The position numbers and the translations under genes were made by a program. Below the pieces are notes generated by a model. That model was not told the origin of the DNA, ran no database searches, and was given only the letters and a program-made list of their open reading frames with translations. From Candidatus Bathyarchaeota archaeon (GTDB lineage: Archaea > Thermoproteota > Bathyarchaeia > Bathyarchaeales > Bathycorpusculaceae), in contig CAWGYA010000008.1 in assembly GCA_963826715.1 (NCBI GenBank), positions 864,001 to 928,000 on the forward strand: a stretch of DNA of 64,000 nt. The letters run 5' to 3'. This document shows, piece after piece, positions 1 through 64,000 of this stretch (the stretch's first letter is position 1; every line of letters starts with the position of its first letter).

Positions 1-1627
1 CAAGATACTCAATAGAAGTACCATTGTTGCCAAAAGTAAAAAACGAATACGGATTATAGGTCCAATTTTGCACAACCAAAATTTCCGGATTATGCCTAGA
101 CAAAAACCCATCTTCTCTAACCTGAGTATAATTGTTATCAATAATGAAATCAGTATCTAATAATCTACTAGCAAACGAAGCATTATCAACCTCTCTATTA
201 ACAGTCAAATACGCCGGATCCACCGCACTCAAAGTTGGCCGCTGAGTAAACCCACCAAGCCACCAACCATACAAAGCATCAGCAACAAGCACCGACCCCT
301 CAGCAGTATTCTGCTTTAGCCACTGAGTAGCCTCCCACTTAGGACTATCCATCGTCTGATAATAACTCTGAAGTGTCTCACCCACATTCAAGAAAGGAGT
401 TACAAAGATCGGCAAAGCAACAAAAGAAAACACCAAAAAAAATAAAACAAAAAAAGAATAAAGCCTCTTTTTCGTAGAAGCAACCGCTATCTTTTTTGAA
501 ACACTTTCCATTTTTCTCTGAAGCCCTTCAAACCTCCAATTTACCTTTATTTTGTAAACTCCAAGATTAACTGCCCCCCGATACTTTTCTATACCCAACG
601 CAATGGTTTCAGAGCCATAGTCAACCAAAATACCAATAAACACCAAAACCGGCAAAACCAAAAAATACAGAAAACGATTATAATCAACAGGCGCACCAAC
701 CAAATACCCTTGAGTACAAACTAATGGAACAAAAACCCACATAGCAAACAAAAACGTCGGAAACGTCAATAATTTCCTGTAATACTTAACCGAGAACGCT
801 AAAAATGCTGCAGTGACACCAAAAAGAGGCACAACAATCCAATACGAAAGAATTCTGCTAGATAATGTCGCATTAGTTATCTCAACGGAACCATATTCCT
901 GGAAGTAAGCCGGAATTACCTGGATAAGAAAGGGCAAAATCAAAATTGCCCCCAAAACAACCGGCAATACCCAATAAAGTACACTTTTTCTGGAAACCCC
1001 CAATATTTTAGGCCAAAGCACAACAAACAACACCAAAGGCGCAAAAATACCAATGAACATGACGGCACTCAAAGAATGAGCCAAAAAAATTGAAGCCACT
1101 AAAATTGATGTAGAAAGCAAATAGGGCACTTTAGAGAAACGATCCTTTTCCAGAAACAAATAATATGTCAGGGGAATAAGCATCAAAGCTACCACATTAG
1201 GATAACCCGCCCAAGTAAGCATTTCAATATCAAAACGCGAAATCGCCACCAAAAAAGCAACGATAACCGCCGGAGCTATAGTCCAAACCTTCTTGGTAAT
1301 CAGAAACGCACATAAAACGGTAAGCGCCGAAAACAATGACACCACAAACGTATGCGCAAGAAACTCAGGCATACCAGTCATTAAAATAACGCCTGCAGTG
1401 AAGATGTGGTAACCAGGAAAAGTCAGCGAAACCCCGCCACCCATGTGAAAGAAATTGTAGAGAAAATCAACGTTTCCTGAGCCGACTATCGAGTGAATTA
1501 CACTATTATGTAAACCTATATCTGCCCCAGGCGGATAACCCGCCCAAAGCATAAGAAGCAAACGATAGACAAAAGCGAATGCAAACAGCAACAGTAGCAA
1601 GACATGAGGGGGGCTAGCTTTAGGCAT
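1..1627 (-). CDS. Multi-pass membrane protein, GT-C/PMT-like glycosyltransferase fold (3' end runs off the window; absent from the ORF track)
   Basis: Manual translation from ATG at 1627: MPKASPPHVLLLLLFAFAFVYRLLLMLWAGYPPGADIGLH...; many hydrophobic helices and a late WLKQNT...VLVADALYGWW loop; frame checked at 373 and no stop seen before the window edge. Confidence 0.7.
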   Translation of the reverse strand, partial: MPKASPPHVLLLLLFAFAFVYRLLLMLWAGYPPGADIGLHNSVIHSIVGSGNVDFLYNFFHMGGGVSLTFPGYHIFTAGVILMTGMPEFLAHTFVVSLFSALTVLCAFLITKKVWTIAPAVIVAFLVAISRFDIEMLTWAGYPNVVALMLIPLTYYLFLEKDRFSKVPYLLSTSILVASIFLAHSLSAVMFIGIFAPLVLFVVLWPKILGVSRKSVLYWVLPVVLGAILILPFLIQVIPAYFQEYGSVEITNATLSSRILSYWIVVPLFGVTAAFLAFSVKYYRKLLTFPTFLFAMWVFVPLVCTQGYLVGAPVDYNRFLYFLVLPVLVFIGILVDYGSETIALGIEKYRGAVNLGVYKIKVNWRFEGLQRKMESVSKKIAVASTKKRLYSFFVLFFLVFSFVALPIFVTPFLNVGETLQSYYQTMDSPKWEATQWLKQNTAEGSVLVADALYGWWLGGFTQRPTLSAVDPAYLTVNREVDNASFASRLLDTDFIIDNNYTQVREDGFLSRHNPEILVVQNWTYNPYSFFTFGNNGTSIEYL

Positions 1628-1663
1628 TACTTTCACGCTTAATATGCTTACGTTAAATTTATT

Positions 1664-1680
1664 GGTAAAAGGTTAAATAT
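1664..1680 (+). promoter_or_regulatory. Archaeal BRE/TATA promoter for the corrinoid protein-mtrH operon
   Basis: GGTAAAAG-GTTAAATAT about 55 nt upstream of the ATG; AAGGTG ribosome-binding-like sequence just before 1733. Confidence 0.45.
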
Positions 1681-1732
1681 CGAATTCGAGTATAAAAAGC
1701 CCAGAGTATAAAAAAGGAAAAAAGGTGTTTAA

Positions 1733-2158
1733 ATGTCGTGGCTTAAATCTATGATGGAAAAAGAACCACCAGAACCAGAGAATCCAATAGGCATAGTCGT
1801 TATAGGTAACATTGAACCTGACATGCATGACACAGCAAAAGAAGCAGTCCGCCGATCCCTAAAACGCGCAGGCTTCAAAACCATTGACGTCGGAAAAAGC
1901 GTTGCACCACAAGTCTTCATCGACAAAGTAAAAGAAAACAATGCAAACCTCATCGCAGTATCAGTTAACACAGTTCCAGCAAAAAATAACCTATCAAAAC
2001 TAGATGAACTCCTCAAAGCAGCAGGTCTCAAAGACAAAGTCGGCATCATCATGGGCGGCGCAGCCGTTAAAAAAGAAGATGCAGACGCATTAGGTGCTCT
2101 CTTCGGCAAAAACAAAGAAGAAGCTCCGGAACTGGCAAAGAAAGCAATCAAAAAATAA
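1733..2158 (+). CDS. Stand-alone cobalamin-binding (corrinoid) protein
   Basis: B12-binding Rossmann pattern: IEPDMHDTAK (variant of DxHxxG), DVGKSV, LIAVS, MGGAAV. Confidence 0.85.
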   Translation: MSWLKSMMEKEPPEPENPIGIVVIGNIEPDMHDTAKEAVRRSLKRAGFKTIDVGKSVAPQVFIDKVKENNANLIAVSVNTVPAKNNLSKLDELLKAAGLKDKVGIIMGGAAVKKEDADALGALFGKNKEEAPELAKKAIKK

Positions 2159-2176
2159 TCCATCAGAAGTGGAAAA

Positions 2177-3088
2177 ATGTCCTTTAAATTCAACACTGAA
2201 CAAAAAATATACGATATAGGTAAAGCGAAAATCGGCGGTCAACCAGGGGAACTTCCAACTTTCCTAATTGGCTCTATCTTTTGGCTAGGCCAAAAAATGG
2301 TCCAAGATGCAAACAAAGGAATTTTTGACGCAAAAGCAGCAGAAGACATCATCAACAAGATGCAAACCCAAAGCGATATCACTGGCGTAAACTTCGCACT
2401 TGACATAGTCGGCACAACCGAAACAGCCTTCGAAAAATACATCGACTTCGTTCCACAGCACACCGATGCAGCACTCATGCTTGACGCAATGAGCCCCAAA
2501 ACCCGAATGGGCGCAGCAAACTTAGCAAAGAAAATGGGCCTTGCAGACCGATGCCTCTACAACTCTATCTACAAAGGCGTAACCGAAGCTGAACTCGCAA
2601 ACCTCAAAGAAAGCGGCATTAAAATGTCTATAGTGCTAGCTGATGATCCAAAAGATACAACACTAGAAGGCAAAATGAATGTCATCGTGGAAGCTTTAGC
2701 GATGGCAGAAAGAGCTGGAATTACCAAACCATTGATTGACACAGCCATTCCTGCATTCGAACCAGACATGGGTACCTCCGTTAGAACCATACCCATTATG
2801 AAAGAAAAGTATGGTCACCCTGTAGGCTTAGGTAGCGGAAACGTTGTCACAACCATGGGTTGGGTAAAAGCAAATGTTGCAAAAGAATTCCGTAAGGGAT
2901 GTGTAACTGCAACAAACACAATCATGCAGATGGCAGGCGCAAACTGGCTCATGATTGGACCAGCCGAACAAGCAGAATGGGTCTTCCCAGCAGTCGCCGT
3001 AACTGACACATACATCGCATCCGCAGCAGCCGACCTCGGAACTAGACCACTAGAAGAAACTCATCCAATCTACAAAGCTTTCATGTAA
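2177..3088 (+). CDS. mtrH: MtrH-family methylcorrinoid:tetrahydropterin methyltransferase
   Basis: FKFNTEQKIYDIG..KIGGQPGELPT.LIGSIF N-terminus, YNSI, PLIDTA, GHPVGLGSGN and C-terminal HPIYK, all typical of MtrH. Confidence 0.9.
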   Translation: MSFKFNTEQKIYDIGKAKIGGQPGELPTFLIGSIFWLGQKMVQDANKGIFDAKAAEDIINKMQTQSDITGVNFALDIVGTTETAFEKYIDFVPQHTDAALMLDAMSPKTRMGAANLAKKMGLADRCLYNSIYKGVTEAELANLKESGIKMSIVLADDPKDTTLEGKMNVIVEALAMAERAGITKPLIDTAIPAFEPDMGTSVRTIPIMKEKYGHPVGLGSGNVVTTMGWVKANVAKEFRKGCVTATNTIMQMAGANWLMIGPAEQAEWVFPAVAVTDTYIASAAADLGTRPLEETHPIYKAFM

Positions 3089-3116
3089 AATTCTTCCTTT
3101 ATTTTTTATTTTTTTG
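3089..3116 (+). terminator. Archaeal oligo-T terminator
   Basis: T-rich tract directly after the mtrH stop. Confidence 0.5.
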
Positions 3117-3118
3117 AA

Positions 3119-3517
3119 GTGACCACCGTGAAGCCGCAAAGATGGTTTGAAATCATCGTCGTCTTCACAGCATTAACATTAATAACAACATACCTTATCC
3201 CCAGCGACACAGCATTCGTTTATTTACGCTGGGTTTTCGCCTTCATATTCATAGCATTTATGCCAGGTTACTGCCTAGTAAACGTACTATTTTTAGGAAA
3301 AAATAGCATCGACTTAATCGAGAGCATTGTCCTCTCTGTTGCCTTAAGTTTGGGGTTAGCAGGGTTAATCGGATTATTCCTCGGACTCTCCCCAATAGGC
3401 ATAAACTTTGTCTCCATAACAATTTCCCTAAGCATAACCGTGCTTGCCTTAGCCACAGTAGCGTTTATCAGAAAACTAAAGCAGCCCTCAATGTCTCAGA
3501 TGCAAGTACCGCAATAG
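3119..3517 (+). CDS. DUF1616-like membrane protein
   Basis: Four TM helices; FMPGY..V..LF...IDLIE.IVLSVALS..GL.L..SPIGI pattern. Confidence 0.7.
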   Translation: MTTVKPQRWFEIIVVFTALTLITTYLIPSDTAFVYLRWVFAFIFIAFMPGYCLVNVLFLGKNSIDLIESIVLSVALSLGLAGLIGLFLGLSPIGINFVSITISLSITVLALATVAFIRKLKQPSMSQMQVPQ

Positions 3518-4867
3518 GTAAGCACCTGAAGTTTTAACTGCCGCAACCCCATACACGCCTCCATGCCGCATCATCTTTATAACATAACTGGGGCGCAAAT
3601 AGAATTCCTGATAAGCTTTTGATCGAAGCTCCGCCACCTTCTCCATGCTCAACGTGGGAGTTTCAAATGTCGGTCCAGCCGTGTCATATTTATCAAAATC
3701 TGTAACCCGAAGCCACCCTTTCTTAATTACTTCCTCATACATCGGGGTACCCGGATAAGGAGTAGCAATATAGAAACCCACATCATCGGGATTAAGTTCC
3801 TTTACAAGCTTAATTGTTTGGCGCGCAGTTTGTTCAGTCTCACCGGGAAACCCTAAAACTACGTTTGCAATCGTCATCAATCCAAGTTCATGCGCCGTCT
3901 TATACGCCAACTTAGTCTGATCAATCTTTATCTTCTTATTCATGGCACCAAGGATAATTTCAGAGCCTGACTCAACACCCAGCCAAACCGCGAAGCATCC
4001 GGCATCCCGCATAGTTTTCATAAGTTCACGGTCAACCATATCAACACGGGTCCCACAGTCCCACTTTAGCTGCAACTTTCGTTCATGAAGTTGCTGACAA
4101 ATTTTGACTACCCGATCCCTATCCACACTAAATGCATCATCATAGAAGGTTACTTGATCAACACCATATTTATCATGAATAAGCTGCATCTCATCAACCA
4201 CGTTTCCAGGACTCCGCATACGGTAACCCCTCCCGAACATGCGCACGGTGCTGCAGAAATCACACCAATACACGCATCCCCGACTACTCACTAACGGAAA
4301 AATAATTTTGCCATTGTGCTTTAACTTCTCAAGCGGAAAGAGATGATGCGCCGGAAAAGGTAAACTATCCAAATCCTCAATGAAGGGTCGGTCAAGGTTA
4401 CGAACCGATTTGTCACCATCGCGATATGTGACACCTAATACATCTTTGAGACTGCTTTGGCTTTCAAGTTTGTCGATTAATTCAAGGAAGGTTTGTTCTC
4501 CCTCACGACGCACAACCACGTCAAGAGCTGGATACTCTTCTATGGCATTTTGGTCCCAGAATGTGCCATGTGAACCTCCAAGAACCGTAACTGCTTGGGG
4601 CTGTAACTGTTTGGCTAATGTAATTAGTTGCATGGCGGTTTTGTAGAGCAATGTTGTAGCCGTAACACCGACCAAATCGGACGGCGTTTGGAGGAAACGG
4701 GCTTTAAAAGTTTCAGGACTCAGTTTTTCTGCTTGGCAGTCGATGACGGTGACTTGGTGTCCTGCTTGTTCAGCGACTGCACCAAGATACGCCAATCCCA
4801 GAGGAATAAAAGCTGGATGCGAGTGAACACTTGCTGGGTATGGCGGATTAACTAAGGTAATTTTCAT
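3488..4867 (-). CDS. B12-binding radical SAM protein (class B) no. 1
   Basis: PLGLAYLGA B12 domain, SRGCVYWCDFC, GVESGS, TPYPGT; start moved to MKITLVNPP by comparison with the adjacent paralog. Confidence 0.92.
   Translation of the reverse strand: MKITLVNPPYPASVHSHPAFIPLGLAYLGAVAEQAGHQVTVIDCQAEKLSPETFKARFLQTPSDLVGVTATTLLYKTAMQLITLAKQLQPQAVTVLGGSHGTFWDQNAIEEYPALDVVVRREGEQTFLELIDKLESQSSLKDVLGVTYRDGDKSVRNLDRPFIEDLDSLPFPAHHLFPLEKLKHNGKIIFPLVSSRGCVYWCDFCSTVRMFGRGYRMRSPGNVVDEMQLIHDKYGVDQVTFYDDAFSVDRDRVVKICQQLHERKLQLKWDCGTRVDMVDRELMKTMRDAGCFAVWLGVESGSEIILGAMNKKIKIDQTKLAYKTAHELGLMTIANVVLGFPGETEQTARQTIKLVKELNPDDVGFYIATPYPGTPMYEEVIKKGWLRVTDFDKYDTAGPTFETPTLSMEKVAELRSKAYQEFYLRPSYVIKMMRHGGVYGVAAVKTSGAYLLRYLHLRH
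4732..4801. repeat. 70-bp perfect repeat, copy 1 (shared by the tandem radical SAM paralogs)
   Basis: Identical to 6215-6284. Confidence 0.9.
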
Positions 4868-4964
4868 GAGCTTGCCCTTGCTTGCAGAGTAACGCTGGAT
4901 TACATTATATTGCTTTCTTAGAATCCTCAAGAAAACGGATTTGTAACCGATATAAGAAAAGAAG

Positions 4965-6350
4965 TTAAGAGAGTTTTATGTGCATGGCACGGAGCGCATA
5001 AGCTGCAGAGGTCTTAAGCCCTGAGCGACCATAGGTTCCGCCTTTCCGCATCATCTTTAGCACATACGCCGGTCTGAGGTAGAATTTCTGATGCGCTTTG
5101 TATTTAATTTCCCGGATTTTTTCCATACTCAGATAAGGCGTCTCAAACGTTGGGGTAGCTGTATCGTATTTGTTAAAGTCAGTAACTCGTAACCAACCGT
5201 TTTTGATAACTTCCTCATACATAGGCGTACCCGGATAGGGTGTGGCAACATAGCAGCCAATATCGTCTGGGTTAAGGCTGTTGATGAAATTGATAGTTTC
5301 CCATGCAGTCTCTTCTGTTTCTCCAGGGAAACCGATAACTGCACTTGCAATTGTCATCATCCCAGCCTTCTGCGCCATCTTGAAGGCATCCCGCACTTGT
5401 TCCCGATTAATTTTCTTGTGCATTTTACCCAACATCTTCTCGGAGCCAGATTCCACGCCAAACCATATGGTTATGCATCCGGCCTCCCGCATCTTCTCAA
5501 GCAACTCCTTATCAACTGCATCAACGCGTGTTTCGCAATCCCATTCCACATTTAGTTTACGGGCTTTTATGTCAGCGCACATTTCTAGGGTGTGATTGCG
5601 GTTTATTGTAAATGCATCATCATAAAATGTGAATTGACTTTCACCATATTGGTTGTGCAGGTTTTCCATGTCATCAACCACACTTTTTGGGTTACGAACT
5701 CGATAACCTCTACCGAACATACGTACAGTACTGCAGAAATCACACCATTGCACACATCCGCGACTTGTCACAATAGGAAAGATGGTTTTGCCCATGCGGT
5801 GGTAACTTTCAAGCGGCAAAAGATGGTATGCAGGAGAAGGCAGCGAGTCAAGATCATTAAGGAAAGGTCGGTCACTGTTACGCAACGTCTTTCCATCTTT
5901 GGTTCGAAAAGTTGTACCCAGAACTCCTTCAAAGCTTTTCTTTGCCTCAATACGCTGCAGTAGTTCAAGGAAGGTTTGTTCTCCCTCACGACGCACAATT
6001 ACATCGATTGCAGGGGATTCATTTAAGGCGTTTTCGTCCCAAAAACTAACATGACTGCCTCCGAACATGGTTGTGGCGTTTGGGTGAACTTCTCTAGCGA
6101 TTTCCATTAAGGTTTTAGCCGAGTTGTAGAGAAGTGTCGTCGAGGTTATGCCAATAACATCTGATGGAACTGATGCTAAGCGGTTACGAAAACCATCATA
6201 TGTGAGTCTTTCACCTTGGCAGTCGATGACGGTGACTTGGTGTCCTGCTTGTTCAGCGACTGCACCAAGATACGCCAATCCCAGCGGGATAAAAGGTGGA
6301 TGGCTATGAGCATTAGGGGGATACGGAGGATTAACCAGTGTAATTTTCAA
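4965..6350 (-). CDS. B12-binding radical SAM protein (class B) no. 2, tandem paralog of no. 1
   Basis: PLGLAYLGA, SRGCVQWCDFC, GVESGS, TPYPGT. Confidence 0.92.
   Translation of the reverse strand: MKITLVNPPYPPNAHSHPPFIPLGLAYLGAVAEQAGHQVTVIDCQGERLTYDGFRNRLASVPSDVIGITSTTLLYNSAKTLMEIAREVHPNATTMFGGSHVSFWDENALNESPAIDVIVRREGEQTFLELLQRIEAKKSFEGVLGTTFRTKDGKTLRNSDRPFLNDLDSLPSPAYHLLPLESYHRMGKTIFPIVTSRGCVQWCDFCSTVRMFGRGYRVRNPKSVVDDMENLHNQYGESQFTFYDDAFTINRNHTLEMCADIKARKLNVEWDCETRVDAVDKELLEKMREAGCITIWFGVESGSEKMLGKMHKKINREQVRDAFKMAQKAGMMTIASAVIGFPGETEETAWETINFINSLNPDDIGCYVATPYPGTPMYEEVIKNGWLRVTDFNKYDTATPTFETPYLSMEKIREIKYKAHQKFYLRPAYVLKMMRKGGTYGRSGLKTSAAYALRAMHIKLS
6215..6284. repeat. 70-bp perfect repeat, copy 2
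   Basis: Identical to 4732-4801. Confidence 0.9.
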
Positions 6351-6572
6351 ATCTGTTTCGCCCTTTTAGTTGTGGTTAGACGTTGAAACACCATATAATG
6401 TTTACGTAAAATCAAACAGAAATGGACGGTTGCATCTTTGAGGTAATCTGACACCTTGTCGACCTGAATCTCTTAGATTTTTTCCAAAACTGAACTACAA
6501 CAGAAAACCAAAAGAATTTTGTGCAACAAACAGCGAATCTAAAAAACAAAAAATAAGAAAGGGTGGGAAGAA

Positions 6573-7475
6573 CTATTTGTAGATTTGTTCCCAGCGGCTA
6601 AAGAGGTCAAGTACTTCGTCGCCGCCGTGACCCTTAAGGAATTCACGTGTTTCTTTATCCTCAGCTGCTTCTTTCTGGAACTTGTGGATGTACTCGGCTT
6701 TTTCAGCGAGGAATATGATTCCGTCTACGCCTTGCCTTGCAACACGGGTGGCAACAGTCATTATCTGTTTGGTTGTTGCAACTGTATCCCAGGTTTCATT
6801 TGGTCCACGGACATAGAAATTGACGTACATCGGTTTCTTTAGTTGACTCTTGAAGCCTCTTGCGATGGTTTCCCAATACCAAGGAGTCGGATAAGATTTA
6901 CTGAACATGGGTATAACAAAGTAGTCAGCGTATTGTGCGAGGGCTTCAAAGTCATAGCCGAAACGTACCTTGCCTAGCAATGGGTCAGGCAATAGGTTAA
7001 CAAAAAGCGGTTTTCCACTGACAATTTCTTTAACTTCAGCTAGAAAATCAGTAACGGTTTTTGCTCTCCATTCATTCCAGCTAAGACCGCTCTTACTTTG
7101 TTGCTCAATGCATCTTGGGCAGGTACAAAAACCCTGGTCAGCAAAATGTTGGCTGCTAATGCTAATGCCTGGTGTTAGTTTTGTGGATTCAGCGATGATT
7201 TTAAGGTTGTATTCGCGGGCTTCAGGGTTAGTCATGCACACAACGTCCCAACGAAGGTTAAATCGCTTGTTTGTACGTAGCGCAGGACCAAATGAGCTTA
7301 CAGACACCCAATCAGGGCGTTTTTCAGCCATATTGTTGTCGCCAAAACATGCGATGTTGGTATACATTTCAGGGTTTACTTTTCCAACGATCCCTGATTC
7401 TGACTTTTGACGGTAGAAGTTGTAATCGACGCCTTGAGCAGGCTCGGCTTGATAGAGGAAAGTGCCAAATTTCAA
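6573..7475 (-). CDS. Uncharacterised glycoside-hydrolase-like (probable TIM barrel) protein with CxCxxC, paralog A
   Basis: ACFGDN, VCMTNPE, HFADQGFCTCPRC, WNEWRAKTVTDF, PDPLLG..RFG.D; colinear with 8854-9738. Confidence 0.65.
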   Translation of the reverse strand: MKFGTFLYQAEPAQGVDYNFYRQKSESGIVGKVNPEMYTNIACFGDNNMAEKRPDWVSVSSFGPALRTNKRFNLRWDVVCMTNPEAREYNLKIIAESTKLTPGISISSQHFADQGFCTCPRCIEQQSKSGLSWNEWRAKTVTDFLAEVKEIVSGKPLFVNLLPDPLLGKVRFGYDFEALAQYADYFVIPMFSKSYPTPWYWETIARGFKSQLKKPMYVNFYVRGPNETWDTVATTKQIMTVATRVARQGVDGIIFLAEKAEYIHKFQKEAAEDKETREFLKGHGGDEVLDLFSRWEQIYK

Positions 7476-7551
7476 GATTAAACACCTTTTTAGTATTTTA
7501 TTTAGGGAAGTGGAGCTTGGAGGTTATAAGTCTTTGCAGTTCTACCCTGCA

Positions 7552-8562
7552 TTAGATGGGCTTGATAAGCGTGACCAGCGCATGCTTGAGAAACGGCAGC
7601 AAATCCACACCCTCATAATCAGCCACCCCGGCATTGTTGCCTGCCGCAAAATACTTGAGAGCTAAATCCCAATTCTTAAAATCCACAGGCAACAGATTCT
7701 TTTTATAGTCTTCATCCATCTTTGCCGCGGCTAAAAGCCACATTCCAGCCGACGGATTCTTACCCAGAATCTCAGCCAATCCATCACCGGTAATCGATAT
7801 TCCTTCAACTTTGGAGATTTCTGCAGCCAGTTTTTCCATCGGCAAATGCCTCTCACACAACCTATCTGCAACGCTGCGTTTCCCCCAAATTGGTTCCTGA
7901 TGCAATAGCGCCTCACTCACTGCCTGCCGAGCACAGGCACCAATAAGCTTGCCTAACTTTGAAGCCGGACCTCCCAACGCCACAGTTTTACCCACGCCCG
8001 TTGAGGCTACAGTAACGCTGTCAGTTATTGATCCTGTCGCAGAGTCGCCTGTGTAAAGACTGCGAATATCAAAGTCCCGTAGGGCAGCGGATTTGGCTTC
8101 GGTGGCGGTGATTAAAACCGCTGCCATGCAACTATCGGTGGGGTTGCCGTCGATGAATACAATGATGTTTATAGTTCCCTTGATTTCCTGCACATTCATT
8201 TCTTCACCACTGGATTCCCCGTGAGAGCATCCTGCGGTGGCAGCAACACTAACGGAAAAATTGTCTGCTTTTTTGGTGACTAAACTGTAGTTTTTTACAT
8301 TGGCCGCTGTGACCATTGCAAGATAATCCTCGAGTATGTTCAGTTTTAGAGCAGAGGTGGTGATAAGCTGCAGAGGATCAAGGTGTAAGGAAAGATCACT
8401 ATAACCTTCGGGCACCCCAACATTGAGGACAGCTTTAACCTGCCTGTTCCCTCCGTTAAAAATGGCTGAGCTAACCGTCTTTAAAGGCTTATCACAAATT
8501 ATAGCTAACACGTTTTCTTTACGAATTAATTTAGTACCCTCAGCTAGATCAAGCTGCTCCAA
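7552..8562 (-). CDS. cbiZ: Adenosylcobinamide amidohydrolase with a degenerate CobZ-like C-terminal extension
   Basis: VSSAIFNGG, AMVTAA, ATAG, GTINIIV, TATEAKSAAL, ATGSITDSV motifs of CbiZ. Confidence 0.88.
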   Translation of the reverse strand: MEQLDLAEGTKLIRKENVLAIICDKPLKTVSSAIFNGGNRQVKAVLNVGVPEGYSDLSLHLDPLQLITTSALKLNILEDYLAMVTAANVKNYSLVTKKADNFSVSVAATAGCSHGESSGEEMNVQEIKGTINIIVFIDGNPTDSCMAAVLITATEAKSAALRDFDIRSLYTGDSATGSITDSVTVASTGVGKTVALGGPASKLGKLIGACARQAVSEALLHQEPIWGKRSVADRLCERHLPMEKLAAEISKVEGISITGDGLAEILGKNPSAGMWLLAAAKMDEDYKKNLLPVDFKNWDLALKYFAAGNNAGVADYEGVDLLPFLKHALVTLIKPI

Positions 8563-8576
8563 TCAAAGTCCCCATT

Positions 8577-8795
8577 CTACTTCTGCGGGTTACTTGCATT
8601 TAAGCTGATGGCTTTGGCAGGACACAAATTCACACATATCCCACATTTCGTGCACTGCACTACTTCAATAACTTGAGGTTTTCGATTTTTACCCTCTTCC
8701 AAAGCACCCTGTGGACAAACACCTATGCAAATTTGTCCCGTGCACGGCGGACATTTCCCCAAGTCTATTATCAACGGTGATTTTTGTTTGCCCAT
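8577..8795 (-). CDS. 2x[4Fe-4S] ferredoxin
   Basis: CPPCTGQICIGVCP and CTKCGICVNLCP; start placed at MGKQK. Confidence 0.85.
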   Translation of the reverse strand: MGKQKSPLIIDLGKCPPCTGQICIGVCPQGALEEGKNRKPQVIEVVQCTKCGICVNLCPAKAISLNASNPQK

Positions 8796-8853
8796 ACAAA
8801 TCACCAAATAATTAAGCGCCAAGAATATATCTGTTGCGAGCAAAAGGATAAGC

Positions 8854-9738
8854 ATGAAAATTGGCTTAGTTACCTACAAACCCGAGTTCGTCGAAGGCTA
8901 TGATCTTCACGTTTACTATAGCAAATGGGCCGATGGTCAGGCATTTCCAGCAGCGAAAGGAATGCAAAACGATGTCACTGTTTTCTGCGACGCCAAAATC
9001 CTCCGCGAAGATCCAACAATGGTCTCTACCTCAAACAACGGTCCAGCACTACGTCGCAACAGAAGAAAAAACTTAGCTTTTGACTTCGTTTGCCCTACCC
9101 ATCCAAAATACCGAGCCAAAATTTTTGAATACCTCGACAACCTCTCAAAAGAAGACATTACCGGCATCACCTTAAACCTCTACCACTTCGCCGACGAAGG
9201 TTACTGTACATGCACAAGATGCACTGAACAACGCCAAAAAAGCGGGCTCGACTGGACCCAATGGCGAGCAAAAACCATTACTGAATTTCTATCTGAAGCC
9301 AAAACCCATACCAAAGGAACCTTCGCAGTGGAAATGTTCCCGGATCCAGTGCTTGCAAAAGAACGTTTTGGAATAGATTTTAACGCTATAGCCGATTTGG
9401 TTGATTACTTTCATGTGCCGCTCTCATCCCGAGATTACTTTACTAACTACTGGGTTGACACAATAGTTCGAGACTTTGTTGCAACGCTAAAAAAACCAGT
9501 TGTTGTAGAGTTAAGTTCTGAATTACCCACAGACGAAAAACTCGACGCCTTACTCAAAACTGTATGTTATATATCGCGCCATAACCTCATGGCGGTGCTG
9601 CTTTTAGTGCATGACTCAGAAAACGCCCGCCAAATAGCGCGGTTCGCAGTCCACAACAATGCCTTCCGTGAGTGGCTCGACACCTATGAATTCACAAAGA
9701 TGAAACAAATAGTGGATATTTGGGCTAAAATCTATTAA
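8854..9738 (+). CDS. Uncharacterised glycoside-hydrolase-like protein with CxCxxC, paralog B
   Basis: VCPTHPK, HFADEGYCTCTRC, WTQWRAKTITEF, PDPVLAKERFGID; colinear with 6573-7475. Confidence 0.65.
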   Translation: MKIGLVTYKPEFVEGYDLHVYYSKWADGQAFPAAKGMQNDVTVFCDAKILREDPTMVSTSNNGPALRRNRRKNLAFDFVCPTHPKYRAKIFEYLDNLSKEDITGITLNLYHFADEGYCTCTRCTEQRQKSGLDWTQWRAKTITEFLSEAKTHTKGTFAVEMFPDPVLAKERFGIDFNAIADLVDYFHVPLSSRDYFTNYWVDTIVRDFVATLKKPVVVELSSELPTDEKLDALLKTVCYISRHNLMAVLLLVHDSENARQIARFAVHNNAFREWLDTYEFTKMKQIVDIWAKIY

Positions 9739-9783
9739 TTTGTTAATTTTCACCTTAAGTCGGATCAAACAGGACCTTGATGA

Positions 9784-10536
9784 TTAAGCTCTTTTAAGTT
9801 TGGCACGGTATACTTTAAGCCGTTCCATATCAAGATCCACCGTTAAAACAGAGTCTTCAGCTGCATCCGAAACCTCACCTAAAACTCCCCAGGGCGCAAT
9901 AATAGCGCTTCTGCCCCCTCGCATGTTTGAAGCAACATTGCCTACTTTTAGGACAAAAACGCCATACTCCCGCGCAATTGCTTCAGTCAACGGATGACCT
10001 TTTACAGTGGGATGAGTACCCATAGCAGCAACAGGAAGAGTAATAATTTCTGCCCTTAAAGCTGCGACTTTTTTAACAAGATCAGGATCAAAGCTGTCAG
10101 CACACACAATAAGACCGATTTTACCGACTTCCGTGTCCACCACAAGCGGAGTACTTCCTTTAGCTACTCCTGCCTTGATTTCTGCTTGAATTGGGTTGAT
10201 TTTTTTATATTTAGCCAGCAGTATCCCGTTTCGCCAGAAAGTACTTGTGTTGTAAAATTTTCCAAGATCTTCTTCAAGCACAGAACCGCCAAGAAGGAAG
10301 ATGTTCCCGATTTTCACGGATATGTCTTGAAGGAACTCGAGTGTCTTGTTGCAGGTTTCATAAGAGATTTTTGGTGCATCTGTGAACTCTGCCATGCAGT
10401 TGGGCACAGTGAAGTACTCGGGAAGCGCGATTAGAGCAGGGTTTTCTTTGCTTGCTTTGAGAACTGCATTCTTGGCTGCCAAGATGTTTTTTTCCAGGTT
10501 TTCGCGGATTTCCATGTGGAGCAAACTGACTTTCAC
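9784..10536 (-). CDS. Carbon-nitrogen hydrolase (nitrilase superfamily)
   Basis: Glu-Lys-Cys triad in LPEYF, YKKI and IVCAD; GRSAIIAPWG. Confidence 0.9.
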   Translation of the reverse strand: MKVSLLHMEIRENLEKNILAAKNAVLKASKENPALIALPEYFTVPNCMAEFTDAPKISYETCNKTLEFLQDISVKIGNIFLLGGSVLEEDLGKFYNTSTFWRNGILLAKYKKINPIQAEIKAGVAKGSTPLVVDTEVGKIGLIVCADSFDPDLVKKVAALRAEIITLPVAAMGTHPTVKGHPLTEAIAREYGVFVLKVGNVASNMRGGRSAIIAPWGVLGEVSDAAEDSVLTVDLDMERLKVYRAKLKRA

Positions 10537-10848
10537 TATTCAACCCTCTTTTTATTGTGAGAAGGTTCTTTATCTATTAAATCTGCTGTTGACTGTTTTT
10601 TTTTACCGTATACTTTTGATTATGTTGAATCTCTGAATGGCGATTCATATTAAGCATCTTTTGTTTGATTGAAGTTATTTTTGGCATGGTTGTTTGACTT
10701 TTTACCGGGTTTTAAATTAAATATTATCATTTGTTTAGAATTTATTGTGCTTTCAGCACATATGTTTAATAAATGTTGCCTTTTGTAGGCATAAGTAAAA
10801 CTATATATAGGTGGGAAACGACAGACAGGGTAATATCGAGGGAGAGAA

Positions 10849-11832
10849 ATGACCCTTAATGAATCAGAAGTAAGTAAACTCTTGCCAGACATCCGAACCC
10901 TGGTAAACAAAGTTGTCAAAAAAAATATCGCTGACGGTTTCCTCTTCTCCGCTGGAACCGACACCCAAATCATTGCCTACGAAGCAGTTAAGTACAAACC
11001 TGACATCCAATGCCTCACCTTAGCCTTCAAACATGGTCAACCAAAAGACACAGAATATGTCAAAAAAATGGTTGACCTTCTCCATCTAAAACATGAAACC
11101 TACCAATTCGGCAAAGAAGACGTCTTCAAATTTTACCCAAAAGTCGTAGAAGCACTTAAAAAATACGATCCAATGGAAATCCGCAACAGCCTCCCCGTCT
11201 ACATCGGCTTAACCCTACTAAAACCCAAGGGAATCAAAACCGTTTTCACTGGCGACGCACTTGACGAACTTTTCGGCTATCCATGGCAATTCCATCTAAG
11301 TGAAGAACAATTCGCAATTAAGCAGCAGGAAATGTGGGCCGAAATGGGCTTCTCCTCGTTCCCTATGGCAGAATCTCTTGGAATGCAAATCAAGGCTCCT
11401 TACAGAGACCCTGAATTTATGGATTGGGCAATGAAACTGCCAATTAAATACAAGATTAACATGCACAACGGCGTAAAATACGGCAAATGGATCCTACGCA
11501 AAGCCTATGAGGACGTTATTCCAAAAGACATAATCTGGAGACCAAAAGCCCCTCTTGAAGCCGGAACCGGAACCGAAACATTGCGCACCTACTTTAACGA
11601 CATGATATCCGACCAAGAGTTCACTGAAAAGAAAACAGCCATCAAAGAAGCTGACGACGTAGAAATCCAAGACAAAGAACAACTTCTCTACTACGAAGTA
11701 TTCAGAGCGAAATTCGGCAAACCCAAAGATGTATTTCCCAAAGTTGAAGACGCTATCCAATGCCCCAAATGCAAGAGCTACATAAAAACTAAAATCCAGT
11801 TCTGCAAAACCTGCGGAGCTTACCCCATCTAA
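10849..11832 (+). CDS. Asparagine-synthase-like ATP-pyrophosphatase domain (no glutaminase domain) with C-terminal zinc ribbon
   Basis: LFSAGTDT (variant of SGGLDS), TGDALDELFG, KWILRKA, WRPK..GTG; CPKC...CKTC. Confidence 0.8.
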   Translation: MTLNESEVSKLLPDIRTLVNKVVKKNIADGFLFSAGTDTQIIAYEAVKYKPDIQCLTLAFKHGQPKDTEYVKKMVDLLHLKHETYQFGKEDVFKFYPKVVEALKKYDPMEIRNSLPVYIGLTLLKPKGIKTVFTGDALDELFGYPWQFHLSEEQFAIKQQEMWAEMGFSSFPMAESLGMQIKAPYRDPEFMDWAMKLPIKYKINMHNGVKYGKWILRKAYEDVIPKDIIWRPKAPLEAGTGTETLRTYFNDMISDQEFTEKKTAIKEADDVEIQDKEQLLYYEVFRAKFGKPKDVFPKVEDAIQCPKCKSYIKTKIQFCKTCGAYPI

Positions 11833-11859
11833 ACTTTTCTTCTTTTTTTAGAAAAAAAA

Positions 11860-12720
11860 TTAATTTGTTGATTTGGGTTTAGAGCGGCTTATCACTACAA
11901 CAATAACTATTCCCATGAAAATTATTGCTGCAACAGCCAAGATGACCACCAAGGTAATTGTTGATACTGCAAAACCAGGTACTGTCGGTGAAGGTTGAGT
12001 TGAAGGCATAACTGTAACAGTGGGTTTAGGCGTTTGAATCGCAGGTGTAGACGTAGGAGTTGGAGTGGTTGTTGGAGTAGACGTTGTTGTTATGGGTATT
12101 TTAACCCAGAAACTTGTGGTTGCAGTGTTACCAGCTTCATCAGTAATGGTTAACGCCCCAGTGAAGTTTCCATAAGTACTGTATGCATGGGTTACTGTCA
12201 TTCCGTTTGTGGTATTGCCGTCGCCGAAATTCCAAACATAACTTACTATACCTATGTTGTCTTCGCTATAGCTTCCATCAAACAATAACTCGTTATTCTC
12301 AACAGAAGAAACCTTTATGGTCATGAATGGTAAAGGTGGAACGGGATCAACGATAACTGTTGCTGAAGCAGACACGATTTGGTTTGAGGTATCGAAATTT
12401 ACAAAGACGGTTTTTTGGGCAGCGTCTGCACCTTCGGGAAGATCGGATAGATTCCACACTCTTGTGGTATCATATGGTTCCCAATCTGACCATGTGGTGT
12501 TGTCGTTGGAGAACTGCATGTCAACTGCGCTTTCGCATGACAGGTTGAGCGTAACGGTTGTAGAGTTGGTGTAGCCTGATCCATTGTTGATAATTACTGT
12601 TCCAGTTATTTGAGCTACAACTTCGGGAGAAAAGAACCCGTTGATCGCTATAGTTACAGACAAAATTATGGCTAAGGTAACAAGAACAAGAGCTGACTTG
12701 GAGATTCTAAATGGTGCCAT
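11860..12720 (-). CDS. Secreted, membrane-anchored PKD-domain protein
   Basis: Signal peptide, SYVWNFGDG PKD motif, Thr/Pro linker, C-terminal TM helix. Confidence 0.85.
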   Translation of the reverse strand: MAPFRISKSALVLVTLAIILSVTIAINGFFSPEVVAQITGTVIINNGSGYTNSTTVTLNLSCESAVDMQFSNDNTTWSDWEPYDTTRVWNLSDLPEGADAAQKTVFVNFDTSNQIVSASATVIVDPVPPLPFMTIKVSSVENNELLFDGSYSEDNIGIVSYVWNFGDGNTTNGMTVTHAYSTYGNFTGALTITDEAGNTATTSFWVKIPITTTSTPTTTPTPTSTPAIQTPKPTVTVMPSTQPSPTVPGFAVSTITLVVILAVAAIIFMGIVIVVVISRSKPKSTN

Positions 12721-12864
12721 GGCTAATACCTTTCATTGACATTGTCACCTCCGAGTTGGTTATAAAATTTGCCCAGAATTTATCCCAAAGAAAAGTCTAT
12801 TTTTTGAGAAAGACTTAATTCTCCAAGCCAATTATTTCACTGAAACGACGAGAGGCTAAAAAAA

Positions 12865-13914
12865 TTGGCTAACCTATCTCAACTCAAGTTTGCAATGGCA
12901 ACTTCGATTTTCCTTTCGGCGTTTATTTTTGGACTTTTTGTTTTTGCTATAGTTTACCTATTACAACTGGACACTTTAACTGGGTTATTAATTGCTCTAA
13001 GTGGCTCAGGGCTCTTCATACTCTTCCAATATGCAGTCGGACCTGCAATAGTTTCCGCAACCACTCACCTTCATTATCTCAAACCTGGCGAGAACCCTTG
13101 GCTTGAGCGAACCGTTAAAGAATTAGCAGACAAAACAGGGTTGCCTATGCCTAGATTAGCGACGGTGCCAAGCAACACGCCTAACGCTTTCACCTTTGGT
13201 AGAACCACAACTAGCGCCACATTAGCCGTCCACCAGGGGCTTTTGCAACAATTAAACCAAGAAGAAGTCCGAACTGTGCTCGCCCATGAGCTAGGGCATA
13301 TTAAACATAAAGACTACATCGTAATGACGGTGCTTTCTACTTTGCCATTAATTGCCTATTACATTGCTCAATTAACTTTGTATGCAGGCATTTTCAGCGG
13401 TGGTTCCAGACGGAGAAATGACCGCGATAATAGTGGTTTAATCATTATAGCCATAGGAGCCATTTCATTTGCTGTTTACATAATTACTTCCCTTATTGTC
13501 ATGCGCTTAAGCCGTCTACGAGAGCACTATGCAGATGCATTTTCAGCATACCTCACAAATTCACCCCGAGGCTTAGAGAGCGCCTTGGCAAAGATAACAT
13601 ATGGCCTCTCAATTTCGCCGAAACCCCCTGAGGGAGCACGAGCTTTCTACATTGAAGACCCGAGCATGGCAAAAAGGGAAATCTCGCAGATAATGGCTAA
13701 GAAAAACCAGTATGACCTCGACCAAGATGGTGTCCTCGACGAACGGGAACTCCAGTTAGCGATGGAAAAAGAAGCCAAATCAACCTGGGTGCAGATGAAC
13801 AATCTATTTGCAACCCATCCACCTACCTTTAAACGCATTTTACTTTTACGGGAAATTGAGACAGAAATGGACACCGGAAAATACAGCAGTAATAATATGT
13901 ATGTCCATGTCTGA
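12865..13914 (+). CDS. htpX: HtpX family M48 zinc metalloprotease
   Basis: PNAFTFG, LAHELGHI, SRLREHYAD, ATHPP. Confidence 0.92.
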   Translation: MANLSQLKFAMATSIFLSAFIFGLFVFAIVYLLQLDTLTGLLIALSGSGLFILFQYAVGPAIVSATTHLHYLKPGENPWLERTVKELADKTGLPMPRLATVPSNTPNAFTFGRTTTSATLAVHQGLLQQLNQEEVRTVLAHELGHIKHKDYIVMTVLSTLPLIAYYIAQLTLYAGIFSGGSRRRNDRDNSGLIIIAIGAISFAVYIITSLIVMRLSRLREHYADAFSAYLTNSPRGLESALAKITYGLSISPKPPEGARAFYIEDPSMAKREISQIMAKKNQYDLDQDGVLDERELQLAMEKEAKSTWVQMNNLFATHPPTFKRILLLREIETEMDTGKYSSNNMYVHV

Positions 13915-14007
13915 CCCCATTTTAGATTAAAACTCCAAAGATTTATGCGAAGACTAATATTTGTGTAAAATCGAATAGATGGGTAAAACCCAAAAAAGGG
14001 TATTGAC

Positions 14008-14214
14008 ATGGTGAATTATTGTCCTGAATGCGGCGGAGAAATGCATTACATATCACTGACTAAACATTACGTCTGCAAAAGCTGCGGCTTATCTTGCACT
14101 GGGCAGGAACTCAACGACATGCATGACAAGAACAGACCAGCCGATGAAACTGACGAAGAAGCCAGCCAAGCCCGCCGAAAAGAATACCTCAAATGGTATC
14201 TTAGCAAAAAATAG
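14008..14214 (+). CDS. Small zinc-ribbon protein
   Basis: CPECGG...CKSCG. Confidence 0.7.
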   Translation: MVNYCPECGGEMHYISLTKHYVCKSCGLSCTGQELNDMHDKNRPADETDEEASQARRKEYLKWYLSKK

Positions 14215-14317
14215 TTGACTCTCAAACTGAGAAGCGACTTTTCTTAGTATTGACTCTGTATCTAAGACTGGGAAGGCTACTTAAGAAACCCCGAATTAAT
14301 ATTCAGCGGCGAAGTGT

Positions 14318-15130
14318 TTGGTAGTTGACATAGAAGTAATATGTATTGGCAACGAACTTCTTATTGGAAAAGTTGAAAACACCAATGCTCATTGGATAGC
14401 ACAGCAAGTTACAACTTTAGGAGCAAACTTGAAACGGATAACAGTTATCTCTGACATAGTTGAAGAAATAGCAGCCGCAATTCTCGAAGCCAAAGCCCGC
14501 AAACCCCAAATCATTATTACCACAGGCGGCTTAGGACCCACTTTTGACGACAAAACCCTGCAGGGACTCGCTGAAGCCCTTAGTCAACCGCTGATGGTTA
14601 ATAATATAGCCCTTGAGATGGTTAAGCAAAAATGCCTCGAATATGCAAATAAAAGAGGTATCCCCACTGAAATCGAAATGACTTCGCCACGACTGAAAAT
14701 GGCAACCTTCCCCGAAACCGCCCAACCCGTTACCAACTTAATTGGTACTGCACCAGCCGCTAGAGCAGCGCTGGATTCAACGGTTTTGTTTGCCCTTCCT
14801 GGGGTGCCCGTGGAGATGGAGGCGATTTTTACTCAAACCATTGCACCTATGATTAGGCAGCTTGTAGGCGAAGTGGTTTTTTGTGAACACAGCTTGTTTA
14901 CAGTGGGAATTTTTGAGTCTCGCTTGGCGCCGCTAATCGATTTGGTGATGGCGGATAATTTTGGAGTTTATGTTAAGTCTCATCCGATACGTAGCGACAG
15001 TAAGCCAGGGGTGGAGTTGCACTTGAGTATTAGAGCTCCCATTGAGAATAAGCCAGTTGAAGTACTGCTCAAAGCATCAAGGGCGCTTTCTGCGTTAATT
15101 GAAGCAAACTGCGGCACTGTTCAGCCTTAA
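14318..15130 (+). CDS. CinA N-terminal / molybdopterin-binding domain protein
   Basis: IGNELLIGKVENTNA, TTGGLGPTFDD, LPGVPVEM. Confidence 0.88.
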   Translation: MVVDIEVICIGNELLIGKVENTNAHWIAQQVTTLGANLKRITVISDIVEEIAAAILEAKARKPQIIITTGGLGPTFDDKTLQGLAEALSQPLMVNNIALEMVKQKCLEYANKRGIPTEIEMTSPRLKMATFPETAQPVTNLIGTAPAARAALDSTVLFALPGVPVEMEAIFTQTIAPMIRQLVGEVVFCEHSLFTVGIFESRLAPLIDLVMADNFGVYVKSHPIRSDSKPGVELHLSIRAPIENKPVEVLLKASRALSALIEANCGTVQP

Positions 15131-15188
15131 TTGTTAGGTTTAAATTGGGAATAACCATTTAAGGCAAAAAGTAATTTGAGAAAATAGA

Positions 15189-16409
15189 TTGGCTGGCTGT
15201 TCAGTGCGCACAACAAAGAGTTATCTTAAGGCGATAAGCCTAACCCTATTGGTGGTTTTTTGTATTTCAATAGTTCCGGTTGGAAGATCAGAGGGGCAAT
15301 CTCAGGTTTACACAAGCTCTTTTCTGCTTCTTAACCGTTCCGATGGTAATTTGACCTACCAGCTAAACGTAACTATTCCCTTTACCCTTTTCCAATACTA
15401 CACTTACCAGAATCATGCGCTGTTTTCAGATGCAGACTTCCGAAAATATGTCACTCCCTTTACCCTCAAACCTATCGCGGATCGCCTATGGCAAATCTAC
15501 AACAATACTGAAGACTTCACCAACGGCGTTTTGATGCTGGTTCATCAGATAACCTACGAGGAAACAGATCCCGGCAAGTATCCAGTGGAAACGCTGGTTG
15601 CAGGCAAAGGTGACTGCGACCTTTTCGTATACATCGCCGCGTCGATTCTTGAAGCCGGCGGAATTCATACCGTACTCCTATACTATAAGGACCAGCTACA
15701 CATGGAACTCGGAGTAGATATAGGATACACGCCTACAGATGTCCGATCAAAAGTTTACCAAATTGAATTCCAAAATGCTTCTTACTATATTGGGGAGTGC
15801 ACTGGAGGAAAATGGCGAGAAGGTTGGCGCATTGGAGAATGTCCAACCGATTACCAAAACGTAACTGCTCAGATTATCTCGCTTCAAGATATAGCGAGTT
15901 CTTCATTTGGACAAGTTAGTGCGAATCTAAGAGAACTCGACTCCAGCACTCTGTCGATTGGAGTATCCTCTACTTTTATGTTTGAAGGTTACCAGTTAAT
16001 CTTGAGCGGACAAATACTCCCTAAAGTTGCAGGAGAAAACGTAACGCTGCAAGCAAATCTGAATGGCGGCGGCTGGAAAAACATAGGTAATGTTGAAACC
16101 CAGGCCGATGGACGATTCAGCTACACCTGGACACCACCCACAGGTACAGTCGAGGTTCAAGCCAGCTGGATAGGCAACGAAGAATTTAACGGCGCGTCGA
16201 GCTCAAAAAATAGCTTAATCATTTTGCCCTATTATTTCGTCCCGCTTATTTTGACTGCGATTTTAGCGTTTATGATCGTCACTTTAGGGTTAATAGTTAC
16301 CCGGCGCAGAAAATCGCCAATGTCATCTCAACCGGCACCGGTATCAACTGATATTTCTTCGCAGCAAACGCTTAAAACAAATCGAAGGGGGCAATTGGTG
16401 GAAACATGA
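15189..16409 (+). CDS. Surface protein with transglutaminase-like domain, Ig-like domain and C-terminal TM anchor
   Basis: YPVETL..GKGDCDL, HMELGV, YYIGECT; signal peptide and TM tail. Confidence 0.7.
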   Translation: MAGCSVRTTKSYLKAISLTLLVVFCISIVPVGRSEGQSQVYTSSFLLLNRSDGNLTYQLNVTIPFTLFQYYTYQNHALFSDADFRKYVTPFTLKPIADRLWQIYNNTEDFTNGVLMLVHQITYEETDPGKYPVETLVAGKGDCDLFVYIAASILEAGGIHTVLLYYKDQLHMELGVDIGYTPTDVRSKVYQIEFQNASYYIGECTGGKWREGWRIGECPTDYQNVTAQIISLQDIASSSFGQVSANLRELDSSTLSIGVSSTFMFEGYQLILSGQILPKVAGENVTLQANLNGGGWKNIGNVETQADGRFSYTWTPPTGTVEVQASWIGNEEFNGASSSKNSLIILPYYFVPLILTAILAFMIVTLGLIVTRRRKSPMSSQPAPVSTDISSQQTLKTNRRGQLVET

Positions 16410-16549
16410 ACTATCAGAAAGTTTCTAGGTCTATTCTGCTATAGTTTTATACATTTAAAATTCCAAAAGAGAATTGAAAATCCATTACTCTACTGTTCCA
16501 AAAAATATTATTGATTGGTTTCTGAAAAACCTAAAAAATAAAAGAAAAG

Positions 16550-17725
16550 TTAGGCTTTGGTTGTCTCAAGGGCTTTCTTGAGAATCTCAGCCTTATCAGT
16601 GCGTTCCCAAGGAAACTCGACGTCGTCTCGTCCAAAGTGACCAAAGCAGGCTGTTTTCTTGTAGATGGGGCGTAACAAGTCAAGTTGAGCGATGAGCCCT
16701 CGGGGGCGCATATCAAAGTTTTCCTTGACGAGTTCAAGGATTTTTTCATCTGCAAGTTTCCCAGTTTCAAAAGTATTAACCAGAACTGAGATAGGCTGTG
16801 CAATACCTATAGCATAGCTGATTTGAACTTCACATTGCTCGGCTAACCCTGAAGCAACCACGTTTTTAGCGATATAACGCGCCATGTAACAGCCACTACG
16901 GTCAACTTTAGAGGGGTCTTTACCGCTGAAACAGCCACCGCCGTGGCTTCCGACGCCTCCATAGGTGTCCACTATGATTTTGCGCCCGGTTAAGCCTGAG
17001 TCTGCTAGAGTTCCGCCAATGACGAAGCGACCTGTGCCATTGATAACATAGTTCACCTCTGGTGACAGAAGTTCAGCCGGGATGACGCATTTGATTACTT
17101 TCTCAATTATTTGCTTTTTTAGTACAGCATCTTCTACTGAGCCGTTGTTTTGCGCTGCAATGACGACGGTTTTGACGCATTTAGGTTTGCCGTTTTCATA
17201 TTCTACTGTAACTTGGGATTTGCAGTCTGGCCGCAAATATGGCATGGTTCCATTCTTTCTGACATCCGCAAGGCGCTTAACAAGCCTATGCGCAAGCAGA
17301 ATCGGTAAGGGCATGAGTTCTTTGGTTTCGTTGGAGGCATAGCCGAAAACCATGCCTTGGTCCCCTGCGCCTTGCTCGTGGCCATTGAATTCGTTAACGC
17401 CCATGGCAATGTCGGGCGATTGCTCAGTTAATGAAACGAGTATGCCACAGGTTTCCCAATCTAAACCATCTTTGGCGTTGTCAAACCCGATTTCTCTTAA
17501 GGTTTTTCGAACAACCTTGGGGATGTTTACGTAGGTAGAGGTTGTGATTTGACCTGTAATAACCACGGTTCCTTGCATAACAAGGGTTTCACAGTCAACG
17601 CGCGCTTTGGGGTCATGAGAAAAAATCTCGTCTAAGACACTGTCGGATACTTGGTCAGCAACTTTGTCAGGGTGACCTTCTCCGACCGATTCAGATGTGA
17701 ACAAATATGTTCCTTTTTTTTTCAT
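16550..17725 (-). CDS. metK: Methionine adenosyltransferase, bacterial/eukaryotic type
   Basis: [50 protein letters not shown]; start at MKKKG. Confidence 0.96.
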
Positions 17726-17880
17726 TGGATATCCATCCAGATTATAGTAGGTATATAGGTAACCTGGCAGTTTTCTTATATGCCTTTTTGACAAAAATAT
17801 TCCAAACGAAATATTTCTAGTACATTCTATTCCAAAAACAATTTAAAGATCCATCCGCCTTCAAACAATAATGGTGTCCG

Positions 17881-18261
17881 ATGAGAAAAAATATCCACAC
17901 TATGAATGCACCTAACCCACTTGGACACTATAATCAAGCTGTGAAAGCAGGAGGTTTTCTGTTTATTTCGGGACAACTTCCTATTGAATCAAAAAACGGC
18001 AATCTTGCATCGGTGGATATTGAGGGGCAGACGAAGCAGGTTATTGAAAACGTTAAAGCAATTCTTGAAGAGGCAGGTTGCACATTAAAGGATGTAGTGA
18101 ATGTTACTGTTTACCTCTCTTCAATGAAGGTTTTCGATGATTTCAACCGTGAATACGCCAAGTATTTCCCGGAGGATTTTCCTGCAAGGGCAGTTATCGG
18201 TGGGGTCGAACTTAAAGCAGGAGCTCTTTTGATGGTTTCCGGTGTTGCCTGGCGAGAGTAG
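17881..18261 (+). CDS. ridA: RidA/YjgF family reactive-intermediate deaminase
   Basis: GHYNQAV, FISGQLP, FPARAV. Confidence 0.88.
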   Translation: MRKNIHTMNAPNPLGHYNQAVKAGGFLFISGQLPIESKNGNLASVDIEGQTKQVIENVKAILEEAGCTLKDVVNVTVYLSSMKVFDDFNREYAKYFPEDFPARAVIGGVELKAGALLMVSGVAWRE

Positions 18262-18320
18262 AATTCAATTTGATAAATTATTAAAAGCTAGTTTCTCTCT
18301 AATACTCTGCAGGCGAAAAC

Positions 18321-18950
18321 ATGGCGGTATCGTTAAAGAAATTTATGCAGGAACTTTCTGGCAAAAAAGCCCCAGGTCCCTCAACGACCTTTACTATTTT
18401 CCATGTTTTCTATGCGTTGGATCTCCTATCACAAAAATCCCTGGGCAGAAACAAACTTGCCGAGAAACTACATGTTGGCGATGGAGCAGTCCGCACCATA
18501 ATAAGCCGCCTAAAAGACGCCGAATTAATTGAAACATCCAAGGAAGGCTGCATTTTAACCGAGAATGGCAAAAAAATCTGGATACAATTCGAAGAAATCT
18601 TCCCCTGCAGAGTGGCTTTACCTAAATCGGAGCTTTACACTTCCCCGTTTAATTATGCTTTCTTGGTGAAGAACAGCGGTAAGAAAGTCTCCTCAGGCAT
18701 CGATCAACGCGACGCTGCCATTATCGCAGGGGCACGCAATGCGTTGGTTATAGTCTGCAAAGAGGGACGTTTATGTATAGAGTCAGTAAGCAGTGACATT
18801 GCGAAGCACTATGGGAGGGCTGCAGAGGAGATTATAGAGCAACTAAAACCGCAGGAAAACGATGTGGTTATAGTGGCTGGTGCAGAGTCGGCTTTTAAGG
18901 CTAAGCGGGGTGCTTTTGCCGCCGGCTGGTCTCTGATTAGCAGTAGTTAA
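18321..18950 (+). CDS. Archaeal winged-HTH protein (DUF4443-like)
   Basis: GRNKLAEKLHVGDGAVRTII HTH; SGIDQRDAAIIAGA. Confidence 0.7.
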   Translation: MAVSLKKFMQELSGKKAPGPSTTFTIFHVFYALDLLSQKSLGRNKLAEKLHVGDGAVRTIISRLKDAELIETSKEGCILTENGKKIWIQFEEIFPCRVALPKSELYTSPFNYAFLVKNSGKKVSSGIDQRDAAIIAGARNALVIVCKEGRLCIESVSSDIAKHYGRAAEEIIEQLKPQENDVVIVAGAESAFKAKRGAFAAGWSLISSS

Positions 18951-19708
18951 GTAGTATATTTTTCGCCTTCGTTTAAAATACGCTCTAGAATAGTGTTAAT
19001 GTTTATCATGCCTTCGTTGGTTTTAGAAGATACTGGCATAAGCAGAAACTTCAAACCCAAACGATTTATGGCTTGCATCATGTTTCGGCTGAAGAGGCGT
19101 TTTGTGCCTTCAAGTTTCTGTTCGATGGCATCTTCCAATGCCATAGAGTTTGCTGACCAAGACGCAATCATCTGGGCATCCTTTTTAGGGATAAGGTCGG
19201 TCTTGGAAATTATATGTAACTGTGGCTGGAAAAAGCGGTTGTAAACTGCCGCAGAGAGGAACATGTTGGAAACGTAATTTAGTGGGTTTATGGAGAAGAC
19301 AGCGTCGAAGAGATAAATCAATGCTTTGGGCTCTTTTGTTAATTCATTGACGATGTAGGGACCAGATGCGCGGAAAGCAAACAGCTCCATCTGTCCGGGG
19401 GTGTCTACCAAAACAATGTCAGCGTGGGCTTCTTCTATATCTCGGGTTAAATTCTCGATTTCATCTGCAATTAAATCTGCAGCCATTATGACGGCACCGT
19501 TTGGACCGAGATTGTATTTTTCCATTAGATCACCCACATCTACGTAGTTTCTAACATCTACGTCTGGTTGATATGGGAGCTTAAGCACGCCTGGGTCAAG
19601 GTTGACGACAGCTACGTCTTGCTTACTCATTTTTAGCCATTCGGCAAAGGCTGCGGTGAAAAGTGACTTGCCGCTGCCAGCAGTTCCAATAATAAATGCT
19701 AGAGGCAC
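18947..19708 (-). CDS. GPN-loop GTPase
   Basis: GTAGSGKS, NLDPG, LGPNG, DTPGQMELF. Confidence 0.93.
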   Translation of the reverse strand: MPLAFIIGTAGSGKSLFTAAFAEWLKMSKQDVAVVNLDPGVLKLPYQPDVDVRNYVDVGDLMEKYNLGPNGAVIMAADLIADEIENLTRDIEEAHADIVLVDTPGQMELFAFRASGPYIVNELTKEPKALIYLFDAVFSINPLNYVSNMFLSAAVYNRFFQPQLHIISKTDLIPKKDAQMIASWSANSMALEDAIEQKLEGTKRLFSRNMMQAINRLGLKFLLMPVSSKTNEGMININTILERILNEGEKYTT

Positions 19709-19891
19709 TGGGATATCTCCGTTACGATGTGTATTGATTGCAGTAATGAACCTTTCTACCTGAAGACCTCTTCCTAAAACTTACCATTATTTCTTCTATT
19801 TCAAATAGAAACTAAAAGAAGCGAATCACCAGGTACGCGTTCAAGACATATTGCTTTACAAAAAAATTAAAAAAGGAAAAGAAAATTTGTT

Positions 19892-20998
19892 TTATTCTAC
19901 TTTACCCATAGGGTTTGTCCGTAACCTCTCAAAATATTTGGGATCTTCCCTTAGCACTTTTGGTATGTAGTTGCAAGCGGGGTCTGATTCAAAGAGGTCC
20001 CCTGTATAGTATTCCGCGCGTGTTCTGCACCCACCGCAAATTTCTCGGTATTCGCAAACTCCGCATCTCCCTTTGAGGTTGTTCTTGTCTCGAAGTTTGA
20101 GGTGGAACTCACTTTTTTGCAAGTCATTCCAGGCGTCTCGAAGTTTCTTATCGTTGACGTTACCGATTCGGTACCCCTCATGGAAGCCGCAACTTCGATA
20201 ATCCCCGTTTTCCGTAATACCTATGTAGTTGCCGCCGATTGTGCATCTGCCCAAGTAGCCTTCGTTGAACCAGTCCCAAAAATTCACAGAGTTCTTCTGT
20301 TTAACGATCCGGGCGTAAAATGGTGAATAAACGTTTACTTTGACTTTACCATAGAGTCTGCTTTGGATTTCGTAGATTTCGTTGAATGCGACCTCGTATT
20401 GTTCGGGTGTTGGCGCTATGTCTTCCATGTGCTCGCCTGCGCGACCCACGGGAACAAGGTTGTGGTAAACAACTGAACGGGCTTTGTAGTCTTCTGCTAA
20501 CTTTGCTGTATGCGCCATCTGGTGGATGTTGTACTTAGTCATTGTTGTAACTAAGCAGTCAAGTAATCCTACACTGCTGAGTTTTTGCATCGCATGCAAA
20601 GCTTTATCATAGCCGCCCTTACGCCTAATTATATCATTTGTGTCTTTTTCTCCATCGATGCTGATGGCTGTTTTTACATTATATTTAGTTAGCTTGTTAA
20701 AACGCTCTTCATCCCATGCATAACCACTTGTTATTAAACTAACGTTTAGACCGTGTTCTTTCTCGGCATACTCGATGATTTCCCAGATGTCTGGACGAAC
20801 CAAAGGTTCTCCGCCGCTAATTCCGAACCATTGCGAACCGAACTCAGCTATTTCATCAACCATATGCTTAGCTTGTTCAGTGCTCAATTCCTGGTCCTTT
20901 GCATAATCTTTGATGTAACTGCAATAAGTGCAAGTGCCAACGCAATTTCGCGTACAACGCCAAACCACCATAAATAATGGTGCTGTAGTTGGATTCAT
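19892..20998 (-). CDS. Radical SAM/SPASM protein (NirJ/AhbC-D/PqqE-like) no. 1
   Basis: CVGTCTYC, SGGEPL, SPASM region CGVCEYREICGGCR...DPAC. Confidence 0.88.
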   Translation of the reverse strand: MNPTTAPLFMVVWRCTRNCVGTCTYCSYIKDYAKDQELSTEQAKHMVDEIAEFGSQWFGISGGEPLVRPDIWEIIEYAEKEHGLNVSLITSGYAWDEERFNKLTKYNVKTAISIDGEKDTNDIIRRKGGYDKALHAMQKLSSVGLLDCLVTTMTKYNIHQMAHTAKLAEDYKARSVVYHNLVPVGRAGEHMEDIAPTPEQYEVAFNEIYEIQSRLYGKVKVNVYSPFYARIVKQKNSVNFWDWFNEGYLGRCTIGGNYIGITENGDYRSCGFHEGYRIGNVNDKKLRDAWNDLQKSEFHLKLRDKNNLKGRCGVCEYREICGGCRTRAEYYTGDLFESDPACNYIPKVLREDPKYFERLRTNPMGKVE

Positions 20999-21103
20999 TT
21001 AATTCACAGTTCAAAGATAGATTTGGGTAGATGATATAAAACTTACTCTAAGAAACCGATTTTCGCTTAGGGCAGGATAATCATCAGAAAACTATAAATC
21101 CCA

Positions 21104-21613
21104 CTATTCAGGACTGCTGCTGCTTCTTCTTCGCCCAGACAAGACACCTTCAACCGCAAAAACTGCAAACGCTAAACCGGTCACAAGTGTTATGAGCAGA
21201 AAGAAAACTTTGAACTCCCATGTTTCAAACCTATAATGCAATATTAGAATCACTAATTCAATAACTAAACCGGTCAAAAATCCCAAAGCATAAACCCACA
21301 TTTTGGGAACCAAACGATGACCAATCCACACTTGCCCACGTAGATGAGCTTTTTTTTGTAGATAATATTCGCCGTTTTCATTTTTCTTTAAATAACCGAG
21401 GTCTTCGAGCTTCTGTAAGTGGCGATATGAGACACTTGGGCTGCTAAGATTCATGCCTTTGGTTACTTCTCTGGGACCTGTGGGTTTGGCGCGTTTTATT
21501 ACAAACAAATATACCTCTAAAGTTAATCCGCCCAGCTCGGTGAAATCGTTATTAGTCAAAGTTAGCCCACAATAAGATAGTTGCATTCTGCATGTATTAG
21601 TTTTCTCACTCAA
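21104..21613 (-). CDS. Winged-HTH regulator with two C-terminal TM helices
   Basis: GPREV...NLSSPSVSYRHLQKLEDLG; hydrophobic C-terminus; exact start uncertain. Confidence 0.7.
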   Translation of the reverse strand: MSEKTNTCRMQLSYCGLTLTNNDFTELGGLTLEVYLFVIKRAKPTGPREVTKGMNLSSPSVSYRHLQKLEDLGYLKKNENGEYYLQKKAHLRGQVWIGHRLVPKMWVYALGFLTGLVIELVILILHYRFETWEFKVFFLLITLVTGLAFAVFAVEGVLSGRRRSSSSPE

Positions 21614-21732
21614 GTGATCAACCTATCCATTTTTCTGCCTCTATCTTACAAATTATTGCATAAGAACGATCTTTTTATTTTTTTGGAAGAATCGCTTAAT
21701 ATGGAAATTGGGGTTTTCCGTTAACTTGCTTT

Positions 21733-21749
21733 CCGAAAAAGCTTAATAT
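21733..21749 (+). promoter_or_regulatory. BRE/TATA promoter of rnfD-rnfC
   Basis: CCGAAAAAG-CTTAATAT upstream of the gene; the same pattern occurs at 30124 and 45803. Confidence 0.5.
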
Positions 21750-21794
21750 CTTTGACTTTAAATAGTCATCTTCATTTGAGAAGGTAAAAACTAA

Positions 21795-22922
21795 ATGAGT
21801 AACGAATCCTCAAAAGAACTAGTCGTAAACCCAGCACCCCACATAACCTCGCCAATGTCTAAAACACGTCTAATGCAATACACCTTCTTTGCTATTCTCG
21901 CTGTCCTTGTTGTTTCAGCTGCATTATGGTCACAGGTCACAACTATCTCTGGATGGAACCTCGGCGTAACTGTCGCTATATGCGCGCTCATATCCGTAGG
22001 CTTAGCTGTTCTTGTCGACTTTATAATTGGTAAGTTTACTGTTGACAGTGAAGTAAACACGTGGTCCGCCGGAGTTTTCGGTTTAATTGTCACTGCTTGT
22101 TACACCCTCGGCGTGCCTGCTATGAACACCGAAATGGGCTTGCCTGTTGAAGCCCCCAGCGCATTCATTTATGTTGCTATTATCTCGCTTATTGGTATCG
22201 TGTTCTTCAAGAAAGTCATGAATTTAGCAGGAAGGAAACTGGTTAACCCCGCAGCTACCGCCAAATTCCTCGTGTTACTCCCCACGGTCACCACGACACT
22301 TCTAGCAATTGATCACCTCAAAACCGGGCCCCTTATGGTTCCATCATTAGCTGGACCCATAGGTAACGGCATGACAGCTATAGCAGGTAACGGTGCCGCA
22401 TCATTTGGTACCTACCTGCAAGGATGCTACGCCAATCCAGCAGCAATGGCTACTGGATTGCCAAGTTTTTCGGACCTTGCCAATTTGATGATTCTGGATA
22501 AGTTCCATGGATGGGTCGGAGGCGCCTCAAGTGTTGCAGTCATAGTCGCAGGCATTGCACTCTTCATCATCGCCCGCAAATACATCAAATGGAAGATCAC
22601 CGTCAGTTACCTAGTCGCCATCGCAATTCTCTCAGTGATATTCTCATTCATATACGCAGATAGCGATTTAATTACAAGGCTTCTCTTCGAGGTTTTCATC
22701 GGCAGCTCAATATTCATGGCGTTCTTTATGGCAACGGATCCAGCGACAACACCCTTCGGTAATCTTGGACAAATCATTTTCGGCGTTGGTCTGGCAATTC
22801 TGACCATTCTGATACAAACATATATGAACTTCTTTGGAGGCTCATTGCTAGCACTGATCATAATGAACTTGACAGTACCGCTTATTGACCGCTTTACAAT
22901 TCGGAAACCCTTTGGGAGATGA
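21795..22922 (+). CDS. rnfD: RnfD/NqrB-family membrane subunit
   Basis: PAPHI N-terminus, VNPA, AFFMATDPATTP, IMNLTVPLIDR; about 10 TM helices. Confidence 0.85.
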   Translation: MSNESSKELVVNPAPHITSPMSKTRLMQYTFFAILAVLVVSAALWSQVTTISGWNLGVTVAICALISVGLAVLVDFIIGKFTVDSEVNTWSAGVFGLIVTACYTLGVPAMNTEMGLPVEAPSAFIYVAIISLIGIVFFKKVMNLAGRKLVNPAATAKFLVLLPTVTTTLLAIDHLKTGPLMVPSLAGPIGNGMTAIAGNGAASFGTYLQGCYANPAAMATGLPSFSDLANLMILDKFHGWVGGASSVAVIVAGIALFIIARKYIKWKITVSYLVAIAILSVIFSFIYADSDLITRLLFEVFIGSSIFMAFFMATDPATTPFGNLGQIIFGVGLAILTILIQTYMNFFGGSLLALIIMNLTVPLIDRFTIRKPFGR

Positions 22923-24214
22923 TTAAAATGGCAAATCTTGTTCCTATAAAAGAGCATAAAGAGAAAGCACGAATTACACCCATCGAAATCTTCCCAGACC
23001 CTAAAATTGCAGTTGTCTTAACTAACCAACAATCAGGGGCAACCAATACTCCCCTGGTCGAAGTTGGCGACTCTGTTATCATTGGGCAAAAAATTGCAGA
23101 CTCCAAAGAACGCGTTAGTGCACCTGTCCACAGTCCCATCTGCGGTAAAGTCATAAAAATTGCAAATGTCTACAACAGTTGCTATAGTACTGTTACCGAA
23201 GCCATTTTTATTGAAAATGACGGAAAAAAAACTAAAGACAAATCCTTACCTCCAATATCCGAAGCTGAACTCGAAAAAACTTCAAACGAAGTCTTGCTGA
23301 AACGAATACGCGAAGCAGGCATTATTGGATTAGGTGGCGCAGGTTTTCCGACTAGCATCAAACTGTCAGTGCCCAAAGACAAACCTATAAAAACCATTAT
23401 CGTTAACGGCGCAGAAGGCGAACCCTACGACACAGCAGACGAGCGACTGATGATTGAGAAAACCGAGAACCTACTACGCGGCGTCAAAGTCCTGCGTAAG
23501 CTTCTGGGCAACCCCAAAGTTATCGTCGCAACAAAAGATAGCAAAGTTGAAGCTATTCCTAAACTTAAAGAGGTATTCGGCAAAGAAGTAGACACCCAAG
23601 TCATCGCAAAACACCTTACTTATCAGCAGGGTGACGCAGCTGTACTACAGAAAGCAATCTTAGACTACGAGACACCAGCCGGCAAACGCTCATATGAAAT
23701 GGGCACCATAGTCCAGAACGTTGCCACACTTAACGCTATCGCAAACGCAGTCTTTGAAGGTGAACCTTTAATCTCTAGAGTTACCACAATTAATGGGGAT
23801 GTATCGGAACCAAAGAATCTGCTCGTAAAAATCGGTACTCCAATAAACGACATCTTAATCGCGAATAATGTTGATGTAAACGATCTCGGTCAAGTTGTTG
23901 TTGGAGGAGTAATGATGGGTGACGCGATTCAGACAATTGATGCGCCAATAACCAAGAGAACTTCAAGTATCATCGTCTTTGCAAAAAGCAAACAGAAAAA
24001 AGGTCAAAAAACTACTGCTTGTATACACTGCTCAAGATGCATTTCGGCATGTCCTGTAAGATTGCAACCAGCATTGATTTACGCTGCTGTAATGAAAGGT
24101 GATTTTATTAAGGCTGAGAAACTCTGGGCAAAGGATTGTATTAAATGTGGAACTTGCTCTTACGTTTGTCCGTCTAGATTGCCGCTGGCTTCGACTATAA
24201 AATCGGTAAGCTAA
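22919..24214 (+). CDS. rnfC: RnfC/PduS-family flavin and Fe-S oxidoreductase
   Basis: SAPVHSPICG, GIIGLGGAGFPT, NGAEGEPY, CIHCSRCISACP, CIKCGTCSYVCPS. Confidence 0.9.
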   Translation: MIKMANLVPIKEHKEKARITPIEIFPDPKIAVVLTNQQSGATNTPLVEVGDSVIIGQKIADSKERVSAPVHSPICGKVIKIANVYNSCYSTVTEAIFIENDGKKTKDKSLPPISEAELEKTSNEVLLKRIREAGIIGLGGAGFPTSIKLSVPKDKPIKTIIVNGAEGEPYDTADERLMIEKTENLLRGVKVLRKLLGNPKVIVATKDSKVEAIPKLKEVFGKEVDTQVIAKHLTYQQGDAAVLQKAILDYETPAGKRSYEMGTIVQNVATLNAIANAVFEGEPLISRVTTINGDVSEPKNLLVKIGTPINDILIANNVDVNDLGQVVVGGVMMGDAIQTIDAPITKRTSSIIVFAKSKQKKGQKTTACIHCSRCISACPVRLQPALIYAAVMKGDFIKAEKLWAKDCIKCGTCSYVCPSRLPLASTIKSVS

Positions 24215-24389
24215 GGTGCCTGGTAAAACCTAAAACTTCACCTCTTTCTTTATCTTTTTTAAATAAATGAATTCGTAACATAATTCGAAAAACCCTGTTT
24301 AGTTTTCAATGATAGCTTAACGGCTAAGCCTGCAAGCATTAAGCTTATATTTACGCCGCAACGTAAATAATTGTCAAAGGGATTAAAAA

Positions 24390-25139
24390 TTGGAAACACA
24401 AAAATTTAAACTTGCAGACATACTGTTCGGCGTAGGCATACCACTGATTCTGGCACTTCTGATTTATGTGCTTGCAGTATACGTTAACCCAGGCGGAGCA
24501 AATCATGTTTTTGGCGTTGAAGGCTTAGGCGGTACTATCGGTGTCATTTTAAGTCAAGGCTTTGCACAAATGATTATTCTCGGAATTCCTCTTGTACTAG
24601 GCTTACTATGGAATAAATGGGCAGGCGGCGCAGCAGGCTTCATCATGGGCGGATTATATTACGTTGCATCCGCAGGTCATTACAACGCTCTATTCGCAAT
24701 GGGCGGAATGGCCAGCGTAACTGTACCAGTAACTAACGACACATTGGCAGGAATTGCAAACGGCACAATCACATCACTTGCAGGTTCTGGCTTCTCGTCA
24801 GTACCCTACAACTATTTCGGCGACATCAGTGTCCTCTTCTGGATCGTTTATGGTGTTATGATTGGATACATGTCAGGTGCATTAACTAACGGAAATACAA
24901 ACTTCAAACGCATGCTAGGTGCAGGCTTAACCGCTTCGATAATTGTTGCAGTACTCCAAGCTTACATGAACTACTATGTTTCACTGGAGCCGTCAAGAGC
25001 AATGGCGCAAGGCAGTTGGGTAGCAGATCCAGTAAATGCCTTTATAATCGCTTTCGTGCCAGGCATTGCCTTAGGTGTAATTGTACCAATCTTAGCGAAA
25101 GTTATGACTTGGTATGGTTTGCAGCCGATGAGGCATTAA
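24390..25139 (+). CDS. Uncharacterised membrane protein (ECF S-component-like topology)
   Basis: About six Gly-rich TM helices, including GLLWNKWAGGAAGFIMGG. Confidence 0.55.
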   Translation: METQKFKLADILFGVGIPLILALLIYVLAVYVNPGGANHVFGVEGLGGTIGVILSQGFAQMIILGIPLVLGLLWNKWAGGAAGFIMGGLYYVASAGHYNALFAMGGMASVTVPVTNDTLAGIANGTITSLAGSGFSSVPYNYFGDISVLFWIVYGVMIGYMSGALTNGNTNFKRMLGAGLTASIIVAVLQAYMNYYVSLEPSRAMAQGSWVADPVNAFIIAFVPGIALGVIVPILAKVMTWYGLQPMRH

Positions 25140-25217
25140 ACTCCCATTCTTCTTTTCTTTTTTGTAAACCAAAAAAATTCTGAACTAAAAAATAAGAAAA
25201 ATTAGAAATTATTCTTT

Positions 25218-26495
25218 TTAATGATTAGGTGCGAATTCCCATGCGATGTTTCCCTTGTAGATCGCGCCAAGTTTGGTTATTCGGATTTCTTTATCGTCGA
25301 TTTCAATAAGTCCTTTTTCCTGTAACTTTGCGAGTTGCTTTGGAAATACCTTCTCGGGTGTAGTGCTGAATTTTTCCATGAACTCTTTCTTGCTTACTGG
25401 TAGTCGTAGGTACAGTCTTGTCATGGTTCGACGCATCATGTCCTCAGTTGTGGATTCGGAGAGTCTGCAAATCGGAAGTTTGTCTGCCTTGACGGCTTCC
25501 ATGTAGTCATTAATGTTTTCGATGTTTGAATAGGAAAATTTCTGTAGATATCCCATGAAGCAGCCAGCGCCTGTTGTTAGTATTCCTCCCCAAGGCCAGC
25601 CATTAAGGCAGTTTTCTCTCATGTGCCATTCAACTCGGCTGTAGCGATCATGCCCCACCGCTTTGTAGCCTGCGTCTGTCAGCATTTGTTGTGCCATAAG
25701 AAACATTTGTTTCTCGTATTCTGCATCTCCTTGTGGGGGGGAAGTGCCGTTTTTTATCATCTTCTCTAGAATTGTTCCGGGGTCAACATGCAGCGAGTAA
25801 GCGTCGACTTCGGCGTCAAGCTCGATGGTTTTCTTAAGAGTTGCTATCCAACTTTCCATGGTTTGTCCAGGCAGGTTATACATGAGGTCTACGCATACGA
25901 CCAGCCCAAGTTTTCTAGCATGCTTTATGGCTGCTTCAACGTCGGCGGCGCTGTCGGGCAAGCATAGTGCTTTGCGAAGTTTATTGTCGAAGGTTTGAGC
26001 GCCCATATCCATCTGGTATACGCCGTATTCTGCAAGTTTATCGATTTTGTGAAGTGCTAACGTTTTGGAGGAGCCAGTGACTTTGATAAAATATTCTTTG
26101 CTGGTAGTGAAGTTGTTTTTGCAGAAATCGATTAAATCAATTATTTGTTCAGCGCTCAGTACGCTGGGGGTTCCGCCGCCCAAGACGATTTCGTCGAAAA
26201 CGCTTGTCTGTACATATCTTGTTTTTGAGTACATAGCAAGCTCTTTTTTGAGCAAGTTCAAGTATGGTTCGATTTGGACTTTGTTGGATGCGGTAGTTGG
26301 AAAATAGCAAAATGCGCATCTGGAGTCGCATACTGAAACCCATGGCTGCAGTTCCATGAGTCTGCCTGAAGTGTTTTCGGTGTTGAGAAACTTAATGAAT
26401 GCGTCGTAGGTTTCGGGTTTAATGTCGGGGTAATCCCTGTAAGTGTATGGAGGCCAGTTTTCTCTGGAATCGTAAACTTCAGAGGTTTTAGTCAT
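25218..26495 (-). CDS. HemN-like (class C type) radical SAM protein
   Basis: CDSRCAFC, LGGGTPS, GAQTFD, DLMYNLPGQT; HemN-like C-terminal domain. Confidence 0.88.
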   Translation of the reverse strand: MTKTSEVYDSRENWPPYTYRDYPDIKPETYDAFIKFLNTENTSGRLMELQPWVSVCDSRCAFCYFPTTASNKVQIEPYLNLLKKELAMYSKTRYVQTSVFDEIVLGGGTPSVLSAEQIIDLIDFCKNNFTTSKEYFIKVTGSSKTLALHKIDKLAEYGVYQMDMGAQTFDNKLRKALCLPDSAADVEAAIKHARKLGLVVCVDLMYNLPGQTMESWIATLKKTIELDAEVDAYSLHVDPGTILEKMIKNGTSPPQGDAEYEKQMFLMAQQMLTDAGYKAVGHDRYSRVEWHMRENCLNGWPWGGILTTGAGCFMGYLQKFSYSNIENINDYMEAVKADKLPICRLSESTTEDMMRRTMTRLYLRLPVSKKEFMEKFSTTPEKVFPKQLAKLQEKGLIEIDDKEIRITKLGAIYKGNIAWEFAPNH

Positions 26496-26621
26496 TAGTC
26501 TTCCTCATGTTGTAGTGTAAAAGCCGCTCGATTGCGTAATAAAGTTTCCGTAAAAACGGTTAATTAACTAAAAATAGGTTAAAAACCTTGAATCTGTAGC
26601 TGTTCTCTTTTGTTGTGGCTA

Positions 26622-27392
26622 TCAGGTTACTGTGGTAATCCATAAGGTTTCAAATGATGTTTTTGCTAATTTGATAACTGTTGGGTTGTTAGTCCAGAGG
26701 CTGGGAACCATGGTTTCTGAAATTTTTATGATGGCTTCTTTATTGTCAAAAATTAAAAACACATACGGTATAGTTGTTTCAACATATCGGATTTCAAACA
26801 ATGGATTTTTGCATAAAATTTGTTGGTTCTTTGTTAGTTTAAAGCTGCTTTTTTCTGTTATTATGCTTATTTTTACTCCTCGTTCTACTGCCGCCTTGAA
26901 GGTGTTGGAATAGTTGAAAAGCATGATTTTTATGTCGTCGGTTGTTAAAATTGCCTTTACGTTCAATTTAGTTCCTGCAATTTTGTCATCAATTTTTTTC
27001 TGCAATAGACTCCTCTCTGAGGTTAAAACAAACTGGTTTACTTCTTCGCTTTCCTCTTCTTCTTCGTCTATGTCTGGTTGGGATTCTAAATGCTTTACTT
27101 TTTCTTGAAGTGTTGAGCATAGGCTTGTTTTTTTCTCAAGTAACTTTCTGGACCCCTCATTTATTGGGATAGCCCTATAGATAATGGGTGTAGCCATTAG
27201 TTTTTCTACTATTCCGATTCTTTCGAGTTCAGGCATAATGCGGTAAATATCTTGGCGGGCAATACCGGAGATCTTGGCGACTTTTTTTGCTTCTGCTTTT
27301 TTTAGCGCCGTAAGAGCTAAGTAGGCTTTTGCCTGAGAGCAGGTTAACCCTAAATCTATGAGTAAATTTATTGTATCATCATTAGACAACAT
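26622..27392 (-). CDS. TrmB-family transcriptional regulator
   Basis: LGLT..QAKAYLAL...SGIARQDIYRIM.EL..IGIVEK; C-terminal IFDNKEA effector domain. Confidence 0.88.
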   Translation of the reverse strand: MLSNDDTINLLIDLGLTCSQAKAYLALTALKKAEAKKVAKISGIARQDIYRIMPELERIGIVEKLMATPIIYRAIPINEGSRKLLEKKTSLCSTLQEKVKHLESQPDIDEEEEESEEVNQFVLTSERSLLQKKIDDKIAGTKLNVKAILTTDDIKIMLFNYSNTFKAAVERGVKISIITEKSSFKLTKNQQILCKNPLFEIRYVETTIPYVFLIFDNKEAIIKISETMVPSLWTNNPTVIKLAKTSFETLWITTVT

Positions 27393-27484
27393 AGATTTCT
27401 GTGCTTCTGCGTTTTTTGATATCTACACATTAACACTAGAATTAAAAACTTTGGTTGGGTTAAGCAAAGTGATCCTTTCTTAAC

Positions 27485-28888
27485 TTAAAGACGATTTTTC
27501 GCTCGCCACAGCATATAGTTAACGGCGGTTCGTGCCATAATTTTACTGTAGAGGTTTCCTTTAAAATAGCCCTTGATGGTTTGGTGTAGAATATATTTTG
27601 GCGTGTAGAATTTATTGTAAAAGTCTCTGCGCATCTCCGCAATTTGGCTGGCGGGTAATGCGGGGTCCTCAAAAATGGGGTTCATTGTGTTGTAGAGTTC
27701 CCATTTTTCTGACATATTCCAGCCATTTTTCTGTACGATTTCTCGGAGGCAGGTTCCTGGGTAGGGTGTTGCATGGCATAGCCAGACTTCATCAGGTTCC
27801 ACTTTGCGAACAAAATCCAAGGTTTCCTGTAGAGTTTCTTTGGTTTCGCGTGGATAGCCTAGAATTACAGAGACCGTAACGAAAATGCCTACTTCCTTGG
27901 TCCATTTAATTGCATTTTCAATTTGCTGTGTTGAAACACGCTTGTTGAGCACATCCCGCATTCGTTGACATCCTGCTTCGACACCGTACATGGTTTCGTC
28001 GCAGTGAGCCTTCTTCATCTTAGTTAAGACTTCTTTTGTGACAACATCTGCTCGGGTTCCACAGCCCCAATGTAGCCCAATTTTGCGTTCAATCATTCCG
28101 TCACAAATGTCCATGGTGCGTTTCTTATCAAAGGTTAATGTATCGTCTTGGAATGTTATGCCCTCTGCCCCGTATTCGTCTCTGAGCCACTCTAACTCAT
28201 CCAAAACATTTTTTGGACTTCTAGCGCGAAATTGTTGACCGAACATTTGGCTGGCAACACAGAAGGGACATTTGAAGGGGCACCCTCGACTGCTGATGAT
28301 TGGGAGCAGGTTTCGACCGGTAATGTTGTATTTTTTCATGGGTAACAGGTGGTAGGCTGGTTTTGGAAGCGCGTCAAGGTTTTGAATGTAGGATCTGGGG
28401 GCGGTTTGTATGATTTGGTGATCTTTGCGAAAGGTGATGCCTTTAACGTCGCTTAGTTTGTTATTTTTCGCTAATTCAACGATTGTTTCTTCCCCTTCGC
28501 CACGTACGATGATGTCTACGGCTTTTTCGCTTTCTAAAATTTCTGAATCTGCAAAGGTGGCGTGTGGTCCGCCCATCAAAACTTGGGCATCTGGCAAGGC
28601 TTCTTTGGTTATTCTTGCACATTGAAGCGCTGACTCAATTGTTGGAGTCATGGATCCGACGCCTACCATGGTTGGTTTGTATGTTTCGAGTTCAGCTTTG
28701 ATTTGTTTGTGGTCAAAGCCAAGGACTGGTGAATCGATGATTTTTACTTCAAAATTGTTCTGCTCTAAAACTGCTGCCATGTAGGCTAAGCCGAGAGGTG
28801 GATAAAGGGGGTGATGGGCAACCTTCTGGGTGATCGGTGGTGTTACTAGAACTATTTTTTGTTTGGTTGCATTCATCACATTACCCAT
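27485..28888 (-). CDS. B12-binding radical SAM protein (class B) no. 3
   Basis: PPLGLAYMAA, GGPHAT, SRGCPFKCPFC, TPYPGT. Confidence 0.92.
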   Translation of the reverse strand: MGNVMNATKQKIVLVTPPITQKVAHHPLYPPLGLAYMAAVLEQNNFEVKIIDSPVLGFDHKQIKAELETYKPTMVGVGSMTPTIESALQCARITKEALPDAQVLMGGPHATFADSEILESEKAVDIIVRGEGEETIVELAKNNKLSDVKGITFRKDHQIIQTAPRSYIQNLDALPKPAYHLLPMKKYNITGRNLLPIISSRGCPFKCPFCVASQMFGQQFRARSPKNVLDELEWLRDEYGAEGITFQDDTLTFDKKRTMDICDGMIERKIGLHWGCGTRADVVTKEVLTKMKKAHCDETMYGVEAGCQRMRDVLNKRVSTQQIENAIKWTKEVGIFVTVSVILGYPRETKETLQETLDFVRKVEPDEVWLCHATPYPGTCLREIVQKNGWNMSEKWELYNTMNPIFEDPALPASQIAEMRRDFYNKFYTPKYILHQTIKGYFKGNLYSKIMARTAVNYMLWRAKNRL

Positions 28889-28892
28889 TAGG

Positions 28893-29972
28893 CTATTTTT
28901 TTCTCAGTGCCTCAGGGATGTAGGCGCATGCGGGGTCTGATTCTGTTATGTCGCCGGTGTAGGCGTAGGCTCGGTTTCTACATCCGCCGCAGATTTCTCG
29001 GTATTCGCAGACGCCGCATTTGCCCTTGAGCACGCTGCGGTCTTGGAATTTGTTGTAGTATTTGGATTGTTTGATTTCTTCCCATGCGGTTGTTAGGCTT
29101 TTGTTGCGTATGTTACCCAGCATCATGGGTTCTGATGGTTGTAAATCAGTGTAGAAGCATGGGATTAAGTCGCCGTTTTCGGTTACTGAAAGGTATCCTC
29201 CGAATGCAAAGTAGGTGCATTTGCCGTGGAATTCTTTTTCGTACCATTCGTTGAATTCTTTTTCGGGGATTCGCTGTTTAACGACCCTTGCGAAGTGGGG
29301 AGCGTGAACATGAATTTCGAATTTGCCCCTATACCTCTCTGTTAGGTCCCAGATGTGGTTTAGTACCCACTCGTATTGTTCGGGCGTAGGAGTTAACTCC
29401 ATGGTGGATTTGGCTCTCCCGCTTGGCACCAAATGATTGTACCAAACAAAGTTAGCGTGGTATTTGTCGGCTAATTCAGCAACGTGGTCAAGGTGTTGAT
29501 AGTTGACGGTTGTTATGGCGGCAGCTAAGCCGTTTAGGATTTTACCTGCTGAAAGTTTTTCGATTGCTGCCAGTGCTTTTTTGTAGCTGCCTTTTCCTCG
29601 GAGTTGGTCGTTGATTTCTTCTGGTCCATCGATGCTAACCGAGGACCAAACATTGTATTTGACTAAATTGTCATAGATGTCGCCGTCGACAAAGCAGCCA
29701 TTGGTTAAAAGGCATACGTTTAACCCTTTGTCTTTCGCGTATTTTACAATTTCAAAGATATCTTTACGCATTAACGGTTCGCCGCCTTTAATGCCGAACC
29801 ATCTTACGCCGAATTTTTTTACTTCATCTACTAGGTGGAAGGCTTCTTGGGTTGACATTTCGTTTGCTGCATGTGAGCCTGTTGCGTCAACGTTGCAATA
29901 TTTGCATCTTGCATTGCAAGCTCCTGTTGAGCGCCAAGAAGTCATGAGTAAGGGACCTTTATGTTCGGTCAA
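28893..29972 (-). CDS. Radical SAM/SPASM protein no. 2
   Basis: CNARCKYC, KGGEPL, CGVCEYREICGGCR...DPAC; 4 bp upstream of radical SAM no. 3, so probably co-transcribed. Confidence 0.88.
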   Translation of the reverse strand: MTEHKGPLLMTSWRSTGACNARCKYCNVDATGSHAANEMSTQEAFHLVDEVKKFGVRWFGIKGGEPLMRKDIFEIVKYAKDKGLNVCLLTNGCFVDGDIYDNLVKYNVWSSVSIDGPEEINDQLRGKGSYKKALAAIEKLSAGKILNGLAAAITTVNYQHLDHVAELADKYHANFVWYNHLVPSGRAKSTMELTPTPEQYEWVLNHIWDLTERYRGKFEIHVHAPHFARVVKQRIPEKEFNEWYEKEFHGKCTYFAFGGYLSVTENGDLIPCFYTDLQPSEPMMLGNIRNKSLTTAWEEIKQSKYYNKFQDRSVLKGKCGVCEYREICGGCRNRAYAYTGDITESDPACAYIPEALRKK

Positions 29973-30123
29973 GTAAAATTCTCCCTTTGATTCCCCATAA
30001 TGTTTAACTTAAGGGTTCTTTTGATCTTAAAAAAGCTTGTGCGGTATAAAGCCGTTTTAAACTTCATAAATCAGAAGCAGATTCTAAATTTTTTTCTTTT
30101 TTTTAGGCAGTTTCTGGGTTTTT

Positions 30124-30138
30124 CCGTAAAGTTTATAG
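30124..30138 (+). promoter_or_regulatory. BRE/TATA promoter of the beta-propeller pair
   Basis: CCGTAAAG-TTTATAG. Confidence 0.45.
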
Positions 30139-30204
30139 TGAAACAAACATCCTATTCAATTAATCTCGGGGGCAAATTCAACGCAAATCAAGAAAATTCA
30201 GGTA

Positions 30205-31650
30205 TTGACCATCTTCGCGTTGCTTCTTGTCTCCTTACTTTCCTTTTCAATGGCTGCTCTGCAAACTGGGGGTTTGACAATGGCGCAGCCAACTACTTCG
30301 TCCTCATCCAAAGGGAGTTTACTGCAGTATGATTGGCCCCAATTCATGGGAGACTCTTCTTTTACAAGGTTTTCTGCGGGACCCGCCCCAGCCACCTCTG
30401 ATGTGCTCTGGAAAGCCAATGTGACGGGTGTGCAGACATATTTATCTGCATTTAACGGTATGGTTTATGTTGGCACAAACACCTCTATTGTCGCGCTTGA
30501 TAGAGACACAGGTAGCAAAATCTGGGAAACCGCCATACCCATGCCAATGACTTGGCCAATAGCTTATAAAATTGACGATTCTCACCTGGTAGTTGAGAAC
30601 AGCTGCTTAGACCCTGAAACAGGTGTTATAATCTGGACCAGCCCTGACTTTTGCGCTGACACGGGTATCTTCAGTTCTAATGTGTATAGTCCCGAAGAGA
30701 AAATGTTCTACCTCAAAGTTGATTCCTATACGCAAGCTTGGAGTTTTGTTAATCCCGATCTTCCTCCAACGTTTGTATGGTCAACCTATGTCCCAGGCGG
30801 TGGGCGAACAGGCATTGGAACAACCTACGGCGATGGCAAAGTTTTTGTGGGTTCTTTCATGAATTTGCAGATGGCGCTTGACGCCAAAACGGGTGAGCTC
30901 CTTTGGAGTACTAACACTATGGGTCCGATGATTTTTGACGGTTCCTTTATTGATGGGCGTTTCCTTCGTGGCGGAACCGACGATAATACCATGTACTGTT
31001 TTAACGCTGCGGATGGGGAGATTATGTGGACCTATACACCGTCTGAAGATTATCCCTATGAGGGGGGTTACTTTACTTCAGGCACTGCCGTAGGTTATGG
31101 CAACGTGTATGAACCCAACAAGGACGGTTACATCTACGCTATCAACATCGCCACAGGTGAATTATCGTGGCGCTACAAAGGTCCAGGCACTTTGTTGTGG
31201 CCGGGTTTTGCTACGGTTGCCGACGGCAAAATTTTTGTGACCAGCGGTGAAATTGCCCAGTATGGCGGTGGAGAAGGGCGCTCGGAGTTTGCATGCCTAA
31301 ACGCTTTCACAGGCGAACTCATTTGGAAGCTTCCTATCGAGGCTCTTGCACCCCGTGAGTCTTCTATGGTTGCCTACGGGCGGCTATATTTGATCCCTGG
31401 CACCGTAACTGATGCAGTTGATGCCATATCTGGGAGTGAATATACTACTTATAATCAGGTTTGGGCAATCGGTACCCAAAACGTGCCCGATGTGACTGTA
31501 ATGCCTTTACCCACTTCGTCAACTTCAGGGGCGCCAACTTTAAGCTTAATTACTCTTGTTCTGGTTGCCTTGGTGATTATTGTTGTGTTCGTGGTCTTTT
31601 TAGCTGTAATATTGCGGTTTGATAACCTTAAAGGGAGGAAAAACCGATAG
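30205..31650 (+). CDS. Secreted PQQ-type beta-propeller repeat protein with C-terminal TM anchor
   Basis: Repeated ALDxxTGxxxW motifs; signal peptide; TM tail. Confidence 0.85.
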   Translation: MTIFALLLVSLLSFSMAALQTGGLTMAQPTTSSSSKGSLLQYDWPQFMGDSSFTRFSAGPAPATSDVLWKANVTGVQTYLSAFNGMVYVGTNTSIVALDRDTGSKIWETAIPMPMTWPIAYKIDDSHLVVENSCLDPETGVIIWTSPDFCADTGIFSSNVYSPEEKMFYLKVDSYTQAWSFVNPDLPPTFVWSTYVPGGGRTGIGTTYGDGKVFVGSFMNLQMALDAKTGELLWSTNTMGPMIFDGSFIDGRFLRGGTDDNTMYCFNAADGEIMWTYTPSEDYPYEGGYFTSGTAVGYGNVYEPNKDGYIYAINIATGELSWRYKGPGTLLWPGFATVADGKIFVTSGEIAQYGGGEGRSEFACLNAFTGELIWKLPIEALAPRESSMVAYGRLYLIPGTVTDAVDAISGSEYTTYNQVWAIGTQNVPDVTVMPLPTSSTSGAPTLSLITLVLVALVIIVVFVVFLAVILRFDNLKGRKNR

Positions 31651-31673
31651 CCAATTTCACGTCCTCATTAACA

Positions 31674-32990
31674 GTGGCGTTAATCTTAATCATTACCTTT
31701 GCTATGTGTTCCACCATTGTGTTGGCAGTACCTGAATCTGCATCAGATACTTGGTACATGTGGAGAGGCAATGCAGAACATTCCTCCGCCGCAGCTTCGG
31801 GTCCTTCTAATCTCACTTTGGCATGGAACTACACTACGGACGGTTCAGTTATCTCATCGCCCAGCATAGTGGATGGCATAGTATATGTTGGCTCGCAAGA
31901 TACCCACCTCTATGCACTAGGAGCCTCTAACGGTTCATTAATTTGGAAATTCAAAACACAAGACTACATCGTATCTTCTCCAGCGGTTGCAGGTGGCAAA
32001 GTCTTTACCGGAGGTGACGATGGCTATGTCTATTGCCTAGATGCTCGCACTGGTGAGTTTTTATGGAAAACCTTTGTGAACGGGGATGTTGAGTACACCT
32101 ATGGTTCGTTGGTATTGAAGTCTTCCCCGGCGGTTGTAGGTGGAATCGTTTATGTTGGTTCATTAGATGGTTACTTTTACGCATTGGATGCCGACACTGG
32201 AAACATTGTTTGGAGCTACAACACCAATGGTTACATTCTTTCATCACCTGCAGTTTCTGATGGTGCAGTCTACTTTACATCTGAAATACCTGGCACAGGA
32301 ATGCTCTACAAACTAGATGCCACCACAGGCAACTTGCTTTGGAGTTTACCCATCGAATATGAGCATCAGTTTACAGGCGGCACCGAAATGATTGGTTCCC
32401 CTTCAATTGCGGCTGGCATGGTTTTTGTTCCCGCGGACTTGCGGACCTATTACGGCGTCAACGTTCAAACAGGCGAGGTGGTGTGGACTTTCCGTGAACC
32501 TGATGCAGCTGAATTCATTGTTTCCTGCCCCTTATACGTTGACGGTGATCTATATATAATCAACAAATACAGCATAACCACCCTGAACGCCGCCACTGGG
32601 CAGATTAACTGGAGCTTCTTTACTGGTGACGAACTCTACACCTCGCTATCTTACGCGGCAGGCAAAATCTATTTGATGACTAGCCAACGCCATATCTTCA
32701 TACTCGATGCAGTTGACAAAGGCACAAAACTAGCTAACTACACTACCCCCTCGGGAAGCTGGTCTTCCCCCTCGCTATACGACGGCAAACTTTACATTGG
32801 TAACCATGATTGGAACGTCTATTGTTTCTCCGAAAATGTTACTTCCTTACCCGTATCGGAGGGCGGAAAGTTGGAAATCGATTTTTATTCAGGTATCATA
32901 ATCGTAGTTGTTGTGGCCATTGCAGTGTTGCTGACGGTTTATATCAATCAAATTAGCAAAGAAAAGGAAAAGTCCAAAGCTTTTAGCTAA
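31674..32990 (+). CDS. Secreted PQQ-type (BamB-like) beta-propeller protein with TM anchor
   Basis: SSPAV.GG.VYVGS.DG..YALDA.TG...W repeats. Confidence 0.88.
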   Translation: MALILIITFAMCSTIVLAVPESASDTWYMWRGNAEHSSAAASGPSNLTLAWNYTTDGSVISSPSIVDGIVYVGSQDTHLYALGASNGSLIWKFKTQDYIVSSPAVAGGKVFTGGDDGYVYCLDARTGEFLWKTFVNGDVEYTYGSLVLKSSPAVVGGIVYVGSLDGYFYALDADTGNIVWSYNTNGYILSSPAVSDGAVYFTSEIPGTGMLYKLDATTGNLLWSLPIEYEHQFTGGTEMIGSPSIAAGMVFVPADLRTYYGVNVQTGEVVWTFREPDAAEFIVSCPLYVDGDLYIINKYSITTLNAATGQINWSFFTGDELYTSLSYAAGKIYLMTSQRHIFILDAVDKGTKLANYTTPSGSWSSPSLYDGKLYIGNHDWNVYCFSENVTSLPVSEGGKLEIDFYSGIIIVVVVAIAVLLTVYINQISKEKEKSKAFS

Positions 32991-33703
32991 ACAGCTTTTT
33001 TAAGAAGTACAATTATTGTTGGAGTCTGTGCTGAACCCGTTGCAGCTAATTGCTCTACTTTCTCAGTCGTGAATCGGGGTGTCAGCAACTTCTGTATTTT
33101 TTCAACTGTGTAGAAGTTCATATGAGAATCGTAGTTTAGGCCTGCCATACCCTCTGGTGTTTCGATGATTAGATAACCTTGAGGCTTTAAAGTTCGATAG
33201 GCTTCGTCAATAAAGATTTCTGGTGCCCAGAGATGCTCCAAAACCTCCGAGGCGATAACCAAATCGAATGTTGTATCTGCGAATGCAAGGGTTTCTGCGT
33301 CGCCTGCCATAACTGAGGATACTTTGCATTGGTGTGCGGCAGTAGCGACTGTGGGTAAATCTACTGCAGCGACAAAATGTCCTTTTTTTATGAGGGGTTC
33401 ACTAATTACGCCATCTCCGCAGCCTACATCAAGGATTCTTAGATTACACCCGATGCTGTTGACCATATCCTCGAAGATTTTGAGGCGGTCAAGGTTTAAG
33501 GTGTTAACACTCATGGCTTCGGGATGCGTTTCCATCATCATGATGTGCATGTTCGCATCGTATTTTTGCCATTCGACCCATTTTTGTTTACTTTGTTTAC
33601 GTCGTCCAAAATAAATTTCTCTTGTAATTACCCATTTGAGCTGGTGGGGATGTGTAAGCAGGTATTTGACGCCTGCCATTTGCCTACTTAGTGCCCTACT
33701 CAT
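32987..33703 (-). CDS. Class I SAM-dependent methyltransferase
   Basis: ILDVGCGDG, FDLVIASEVLEHL, LKPQG. Confidence 0.88.
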   Translation of the reverse strand: MSRALSRQMAGVKYLLTHPHQLKWVITREIYFGRRKQSKQKWVEWQKYDANMHIMMMETHPEAMSVNTLNLDRLKIFEDMVNSIGCNLRILDVGCGDGVISEPLIKKGHFVAAVDLPTVATAAHQCKVSSVMAGDAETLAFADTTFDLVIASEVLEHLWAPEIFIDEAYRTLKPQGYLIIETPEGMAGLNYDSHMNFYTVEKIQKLLTPRFTTEKVEQLAATGSAQTPTIIVLLKKAV

Positions 33704-33707
33704 TTCT

Positions 33708-35168
33708 TTATCCCTGTTGCTGTTTGCTTGGGGTGCTGTGTCCGCCAGGGCTTATTTTAGGGTGATATAAATGGCGGATTGCCCATCGGGCGGCGCGGTT
33801 ATTGGCGACGAGGTGGTTGAGAGCGCTGCGTGCCATGATTTGGCTGTAAAAGTCGCCTTTTATTTTTTTGCGTATGTAAAATGAGTAGGAGAGGTAGCGA
33901 TCATAGAATTCTTTTTTGGTCTGGTTGAGTTTTTCCAGCGGCAAAAGGTTGTTTTGGAAGACTTGAGTTTGTTCATGGTAAAGACTCCAGTCTTTGGCTA
34001 GTTCTAAGCCCAGGCTTTTGGTGAAGTCATAGAGCTCTGTGCCTGGATAAGGCACGGCTTCGCACATGTATACATAGTCAGGTTTGGTTTTGTAGATGAA
34101 ATCGATGGTTTGCTGTAGTTGTTCGGGGGTTTCGGTGGGGTAGCCTATGACCAGCGAAATCGCAACAGATATGCCTGCCTCTTTTGCCCACTTGATTGCT
34201 TGGGCGTTTTGCTCTACTGTTGTGCCTTTGCGCATTAAATTCAGAATCTCTTGGTTACCTGACTCTACGCCGAAATGTACCAATTGGCAACCTGCGCTAT
34301 GTAGTTTGGAAAGTAGGTTAGGTGATACTTTATCGACTCTGGTGCGGCAGTCCCACGGTAAATTAAACTTGCGTTTCTTAATTTCATCGCAGATTGCAAT
34401 GGCACGGTTCACATCAAAGGTGAAGGTGTCATCGTAGAAGGCAAATGCGCCGCCGCCAAAATCATCTCGTAACCACTCAAGTTCATCTACGACTTTTATT
34501 GGGCTGCGTCCTCGAAAACCGCGTCCACACATTTTGTAGCCTGCACAAAAGGTGCACTGAAAGGGGCAGCCACGGCTGGTTATTATAGGCAAATATGTTT
34601 TGTTTAGAATTCGGTATTTGCTTACATCAAAGTGTTTATGAGCGGGGTGCGGTAGCAGGTCTATATTTTGTATAAAAGGACGGTCGTTGTTTCGAAGAAC
34701 TTTGTCGTTTTGTTTGTAGGTTATGCCTAAAACTTGGCTAAAGTCATAATTATTGCCGCTTGAAATGAGAGCGGCGAGTTCCAACATGGTCTGTTCGCCT
34801 TCGCTTCGAACCACAATGTCCACATTGTTGCTCTCTTGAAAAGTCTGCTGGTCCATAACAGTAACATGGGGTCCTCCGATCATTGTGACGGCTTTAGGTA
34901 ATGCGGTTTTGGCGGCTTTCAGGATGTTCAGAGCTGGATTGTACGTAAGCGTGGCAGATGTAACGCCGACGATGTCACAATTTAAGCTGCGGAATTTCTC
35001 TTCCAGCTCATGCTGAGTGGGGTGGGTTGTTTGGCAGTCCACGACATCGACGTTGTAGCCTTTCTCTTCAAGCACCGCTGTTAAGTAACTGATCCCTAAT
35101 GGTAGAAAGATGGCTTGCGGCGCCTCCACTGGGTATGGTGGATTTACAAGTGCAACATGCGCCTTCAA
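33708..35168 (-). CDS. B12-binding radical SAM protein (class B) no. 4
   Basis: PLGISYL, GGPHVT, SRGCPFQCTFC, GVESG, PYPGT; TTG start chosen by comparison with paralogs. Confidence 0.92.
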   Translation of the reverse strand: MKAHVALVNPPYPVEAPQAIFLPLGISYLTAVLEEKGYNVDVVDCQTTHPTQHELEEKFRSLNCDIVGVTSATLTYNPALNILKAAKTALPKAVTMIGGPHVTVMDQQTFQESNNVDIVVRSEGEQTMLELAALISSGNNYDFSQVLGITYKQNDKVLRNNDRPFIQNIDLLPHPAHKHFDVSKYRILNKTYLPIITSRGCPFQCTFCAGYKMCGRGFRGRSPIKVVDELEWLRDDFGGGAFAFYDDTFTFDVNRAIAICDEIKKRKFNLPWDCRTRVDKVSPNLLSKLHSAGCQLVHFGVESGNQEILNLMRKGTTVEQNAQAIKWAKEAGISVAISLVIGYPTETPEQLQQTIDFIYKTKPDYVYMCEAVPYPGTELYDFTKSLGLELAKDWSLYHEQTQVFQNNLLPLEKLNQTKKEFYDRYLSYSFYIRKKIKGDFYSQIMARSALNHLVANNRAARWAIRHLYHPKISPGGHSTPSKQQQG

Positions 35169-35306
35169 AGTTGTTTCCCCGAAATTGGTGATACTCAGAA
35201 ACACGGTTGCGCAGTCTATTATGTTTTATGCAAATTGGGCTGTGCTGTCTTAGGTGGGGAAACGGAAGGTTTTTTATGACAAGTCTATAACTAGCGCCAA
35301 TGAAGC

Positions 35307-36875
35307 TTGGAGAATAATGCTTTGTCAGCGGATATTGCCATAATTAATGCAAACATCAAAACCCAAAATCCAACTCAGCCTACCGCCCAAGCTCTAACAA
35401 TTCAAGGAAATCGCATCGTCAGAGTTGGTTCCAACCAACAAATCCGGTCTCAGATCGTCCAAACCACTAAAGTGCTCGACCTCAAAGGGAAAACTGTTGT
35501 GCCCGGTTTTATTGATACGCACATTCATGTAGCTGATTTTGGGCGCTGCCTTATGTGGCTGGACTTAACCCCTGCAAAATCTATCGTTGAACTGCAGAAT
35601 CTTGTTAAAGAGAAAGCAAAAAGCATCCCTGCAGGCAGATGGATTATTGGGCAGGGCTGGAATGAAACGCGATTTCAAGAAAACCGCATGCCCACAGTCA
35701 ACGATTTAGATGAAGTGGCTCCCAGCAACCCTGTTATCCTTTACCGCGAAGCAGCGATGATATGTGTTGTTAATAGCCTGGCAATCAAAAGTGCAGGCAT
35801 AACAGAGCAAACTCCTATCCCTAAATGCGGTGCGATTGATAAAACCGGTAAAGGCATACTATCTGGTATTTTCAGGGATACTGCCACCCAACTTGTATGG
35901 AAAGTTGTTCCAGAACCAACTGAAGATGAGTTATTAGCGGTCACTGCGGCTGCTTGTCAAAAAATCTTTCAAGCAGGCATAACCAGCATTGATTGGCTTG
36001 TTATTTCTGAAGGTGAACTTCCGATAATTCAGCGGTTACATGAGCGTGGGTTGCTATTATTCAGGGTTAACGTGGTTGTTCCAGAGGTGCTTCTAGAAAA
36101 AACTGTTGACATTAAGTCAAATAATCCTGAAGTGCTACGCGTGGGGGGCGCTTTTATTGTCGTAGATGGTTATTTGGATTCTAAAGAAGCAGCCCTGCAG
36201 AAGCCTTATAGTGACGACCCTTTGAACAAAGGGAAAATATTGCTTACCGAAGAAGAGCTTGAAGCTAAGATAAAGCGGGTGATGGATTTTGGAGTTCAAC
36301 CTGTTATCCATGCAATGGGCGATGAAGCTATCGACACAACCTTAAAAGTTATCGAGAAAATGTGTCTCAAAAAAAGCAGTATCCCCTTCAGAATTGAGCA
36401 AGCCGCTGTCTTAAATGAATCCCTAATTAAACGCCTAAAAGCACAATATATCGTGGTTTCCATTCAACCAAAAGTCATAACGACAGAATTCGCCGTTTGG
36501 TCGGCGGATCAGCACCTCGGCAGCCGAGCACGTTTGTTGCATCCGCTTAAAACGCTTCTTAATGAGGGTGTTAGAGTTGCGGCTGGTTCAGACTGCCCCA
36601 TGGAGCCATTGAGCGTATTGCTAGGTATTCAAGAATTGGTTACGCGGGAAAATTACCCAGAGCAGAGACTTAGCGTTGATGAAGCCATACGATTATACAC
36701 ACTTAACGCAGCTTACTGCTCAGGAGATGAAGCCTTCAAAGGTTCGGTTGAAAAGGGAAAAATAGCTGACTTAACAATCTTGTCTGAAAATCTTAACTTG
36801 GTTGCGCCTGATAAAATCGGGACGGTAACTGTTGATTTTGTTATTTTGAATGGGCAAATCATGGTTGTAACCTAG
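35307..36875 (+). CDS. Amidohydrolase 3 (YtcJ-like) metal-dependent hydrolase
   Basis: PGFIDTHIH, IHAMGD, GSDCP, YTLNAAY, GKIADL. Confidence 0.9.
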   Translation: MENNALSADIAIINANIKTQNPTQPTAQALTIQGNRIVRVGSNQQIRSQIVQTTKVLDLKGKTVVPGFIDTHIHVADFGRCLMWLDLTPAKSIVELQNLVKEKAKSIPAGRWIIGQGWNETRFQENRMPTVNDLDEVAPSNPVILYREAAMICVVNSLAIKSAGITEQTPIPKCGAIDKTGKGILSGIFRDTATQLVWKVVPEPTEDELLAVTAAACQKIFQAGITSIDWLVISEGELPIIQRLHERGLLLFRVNVVVPEVLLEKTVDIKSNNPEVLRVGGAFIVVDGYLDSKEAALQKPYSDDPLNKGKILLTEEELEAKIKRVMDFGVQPVIHAMGDEAIDTTLKVIEKMCLKKSSIPFRIEQAAVLNESLIKRLKAQYIVVSIQPKVITTEFAVWSADQHLGSRARLLHPLKTLLNEGVRVAAGSDCPMEPLSVLLGIQELVTRENYPEQRLSVDEAIRLYTLNAAYCSGDEAFKGSVEKGKIADLTILSENLNLVAPDKIGTVTVDFVILNGQIMVVT

Positions 36876-37006
36876 CAAAATACAGTAGAACTGAACTTTA
36901 GAGATTAGTTTTATTGATGAGGTTTGTAGTCATCAATATAATTGGTCTTTTTAGATAGCTTGTATGATTATCAAAGGGGTCCGCAGCAACAACTTTGCTC
37001 AAAATT

Positions 37007-38467
37007 TTATTTTTTGAGTAACATTTTAATCGTCTTTATTGGGTGCCGTATAGCTCGTAAGCCCTTTTCACGTGTAAATGTTGGGTTAACCATGTTAGCT
37101 CGCATGCACAGCTCCTGTAAATCAGCTGCCGAAAATTCAGGTGTCTCTACCAATGGCTCTGTCGCTGCTAATGCAAAGTCACAGAAGCCTTCCCGCAGAA
37201 AACCTCGGTCCCGCGCTTGCTCAAAGAATGCTGTCCCATAAAGCGGCATAGCTATGCTGAAAATGAATGTATCAGCGCCCATTGCCCTTAGTTTGTATGC
37301 GAATTTTATTGTGTCTTCGATGTCTTGTTTAGTTTCTCCGATTAAACCCATGACAAAAAAGCATCCGACTTTGAGTCCGACTTTTTTGGCGGCAATGACT
37401 GCAGTTTCGACTTTTTGGAGGTCTAGATTCTTTTTAATAATATCGTTTACGACTCGCTGTACACCTGACTCAGGTGCAACGCGGATTTTTCGGCATCCCG
37501 CCGCTTTCATCTTCTGCAATAAAGCCTCATCGAGTGTATCCGCTCTGATGCCGTTGGGGGTAAACCATTCAAAATGTATCTTTCTTTGCACAATTAGATC
37601 GCAAATCTCAACAATTCGTTGCCTATCTACGGTTAGGTTGTCATCGGAGAAATCTACTTGCTTAACCCCAAATACTTTAACGACTTGTTCTAATTCGTCA
37701 ACAACGCTTTTTGGGGTTCGAGGCCGCCACTTTTTACCCCAAACGATGCAGTTAGAGCAGAAGACGCAGTTGTAAGGGCAGCCGCGGCTGGTAATTACTA
37801 TTGTGTAGGGTTTATTGATTTCCCCCCGCAGTGGATTTTTATGAACTGCTTCGCCGTAAACCTTCATGGGTAATAGATGCCTTGCGGGGAATGGTAGTGT
37901 ATCCAAATCCTCAATTGGTGTCCGTTTGCCAGTGAAAACCGCTTTTCCACTATCCTTATAGCCTAAACCGTTGATGACCAGAAAATCGGTTTTCTGTGCC
38001 AACGCCATTACAAGTTCTGACACAGTGTTTTCGGGTTCGCCCACAACCACAAAATCCACGTAGTTATTTTGCAGACACTCCCTTGGCTGTGAAGATGGAT
38101 GTAAGCCAAACAATACAACTACAATTTCTTGGTTGATACTCTTGATTGTGGCTGCAACTTCAAACGCGGTTTTTGACCAGCCTGAAAAGGGAATCTCTAA
38201 AATTGCAACCTGGGGTTTCCATGTTGCGATACGCGCCGCAATAGTTTCTGCACTCAAGCCCACTCGGTATTTGGTTTCGTCAAGCTCCTGTAGATTTTCC
38301 CAACCCTCAGTCGGCGCATCAATTATGGATACCGAGTGATTTTTTTCAAGAACTGCCGCTACAGAAGCGAGCGCAATGGGTGGAAAAACGTTTGGTTTCC
38401 CCCAAGCCTTAGGTTGAATACGAGGTGGATTAATGAGGCAAACACGCATCTGCGGCACTCTTAGCAC
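37007..38467 (-). CDS. B12-binding radical SAM protein (class B) no. 5
   Basis: PPIALASVAA, TSRGCPYNCVFC, APESG, PLYGT. Confidence 0.9.
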   Translation of the reverse strand: MLRVPQMRVCLINPPRIQPKAWGKPNVFPPIALASVAAVLEKNHSVSIIDAPTEGWENLQELDETKYRVGLSAETIAARIATWKPQVAILEIPFSGWSKTAFEVAATIKSINQEIVVVLFGLHPSSQPRECLQNNYVDFVVVGEPENTVSELVMALAQKTDFLVINGLGYKDSGKAVFTGKRTPIEDLDTLPFPARHLLPMKVYGEAVHKNPLRGEINKPYTIVITSRGCPYNCVFCSNCIVWGKKWRPRTPKSVVDELEQVVKVFGVKQVDFSDDNLTVDRQRIVEICDLIVQRKIHFEWFTPNGIRADTLDEALLQKMKAAGCRKIRVAPESGVQRVVNDIIKKNLDLQKVETAVIAAKKVGLKVGCFFVMGLIGETKQDIEDTIKFAYKLRAMGADTFIFSIAMPLYGTAFFEQARDRGFLREGFCDFALAATEPLVETPEFSAADLQELCMRANMVNPTFTREKGLRAIRHPIKTIKMLLKK

Positions 38468-38500
38468 ATCTTACTTTGTCTGTGCGATTAAAACTTTGCA

Positions 38501-39532
38501 CTAAATCGGGATCCAAAACAGCCGGACAATCACCAGCACAGCCACACACAATAACCCCCACAGAATAATGGTGACGTCGCGAATGCGTAGTGCCCCTAAG
38601 ATCTTTTCGCCAGTTACTGGTTCTTGGGCATCGCCCAAAATGTATTGTCCCGATTTTTCGAGCTGAATTCGCAGGGCACCTGCAACCGCCGCCATTGGCC
38701 ACCCATGGTTTCGACTGGGTGTTTTTTTGTGATCACGACGAGCCATTTGCCACGCGTTTTTTACATCCATCCGTAGAATCGCCGCTGCCGCAATCATCAA
38801 AATCGCGGTAAGACGTGTGGGAATATAATTTACAAAATTGTCAAGGTTAGCGCTGAACCACCCTAAATTAATATATTCCTTATTCTTGAAGCCTACCATT
38901 CCATCCAGTGTGTTTATTGCTCTAAAAGCGATGGCGCCTGTGACGCCGAAGAGGGCAAACGACATCATCGGCGATAGCTTAAAGTCGATTAGGTTCTCCG
39001 ACATGGATTCAATGACGGCGCTGCCGATTTGGCTTCCGTTAAGTCCCCTTGAGTCGCGCCGAGAGAAATGGCTGTATTTTTTTGCTTCTTCTATATCACT
39101 TGCTTGTATGGCTTTGGCCGCTGCTTTTGCCCAATCTGTTTCTAACCTGATGCAAAGCGTCATCTTTAGCAGCACCACACCAAGCAACGCGTAAACGATT
39201 ATGTTCAGATAAAGGGGTAAAAATGTGTAGATTGCCCAAAGTGTAAAGAAAACTGGCAAAGAAAATGCAGCGATAACCGTTAACCCAAGTAATGCGCCCA
39301 GAAATTTCTCAGAGGCTGCATCAGTGTTTCTGAAGTGGGGCTCGATTTTTCGGGTAAAATTCCCCATCAAAACAGTGGGGTGCAGCTTAAACGCCAATCG
39401 TTCGGGGTAATTGGGTGAGGGGTCGCCTATGACTGCTGCTAACAGCACAGCTATAACCAGCATAACGATGGCGGTAACTATGTTGGTTGGGTTTTGAGTC
39501 AATCCTAAGTAGAGGTCGAGCATCGATTGCAT
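38501..39532 (-). CDS. cbiB: Adenosylcobinamide-phosphate synthase
   Basis: IGDP...HP, IESMSEN, FRAINTLDGMVG, SANLDNFVNYIPTR, TPSRNHGWPMAA.AGAL. Confidence 0.92.
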   Translation of the reverse strand: MQSMLDLYLGLTQNPTNIVTAIVMLVIAVLLAAVIGDPSPNYPERLAFKLHPTVLMGNFTRKIEPHFRNTDAASEKFLGALLGLTVIAAFSLPVFFTLWAIYTFLPLYLNIIVYALLGVVLLKMTLCIRLETDWAKAAAKAIQASDIEEAKKYSHFSRRDSRGLNGSQIGSAVIESMSENLIDFKLSPMMSFALFGVTGAIAFRAINTLDGMVGFKNKEYINLGWFSANLDNFVNYIPTRLTAILMIAAAAILRMDVKNAWQMARRDHKKTPSRNHGWPMAAVAGALRIQLEKSGQYILGDAQEPVTGEKILGALRIRDVTIILWGLLCVAVLVIVRLFWIPI

Positions 39533-39892
39533 ACTTGAGTGCTCAGTTTATATCAATTACGGTTTAAAATTGCAAGAGGTTTAGTTGCTGACCAACATTT
39601 GTTCCGTGTTCGATGACCTCTTTATACTTTTCATCGTTATAGTTGCTCTTTTTTTTACACGATCTAACCAACAAAGTAAACTCAATCAAAAGTGACGGCG
39701 ATTCTATTTTTTTAAATAGTTCATTTTTTTAGCGAATCTGTTTCTTAGCAAACTACAAAACTCAGTGATGAAGCGGAATAATCTTTTTCTCTTTAATAGA
39801 AGAAATGACTTGGTGGGGGGTTGCTTCTTCTTCTTTTTTCACATTAATGGGGGGTTATGAGGTTAAAAAAGGATTATTTTAATGGGTTTTTT

Positions 39893-41302
39893 CTAATTTC
39901 TTCTTAGTTTTAATTTTATGTTTGCGATAAAATGCATACCCACAGTTATGGCGGTTGTTAATTTAAAGCGTCTTTTTTTATCCAAAAAGTATGCCCTGCG
40001 AAGGTAATAATGGTGAAAGGCGCCTTCTCTAAGCTTCCCTAGTTCTTTCATGCTCAGTTGGGGTGTTTCAAAGATAGGTCTGGTGGTATCGTATAGGTCG
40101 AAATCGGTTACTCTAAGCCAACCCTTCTCTTTTACTAAATCATACATTGGTGTGCCTGGAAAAGGTGTTGCCACATTGTAAAAACCTACTGTGTCGGGAG
40201 CTACTTTTTCAATAAATTTGATGGTGTCCCACGCGCTTTGTTTGGTTTCCCCTGGAAACCCCAAGATTACGTTGGGTACTGGCTGTAGTCCTACCTCTCG
40301 AACCCAACCTAGTACCTTCATTGTTAACTCAGGTGTGATGCCTTTTTTCATCGCGTCTAAAACTTGTTGGGTTCCTGATTCAACACCGAACCAAACGGAG
40401 ATGCAGCCTGCATCTTTCATCTTCATAAGCAGCTCTTTGGTTAGCATATCTACGCGGGTGCCGCAATTCCACTGAATCTTTAAGCCTCGTTGGTGGATTT
40501 CATTGCAGATGTCTTCTACTTTTTGTTGGTCCACTGTAAATGCATCGTCGCAGAAGGTGAATTTGCTTTTGTTATAGGTTTTATGCAGGTATTCTATCTC
40601 GTCAACTACATTTTTTGCGCCTCGCATACGGTATTTACGACCATGCATACGGACCGTACAGCAAAACTCACACCAATACACGCAACCCCTACTCATCGCC
40701 AAATAAAGAACATCTTCATATTCATTGAATTTCTCCATTGGCCAAAGATGTCTGGCGGGAAATGGTAAACTATCTAAATCTTCAATGTAGGAGCGATCGG
40801 GGTTTCTTAGAATTTTTCCGTCTTTTCTAATTGTTGTACCTAAGACGTTTTGGTAACTTTTGCCTTCTTCTATTCGTTGCGCTAACTCTAGTAATGTGTT
40901 TTCTCCCTCGCGTCTTACAACAATGTCGAGTTCTGGGCATTCCTCGAGTGCATGATCATCCCAAAATGTGACATGAGCTCCTCCTGCGATTGTAATGCAT
41001 TTTGGGTAGACTTCTTTTGCGATTTTTATTAATCTTAAACTGGACTTATATGTTAAAGTCGATGATGTAACTCCGACGATATCGGGTTTGTGCTTGCTAA
41101 TTTCACTCCTAAACTCTTCATCTGAAAGCTTTAGAATTTGGCAGTCAATAACATCAACTTTGAAATTGTTTTTCTCTAAAACTGCACCCAAATATCCTAA
41201 ACCCAAAAGAGCAAAAGGCATATGCATTGCAGCTCCAACAGGCGCTGCTGCATTCACTAGAGTTACGTGAGGTTTCATTCTCTTTTCACTGTTACTTCTC
41301 AA
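39893..41302 (-). CDS. B12-binding radical SAM protein (class B) no. 6
   Basis: LLGLGYLGA, SRGCVYWCEFC, GVESG, TPFPGT; same subfamily as nos. 1 and 2; true start may be ATG at 41278. Confidence 0.92.
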   Translation of the reverse strand: MRSNSEKRMKPHVTLVNAAAPVGAAMHMPFALLGLGYLGAVLEKNNFKVDVIDCQILKLSDEEFRSEISKHKPDIVGVTSSTLTYKSSLRLIKIAKEVYPKCITIAGGAHVTFWDDHALEECPELDIVVRREGENTLLELAQRIEEGKSYQNVLGTTIRKDGKILRNPDRSYIEDLDSLPFPARHLWPMEKFNEYEDVLYLAMSRGCVYWCEFCCTVRMHGRKYRMRGAKNVVDEIEYLHKTYNKSKFTFCDDAFTVDQQKVEDICNEIHQRGLKIQWNCGTRVDMLTKELLMKMKDAGCISVWFGVESGTQQVLDAMKKGITPELTMKVLGWVREVGLQPVPNVILGFPGETKQSAWDTIKFIEKVAPDTVGFYNVATPFPGTPMYDLVKEKGWLRVTDFDLYDTTRPIFETPQLSMKELGKLREGAFHHYYLRRAYFLDKKRRFKLTTAITVGMHFIANIKLKLRRN

Positions 41303-41705
41303 ATTGGCAGGGCTTTGTGCTTAAACATTTCGCCTAGAATCTGAAAAATAGGAAACTACATCCGATTAAAAGAGTATCCCTAAATAATTCTTTAAAGCGC
41401 TATAATTCATTTTCAGTGGATGATGTTTGTGTTTATTTTACATAATTACATGTCTCTTTGAAACGAATATTGCGCCTCTTTCGCATCACTGATGATTGTA
41501 TATTTATCTCGGTGTTATTGAGAGAAAAAAGTTGTAGGTGAATTTTTTGTATTATTAATATTTTTAAATTATTTTTATTGTAAAACATTAATTTTTTTGG
41601 TAATTTTAGGTTACTATGTTGGAAAAAACGTATCTAAAAAGCATAAATCCTAAATAGCTCGGTGCATGGTATTAAGCTTACAAGTTTAAGGAGAAAAATA
41701 AAAAA

Positions 41706-44466
41706 TTGCAAAAACAGTTTTCTAAAAATAAAGCAGCAGCTATTTCGTTCGCAGTATTACTCATTGTTTCAATGAGCGCATCGATGGCACTGATACCAAC
41801 AGTTCAATCACACACACCCCCATGGGACATTGCAACATTCGCTTACATCAACGTTGCACCTAACCCAATCGGTGTAGGTCAACAAGCAAACATTCTGATC
41901 TGGCTCGATAAAACTTTCGATCAATCAATCTCTCTATCTAACGACTATCGTTTCCACAATTACAACCTTACCATAACAAAGCCTGACGGCACTGTAGAGA
42001 CAAAGATTTTTGAATACATTACTGACACAACTTCTTCTCAATACTATGCATATGTACCAGACCAAGTTGGAGTATACACTCTTGACTTTGACTTCCCAGG
42101 ACAAGAATTCAACCAATACAGCCATCCAACAGGATCACAAAACGTTAACGACACTTTCTTACCAAGTCACGCCCAAACGACATTGACAGTTCAGGAAGAA
42201 CAGATACCTAACCCAATAACTAGCTATCCCCTACCTTCTGAGTATTGGACACGCCCAATCTACGGAGAAAACACTGACTGGTGGGCTATCTCGTCAAACT
42301 GGCTAGGAACAGGCGCACCCGGACTACACTACTTGGAGTGGCGCAGGTTTAAACAGATTCCCAGGAGACGCAGTAGGACCACTAACTGGCCACATTATGT
42401 GGACTAAGCCAATTCAAATGGGCGGAGTCGTCGGAGGCAACACAACCACTGCACCAGACCTAAACGGAAATACTTGGTTTGAAGGTTCTGCATACAACCA
42501 ACGATATTCTAATCCAATCATCGTTGCCGGCATGCTAATCTACAACCCACCGGTCTCATACACAGGCTCCAATAGTGGACCAACCACATGCGTTGATCTA
42601 CAAACTGGACAAGTTATCTGGTCACGATCTGATGTACCCGCGATATCATTTGCATATATTTACGACGTTGAAGATCCACAGCAACACGGAGTTTATCCAG
42701 CAATCTTGTTCACCAGCAACTTTGCATCAGCTTATGATGCATATACAGGCGATCATCTCTTTGATGTGAGGAACGTTCCAGGTGGTGGAAGCTTCTTTGG
42801 CCCAGGTGCCGCAGTAGCTCTCGGACCACAAGGTGAACACCTAAGATATGTCTGGACAAACAATGCTGGATTTGGTCAACCTGCAAACTACACATTAGGT
42901 GAATGGAACTCTACCAAGCTTTGGACAGGAGCAGGATTCGCAAACCCAACCAGCACAGGATTATCACCAGTTCCAGATACAACCACGACCAGCACAACAA
43001 CAAACGTTTCATCAACAACCTACGTAAACGGCGCAATGGTGACGACACTTACCCCAACCACAACATCTTCCACATACGTAGATGCAAGCACCTCAACAGG
43101 TACTCACACACGTTATGACTGGATCGTTCAGATGCCAGGTTTCAGTAGCTCACCAACACCCGTTGGAGTAATCCCGGGCGATATTGTCATCTATGAAAAC
43201 GGAACTCTGCCAACTTTAACTACTTCACAATTCGGCACAAACAGCTATACTCCATACACCTACTTCGCTGTTAACCTTGATTCACATCGAGGTGCAGTAG
43301 GTAGCATTCTTTGGATGCATAACTACGACGCTCCTGCAGGCAACATCTCTGTTGCGATAGCCACAATTGATCCAGTAAACCGTGTATTCATTGAAGGATA
43401 CAAAGAAACTATGCAATTCGTTGGATACAGCATGGACACAGGCGCAAAACTATGGACAACCGATGGACAGACTTCACTTGACTACTATGGCAACCCAGCA
43501 CTACCAAACGCTAACGGTATTACTGCTTATGGTAAACTCTACAGCTCTCAATTAGGCGGAATTATGTACTGCTATGATACAGCAACAGGCGCTCTACTTT
43601 GGACATTCGGCAATGGCGACACCCCAGACAACTCTACTAATGCAGGTAGATACAATGCTTATGGTCACTACCCAACCTTCATACAAGCAATCGGCAACGA
43701 TGTCATATACACAGTTACAACCGAACACACAGTTAACACACCAATCTACAAAGGTGCAGTAGCAAGAGGAATCAACGCAACATCCGGCTTACAAATCTGG
43801 GAACTATCCGATTACACTGGTGAATTCTTCACAATGAGCACAGCAATCGCAGATGGCTATTACACATTCTTCAACGGCTATGACAATCAAATCTACGTAG
43901 TTGGTAGAGGACCAAGCGCAACTTCAGTACAAGCACCACTAACTTCAGTAGCAGCAGGCAACCAAGTTGTCATACAAGGATCAGTTGCAGACATCGCTTC
44001 TGGTACACAACAAACTGAGCAAGCAGCTCGTTTCCCACACGGTGTTCCCTTAGCCTCTGATGAGAGCATGAAGGACTGGATGGGTTATGTTTACCAGCAG
44101 AAACCAATGCCAACCGACTTCACAGGCGTAACAGTATCACTATATGCATTAGACCCCAACGGCAACTACATCACCTTAGGTGATGCAACAACAGACGTTT
44201 ACGGAACATTCCACTACACTTGGACAACACCAGACGTTCCAGGAGACTACTCAATCTACGCTTCATTCGCCGGAACTAGAGGTTACTGGCCATCAACAGC
44301 CACAACCGCTATGAACGTCGGAGAAGCACCCGCAACACCAGCACCAACAGAGACACCTCCAGCATCAATGGCTGATCAATACCTCATTCCATCCGTGATC
44401 GCGATCATCGTCGTCATCATAATCGTTGGCGCCTTGATCATGCTCATGCTACGAAGACGACCATAA
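41706..44466 (+). CDS. Large secreted PQQ-type beta-propeller surface protein, split by one frameshift near 42320
   Basis: ORF 41706-42407 reads ...WLGTGAP and the other frame continues DYTTWSGAGLNRFPGDAVGPLTGHIMWTKP into ORF 42397-44466; signal peptide, TM tail ending RRRP, strong codon bias. Confidence 0.8.
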
Positions 44467-44908
44467 AACTACCACAAAAAAATCAAAATCCCTTTCTTTT
44501 CTTTTTTTCGTTAAATAAATTAATAACAAAATTTATCTGAAAATTTTCTAGCTTTTTCAGAATTATGTATAGCCTCTCAATCTTGATGTATTTATAAAAA
44601 ATTTCGTGTCTAATTTTTTTTGCGATCACAACGTGTTTCGAGAAACCCCAATGTCCAACTCACAAAATGTTTTGCCCAAACAAAGCCTCCTAAAACAACA
44701 AAATAAAATAAAACTAGCCGAAGAGTATTTTCTCTCAAAATTATTTAATCCCTAGATTGCAGCAAAATCCTTCGCCTTGATGTCAATTTAAATTCAATTA
44801 TAAAGCTTGAAATTAAGGTTGTATTGGTATTATCCGAATTTCAAACAATATATTAATTTGAAAAACACTCAATACAACAACCTTAACTCAATAAAGGGTA
44901 ACTTCCAC

Positions 44909-45721
44909 TTGCAAATCAACCAAACATTCAGAGAAAAAATACATAAGGCAAACATCGAAGTCCATCGTAACGAAGCCCAATATTATGAGTTACTCCACCC
45001 CGAAGTCTACAGTCGAAAAGAACAGAAACGCATAACCAACAAGCTTACCTCAGTCACAGCACAAATTAGAAATAATAAAAAAAATGCGCTAGATGTTGGA
45101 GCAGGCACCGGTAACCTCACTGGCAAGCTTTTACTGATGGGTTACAATGTGACAGCAACTGATATTTCGCCTGAAATGTGTGAAATTCTACAAAAAAAAT
45201 ATGCCCCCTATCTTCAAAGTAAGTTGGTCGTGATTAATGCCCCCATTGAAGAGCTCAATTTTGACACGAGCAAATTTGACTTAATTTCTTTCTACAGTGT
45301 GCTACATCACCTTCCCGATTATTTGTCGGCGTTACAAAAGGTTTGTAGTTTTCTCAAGAAGGGAGGCGTAGTCTATATCGACCATGAAGCCTCACCAGCC
45401 TATTGGCGCGGGGAGAACAATAGCTTGATTAGCCTCATTAAAGACCTCTATTTCCACTCAAACCCTGTCATAAACAGTTTGTACTTTCAACTCACTGGAC
45501 TCAATGTTCCGTCAATTGATTATACTCTTTCAGATTTTTGGCACAAAAAAGAGCACGCCCTTGACCACAAAGCAATTGAAGAGGTCTTTAAAACCGAAGG
45601 ATTCTACCATTATATTCGAACTGACTACTACCAAACTGCAACATGGATGCCAAATCCTTTATTTCCAATTTATAGGTTACTCTGTAAACCTGAAATGAGT
45701 TACTGGATAGCTAAAAAATAA
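44909..45721 (+). CDS. Class I SAM-dependent methyltransferase
   Basis: ALDVGAGTG, DISPEM, SVLHHLPD, LKKGG; TTG start after AAGGG. Confidence 0.87.
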   Translation: MQINQTFREKIHKANIEVHRNEAQYYELLHPEVYSRKEQKRITNKLTSVTAQIRNNKKNALDVGAGTGNLTGKLLLMGYNVTATDISPEMCEILQKKYAPYLQSKLVVINAPIEELNFDTSKFDLISFYSVLHHLPDYLSALQKVCSFLKKGGVVYIDHEASPAYWRGENNSLISLIKDLYFHSNPVINSLYFQLTGLNVPSIDYTLSDFWHKKEHALDHKAIEEVFKTEGFYHYIRTDYYQTATWMPNPLFPIYRLLCKPEMSYWIAKK

Positions 45722-45859
45722 TCTTCACTATCAACTATCAGAATTAGGTTTTAAATGAGTGGAGAGTTGCAGCCTGTCGAGTTAATTTTTATCGCTCGGT
45801 TTCCGTTAAAGCTATAAGTCCCGCGGGGCATCAAAGCTAAAATATCTTGAGGCAAAACA

Positions 45860-47278
45860 ATGCCCGCTCAAACTCCACCTCAAAATTCTGCAGAGAAAAT
45901 TACGATTCTGTTGATGACGACTGCACCTCCTGAGGACGGCGCATGGTACTTAGGTAAACGTCTACCGCCTATTGGATTGATGTATGTTGCAGCGGCGCTA
46001 GAGAAATCTGGTTACAATGTGCAAATGCTAGATAATTATCTTATGAAGAAACCAATAGAGGAAGTTAAACAATTAATCAGTAGTCTCAAACCTCAGATCG
46101 TGGGCATAACCTGCGGTTCCGCCACGTATCCACAATGTGTTGAAACCGCCAAGGCTATCAAAGAAGTAAACCCCACTTGCCACATTGTAGTCGGCGGATG
46201 GCATGCCTCTTACATGCCCGACAGTCTCCTAAGTCACCCTGAAATAGACTATGTCGTAATGGGCGAGGGCGAACGCGCCATAGTGCAGCTTGCAAATGCA
46301 ATTTCTAGCGGCAACACAAAACAAGCTGAATCCATTGCAGGAGTAGCCATTCGAACCAGCAAAGGGAACATAAAAAATCCCCCCGTTTATATCGAAAATA
46401 TGGATGAAATCCCTTACCCTGCAAGGCATCTGCTACCGCTTGAACTTTACGACCGTACAATAGAATTCCTGGATGCGAAACCAGCGGATGTTATGAGCAT
46501 CAGTCGAGGCTGTGTGTTTAACTGTGGTTTCTGTGAGACCCGAAAACTATGGGGAAACATCTGCCGCGGCTTTAGCCCAACGCGGGTTCTCGGAGAAATC
46601 GAGGACTTAATGAGTCGATACGGAACACGGGGAATATACTTCATCAATGACAATTTTACACTTAGAAAAGAAAAAACCATCGAACTCTGCAACCTAATGA
46701 TTGAGAAAAAACTAAGCTTGGAGTGGGTTTGCGATACCAGAGTGGACCTCGTCAACGACGAACTCTTGGCGTTAATGAGTAAAGCAGGATGCAAAACCAT
46801 ATGGTTTGGTGTGGAGTCAGCCTCGCCTCAGATTCTCAAACGTATCGGCAGAAACACCAAACCTGAACAAGTGGAAGTCGCCTTTAAACTCTGCAAGAAA
46901 CACCACATCAAAACCGCCTGTAGCTTCATGTTGGGTTTACCTGATGAGACCCTCGCTGACATGGAAGAGTCCCTAAAATTCGCCAAAAAACTTGTTCCCG
47001 ATTGGTGTCAATTCAACACGTTTATCGCCTATCCTGATAGTAAACTCTACAACGAACTCTTAGAAAGCGGGAAATACATCAAACTCGACGAATTCCTCCT
47101 CAGTGTCAAAAGCGATGAATACACCTATGAGATGCTCCAGAATCTTCAGCGACGCTTTTTTAAAGAATTCCACATGACACCCAGACAAATTTACAAGAGG
47201 GTGCGAAGAGAAGGTGTATGGAACTTTGCCAAACGCCGGCTAATAGGTGGCACGCGCAAAACCAGCGGCGTAGCATAG
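45860..47278 (+). CDS. B12-binding radical SAM protein (class B) no. 7
   Basis: PPIGLMYVAA, GGWHAS, SRGCVFNCGFC, GVESAS. Confidence 0.92.
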   Translation: MPAQTPPQNSAEKITILLMTTAPPEDGAWYLGKRLPPIGLMYVAAALEKSGYNVQMLDNYLMKKPIEEVKQLISSLKPQIVGITCGSATYPQCVETAKAIKEVNPTCHIVVGGWHASYMPDSLLSHPEIDYVVMGEGERAIVQLANAISSGNTKQAESIAGVAIRTSKGNIKNPPVYIENMDEIPYPARHLLPLELYDRTIEFLDAKPADVMSISRGCVFNCGFCETRKLWGNICRGFSPTRVLGEIEDLMSRYGTRGIYFINDNFTLRKEKTIELCNLMIEKKLSLEWVCDTRVDLVNDELLALMSKAGCKTIWFGVESASPQILKRIGRNTKPEQVEVAFKLCKKHHIKTACSFMLGLPDETLADMEESLKFAKKLVPDWCQFNTFIAYPDSKLYNELLESGKYIKLDEFLLSVKSDEYTYEMLQNLQRRFFKEFHMTPRQIYKRVRREGVWNFAKRRLIGGTRKTSGVA

Positions 47279-48370
47279 GTGGCGACCATGAAAAAGAGGC
47301 GGTTGGGCAGAACTAACCTGCAAGTTTCGCAGGTAGGTTTTGGTGGAACATGGATATCTGAGGTGCCCACAGAGGAAGCCACCAGGGTTGTCAGGCATGC
47401 ATATGATTCAGGAATTAACTATTTTGACACTGCAAGATGGGACGGTAACAGTGAAGAGAAGATCGGCGAGGCCCTTCAAGGCAACAGAGACCAATGCGTT
47501 ATCGCCACAAAAACAGGAAGCCGAACCAAGCGGGAATCAATGGACGACTTCAAAGTAAGCTTGAAGAATCTAAAAACCGATCACCTCGATATCATTCAGC
47601 TTCACGGCATAGACGACGAGAAAACTCTATCCAAAGCCATGGGCGCCGACGGCTCACTGCAAACCTGCAAAGAAGCCCGTCGCGAGGGGATAGTGGATTT
47701 TGTCGGCATCACCGGGCACAAACCCCGTGTTTTGGCGAAAGCTGTGGCAACAGGCGAGTTTGACACAGTTTTAGTCCCTCTCAACGTGGTGACAAGACAG
47801 GCGATTGAGGAACTGCTTCCTGTTGCGACGGCACAGGATGTAGGGGTTGTAGCAATGAAACCCTTCTTTGCAAAAACATCTAATTTAATTACTTGTCTAT
47901 ACAAGCCCTCACTTTCGCTTGTTTCCGATAAGTCTGAACTCAAAAAACTGTTGGGTGAATCAATCGATGAACGGATCAAAAGTGCACTTCGGTATGTGCT
48001 TTCACAAAATATTTCAGCTGTTATTCCAGGATTACGAAGTATCCCCGAAGTTGAAACAGCCGCCAAAATCGGCGATCAATACGTAGGTTCAATGTCGGGT
48101 GAGAATGAGCGGTTCAGTTTTGAGTTAGGGAATTACTGCCGCGATTGTGGAGTCTGCATGCCTTGCCCTGAAGGCGTTAACATTCCAGCAGAGTTGCGGT
48201 TTCAAATGCTCAGCGAAGTCTACGGCTTAAGGCAGTGGGCAAAAGAATTATACTCGGGCTTGGACGTCAAGGATCACAAGTGCACAGGTTGTGGGGAATG
48301 CTCGCCTAAATGTCCCTACAAACTACCCATAGAAGAGAAGCTGAAAAAAGCCCGGCGTGACCTACTGTAA
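47279..48370 (+). CDS. Aldo/keto reductase with C-terminal Fe-S domain
   Basis: RRLGRT.L.VS.VGFGG, INYFDTA, IATK, DIIQLHG; CRDCGVCMPCP and CTGCGECSPKCP. Confidence 0.9.
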   Translation: MATMKKRRLGRTNLQVSQVGFGGTWISEVPTEEATRVVRHAYDSGINYFDTARWDGNSEEKIGEALQGNRDQCVIATKTGSRTKRESMDDFKVSLKNLKTDHLDIIQLHGIDDEKTLSKAMGADGSLQTCKEARREGIVDFVGITGHKPRVLAKAVATGEFDTVLVPLNVVTRQAIEELLPVATAQDVGVVAMKPFFAKTSNLITCLYKPSLSLVSDKSELKKLLGESIDERIKSALRYVLSQNISAVIPGLRSIPEVETAAKIGDQYVGSMSGENERFSFELGNYCRDCGVCMPCPEGVNIPAELRFQMLSEVYGLRQWAKELYSGLDVKDHKCTGCGECSPKCPYKLPIEEKLKKARRDLL

Positions 48371-48392
48371 GATAAAGATGAAGAAAAGCAGT

Positions 48393-49517
48393 TTATTGAA
48401 CTATTGCAGGTAATACTCTCTTTATCGTTTCCACAAGTTCGTGGTTATCTTTGGCAGATCGCACTGTTATGCGGAAGTAGCTGTCGTTCATGCCCATGAA
48501 TGTGCAACAATCACGGATGAGAATGCGCTCCTTTGCTAGTAAATCCTTTAGCATAGTTGAAGTGAGTTTGCGGTTCTGGATTTTTACTAGTAAGAAGTTC
48601 GTTGTGGATGGATAAACGTGAAAGCCTCCGATTTCTCTTAGATCGTTGGCGAGGTTAGTTCGATTTTTTGTTATTATCTCCTTTGTGCTTTTGATGAATT
48701 CGATGTCATTGAAAGCTGCAAGTGTAGTTTGACATGCTAAGCCGTTAATGCTCCACGGTTGCCGCATCGTTTCAAGCTTCTCAATGAGATTTGTTGCTGC
48801 GATGGCGTAGCCCAATCGTAAACCCGCCAAACCATAGAATTTTGTAACTGATCGAATCACAAACAGGTTCTCATAGTCTTTAACCAAGCCCACCAAGGTA
48901 TTTCTGTCACCATCAGCTGCGAACTCAATGTAATTCTCGTCTATACTGAAAATTATGTCGCGTTTCTGACAGAACTCCACAAGGTCCAAGACCTCTTCTT
49001 TGTTGTAAAGTCGTCCTGAAGGACTATGTGGATTACATATGCAGAGGATTTTTGTTTCGTCGGTTATTGCTGCTTTGATTTTTTCGGGTTCCAATGCAAA
49101 GTCTTCGGGTAATTGCACAAAAACGGGTTCGCCGCCAACTCGCAGCGCCGCTTTTTCATATTCAGAGAACGAGGGAATTGGAATCAGTGCCTTGAAGTCT
49201 TTTGGTAGACCCTCGGCTATCATGTAGATGAGTTCAATTGAGCCGTTGCCCAAAAGAATGTTTTCTCCGCTTACGCCGTGCCCCACATATTGGGCAATTG
49301 CGTCTTTGAATTCGACGGGGTTAGGGTCTGGGTAGAATTTTATTAGACGCGCATTTTGCTTAACTGCTTCCACCGCTTTGGGTGGTGGCCCCATGAAGTT
49401 TATGGGTCCGCTGAATTCAAGCACTTCTTCTAATGGGATGTTATGTTTTCTGCTAAAACCCCAGATGTCGCCGCCGTGAGTGATGAACCTTCGTTTCTTA
49501 CATGTGCTTGACATCAA
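48393..49517 (-). CDS. cobD: L-threonine-O-3-phosphate decarboxylase (PLP-dependent, HisC family)
   Basis: HGGD...EFSGPINFMGPP N-terminus typical of CobD, RSVTKFYGLAGLRLGY, ILIRDC; cbiB and cbiZ lie in the same region. Confidence 0.8.
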   Translation of the reverse strand: MMSSTCKKRRFITHGGDIWGFSRKHNIPLEEVLEFSGPINFMGPPPKAVEAVKQNARLIKFYPDPNPVEFKDAIAQYVGHGVSGENILLGNGSIELIYMIAEGLPKDFKALIPIPSFSEYEKAALRVGGEPVFVQLPEDFALEPEKIKAAITDETKILCICNPHSPSGRLYNKEEVLDLVEFCQKRDIIFSIDENYIEFAADGDRNTLVGLVKDYENLFVIRSVTKFYGLAGLRLGYAIAATNLIEKLETMRQPWSINGLACQTTLAAFNDIEFIKSTKEIITKNRTNLANDLREIGGFHVYPSTTNFLLVKIQNRKLTSTMLKDLLAKERILIRDCCTFMGMNDSYFRITVRSAKDNHELVETIKRVLPAIVQ

Positions 49518-50052
49518 TCTCTTTCTCCAGTAGCTTGTAAAGTTCTTTTTCTGCTTGTAAATCGGCTTTGTAGTGTGCGTTATACAAGTTCACGAGCTTG
49601 TAAAGCCAATACACGATGCCTACACCTAAGGTGAATATTGTTATCAATACATATGTTGTTAACGGTATAGTTTGAGGCATAAAGACCCTGTGAGGCAGTG
49701 TAGCGGCGAGAAAGGCATCTTGATTCTGTTCATGTTTGGACAGATCTCTTGATAGAAGGTAAACAATAATGAACGCTGGTATGATTAGGATTATGCTTGC
49801 CGCCCAAAGTTTAGCATTGCGCGGTTCATAAGGTTGGCTTGGCGGGGGCACTTCTTTACCCTTGCTTTTTAGGTAGGTCGCAACTTGCAGCTCAAGCTCA
49901 GTTTCTCTTTGTAGATGTCTATTTCTGCCATTCACGAGCCGGTAAAACATAGGGAAAAAGGCAATGCCAAACGTGACGACTGCACCCAGAAACCACATGG
50001 AAAACCAGATTTTCCGGTCGACTTGTGCTTTTTGATTTATTTTGGTTTGCAT
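49498..50052 (-). CDS. Membrane protein with duplicated hairpin (DUF4234-like)
   Basis: VVTFGIA...NRH and IFTLGVG.VYWLYK...NAH repeats. Confidence 0.6.
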   Translation of the reverse strand: MQTKINQKAQVDRKIWFSMWFLGAVVTFGIAFFPMFYRLVNGRNRHLQRETELELQVATYLKSKGKEVPPPSQPYEPRNAKLWAASIILIIPAFIIVYLLSRDLSKHEQNQDAFLAATLPHRVFMPQTIPLTTYVLITIFTLGVGIVYWLYKLVNLYNAHYKADLQAEKELYKLLEKEIDVKHM

Positions 50053-50118
50053 GGTGGGTCAAACTGATGTGGTGGATGCTTACAAGTTTGGGGTAGCCAA
50101 ACTTTATAAGGTCTTCCA

Positions 50119-50840
50119 TTGGCTTTCTTAAATAAAATGAGCCCAAGGGAAATGCTGCTCTCCATCATAATTCCCGTCTACAACGAGCAATTAACCATAG
50201 GCAACATCATTGACCGCACCAAAGCCGCATTGGCGCAGCTTGGGGTTCCTTACGAAATCATCGTGGTCGATGACTGCTCCCATGACAAATCGCTTGAAGT
50301 GGCAAAAAAACACAACGGCAAAGGCAAAGTCTACACTTTAAGGGAGCATCTGGGAAAGGGCTACGTGCTCCGCGCTGGGTTTGCTAAAGCCAAAGGCGAT
50401 ATAGTAGTCACTATCGATTCGGACGGGTCTCATCGACCAGAAGAACTCAAAGAAGTTTTAACACCCGTTCTGGAGAATAAGGCAGACCTTGTTATCGGCT
50501 CTCGGTACATGAATCAAAAACCCGTTGCGGCTAAAAACTAAATGCTTTTGGAGTGCGTATGTTCAACTCCTTAATCAAGCTCCTAACTGGAACCGCCACA
50601 ACGGATTCCCAATCAGGCTACCGCGCAATAAAACGGCAAGTCCTTGAAAAACAAAAGTTGTACGCTCGAGAGTACGAAATAGAATCTGAAATGCTGGTTA
50701 AAACTGTTAAGGCAGGTTTTAGGGTATCTGAAGTGCCCATTAGTTTTGAGCAGCGCACCTACGGAACCAGCGGCGTTGACCCACTTTGGGATGGCTCTAA
50801 AATCCTATATTCGATTGTTCTGGCGCATTTTAGGGGATAA
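50119..50840 (+). CDS. Glycosyltransferase family 2 (DPM1-like), frameshifted at the A-run 50533-50537
   Basis: IIIPVYNE, VDDCSHD, DSDGSH, then TDSQSGYRA in the next frame. Confidence 0.8.
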
Positions 50841-50844
50841 CAAA

Positions 50845-51829
50845 GTGACTGAGCTTCAAGTGCCCAAAGTTTCAATCATAGTTGCCTCCTACAACAGCCA
50901 AGACACCATTGAAGAATGCCTTAAATCCATCTTGGCACAGAATTACCCAGCCGGCTTTTTTGAAGTCATCGTGATGGATGGCGGCAGCAAAGACAATACC
51001 GTCAAAATCGCCCAGTCGTTCCCAATCAAAGTCCTTTCAATCCCTCTTAACTGCCCAGCCGCCTACAACTACGCCCAAAAAATCGTCGCCCACCCAATCT
51101 TGGGCTTCATCGACGCCGACGCCAAAGTCGAACCCGATTGGTTGAGCAAACTTATTACCCACCTAAATGAGCCTCAGGTGGCAGGGGTAAGCGGCAGCAT
51201 CGAAACATGGAACCGCGAAAATCTTTGGGCAAGAAGCATCGGGTATGAACTCAAAAACCGCTACAGTCGCATAGGAAAATACACAGGCAGAATCGCCACC
51301 ATGAACCTGCTTTTGAAAAAATCTGTCATCGAGGAGGCGGGCGGATGGGACGAGAAGCTTCCAGCCAATATGACACCGATCTTGGATTCCGAATTAGTGC
51401 AAAAGGCTACAAAATCGCATACGAACCTACTGCGGTTTGTTTCCATTTTAATCGTCCAACGATTAAGGCTTTTTATCGGCAGCAGCTACAGTACGGCAAA
51501 AACACCCTTAAACTCTACTTCAAGCATGGGCATTTAGCACGAGGGGACGAAATTACTGACATAGGAATGAACATCCAACCTATCTTACTTCTAGGATAGT
51601 GGCTTTTTTCCTTGCTGGAATAGTTCCATTACTTAGGTTGCTTTGGGGTGTTTCGGGATTAATCTTTTTGGCGATGGTGGTTTACTTTGTTTATTCAGCG
51701 GTGAAGATAGCGGTCAAGTTTCACGACTTAACTGCCATGCGCCTATTGTTGCTTTACTTTGTGAGGGCTGAAGCATGGTTTGACGGCGCCATGATAACCA
51801 CTTTTAGATACCTTGTAGGGAGGGACTGA
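50845..51829 (+). CDS. Glycosyltransferase family 2 with C-terminal TM helices, frameshifted near 51361 and 51596
   Basis: VSIIVASYN, DGGSKD, FIDAD, then YDTDLGFR and FYRQQ in a second frame and TM helices in a third ORF. Confidence 0.75.
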
Positions 51830-51831
51830 TA

Positions 51832-53027
51832 ATGGCGCACAAGGTCTGCTTTATCTCACCTGAATACTGGCCGCTCACAGGAGGAACAGGTTCCTACGTC
51901 TATTACCTGTCTAATGAATTGCTTAAAAATGGCTATAAACTCTACGTCGTTACAGGCTCAAACCATGCTCAAGACGTCAAAGTCAATCCAAAGTTAGATG
52001 TGTCTTTTCTGAAAATACCCAAGATGCCAATCGTTAAATCCTTCATGCTCGCTGCTAACAGCAGCCGTAAACTAGGTAGCGTTCGAGATACAGCCAACGT
52101 CGACATCACACATCCACAGCTTCCTCTGACACCGAATTTTGCTGTGCCGACAAATTTTGGAAAAGCCCTCGTCTGTACAGTCCATTCCACATGGAAGGGC
52201 GAAGCCGAAGCTATTCGAGGTGAACCCTACAGCCGCCTAAACGCCAACGAAAAGTTCCTTGTGAGTTTTAACCGGTTTTTGCGGTTCTTCGAGGAAGGCA
52301 TGCTTAAAAGGGCGAGAAAAATCATCGCTGTTAGCCACTTCACCAAGTGGGAACTTACAAACTACTACAAAATTCCCCAGAACAAAATACAGGTTATCCA
52401 TAATGGGGTTGACGTTAACAAGTTTAAGCCTGCAGCGGACAAACGCAGGGCCAAGATGGAACTGGGCTTAAACCCCGACGATTTAGCTATAGTGTCCGTG
52501 GGGCGGCTCTATGCACGTAAAGGGCTCTTTACCCTAATCGAATCCATGCCCGCAGTCATCAAACGTTTTCCAACCGCTAAATTCATCATCAGCGGCAAAG
52601 GACAAAACGATGAAATGCACAAACTCAACGCCCACGCTGAGCGCTTAGGAGTCAGAGGCAACATAGTCTTCACAGGCTACACTCCCGACCGAGAACTGCC
52701 AAAACTCTACCAAGCCGCAGACGTCTTCGCTTTTAGCACCTTCTATGAGCATCACCCGTTTGCTGTGTTGGAAGCGTTGGCAACGGGCTTGCCTGTGGTC
52801 ACCACCACTGTGGGAGGTATTCCCGAAACCATCGACAGCGGCAAAAACGGTTTTCTGTGAACCTTTCAATTCCAAGCAGTTTAGCGAAAAAATCTTGTAC
52901 CTGCTAGAAACATCCAGCGGGGGCAGCGGAAATGGGTGCCAAAGCGCGGAAGACGGTTGTGGAGCAACTGGATTGGCGTATAGTCGTCAAAGACGCCATG
53001 AAAGTCTATGATGACGCGCTAAGATAA
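51832..53027 (+). CDS. Glycosyltransferase family 4, frameshifted near 52856 and 52909
   Basis: IHNGVD, VGRLYARKG, EHHPFAVLEALATGLPVV; C-terminus EMGAKARKTVVEQLDWRIVVKDAMKVYDDALR ends at 53027. Confidence 0.8.
52970..53027 (+). repeat. Direct repeat copy 1 (3' end of the GT4 gene)
   Basis: 24-bp core GGATTGGCGTATAGTCGTCAAAGA identical to 53758-53781; similarity continues to the stop codon. Confidence 0.85.
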
Positions 53028-53105
53028 TCGCCGTTTTTAGGCTCTTCATCAGCAGATTCTCATCAATCTTTAAAAAGGTAACAACCCAACTTTATCTCGA
53101 TACAA

Positions 53106-53399
53106 ATGCCAACAGTGGAGAAGTTAAAAGCGATTTTGGGTTTACATAAAGAAAATTTAAAGAAGAATTATAAGGTCAAAGAAATCGGTATTTTTGGGTC
53201 TTACGTTCGGCATGAGCAGAAAAAGAAAAGCGATCTATGCGTTTTGGTTACCTTTTGTGAAACAATTGACCTCTTCACGTTTGTTGAGCTTGAAAACTAT
53301 TTGAGCGATATTTTAGGGGTTAAAGTTGACCTTGTTATGAAAGATGGGATTAAACCTCGCCTCAAAGAGAGGATTTTAAGCGAGGCTGTTTACGTTTGA
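53106..53399 (+). CDS. mntA: Minimal nucleotidyltransferase (MNT) antitoxin
   Basis: IFGSYVRHEQKKKSDLC (second Asp of GSx10DxD replaced by Cys), KVDLV. Confidence 0.85.
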   Translation: MPTVEKLKAILGLHKENLKKNYKVKEIGIFGSYVRHEQKKKSDLCVLVTFCETIDLFTFVELENYLSDILGVKVDLVMKDGIKPRLKERILSEAVYV

Positions 53400-53738
53400 G
53401 AGACTTTCAAGTCTATATTGAGGACATAATTGACGCATTAAACAGCATAGTAAGCATACACTAAAGGGCTCACCTATGAGGGATTCGTTAACGATAGAAA
53501 AACCGTTGATGCAGTAATAAGAAACTTTGAGATTATCGGTGAAGCAGCTAAACAAGTTCCCCTTTCAATTCGAGAATTGTACTCCAAAGTGCCTTGGAGG
53601 GATATGGCTGGAATGCGCGACAAGCTAATACATGGCTATTTTGGGATTCAGTTAGATGTTGTTTGGAAAACTATCAAAGAGCGTTTGCCGCCACTTCGGC
53701 TTTTACTGCTTGACGCTTTAGCAGATATGAAGAAATAA
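53396..53738 (+). pseudogene. hepT: HEPN (DUF86) RNase toxin, frameshifted near 53452; absent from the ORF track
   Basis: MRDFQVYIEDIIDALNSI, then YTKGLTYE...DAVIRNFEIIGEAAK...PWRDMAGMRDKLIHGYFG (RxxxxH) in another frame. Confidence 0.85.
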
Positions 53739-53757
53739 GCTTCGTGGAGACGCAGTC

Positions 53758-53815
53758 GGATTGGCGTATAGTCGTCAAAGAAGCAATGAAAGTCTACGAC
53801 CAAGCCCTCAGCTAA
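53758..53815 (+). repeat. Direct repeat copy 2 (orphan GT4 3' end)
   Basis: Encodes DWRIVVKEAMKVYDQALS-stop versus DWRIVVKDAMKVYDDALR-stop in copy 1. Confidence 0.85.
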
Positions 53816-53946
53816 AGTTGTCTGAGGTTCAGCATTATTTAAAAGGTAAATGATTAACTATATTTCGACTATCTGTGTTGCGACCTGTACATTTTTTTTA
53901 AGCTTAATAGGAAAATAGGCTTTAGAGTGTTTCAAGGGAATTCAAT

Positions 53947-54522
53947 TTGGCGCATGAACTCCAAGCACTTATTCAACGGCTAAAACCAATCGTGTTTGTA
54001 TACATTTTCAAAGACGAAACTCCTGCAAGAATAGATCGCTTCTTGGACGTAGGCGCAACTTTGAAGCTGGTTGGTGGCTTTGAGGCTCTCACTTTTTGGT
54101 TCCGATGGGATCATGACTAGGAAGGTGATGGCATAGAGGACTGGGAACCGGTCACCTATATTATGAGCGGAGAAAAAGTTGTTGATATTCAGACACGTAC
54201 TCATTGGCGGATTGTTCGCTGGTTGAGTGACGATCCTGTTTTGGATGGTGAACGAGCGATTCTTTATTTTAGTAAACATGGCCATGCCCCATACATGCAA
54301 GTCAAAGCGAATGTTGGCTGGCTAAAAAGTGCTTTTGACAAGACCATCATAGGGTACGCGATACCTGATTTCCTTGAAGTAATGGCTGAAGAAGCTGGTT
54401 ATTTGGAAATAAGTAATTATGATGTAATACCTAACCGTGAAGCTCCACGCACGTCACGAGCAATGACAGGTGTCACTATTCTTGGCAAAAAATTCTTTGC
54501 GCAATGCTTCAAAAAGCCCTAG
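53947..54522 (+). CDS. Hypothetical protein with Vps62/NPP1-like motifs, interrupted by one in-frame TAG at 54118-54120
   Basis: TTG start after AAGGGA; MAHELQALIQRLKPIVF...WDHD-TAG-EGDGIEDWEPVTY...YFSKHGHAPY in a single frame. Confidence 0.55.
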
Positions 54523-54532
54523 AATGCGTAGC

Positions 54533-55207
54533 TTAGTTTTTTTGCGTTTTGTACCTTTTCAGCAGCTCGTCGATTGAGTCAGTGTCTTTGCTTTCATTTA
54601 GAACCTGATATCCAACAACCCAGTTCTTGAGTGATTCTTCTATTTTTGTGAAATGTCTCGTCTAATGACCTCTGGAGCTTTGCCATCAGTAACCTCTAAA
54701 GCCTTGAACATATAAGCAAATCCCGTTGATAGAGGAGCATCTGGATGCATCTTAACCCATTTCTCAACGGTATCAGTCGTTGCAAGCAATTCATCTATGA
54801 GGTCTTCCTTTCCCAGGGATTGTTTGCTTGCATTGTCAAGTTTGCCAAGAATAAACGTGCTAAAAGTTAAAGAATCGTAATTTAGCGCCCTCTCATAGGG
54901 GTCTTCAATATTATCCTGCAATCTTGACTATTTTGTCGAGGGACTCTCTCTGAAATTGTTATCCTCAGTCTTGGTAATTGATGTCGTATTTGTTAAAGAC
55001 AGGTCTTAGGTCTCTGAGGTTTCTTTGAGGAATCTCAATTACACAATTCGCCAATTTTCTATGCGGTATTTTAGATAGGATGCCATCGTTGTTTCTACCG
55101 TATAGTTCATTGTGAAATTTGGTCTTATCCTTTGTATTCTTGGAAGAAACTTGATATCTGATTATCACGTTAGCTTTAGTTAGTTTTTCGCAGCCTTCTA
55201 CTTGCAT
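54533..55207 (-). pseudogene. Hypothetical gene broken into pieces by several indels (N-terminus weakly Cas2/ferredoxin-like)
   Basis: ORFs 54965-55207 and 54640-54921 plus a tail IEESLKNWVVGYQVL...KN-stop can be joined by frame changes. Confidence 0.4.
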
Positions 55208-55409
55208 CTTCTTCTACCTGCTTTGCAAGTATAATACTTCTATTAGTTATTATATAATCATTGTGTGGTAATCACAGAAGCAAGGCGCTGTTTTCTCAAT
55301 TACAGTACTTAAGTGGCGATCCCTTAGCCCAGACGCGGTCAAATTTGACAGAAGCATGGTAATAATGTTTAAGGGCATTCTTCCTGCTATGATGTCTGGC
55401 TGGTTGTGT

Positions 55410-57416
55410 TTGAGGGGTAAGTTATGGTCAATTGAGCAGGAGCGGCAACTGCGAGACCTCGTCGCAAAGGGAGTTGGTATTGCCGAGATTTCAGAGTTAT
55501 GGGTAAGACGCGTGTTTCTGTGCGGTCCAAGATGTATCATTTAGGTTTGTCTGTAGTTGATGCAGCAGCACCTTCCCCATCCATTGCTGTATCAGTTGCA
55601 TCAATTGCATCAGTTGCATCAACTCCAAAACCCATAATCGATCAGCCACCCATTGGTCAAGCCCCTTCTCAGGTTCCAATTATAGACCATCAACCCGCTG
55701 CTAGCTCTGCCTCTTTGCCGAGTGAGGATGACGCCTTTACGACTCAACTCAAGGAGAATGCACCTTTGCCTACCATTGAGGAGCAGCTTCATGTTTTGAA
55801 CGCTGCGATAGTAGAATTGCGCAGGCCAGGTATCAGCCGGGCTGAAGTTGCAAGGTACTCAAAGATTATTGATGGTGTAAAAGTTTACAATGACCTGTTC
55901 GCTAAATTTGTCGATTACCGAGGGCTCGAAACTAAAGTCTTGGAGTTAGAAAAACGGCTTGCAGAGAATAAAATCCATAGTGGGCAGAGTCGTCGCAGAT
56001 TCAATGCCAGAGATATCCAATCGCACTGGCAAAACCTGGATGAAGCGTACAGAATTCGCCAGCAAGCCACCCACGCAAAGGTTGAAGCAGTTAAGGGTGA
56101 CACGGCAGCGTTCTTCCAGCAAATCTGCCGTCTAAAACCCTTTGGCTACCAGTTGGAACTCCCAAAACTGTACCGTGAAAACCAGTTTTTGGCGGTTAGG
56201 TGGCCACGGCAGACAGGCAAGAGCACATCGATTGGAGCGTTGCTGCTTCAGGACGCCTATGAGAATGGCGACTTAAGCGTTGCATTCATTGGTCCGAGCT
56301 TTCGCCAAACCAAGCTTAACCTGCGACGTGTGGCGGGATTTTGCCGCAACCTGCCCCTGGGAACCTGCCAAGTGCAGAAAACCAGAATCAGCTTTGAAAA
56401 CGGCTCATTCATCGAAGCCTTCCCCAACAACCCCGACACCACCCGAGGCAACACATTCCACCGCGTCTGGTGGGATGAAGTCAACTTCACCCAAGGCGAC
56501 GACGACCTATACGACGCCCTCCTATACACCCTGGGAACCACAAACGGCAAACTCGTAGCCAGCAGCACCCCATTCAACACCGACTCACTGTTTTGGAGAA
56601 TGTGCAACCACAAAAGATTCGCAAACTATGCAAAACACCACTTTTCCTACGAGGCCGCACTTGAACCAAACGGTCCACTGAATGCGCAGATGATTGAGCG
56701 GATCAAGGAACAGTTTGGGGATGATCCAAGCCGTTGGCGTCGAGAGATGGAGGCTGAGTGGGCTGAAGATGAAGATGTGTGGCTTGCTCAGAGTTTGATT
56801 GTTTCGTGTATTGGCACCAAAAAGAACTGCGGACAAGACCTCGAAGAATACGACACAGAGAAAAGTTGCAGCGGAGAGTTTTTCTTGGGTAGACATCGGT
56901 CAAGTCAGAGACTACACATCACTAAGCATCGTAGAAATGGTGGACGACACGATTTATTTGAGGCATCAAAAACTGTTTCCGCATCCAACCACCCACGCAC
57001 ATGTCTTAGGCTACATCAAGCGTCTGCAGGATCTGTGGGGCGGCTTCCAGAAAATCCGCGTCGACTTCACCCGAGAAGGCCCCAGCCTCATCAAAGACAT
57101 GGAAAACGCAGGCATAGACAACGCTGAAGGCGTCAACTTCAGTGTCCCCCGAAAAAGCGAAATGGCAAGCCTACTAAAACAACGCATGCAAAACCAACAA
57201 CTCCGCTTTCCCCTGCTCACATGGGAGAAACCCTACCGAAGCGACATATGCAGTGAACTCAACGTTGAAAAATACCAACTGCGCAAAGACGGGAACATAG
57301 GATACAGCCACCCCAACGGCACCCACGACGACGTCTTCTGGAGCATAGCATTAGCCGTATACGCAACAACCGACATGGCGCCTGAACCTTTCTTAACAGT
57401 AGTTCCTCGAAGCTAA
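55410..57416 (+). CDS. HTH/small-terminase-like N-terminal region read through into a phage terminase large subunit; frameshifts near 55498 and 56889
   Basis: RGKLWSIEQERQLRDL...MGKTRVSVRSK HTH; Walker A WPRQTGKST, Walker B VWWDEV, ASSTP; RNase H-like VDIG and HDDVFWSIALA. Confidence 0.82.
55592..55618 (+). repeat. 3 x 9-bp tandem repeat (SVA-SIA-SVA) in a low-complexity linker
   Basis: TCAGTTGCA TCAATTGCA TCAGTTGCA. Confidence 0.7.
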
Positions 57417-57443
57417 AATCAAGTCAGGGCTAATTAATTGAGT

Positions 57444-57504
57444 TGGCGGGGCCGCTGGGATTTGGACATGGCTCACAATGGAGAAATCACCCGCACTTCC
57501 CTTT
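57444..57504 (-). repeat. Degenerate tRNA 3'-end fragment with flanking arm (att-like), copy 1
   Basis: Minus strand reads ...GTCCAAATCCCAGCGGCCCCGCCA: T-loop remnant, T-stem, acceptor strand and CCA; the flank is shared with 61441-61498. Confidence 0.7.
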
Positions 57505-57508
57505 CTTT

Positions 57509-58183
57509 TTATAATTCTAAGGGGATTATTGATAGCAGGTCAGCAAACTCATGTATTATAAAGTCAGGTTGGCTAACGAGCAACTTTGCTTGATAGTCTC
57601 TTGCATGCACGTACGCGGTCTTTCCGTATTTGCACTGTATTGTTCTTATGCCTAATTGCTTTGCGGGAACAATATCTTGCTCTAAATCATCACCGATTGA
57701 GAAGCAATTTGTAGGATCACCAATTTCCTTTAGGGCTAACTGCAAGTGTTTTCCGCATGCTTTGGGTGCTTTAACCATATCTGAAGTTATAATGCAATCA
57801 AAGAATTCAGACATTTTTAGATACTCAATCCTCGGGGTGATTACTTCTTTTACCGCATTGGTCAACAAAAAAATCCCAAAACCGTTTCTGTGGTATTTAG
57901 ATAAGACATTTTTTACCCCCGGAATTAGTTTTATTTGGTTAATTGACAAATCATGAGCTATTTTCCAGTCTATTCCAAATAGCTTTCCATGATATGGATA
58001 ATCATACCAAATCCATGAATCTTCATTCGTTCTTAAAAAGTCAAGATATTTTTCTTGAGCTTCTTTAAAGGGAATCCTTTCTTTTTCAGCAATCTCATTT
58101 TCAATTTTGTTGCACAATGTTTTGTCAAGTGAATACTCATCAGCTAACGTGCCAGTCCAGTCAAAAAGCAAATACTTCTTCAA
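57509..58183 (-). CDS. HAD-superfamily hydrolase
   Basis: FDWTGTL, LTNA, PK, IGDDLEQDI.PAK.LG. Confidence 0.88.
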   Translation of the reverse strand: MKKYLLFDWTGTLADEYSLDKTLCNKIENEIAEKERIPFKEAQEKYLDFLRTNEDSWIWYDYPYHGKLFGIDWKIAHDLSINQIKLIPGVKNVLSKYHRNGFGIFLLTNAVKEVITPRIEYLKMSEFFDCIITSDMVKAPKACGKHLQLALKEIGDPTNCFSIGDDLEQDIVPAKQLGIRTIQCKYGKTAYVHARDYQAKLLVSQPDFIIHEFADLLSIIPLEL

Positions 58184-58187
58184 GGCT

Positions 58188-60557
58188 TCACTTTCCCTCT
58201 TCTGCCTTTATTTCAATTGAGTCTAGGAATTTCTCAATTGCATCGCAAATACTCTCGATGTTGATGTCTTGATTAGCAGTTGCGACTTGTTTAATTTTGC
58301 CTAAGTACCTCTTGAGATTGGGGACATCATTTTTCTCCGGAGAAATTGTCCTGAAATAACTCCAAATCTTTAGAGAGATTATCGAACTAGGATTTTTCTT
58401 GAGGAGATACTGCTCGTCAATATCCTTTTTGAGAACCTGTTTTATTTCAGACTCGCCGTAGTATTGTTTTTGTATTTTATCATTCGTTGCAGCAGCTTCC
58501 CCTTTGTCCTTTAAGTCCTCGATAAGAAAAAGCACATATTCCTCACAGTATTTCCTGTCGTTTATTGTAGATAAAGCCAAACTGGCAGACCTAAAATAGA
58601 CTGGATTGTATCTCTGCCTATTAGTTACAATATCAATTAATACCTTAGTTAATTCTTCCGATTGGATTCGGAGTTTGCCTATATAATAAAGAACTTCCTG
58701 TAACCTTTCATCGTATTTTAGGAGGTCTTTTTTCTGTTCCTCAATAACATTCTTGAAAGCTACGGCAGCTCTTAAATTAAACTTACCGGGATTTAGCTTC
58801 AAGGTAAAACGGAGTCTTTCCGTTTCCTTGATAAAATGCTGGCTCACTTCGTGAGTTTGAAATACATTCCAAATTTCGGAACAGACACTCTGAGTTTTGT
58901 CGGGATTAAAAACGCAAGAGGCTAAGCTGAAGGCTATAAGATACTCCATAAATGACTTGTGTGAGAAAGTGAATGACCTATCAGTGGCTCGCTTAAGGAT
59001 GGCAAACACGCTAGAATTAAGCATTATATCGGCAACTTTACTTGGTTTCAAAACGATAAATCTCTTTACAGCACAGATTTGTTCTATTTCATTGATAGTT
59101 GTTTGCGCTGCAGCTTTAGATTCATAGTTTTTTTCAGCAATTGCGAGCAACAATTTGAAGCTTTCCTCTTCAAACAATTGCTTATCAAGGTTAAAGACGC
59201 CTGCCTTGCGGCTATGGTCATCGCTGATTTTCCATGTAATGAACTTATAGTATATTTCCGAAAGATTGCCTGATAGACCATCAAGAATTCTAATTTCCGT
59301 CTTGTTGCTTATTTCTAGGTCACAAAGCATTTTAAGAAATAGAGGCCTATTTGGCAGATCTAGAAACTTTTGGGATTCAACCTTTTCAAAAAAATCATTT
59401 ATTTCTTTAGTCTTAAGTGGCTGTTTGGCTAGCAATCCTTCCTTGTATTTTATCCATTGTAGGCTCTTCCAATCTCTTAATTCCACGTAGGTGTGATTCT
59501 TTAGGTCTCCTCCAATCGCTTGAAAGGCATCAAAAAAAGGGTTAAACTCCCTTCTACAAGTGAGTAGAACTACAAACTTGTTTTTGAAAAGGAAATTGAT
59601 AAAATGTTTCAGGACAACAGAGTTGCAGTCAGATTCGTCAATACCATCCAGAATTATTGCCAGTTTTCTATACTGTAGCATTCTCGCTATATTCTTGGTA
59701 AACAGGTCGTCATCTAATGACAACAATGCATTGCTATATCGAGATTTATGTTGAATAAGACATTGTATGATTTCTGCGACAACTTTCTGCGCGAGGTGTT
59801 CACCCTCGAATGTCTCGATTTTTTCATTAGTCAACTCGATAAAAATAGGGTAAATTGCTTCAGGAACCCATTTCTTGAAATATATTTTGCTGATTGTTGT
59901 CTTTCCCATGCCGTAAAAACCTGAACAAATAACGGGTCCATGTAGCACCGCCTTTTTTAGAAATCGCAGGCATCCACCGCTTGAGCAAGAAACATGTATG
60001 TGGCGCCTGCCATGGAAGTAATCAAAATTGTCAACAAAATCCTCTTCGCTAATATCATATGGCCACATTCCACTGATTGTCGATGATTTTTCCTTAAAGT
60101 AATCTTGAAGTTCTGGGTAGGGGTAGTATACATCATACAAGAATCGTGCCGTCTGTGAGCAGCTTTTGATAGTAACTTCCCCGCTTTCATAGTTACCAAA
60201 CAAGTTTGCCATTTTTGCCGTTGGATGGATGTTTGTCAAGAAAACAATGTGTGAACCTGTTAGCTTGTTATCTTTGGCAGTTTTCCACATATTGGGGATA
60301 TCTTCAAGTTTTTTTCTCATATACTCGATATTGCCGCCTGGGCTTTCACCGCCATAAATCTGGAAAAGAATTTCTTTGGATGCAAAATCAATACCCCCAT
60401 CCCTTCCATCCTCTGGCGCCCACAATGTAGGTCCGAATTTCCTAGCTAGAAATGACACTACGAATTTCTCAAAGGGAATGCCGTTTTTCTGGGTGAGGTC
60501 AGACTCAATACGAGCGAGTAACTGCTTGTTTAACTGAGGCGTCTTTTCAACATCCAT
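58188..60557 (-). CDS. NACHT/STAND NTPase with N-terminal restriction-endonuclease-like domain and helical C-terminus
   Basis: FEKFV...DGRDGGIDF...FQIY; Walker A GFYGMGKTT; Walker B IILDGIDE; TCR; RPLFLKM; FSHKSFMEYLIA. Confidence 0.85.
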   Translation of the reverse strand: MDVEKTPQLNKQLLARIESDLTQKNGIPFEKFVVSFLARKFGPTLWAPEDGRDGGIDFASKEILFQIYGGESPGGNIEYMRKKLEDIPNMWKTAKDNKLTGSHIVFLTNIHPTAKMANLFGNYESGEVTIKSCSQTARFLYDVYYPYPELQDYFKEKSSTISGMWPYDISEEDFVDNFDYFHGRRHIHVSCSSGGCLRFLKKAVLHGPVICSGFYGMGKTTISKIYFKKWVPEAIYPIFIELTNEKIETFEGEHLAQKVVAEIIQCLIQHKSRYSNALLSLDDDLFTKNIARMLQYRKLAIILDGIDESDCNSVVLKHFINFLFKNKFVVLLTCRREFNPFFDAFQAIGGDLKNHTYVELRDWKSLQWIKYKEGLLAKQPLKTKEINDFFEKVESQKFLDLPNRPLFLKMLCDLEISNKTEIRILDGLSGNLSEIYYKFITWKISDDHSRKAGVFNLDKQLFEEESFKLLLAIAEKNYESKAAAQTTINEIEQICAVKRFIVLKPSKVADIMLNSSVFAILKRATDRSFTFSHKSFMEYLIAFSLASCVFNPDKTQSVCSEIWNVFQTHEVSQHFIKETERLRFTLKLNPGKFNLRAAVAFKNVIEEQKKDLLKYDERLQEVLYYIGKLRIQSEELTKVLIDIVTNRQRYNPVYFRSASLALSTINDRKYCEEYVLFLIEDLKDKGEAAATNDKIQKQYYGESEIKQVLKKDIDEQYLLKKNPSSIISLKIWSYFRTISPEKNDVPNLKRYLGKIKQVATANQDINIESICDAIEKFLDSIEIKAEEGK

Positions 60558-60809
60558 TTAGTGCTTAATCGCAATTAGGGATTTTGCAATTAGATATTGT
60601 GAGCGACAAAAAAGAACATTTCTTTTTTTTCTCGTTGTGTATCATGAGCTCGGTCCTTGTTTATTCTTATTTTTGTCCATTTCAAATGGTTATAGCGGCT
60701 TTCCGAACTAAAATTTTGAGAGTTAACTGTAAAAAAATTTTAAATAAGCGCTAAATATAGTGCTTCAAGTAAGCGCTCAGACACTAAGCGCTGGAGGTGG
60801 AAAGACGAA

Positions 60810-61019
60810 ATGAGTAACGATGAACTAAGAATTGCGGTTTGCTTGGTTTTAGCAGCAGTGTTAGTTTTCCCCAGTTTAGCTTTGATGAACTCTAATCCAT
60901 TGTTTATTCTATCTCTTGGCGTTGGTATTCTTGTTATCATTTATGCATTTAGTCCCGATTTAGCCTCAGAAATTGTTGACGGAATTAAAGAAATAGTAAC
61001 TGCACCTTTCAAAAAGTGA
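60810..61019 (+). CDS. Small two-TM membrane protein
   Basis: Strong GGAGGTG ribosome-binding site; two hydrophobic helices. Confidence 0.65.
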   Translation: MSNDELRIAVCLVLAAVLVFPSLALMNSNPLFILSLGVGILVIIYAFSPDLASEIVDGIKEIVTAPFKK

Positions 61020-61136
61020 TTTAATTGAATTATTGATTAGTTTCGTGACTTTGATTATGGAGCAATAGCTCTTTTTTCCATTTAAGGTGGGCGGTGCTTG
61101 TACTATATTTTCGCAAATTGTTATTTAGGTTCTTTG

Positions 61137-61379
61137 TCAGAGTTCTTCAAGAGTAATTTCGCTTATTACTTCCGAATACTCTTTTCCGTCAATTCTATTT
61201 CTTTGAAGGAGCTTACGAAAGAAATCATCTATCTCTTTGGCCTTAACCCACTCATTCTCCAAAAATTCGTCTAATGTGCCAGTGAAAGTAAGCCCATTTA
61301 TCGAAACAACTGTATAGGTTCCGTCGCCATTTTGTATTATCTTTTTCCACTGACTTATGACAGGTTCCCCAATATCCAG
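61137..61379 (-). CDS. Possible 80-aa hypothetical protein with no canonical start codon
   Basis: Open frame LDIGEPVISQWKKIIQNGDGTYTVV...ITLEEL-stop with protein-like composition. Confidence 0.3.
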   Translation of the reverse strand: MDIGEPVISQWKKIIQNGDGTYTVVSINGLTFTGTLDEFLENEWVKAKEIDDFFRKLLQRNRIDGKEYSEVISEITLEEL

Positions 61380-61440
61380 GATATATCAAGGTCTATTCAA
61401 AAATTGCCCTAACTGGATTAAACAAACCCTAGCTTAATTT

Positions 61441-61498
61441 TGGATAGCGATGGATTTGAACTCATGCCAAAGTGGAGATGTCATCCGCATTTCCCTTT
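61441..61498 (-). repeat. More decayed att-like tRNA 3'-end repeat, copy 2
   Basis: Plus strand GGATTTGAAC (reverse complement of the T-loop GTTCAAATCC) followed by TGGAGA..TCA.CCGCA.TTCCCTTT as in copy 1. Confidence 0.6.
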
Positions 61499-61546
61499 TT
61501 TTGAGCTTAGTTTAAAGTTACTTATTTCAATGAATCAACTTGAAAA

Positions 61547-62029
61547 TTAAGAATGGGGTTTTCTTTCTCTTTGTCTTTTAATGCCGATATTTAGTGGTGG
61601 TTTATCCTGATACTCCATTACATAATACTGAATACACTTTGTCTCACGATTGTCAGCTTCTTTTGCACTGCTTAATTCAGTCCAATATACTCTTATGTTC
61701 TTGGCGTTCAGTTTAATTGTATCGGGAAAGTGGTTATCGCGGAAATACCTTCGAAAATTCCAGCCCTCTGAGTGACTATTTCGGTATAAACTCTCATCAA
61801 ATACGTCCCTATGAAATTGCCTTATTCTTCTGTTAAGATTTACCGCTTTGCCGATGCATAATATTCCATCGCTATCTTCTTTTCCATTCAACCTTGGAAA
61901 ACACTTTGGTTTGCCATTTTCTATGTAAATCAGCACGTAGACACCTGAACTTCTTGGAATTTTCTTCAATGATTCCAAGTCTGCGATTTCAGCAGTTTCA
62001 TAATTTATGAGTATTTCATCAAATATCAT
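61547..62029 (-). CDS. GIY-YIG-like nuclease
   Basis: SGVYVL...LCIGKAVNLNRRI...E...PPLN. Confidence 0.75.
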   Translation of the reverse strand: MIFDEILINYETAEIADLESLKKIPRSSGVYVLIYIENGKPKCFPRLNGKEDSDGILCIGKAVNLNRRIRQFHRDVFDESLYRNSHSEGWNFRRYFRDNHFPDTIKLNAKNIRVYWTELSSAKEADNRETKCIQYYVMEYQDKPPLNIGIKRQRERKPHS

Positions 62030-62050
62030 TGTTTAACACCCTCAAATCCG

Positions 62051-62593
62051 TTAGGTGCAAATGGCGATTCCTTTTGTTAACTCTTCAAGTTCCGATAGTT
62101 CATCGTTTGTAAGTAATCTATAAGTTGTTATCCTACTGTTCTTTAGAGGCAATAGATTGTTTATTGAAGTTTCCAATTGCTTCCACTGTACAATTTTCTT
62201 GGTTTTTCCCTTGGCAAGTTTTGATGTATCTAAAATCTGAATGAAGGTGACGTTTTCATCCATTTCAATCGGTTCATTATTTTTTACGTAATGGATGAAG
62301 TACTTAGCCAATGCTGATGTGAGAAATTTTCCACAAACCTGCGTAGGCTTAACGTTTGACTCTTCAATTTCGACAATTAGCCTAATCTTATCATGTTTAA
62401 GTATCATCATGTCAACGTTACAAAATTCGTTTTCTTTGCTTTTTACAGGGTTGTAAAATAGTGGAATGTGTTGTTTTCCGTCGCAAGCTGGGTCTCGAAG
62501 AAGGGTAAGGTTTGGGTATTTTGAAACAAATTCTTGGAAAGCTCTTCCGATTTTCTTGTGGATAATATTTGCTTCCTTCGGCATAACGGTCAT
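62051..62593 (-). CDS. Putative PD-(D/E)xK-fold protein
   Basis: N-terminal H, then VDMMIL...IVEIEES. Confidence 0.5.
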   Translation of the reverse strand: MTVMPKEANIIHKKIGRAFQEFVSKYPNLTLLRDPACDGKQHIPLFYNPVKSKENEFCNVDMMILKHDKIRLIVEIEESNVKPTQVCGKFLTSALAKYFIHYVKNNEPIEMDENVTFIQILDTSKLAKGKTKKIVQWKQLETSINNLLPLKNSRITTYRLLTNDELSELEELTKGIAICT

Positions 62594-62595
62594 GA

Positions 62596-63954
62596 CTAAT
62601 TCTCCAATACATACTCTTTTTCATGTTCAATCGTTTGCATGTTGCTGCAAAGAGTTTTGAATAGCTTCTGATTTTCTGTATGGACCGGAAAAGCTCGCTT
62701 GGGCTTAATTTCGTTTACCATTTCCACCAATTGTTCTTTACTCATGTGTCCCGAAGCGTGAACTTGATGGAAGTTCATTTTGAAGTGATTTAGCCAGTTG
62801 TGCATGACTTGGTCTTCGATGTCTTCTTCGCTAAAAGGTTCACTCATGCTATGGATGAATTCGCTTCCAGCTTTCGGCTTTATGTCGATTAATTCGGTGA
62901 ACTGGAAAAAGTCGAGATCCATTATTATTTTGCCTTGATTCTTGCGAACATACTTACAATCAACCATCTTATCCATGAATTTGCGTTCCCAAGGGAAATA
63001 GTCTTTCTCGCTGTATGTTCCTGACTTCTTTTTCTTATAATACACACGAATACAGTCATCTTTGAGCGGGTCTGGAACATCTAAATGCTCGTCACTGAGC
63101 AACTTGGTTAGCAGATAGGCAGTCTTGGGCGTTATGACCATTTTTCTATTATTATTTTTAGCCACTTCGTAGAAACTCTTGAACCTGTCAATGTCTCGGC
63201 TGGCATGCATGGTGAAGACTGCCTTGTCGGTTGCCTTTACGATTTTGTCGCTTATCTGTGCGACTTGCGGCTCAGAGTAGTTCTGTCGTGTTTCTCTTTC
63301 AGCCATTCTGGTTCCCTCGCAGATTAGTGCCTTAGGCTCCGCTTCTTTGGCTTTTTCGATAAAGTTTTCAGTTAGGTCTTTTCTGGGTCCGTGACGCCGT
63401 AAGTCGCCTGTATAGACGATTGTGCCTTCGGAGGCGTGAATAATAAAGCCATATGCAGCTGGAATTGAATGGTCAACCGCAATCGGCTCGACGGTCAAAT
63501 TGCCAATTTTGATTTTATGCCCTGTTCTAAACTTATTGCAAATATGTTCGCCGTAATCTGCAAAGTAACCTGTCTCCTCCATCGACTCCATAAACAGTTT
63601 CGCCCCAACGCCCATACAGACCGGAATACTTGGATCCAAAAACTCAATATGAGTTACGTGGTCAAAATGCGCATGTGAAAGAAAAACACAATCGATTTCA
63701 GGATCAGTATAAGGCAAGTTTGTTGAAGCAAGCATTTCCTTTGAATACAGACCGCTCCGCTTTGGAAGAAGACCAAACTCGAAGTAATCGCCTAAACCAT
63801 TAAGGCCTCTTGGTTGAAGCCAGTTAGTGAAAAACTCTGAGCCAAAAGTGAATGACTGCCCAAAGTCAAGAAAAATTTTGGTACCCTTGTCTTCCAAAAG
63901 TATCTTGTTGCCGCCAATCTCGTTGACGCCGCCATAGAATGTTAACTTAACGAT
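62596..63954 (-). CDS. Metallo-beta-lactamase/beta-CASP nuclease (RNase J-like)
   Basis: HAHFDH, VDHS, TGDLRRHG, HASGH, PVH; the conserved N-terminus VKLTFYGGVNEIGGNK extends upstream of the ORF-track start. Confidence 0.88.
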   Translation of the reverse strand: MVKLTFYGGVNEIGGNKILLEDKGTKIFLDFGQSFTFGSEFFTNWLQPRGLNGLGDYFEFGLLPKRSGLYSKEMLASTNLPYTDPEIDCVFLSHAHFDHVTHIEFLDPSIPVCMGVGAKLFMESMEETGYFADYGEHICNKFRTGHKIKIGNLTVEPIAVDHSIPAAYGFIIHASEGTIVYTGDLRRHGPRKDLTENFIEKAKEAEPKALICEGTRMAERETRQNYSEPQVAQISDKIVKATDKAVFTMHASRDIDRFKSFYEVAKNNNRKMVITPKTAYLLTKLLSDEHLDVPDPLKDDCIRVYYKKKKSGTYSEKDYFPWERKFMDKMVDCKYVRKNQGKIIMDLDFFQFTELIDIKPKAGSEFIHSMSEPFSEEDIEDQVMHNWLNHFKMNFHQVHASGHMSKEQLVEMVNEIKPKRAFPVHTENQKLFKTLCSNMQTIEHEKEYVLEN

Positions 63955-64000
63955 GATTAACGCTGCTTAGACATAAGTCAGCGATATCAGCTTATAGAAT

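Follow-up and report, generated by a model that had tools for sequence, protein, structure and literature searches.

A NACHT-type STAND protein and a HAD hydrolase encoded side by side as a probable defence module in a Bathyarchaeota archaeon

What might an archaeon gain from an NLR-like protein whose gene is followed directly by that of a hydrolase? The question is raised by two adjacent genes within a 64,000-nucleotide stretch of a Candidatus Bathyarchaeota contig (hereafter, the window), which an earlier note on the sequence had put forward as a candidate new antiviral system. The ORF listing of the window places both genes on the minus strand, at 58188-60557 (789 aa) and 57509-58183 (224 aa). 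The two-gene operon with a 4-bp gap described in the note is borne out: the stop of the first gene and the start of the second are separated by the four nucleotides AGCC, and a purine-rich run precedes the HAD start. The features discussed below are as follows.

57468..64000, no strand: left part of a strain-specific insertion of 11.7 kb (blastn against the same-genus genomes G210 and G202)
58188..60557, minus strand: gene for an NLR-like STAND protein of 789 aa, predicted to comprise a nuclease-fold domain, a NACHT-type NTPase and a helical C-terminus (ORF; 25 homologues)
60108..60557, minus strand: predicted N-terminal PD-(D/E)xK (restriction-endonuclease-like) domain, aa 1-150 (model, VIA-align, conservation)
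59478..59945, minus strand: predicted NACHT-type P-loop NTPase core, aa about 205-360 (alignments, Pfam, fold matches)
59895-59918, minus strand: Walker A, G216-M-G-K-T220 (alignment)
59634-59660, minus strand: Walker B, hhhhD304-G-I-D-E308 (alignment)
58191..58880, minus strand: all-helical C-terminal region, aa about 560-789, presumed sensor (model, alignments)
58184..58187, minus strand: 4-nt spacer from the NACHT stop TGA to the HAD start TTG (TGA-AGCC-TTG read in the sequence)
57509..58183, minus strand: gene for a capped HAD-IA hydrolase of 224 aa (Pfam and NCBIfam matches, subfamily alignment)
58145-58162, minus strand: HAD motif I, D8-W-T10-G-T-L (subfamily alignment A3)

The pair is part of the accessory genome and lies in a variable hotspot. 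The insertion junction was set by blastn against G210 and G202, with the spacing of flanking genes compared in 18 relatives. The pair is the first cargo of the insertion, 41 nt from the junction at 57468, and the right end of the insertion lies ~5.2 kb past the end of the window. G210 has no insertion and, because 206 nt separate the matched blocks there, no room for the pair, while the sister genome G202 departs from the window sequence at this very junction and has HsdR, HsdS and HsdM of a type I restriction-modification system there. Searches of 200 other genomes of the order detected neither the NACHT protein (E ≤ 1e-10) nor the HAD (E ≤ 1e-15) in any of them, profile scans with either protein found no relatives on viral contigs, and no tRNA genes or Rfam families were found in the island. 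The AT-rich setting described in the note is evident: whereas most of the window has a GC content of about 0.43-0.46, that of the 58-63 kb region is 0.36-0.39. The att-like repeats that were said to flank the pair are not: three repeat searches, spanning 52-64 kb, 40-64 kb, and 50 kb to 16 kb past the window end, found none around it. Only one direct repeat was significant, and its 58-nt copies, at 52970 and at 53758, flank another gene 4.5 kb away.

A convergent terminase gene next to the pair had been called intriguing but perhaps coincidental. The gene is indeed present, with 92 nt between its end at 57416 and the HAD stop. Its position is nevertheless coincidental: the gene is one of a multi-copy family that 14 of 20 same-genus genomes carry, in up to seven copies, it has a 2-nt frameshift here, and it occupies the same locus in G210, which has no pair. 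The terminase is therefore discounted as a trigger or partner on grounds of synteny and copy number.

The predicted structure of the large protein is that of a NACHT-type STAND NTPase with an NLR-like fold. STAND NTPases carry a Walker A motif of the form GxxxxGK[ST] and a Walker B motif of the form hhhhD-[GAS]-h-D-E. Across 30 aligned sequences, Y215-K219, D304, D307 and E308 are invariant, and T220, G305 and I306 each occur in 90% or more. An AF2 model of the full-length protein (pLDDT 83.8) yielded 111 Foldseek matches at E ≤ 0.001, among them NOD2 (1e-9), NLRC4, NLRP3 and Avs4 (8.7e-9), and the matches to NOD2, NLRC4 and NLRP3 extend over about 570-600 aligned columns, so that the predicted fold of the NBD-helical-winged-helix module resembles that of NLRs. 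Matches to Pfam models of the NACHT clan span aa 209-336 and stay below their cut-offs (NPHP3_N, 20 against 24.8; NB-ARC, 18.9 against 23.5), and the Pfam model NACHT itself is not among the matches of the window protein. Three relatives exceed the NPHP3_N cut-off, at 28.2 (L066), 25.8 (L011) and 25.2 bits (L070). A PDB search with the full-length sequence profile gave a chance-level match only (E 0.06), and searches of PADLOC v2, NCBIfam and PHROGs returned no match. PADLOC contains bNACHT/NLR models; none of its families was matched at E ≤ 0.01 by the window protein or by its homologues at loci L008 and L002. The C-terminus is all-helical in the model and is conserved among relatives whose N-termini are Mrr-like, DUF4062, TIR, trypsin or SIR2 domains.

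The N-terminal domain is modelled with a restriction-endonuclease-like fold, at a pLDDT above 90 over about aa 10-140. Its best VIA-align match is AF1548 (1y88; 109 residues aligned, rmsd 3.5), with a Z score of 7.6 that is middling by the tool's calibration, and most of the top 50 matches are titled as restriction or repair endonucleases, CRISPR-ancillary or CBASS nucleases, defence nucleases, or CdiA-CT toxins. Other searches with this domain gave less: Foldseek found nothing at E ≤ 0.001 (best 1.2e-2), a PDB sequence search with the domain profile found nothing meaningful, and Pfam Mrr_cat did not match it, the L008 homologue reaching 16.9 bits against a cut-off of 21 (E 0.0072). The domain is rare, with only 13 matches among 1.84 billion representatives. 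Its motif, F-E30 ... D53-G-G-I-D57 ... F-Q66-I-Y68, is kept in 12 aligned relatives, the conserved residues being F-[E/Q]30, D53, D57, Q66-x-Y68, K83 and T108-N109. While D57 and Q66 are present, an invariant Y68 sits at the position of the canonical Lys, giving D..QxY for D..QxK, and the helix after it holds K83, which is likewise invariant. Because the canonical Lys is replaced by Y68 and E30 is a Gln in 3 of the 12 sequences, nuclease activity of the domain is uncertain. Of the tripartite layout proposed earlier, the nuclease fold, the NTPase and the helical C-terminus thus stand as predicted, with the reservations that the nuclease motif has no canonical lysine and that the Pfam NACHT-clan matches are sub-threshold.

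The second protein was correctly described as a HAD hydrolase with a DxT variant of motif I. It matches Pfam Hydrolase at 61.3 bits (cut-off 26.4) and HAD_2 at 58.1 (cut-off 23.8), and all 10 aligned members of its subfamily have DWTGT as motif I. The further motifs are T108-N109 (II), K141 (III) and G164-D165...D170 (IV); the nucleophile Asp, T108, K141, D165 and D170 are invariant in the same alignment. Since motif I is invariantly DWTGT, with T10 at the position of the second Asp of DxD, the enzyme lacks the usual general-acid aspartate. Its closest solved relatives by profile, PH1655 (2hoq, E 2.6e-24) and 4ygq (E 3e-24), share the capped HAD-IA layout, but have DxD versions of motif I (DLDDT and DIDGT, respectively). 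TIGR02253 (CTE7) is the best NCBIfam match, at 90.7 against a cut-off of 169.75, and the nearest NCBIfam families, all below cut-off, include the pyrophosphatase PpaX and the pyrimidine nucleotidases YjjG and PynA. A protein atlas returned only generic HAD clusters, no PADLOC model matches the protein, and no longer, fused forms were found, which is weak evidence. The DWTGT subfamily also occurs away from NACHT loci: no NACHT-family gene was seen at any of 43 genome loci with relatives, and in Aminicenantes-type loci the HAD has a tRNA/rRNA m5U methyltransferase as its neighbour, in a housekeeping gene context.

The search for conserved NACHT-HAD pairs that the note had proposed was carried out by tblastn with the HAD against the loci of 19 fetched relatives, two of which matched. 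At both (L007 and L008), the HAD gene lies directly downstream on the same strand. These pairs differ from that of the window in their flanking genes, and their proteins are 47% and 45% (NACHT) and 53% and 50% (HAD) identical to those of the window, respectively. Directly observed adjacent pairs therefore number three, the window included. At a third locus with this N-terminus, L006, the contig ends inside the NACHT gene. In addition, the longest contigs are of equal size for P0002 and P0027 (189,499 nt), for P0015 and P0028 (13,162 nt), and for P0050 and P0044 (12,320 nt), which suggests three more pairs.

In other relatives, the NACHT core and C-terminus are found behind DUF4062/TIR_2, TIR, Trypsin_2 or SIR2_2 N-termini, and these swapped domains match PADLOC models for ThsB, pAgo-associated TIR, the DRT type XI protease and SIR2. 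The PADLOC matches of L014, L066 and L018 arise solely through N-terminal or methyltransferase parts. Effector swapping of this kind is a feature of antiviral STANDs, and we therefore count it in favour of a defence reading. The partner enzyme changes as well: trypsin forms are paired with a methyltransferase and the TIR form with a cytidine deaminase, in separate clades, the SIR2 form L018 has a methyltransferase fused at its C-terminus, and some members (L002, L009, L003 and L070) have no partner enzyme downstream. The L014 methyltransferase and the fused one of L018 show no link by BLASTP, and both match PADLOC mad2.

In a quick tree of the family, the HAD-linked members all fall within one clade (SH-aLRT 99), inside which the DUF4062 forms are nested. 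Judged from this tree, the HAD tracks the clade of the NACHT core rather than the N-terminal effector domain, and it appears to remain with the core when DUF4062 replaces the nuclease fold. For this reason, and because the protein is a capped HAD of the small-molecule type, the suggestion in the note that it might process DNA ends is the least likely of the roles considered. A complex prediction for NACHT residues 1-775 with the HAD, run without control pairs, lent no support (score 0.00 against a mark of 0.32), a result that weighs neither for nor against.

Taken together, we regard the pair as a probable defence module, a variant of Avs/bNACHT-type systems. With a probability of roughly 0.55, it would be a single horizontally acquired antiviral-STAND or NLR-like module in which the HAD most likely serves as a second, small-molecule effector. 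By analogy with Avs and bNACHT, the helical C-terminus would recognise a sign of infection, whereupon the NACHT core would oligomerise in an NTP-dependent manner and activate the N-terminal nuclease-fold domain, which would damage nucleic acid and lead to abortive infection. The HAD would be dedicated to the NACHT core rather than to the nuclease domain. By dephosphorylating nucleotides, it would deprive viral replication of them, in the manner of the HADs in PUA-Cal-HAD and CARF-HAD. Given its P-type-ATPase-like D-x-T motif, substrates with good leaving groups would be preferred, for example (d)NTP phosphoanhydrides. The earlier proposal of a candidate new antiviral system therefore keeps its NLR-like STAND and gains effector swapping and a recurring pair, and loses the att repeats and the link to the terminase.

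Full-text literature searches found no described NACHT-HAD operon. What is new here is the pairing of a HAD with a NACHT protein; HADs as such are already known in defence, so that the note's remark that the partner was not recognisable from described systems holds for the pairing and does not hold for the enzyme, which has counterparts in PUA-Cal-HAD, CARF-HAD and DS-9. Among Avs proteins, Avs4 (8dgf) and Avs3 (8dgc) have in common with the window protein an N-terminal effector, a STAND NTPase, a C-terminal helical sensor, and effector swapping. The window model also matches Avs3 by fold (E 1.3e-6, in addition to the Avs4 match above), and the N-terminal domain aligns with the Avs4 nuclease at Z 6.1. 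In contrast to Avs, the window protein has no PADLOC Avs match, its best fold matches are NLRs of the NACHT clade, its N-terminal domain carries QxY, a HAD is encoded as a second gene, and the host is an archaeon. bNACHT proteins resemble it in their NACHT-type core, D-G-h-D-E Walker B, variable N-terminal effectors and C-terminal sensor, but those described in the accessible sources are single proteins that rely on host DnaJ or bind their phage triggers directly, with no mention of a HAD there. Likewise, the available main text of a paper covering at least 90 STAND families does not contain the terms 'HAD', 'phosphatase' or 'methyltransferase' (10.64898/2026.01.04.697583).

HADs deplete (d)NTPs in two characterised defence systems, according to the accessible parts of the reports (PMC12715507; 10.64898/2026.01.15.699771). 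In PUA-Calcineurin-CE-HAD (Metis), as described in the text available, a separate capped (C1) HAD adjoins a larger sensor-effector, is loaded onto this scaffold, and dephosphorylates dNTPs. It has the canonical D7/D9, whereas the window HAD has D8/T10, and the scaffold here is a NACHT NTPase. The CARF-HAD effector Chp of type III CRISPR is likewise an antiviral HAD, dephosphorylating ATP, dATP and IMP, but the accessible description gives it as a fused CARF-transmembrane-HAD protein that is activated by cA4 and carries D8/D10. The window HAD has no counterpart of the general acid/base Asp that, in the available text, both characterised defence HADs keep. Domain scans of the pair and of ORFs near it revealed no PUA, calcineurin-CE or CARF domain. 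From DefensePredictor, DS-8 (metallophosphatase-NACHT) joins a phosphoesterase to NACHT, and DS-9 (metallophosphatase and HAD) is a validated two-gene defence system with a HAD gene; by their available descriptions, both differ in having a metallophosphatase, not a nuclease fold, and neither combines NACHT with HAD.

If the module protects, it would represent an archaeal NLR-like system with a new nuclease-fold effector domain, it would show NACHT receptors with a dedicated small-molecule enzyme partner, and a natural HAD with a P-type-ATPase-like D-x-T motif would gain a biological role. The pattern across the family, with one partner enzyme for each core clade, opens a directly testable route to the question of how STAND receptors connect to metabolism.

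The HAD might instead regulate a defence module as a safety device, either hydrolysing a small phosphorylated ligand or a nucleotide by which the NACHT protein would otherwise be activated, or gating activation through a long-lived phospho-aspartate. The Thr at D+2 is invariant, and the accessible part of the CARF-HAD paper assigns the second Asp as the general acid/base; its loss should slow turnover, as would suit a switch rather than a high-flux sink. That the HAD follows the core clade and not the effector domain also fits. However, motifs II-IV, which bind Mg and phosphate, show the full conservation expected of a working enzyme, some members of the family have no partner at all, and our literature searches found no precedent, so we consider a regulatory role unlikely.

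Somewhat more doubtful is the proposal that the partner enzymes form the sensing arm, with the NACHT protein guarding them or reading a modified pyrimidine nucleotide that is their ligand or product. The NLR-like family, archaeal and bacterial, would then stand guard over enzymes of pyrimidine or RNA modification, or read such a nucleotide, and would sense a metabolic danger signal, not a viral protein. The partners concerned would be the DxT HAD of the window, for the trypsin clade a methyltransferase resembling TK2045 (E 3e-66 against the structure 8vyd), for the TIR clade the cytidine deaminase, and the fused methyltransferase of the SIR2 form. Each core clade has its own enzyme partner, the L018 methyltransferase is fused where STAND sensors sit, relatives of the partners act on pyrimidines, and free-standing DWTGT HADs adjoin m5U methyltransferases. 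TK2045 makes m4,2C in 16S rRNA, according to the available text (PMC11551388), and the accessible account of PUA-Cal-HAD/Metis provides a precedent for the sensing of a modified mononucleotide. The basis for this proposal is purely contextual, however, and the 230-aa conserved helical C-terminus already resembles a protein-binding sensor. The methyltransferases also resemble mad2 of MADS, which allows a role in modification or self-marking.

We hold it improbable that the genes are non-immune, a STAND-type regulatory or housekeeping ATPase and a metabolic HAD in a co-transferred operon. No known defence model matches either gene, DWTGT HADs occur in housekeeping contexts, and the neighbours of the pairs at L006, L007 and L008 (thymidylate kinase, a ThyA-like gene, a TPR protein and ArsR) are not defence genes. 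Against this, conflict systems typically exchange N-termini as this family does (TIR, SIR2, protease and nuclease fold), searches of the 200 related genomes did not detect the pair, and it lies in a low-GC hotspot where the sister genome has its restriction-modification system. Incidental adjacency of two unrelated genes, which the small number of directly observed pairs might favour, is very improbable and already disfavoured by the 4-nt same-strand spacer, the adjacency kept at such identities amid different flanks, and the absence of both genes from the same related genomes.

Besides the pair, the island carries an MNT that matches PDC-S09 in PADLOC (E 3.6e-28), as well as a TGT-like ORF.

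The gene pair consists of a NACHT-type STAND gene and a HAD hydrolase gene, which lie in the window as follows:

58188-60557, minus strand: NACHT-type STAND gene, 789 aa (open reading frame)
57509-58183, minus strand: HAD gene, 224 aa (open reading frame)

The two-gene layout described in the earlier note was recovered exactly, with the TGA stop of the NACHT gene, 4 bases, and then the TTG start of the HAD gene, ahead of which lies a purine-rich stretch. The AT-rich setting was likewise borne out, as GC content is 0.36-0.39 over 58-63 kb compared to about 0.43-0.46 in most of the window. The source genome is archaeal: it carries two TBP genes, and within the control set the TBP signal was restricted to archaeal genomes. 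The NACHT-HAD pair is real and conserved, a module of two genes set in a hotspot of defence type. Its most likely identity is that of an NLR-like system for abortive infection, combining a nuclease-fold effector with a dedicated HAD partner. We place the probability that the module has a defence function at about 0.7, and it is highly probable that the two genes are functionally linked.

Among 5.8 billion proteins searched, the NACHT protein had 25 homologues, and no match was found in PADLOC, NCBIfam or PHROGs. Both Pfam matches, to NACHT-clan models, were sub-threshold, namely NPHP3_N (20 bits against a cut-off of 24.8) and NB-ARC (18.9 against 23.5). Across 30 aligned sequences, the Walker A (G216-M-G-K-T220) and Walker B (D304-G-I-D-E308) motifs are mostly invariant, with their other positions at least 90% conserved. 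The full-length AlphaFold2 model (pLDDT 83.8, pTM 0.76) yielded 111 fold matches at E ≤ 0.001, including NOD2 (E 1e-9), NLRC4, NLRP3, Avs4 (8.7e-9) and Avs3 (1.3e-6), and residues of about 560-788 are all helical. The tripartite layout proposed from sequence holds, with a predicted nuclease-fold N-terminus, a conserved Walker A/B NTPase and a helical C-terminus. In architecture and family behavior, the protein is of the Avs and bNACHT kind.

The N-terminal domain (aa 1-150) belongs to a rare family: of 1.84 billion representatives searched with a profile, 13 proteins matched, six with E ≤ 1e-30, and full-domain matches are the N-termini of proteins of about 800 aa, the sole exception being one 328-aa fragment. 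The domain is modeled with pLDDT >90 across about residues 10-140, and comparing its fold against all representatives gave Z values of up to 7.6. The top 50 fold matches are mostly titled restriction or repair endonucleases, CRISPR-ancillary or CBASS nucleases, defence nucleases and CdiA-CT toxins, and AF1548, R.BspD6I, FokI, Card1, Can2, MspJI, SduA, Avs4 and NucC are named among them. The best Foldseek match was a Shedu nuclease (1.2e-2), and Pfam Mrr_cat was weakly matched in one homologue (16.9 bits against 21). Conserved positions comprise F-[E/Q]30, D53, D57, Q66-x-Y68, K83 and T108-N109. This layout is Mrr-like, except that an invariant tyrosine (Y68) takes the place of the canonical lysine. 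For this reason we use the cautious label 'nuclease-fold' for what is predicted to be an effector domain with putative catalysis.

The NTPase and C-terminus recur, at 29-43% identity, behind differing N-termini: DUF4062/TIR_2 (L002, L009, P0014-17), TIR (L066, P0013), Trypsin_2 (L013-16, L067, L068, L072) and SIR2_2 (L018), where L marks a locus and P a homologous protein. These swapped N-termini match the defence-associated PADLOC models ThsB, pAgo-associated TIR, DRT type XI protease and SIR2, and no PADLOC model matched the family core. Swapping of N-termini on one core is the hallmark of antiviral STAND proteins.

The check for conserved NACHT-HAD pairs came out positive, on few loci. A tblastn search with the HAD against 19 loci of relatives matched two, L007 (NACHT 47%, HAD 53% identity) and L008 (45% and 50%), and in both the HAD lies directly downstream of the NACHT gene on the same strand, among differing flanking genes. 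In L006, the third locus with the window-type N-terminus, the contig stops within the NACHT gene. A word-based search returned only 7 HAD relatives. Equal longest contigs point indirectly to three candidate further pairs: P0002 (NACHT, 79%) with P0027 (HAD, 74%), both 189,499 nt; P0015 with P0028, both 13,162 nt; and P0050 with P0044, both 12,320 nt. The NACHT proteins P0015 and P0050 are DUF4062 forms. Searches of 200 other genomes from the same order found neither gene of the pair.

The small protein is clearly a HAD hydrolase by Pfam (Hydrolase, 61.3 bits); in NCBIfam, TIGR02253 is the best match, under its cut-off, followed by PpaX, YjjG and PynA-type nucleotidases. The variant motif I remarked on earlier proved to be a subfamily trait, as D8-W-T10-G-T-L is invariant across the subfamily and motifs II-IV are intact, whereas the nearest solved structures, 4ygq (DIDGT) and 2hoq (DLDDT), are canonical. 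A threonine at the second-aspartate position is the signature of P-type ATPases (DKTGT), in which ATP is the phosphoryl donor, and substrates with good leaving groups would therefore be favored for this HAD. In HAD phosphatases, the second aspartate of motif I is the general acid/base (PMC12715507).

HAD enzymes are already known in defence. The HAD of PUA-Cal-HAD loads on a scaffold and converts dNTPs to dNDPs (10.64898/2026.01.15.699771), the CARF-HAD protein Chp dephosphorylates ATP, dATP and IMP (PMC12715507), and the DefensePredictor systems DS-9 and DS-8 are a metallophosphatase plus HAD and a metallophosphatase-NACHT fusion, respectively. The two characterized HADs, those of PUA-Cal-HAD and Chp, keep DxD, in contrast to DWTGT in the window HAD. 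A role as nucleotide-depleting co-effector is possible for the latter, and we hold it tentatively; regulation of the NACHT protein and service as a sensor arm are both live rivals. No catalogued PADLOC model matches the module, and full-text literature searches found no NACHT-HAD operon described. A preprint from 2026 describes 90 or more STAND families linked to defence (10.64898/2026.01.04.697583); the window family may already be among them, and the words 'HAD', 'phosphatase' and 'methyltransferase' are absent from the main text.

Sister clades of the core family carry other partner enzymes. In five loci (L014, L015, L067, L068 and L071), the gene after the trypsin-NACHT gene encodes a methyltransferase of 283-305 aa, with the methyltransferases sharing 55-58% identity. 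These loci, from Planctomycetota-type MAGs and metagenomes, represent a second conserved two-gene form of the family. The methyltransferase is a close homologue of 8vyd (E 3e-66), which is TK2045, described as an archaeal 16S rRNA m4,2C918 synthase that works on assembled ribosomes (PMC11551388). In L066 (3-2981), a TIR-NACHT gene precedes a 156-aa cytidine/dCMP deaminase with a 3-nt gap (stop 2507, start 2511), and in L018 (597-4616) a SIR2-NACHT protein has a C-terminal Methyltrans_SAM domain fused to it; the L014 and L018 methyltransferases both match PADLOC mad2. In a quick IQ-TREE phylogeny of the core with SH-aLRT support, every HAD-linked row falls in one clade (99), with DUF4062 forms nested within, while trypsin-plus-methyltransferase rows form a second clade (100) and TIR-plus-deaminase rows a third (100). 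The partner enzyme thus appears to track the NACHT core rather than the N-terminal effector, which argues against a role for the HAD tied to nuclease chemistry, such as the processing of DNA ends proposed earlier.

DWTGT HADs also occur outside the NACHT module: no NACHT-family gene was found in any of 43 genome loci with HAD relatives. The 15 closest free-standing loci (L022-L036; 36-42% identity) are mostly from Aminicenantes-type MAGs, and in 13 of them the HAD is succeeded on the same strand by an ORF of 325-408 aa. All nine such ORFs scanned are tRNA/rRNA (uracil-5) methyltransferases (PF05958, TrmA/RumA-type m5U), which form a conserved pair with the HAD, and housekeeping genes, PEPCK and PfkB kinases among them, surround the loci; one archaeal locus, L026, adjoins eIF6. 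A housekeeping-type HAD lineage therefore seems to have been recruited into the NACHT module.

The genomic setting was compared among 18 same-genus genomes with GT2 glycosyltransferase and radical-SAM/SPASM flank genes on one contig. The matched parts of these genes lie 2.6-3.3 kb apart in 16 of the 18, and 5.2 kb, 26.2 kb and 18.8 kb apart in the relatives G210 and G202 and in the source genome, respectively. By blastn, G210 matches window positions 52174-53029 and 55310-57467 and resumes at the window equivalent of 69213, while G202 matches 54446-57467 and is divergent thereafter. These breakpoints indicate that the pair opens an 11.7-kb strain-specific insertion from 57468, 41 nt off the HAD stop. 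At the 57467/57468 junction, G210 has no cargo and G202 has about 20 kb of other low-GC cargo, including HsdR, HsdS and HsdM (type I R-M), a TPR protein and an MBL-fold protein (L079/L080, G202:C6). The junction, just past the terminase flank, is a variable insertion point.

The neighboring terminase and its other copies are located as follows:

55499-57416, plus strand: large-terminase (TerL-like) gene, split between two frames (ORFs)
G000:C7:124731-125582; C5:105963-106820; C8:1215450-1216274: other terminase copies in the source genome (family matches)

The frame breaks at about 56889 (within 56880-56895), where 6 metagenome contigs of related sequence, drawn from 3 runs, are longer by two bases (CT), restoring ...GEFFLGLDIG... 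The 2-base loss reflects either a pseudogene or an assembly error, and the best-covering related contig ends at that base. Members of the family are present in 14 of the 20 same-genus genomes searched, as many as 7 per genome (4 in the source genome), and in soil and wetland metagenome contigs its relatives are far commoner than the NACHT-HAD region. G210 and G202 have the terminase at the same locus at 93-95% DNA identity, and the 206 nt between matched blocks leave no room for the pair in G210. Since the family is also multi-copy and the pair was not found in the order genomes, the adjacency is coincidental, as the earlier note had allowed. No other virion genes were recognized in the terminase neighborhood; it is unusual for a TerL-like gene to stand alone in repeated copies, and these may belong to a mobile element not yet recognized.

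About 380-540 nt past the window end (L021:2378-2542), within 2.4 kb of ORF-poor island DNA, a 54-aa fragment resembles by eye the P-loop end of thymidylate kinase; the L007 pair has an intact thymidylate kinase upstream (L007:547-1203), and the L006 NACHT homologue a thymidylate-synthase-like gene (L006:3100-4515). These neighbors may hint that the HAD is linked to thymidylate, or they may be chance. At L007:1618-1890, the homologous N-terminal domain is in open frame, but ATG, GTG and TTG starts are all absent ahead of residue about 90, which points to a non-canonical start or to an error in sequencing.

Upstream of the pair, within the island, lies a further cluster:

61547-63897, minus strand: three-gene cluster (Pfam/NCBIfam/PADLOC scans)

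It encodes a beta-CASP/RNase J-like MBL nuclease of 433 aa, a protein of 180 aa without family and one of 160 aa that matches GIY-YIG weakly (E 0.062); none matched in PADLOC, and the cluster could be another defence candidate. Past the window end, a 312-aa island ORF (L021:5074-6012) without a Pfam match, beside four other ORFs of no assigned family, matches the PADLOC TGT model (E 1.1e-8). Left of the pair, an MNT-type nucleotidyltransferase matching PADLOC PDC-S09 is bracketed by a 58-nt direct repeat (52970-53027 and 53758-53815; 84% identical, with a stop codon at its end) that copies the 3' end of a GT4 glycosyltransferase gene. This gene (51832-53027) reads through three frames in the source genome, and, compared with G210, a second insertion occupies 53030-55309.
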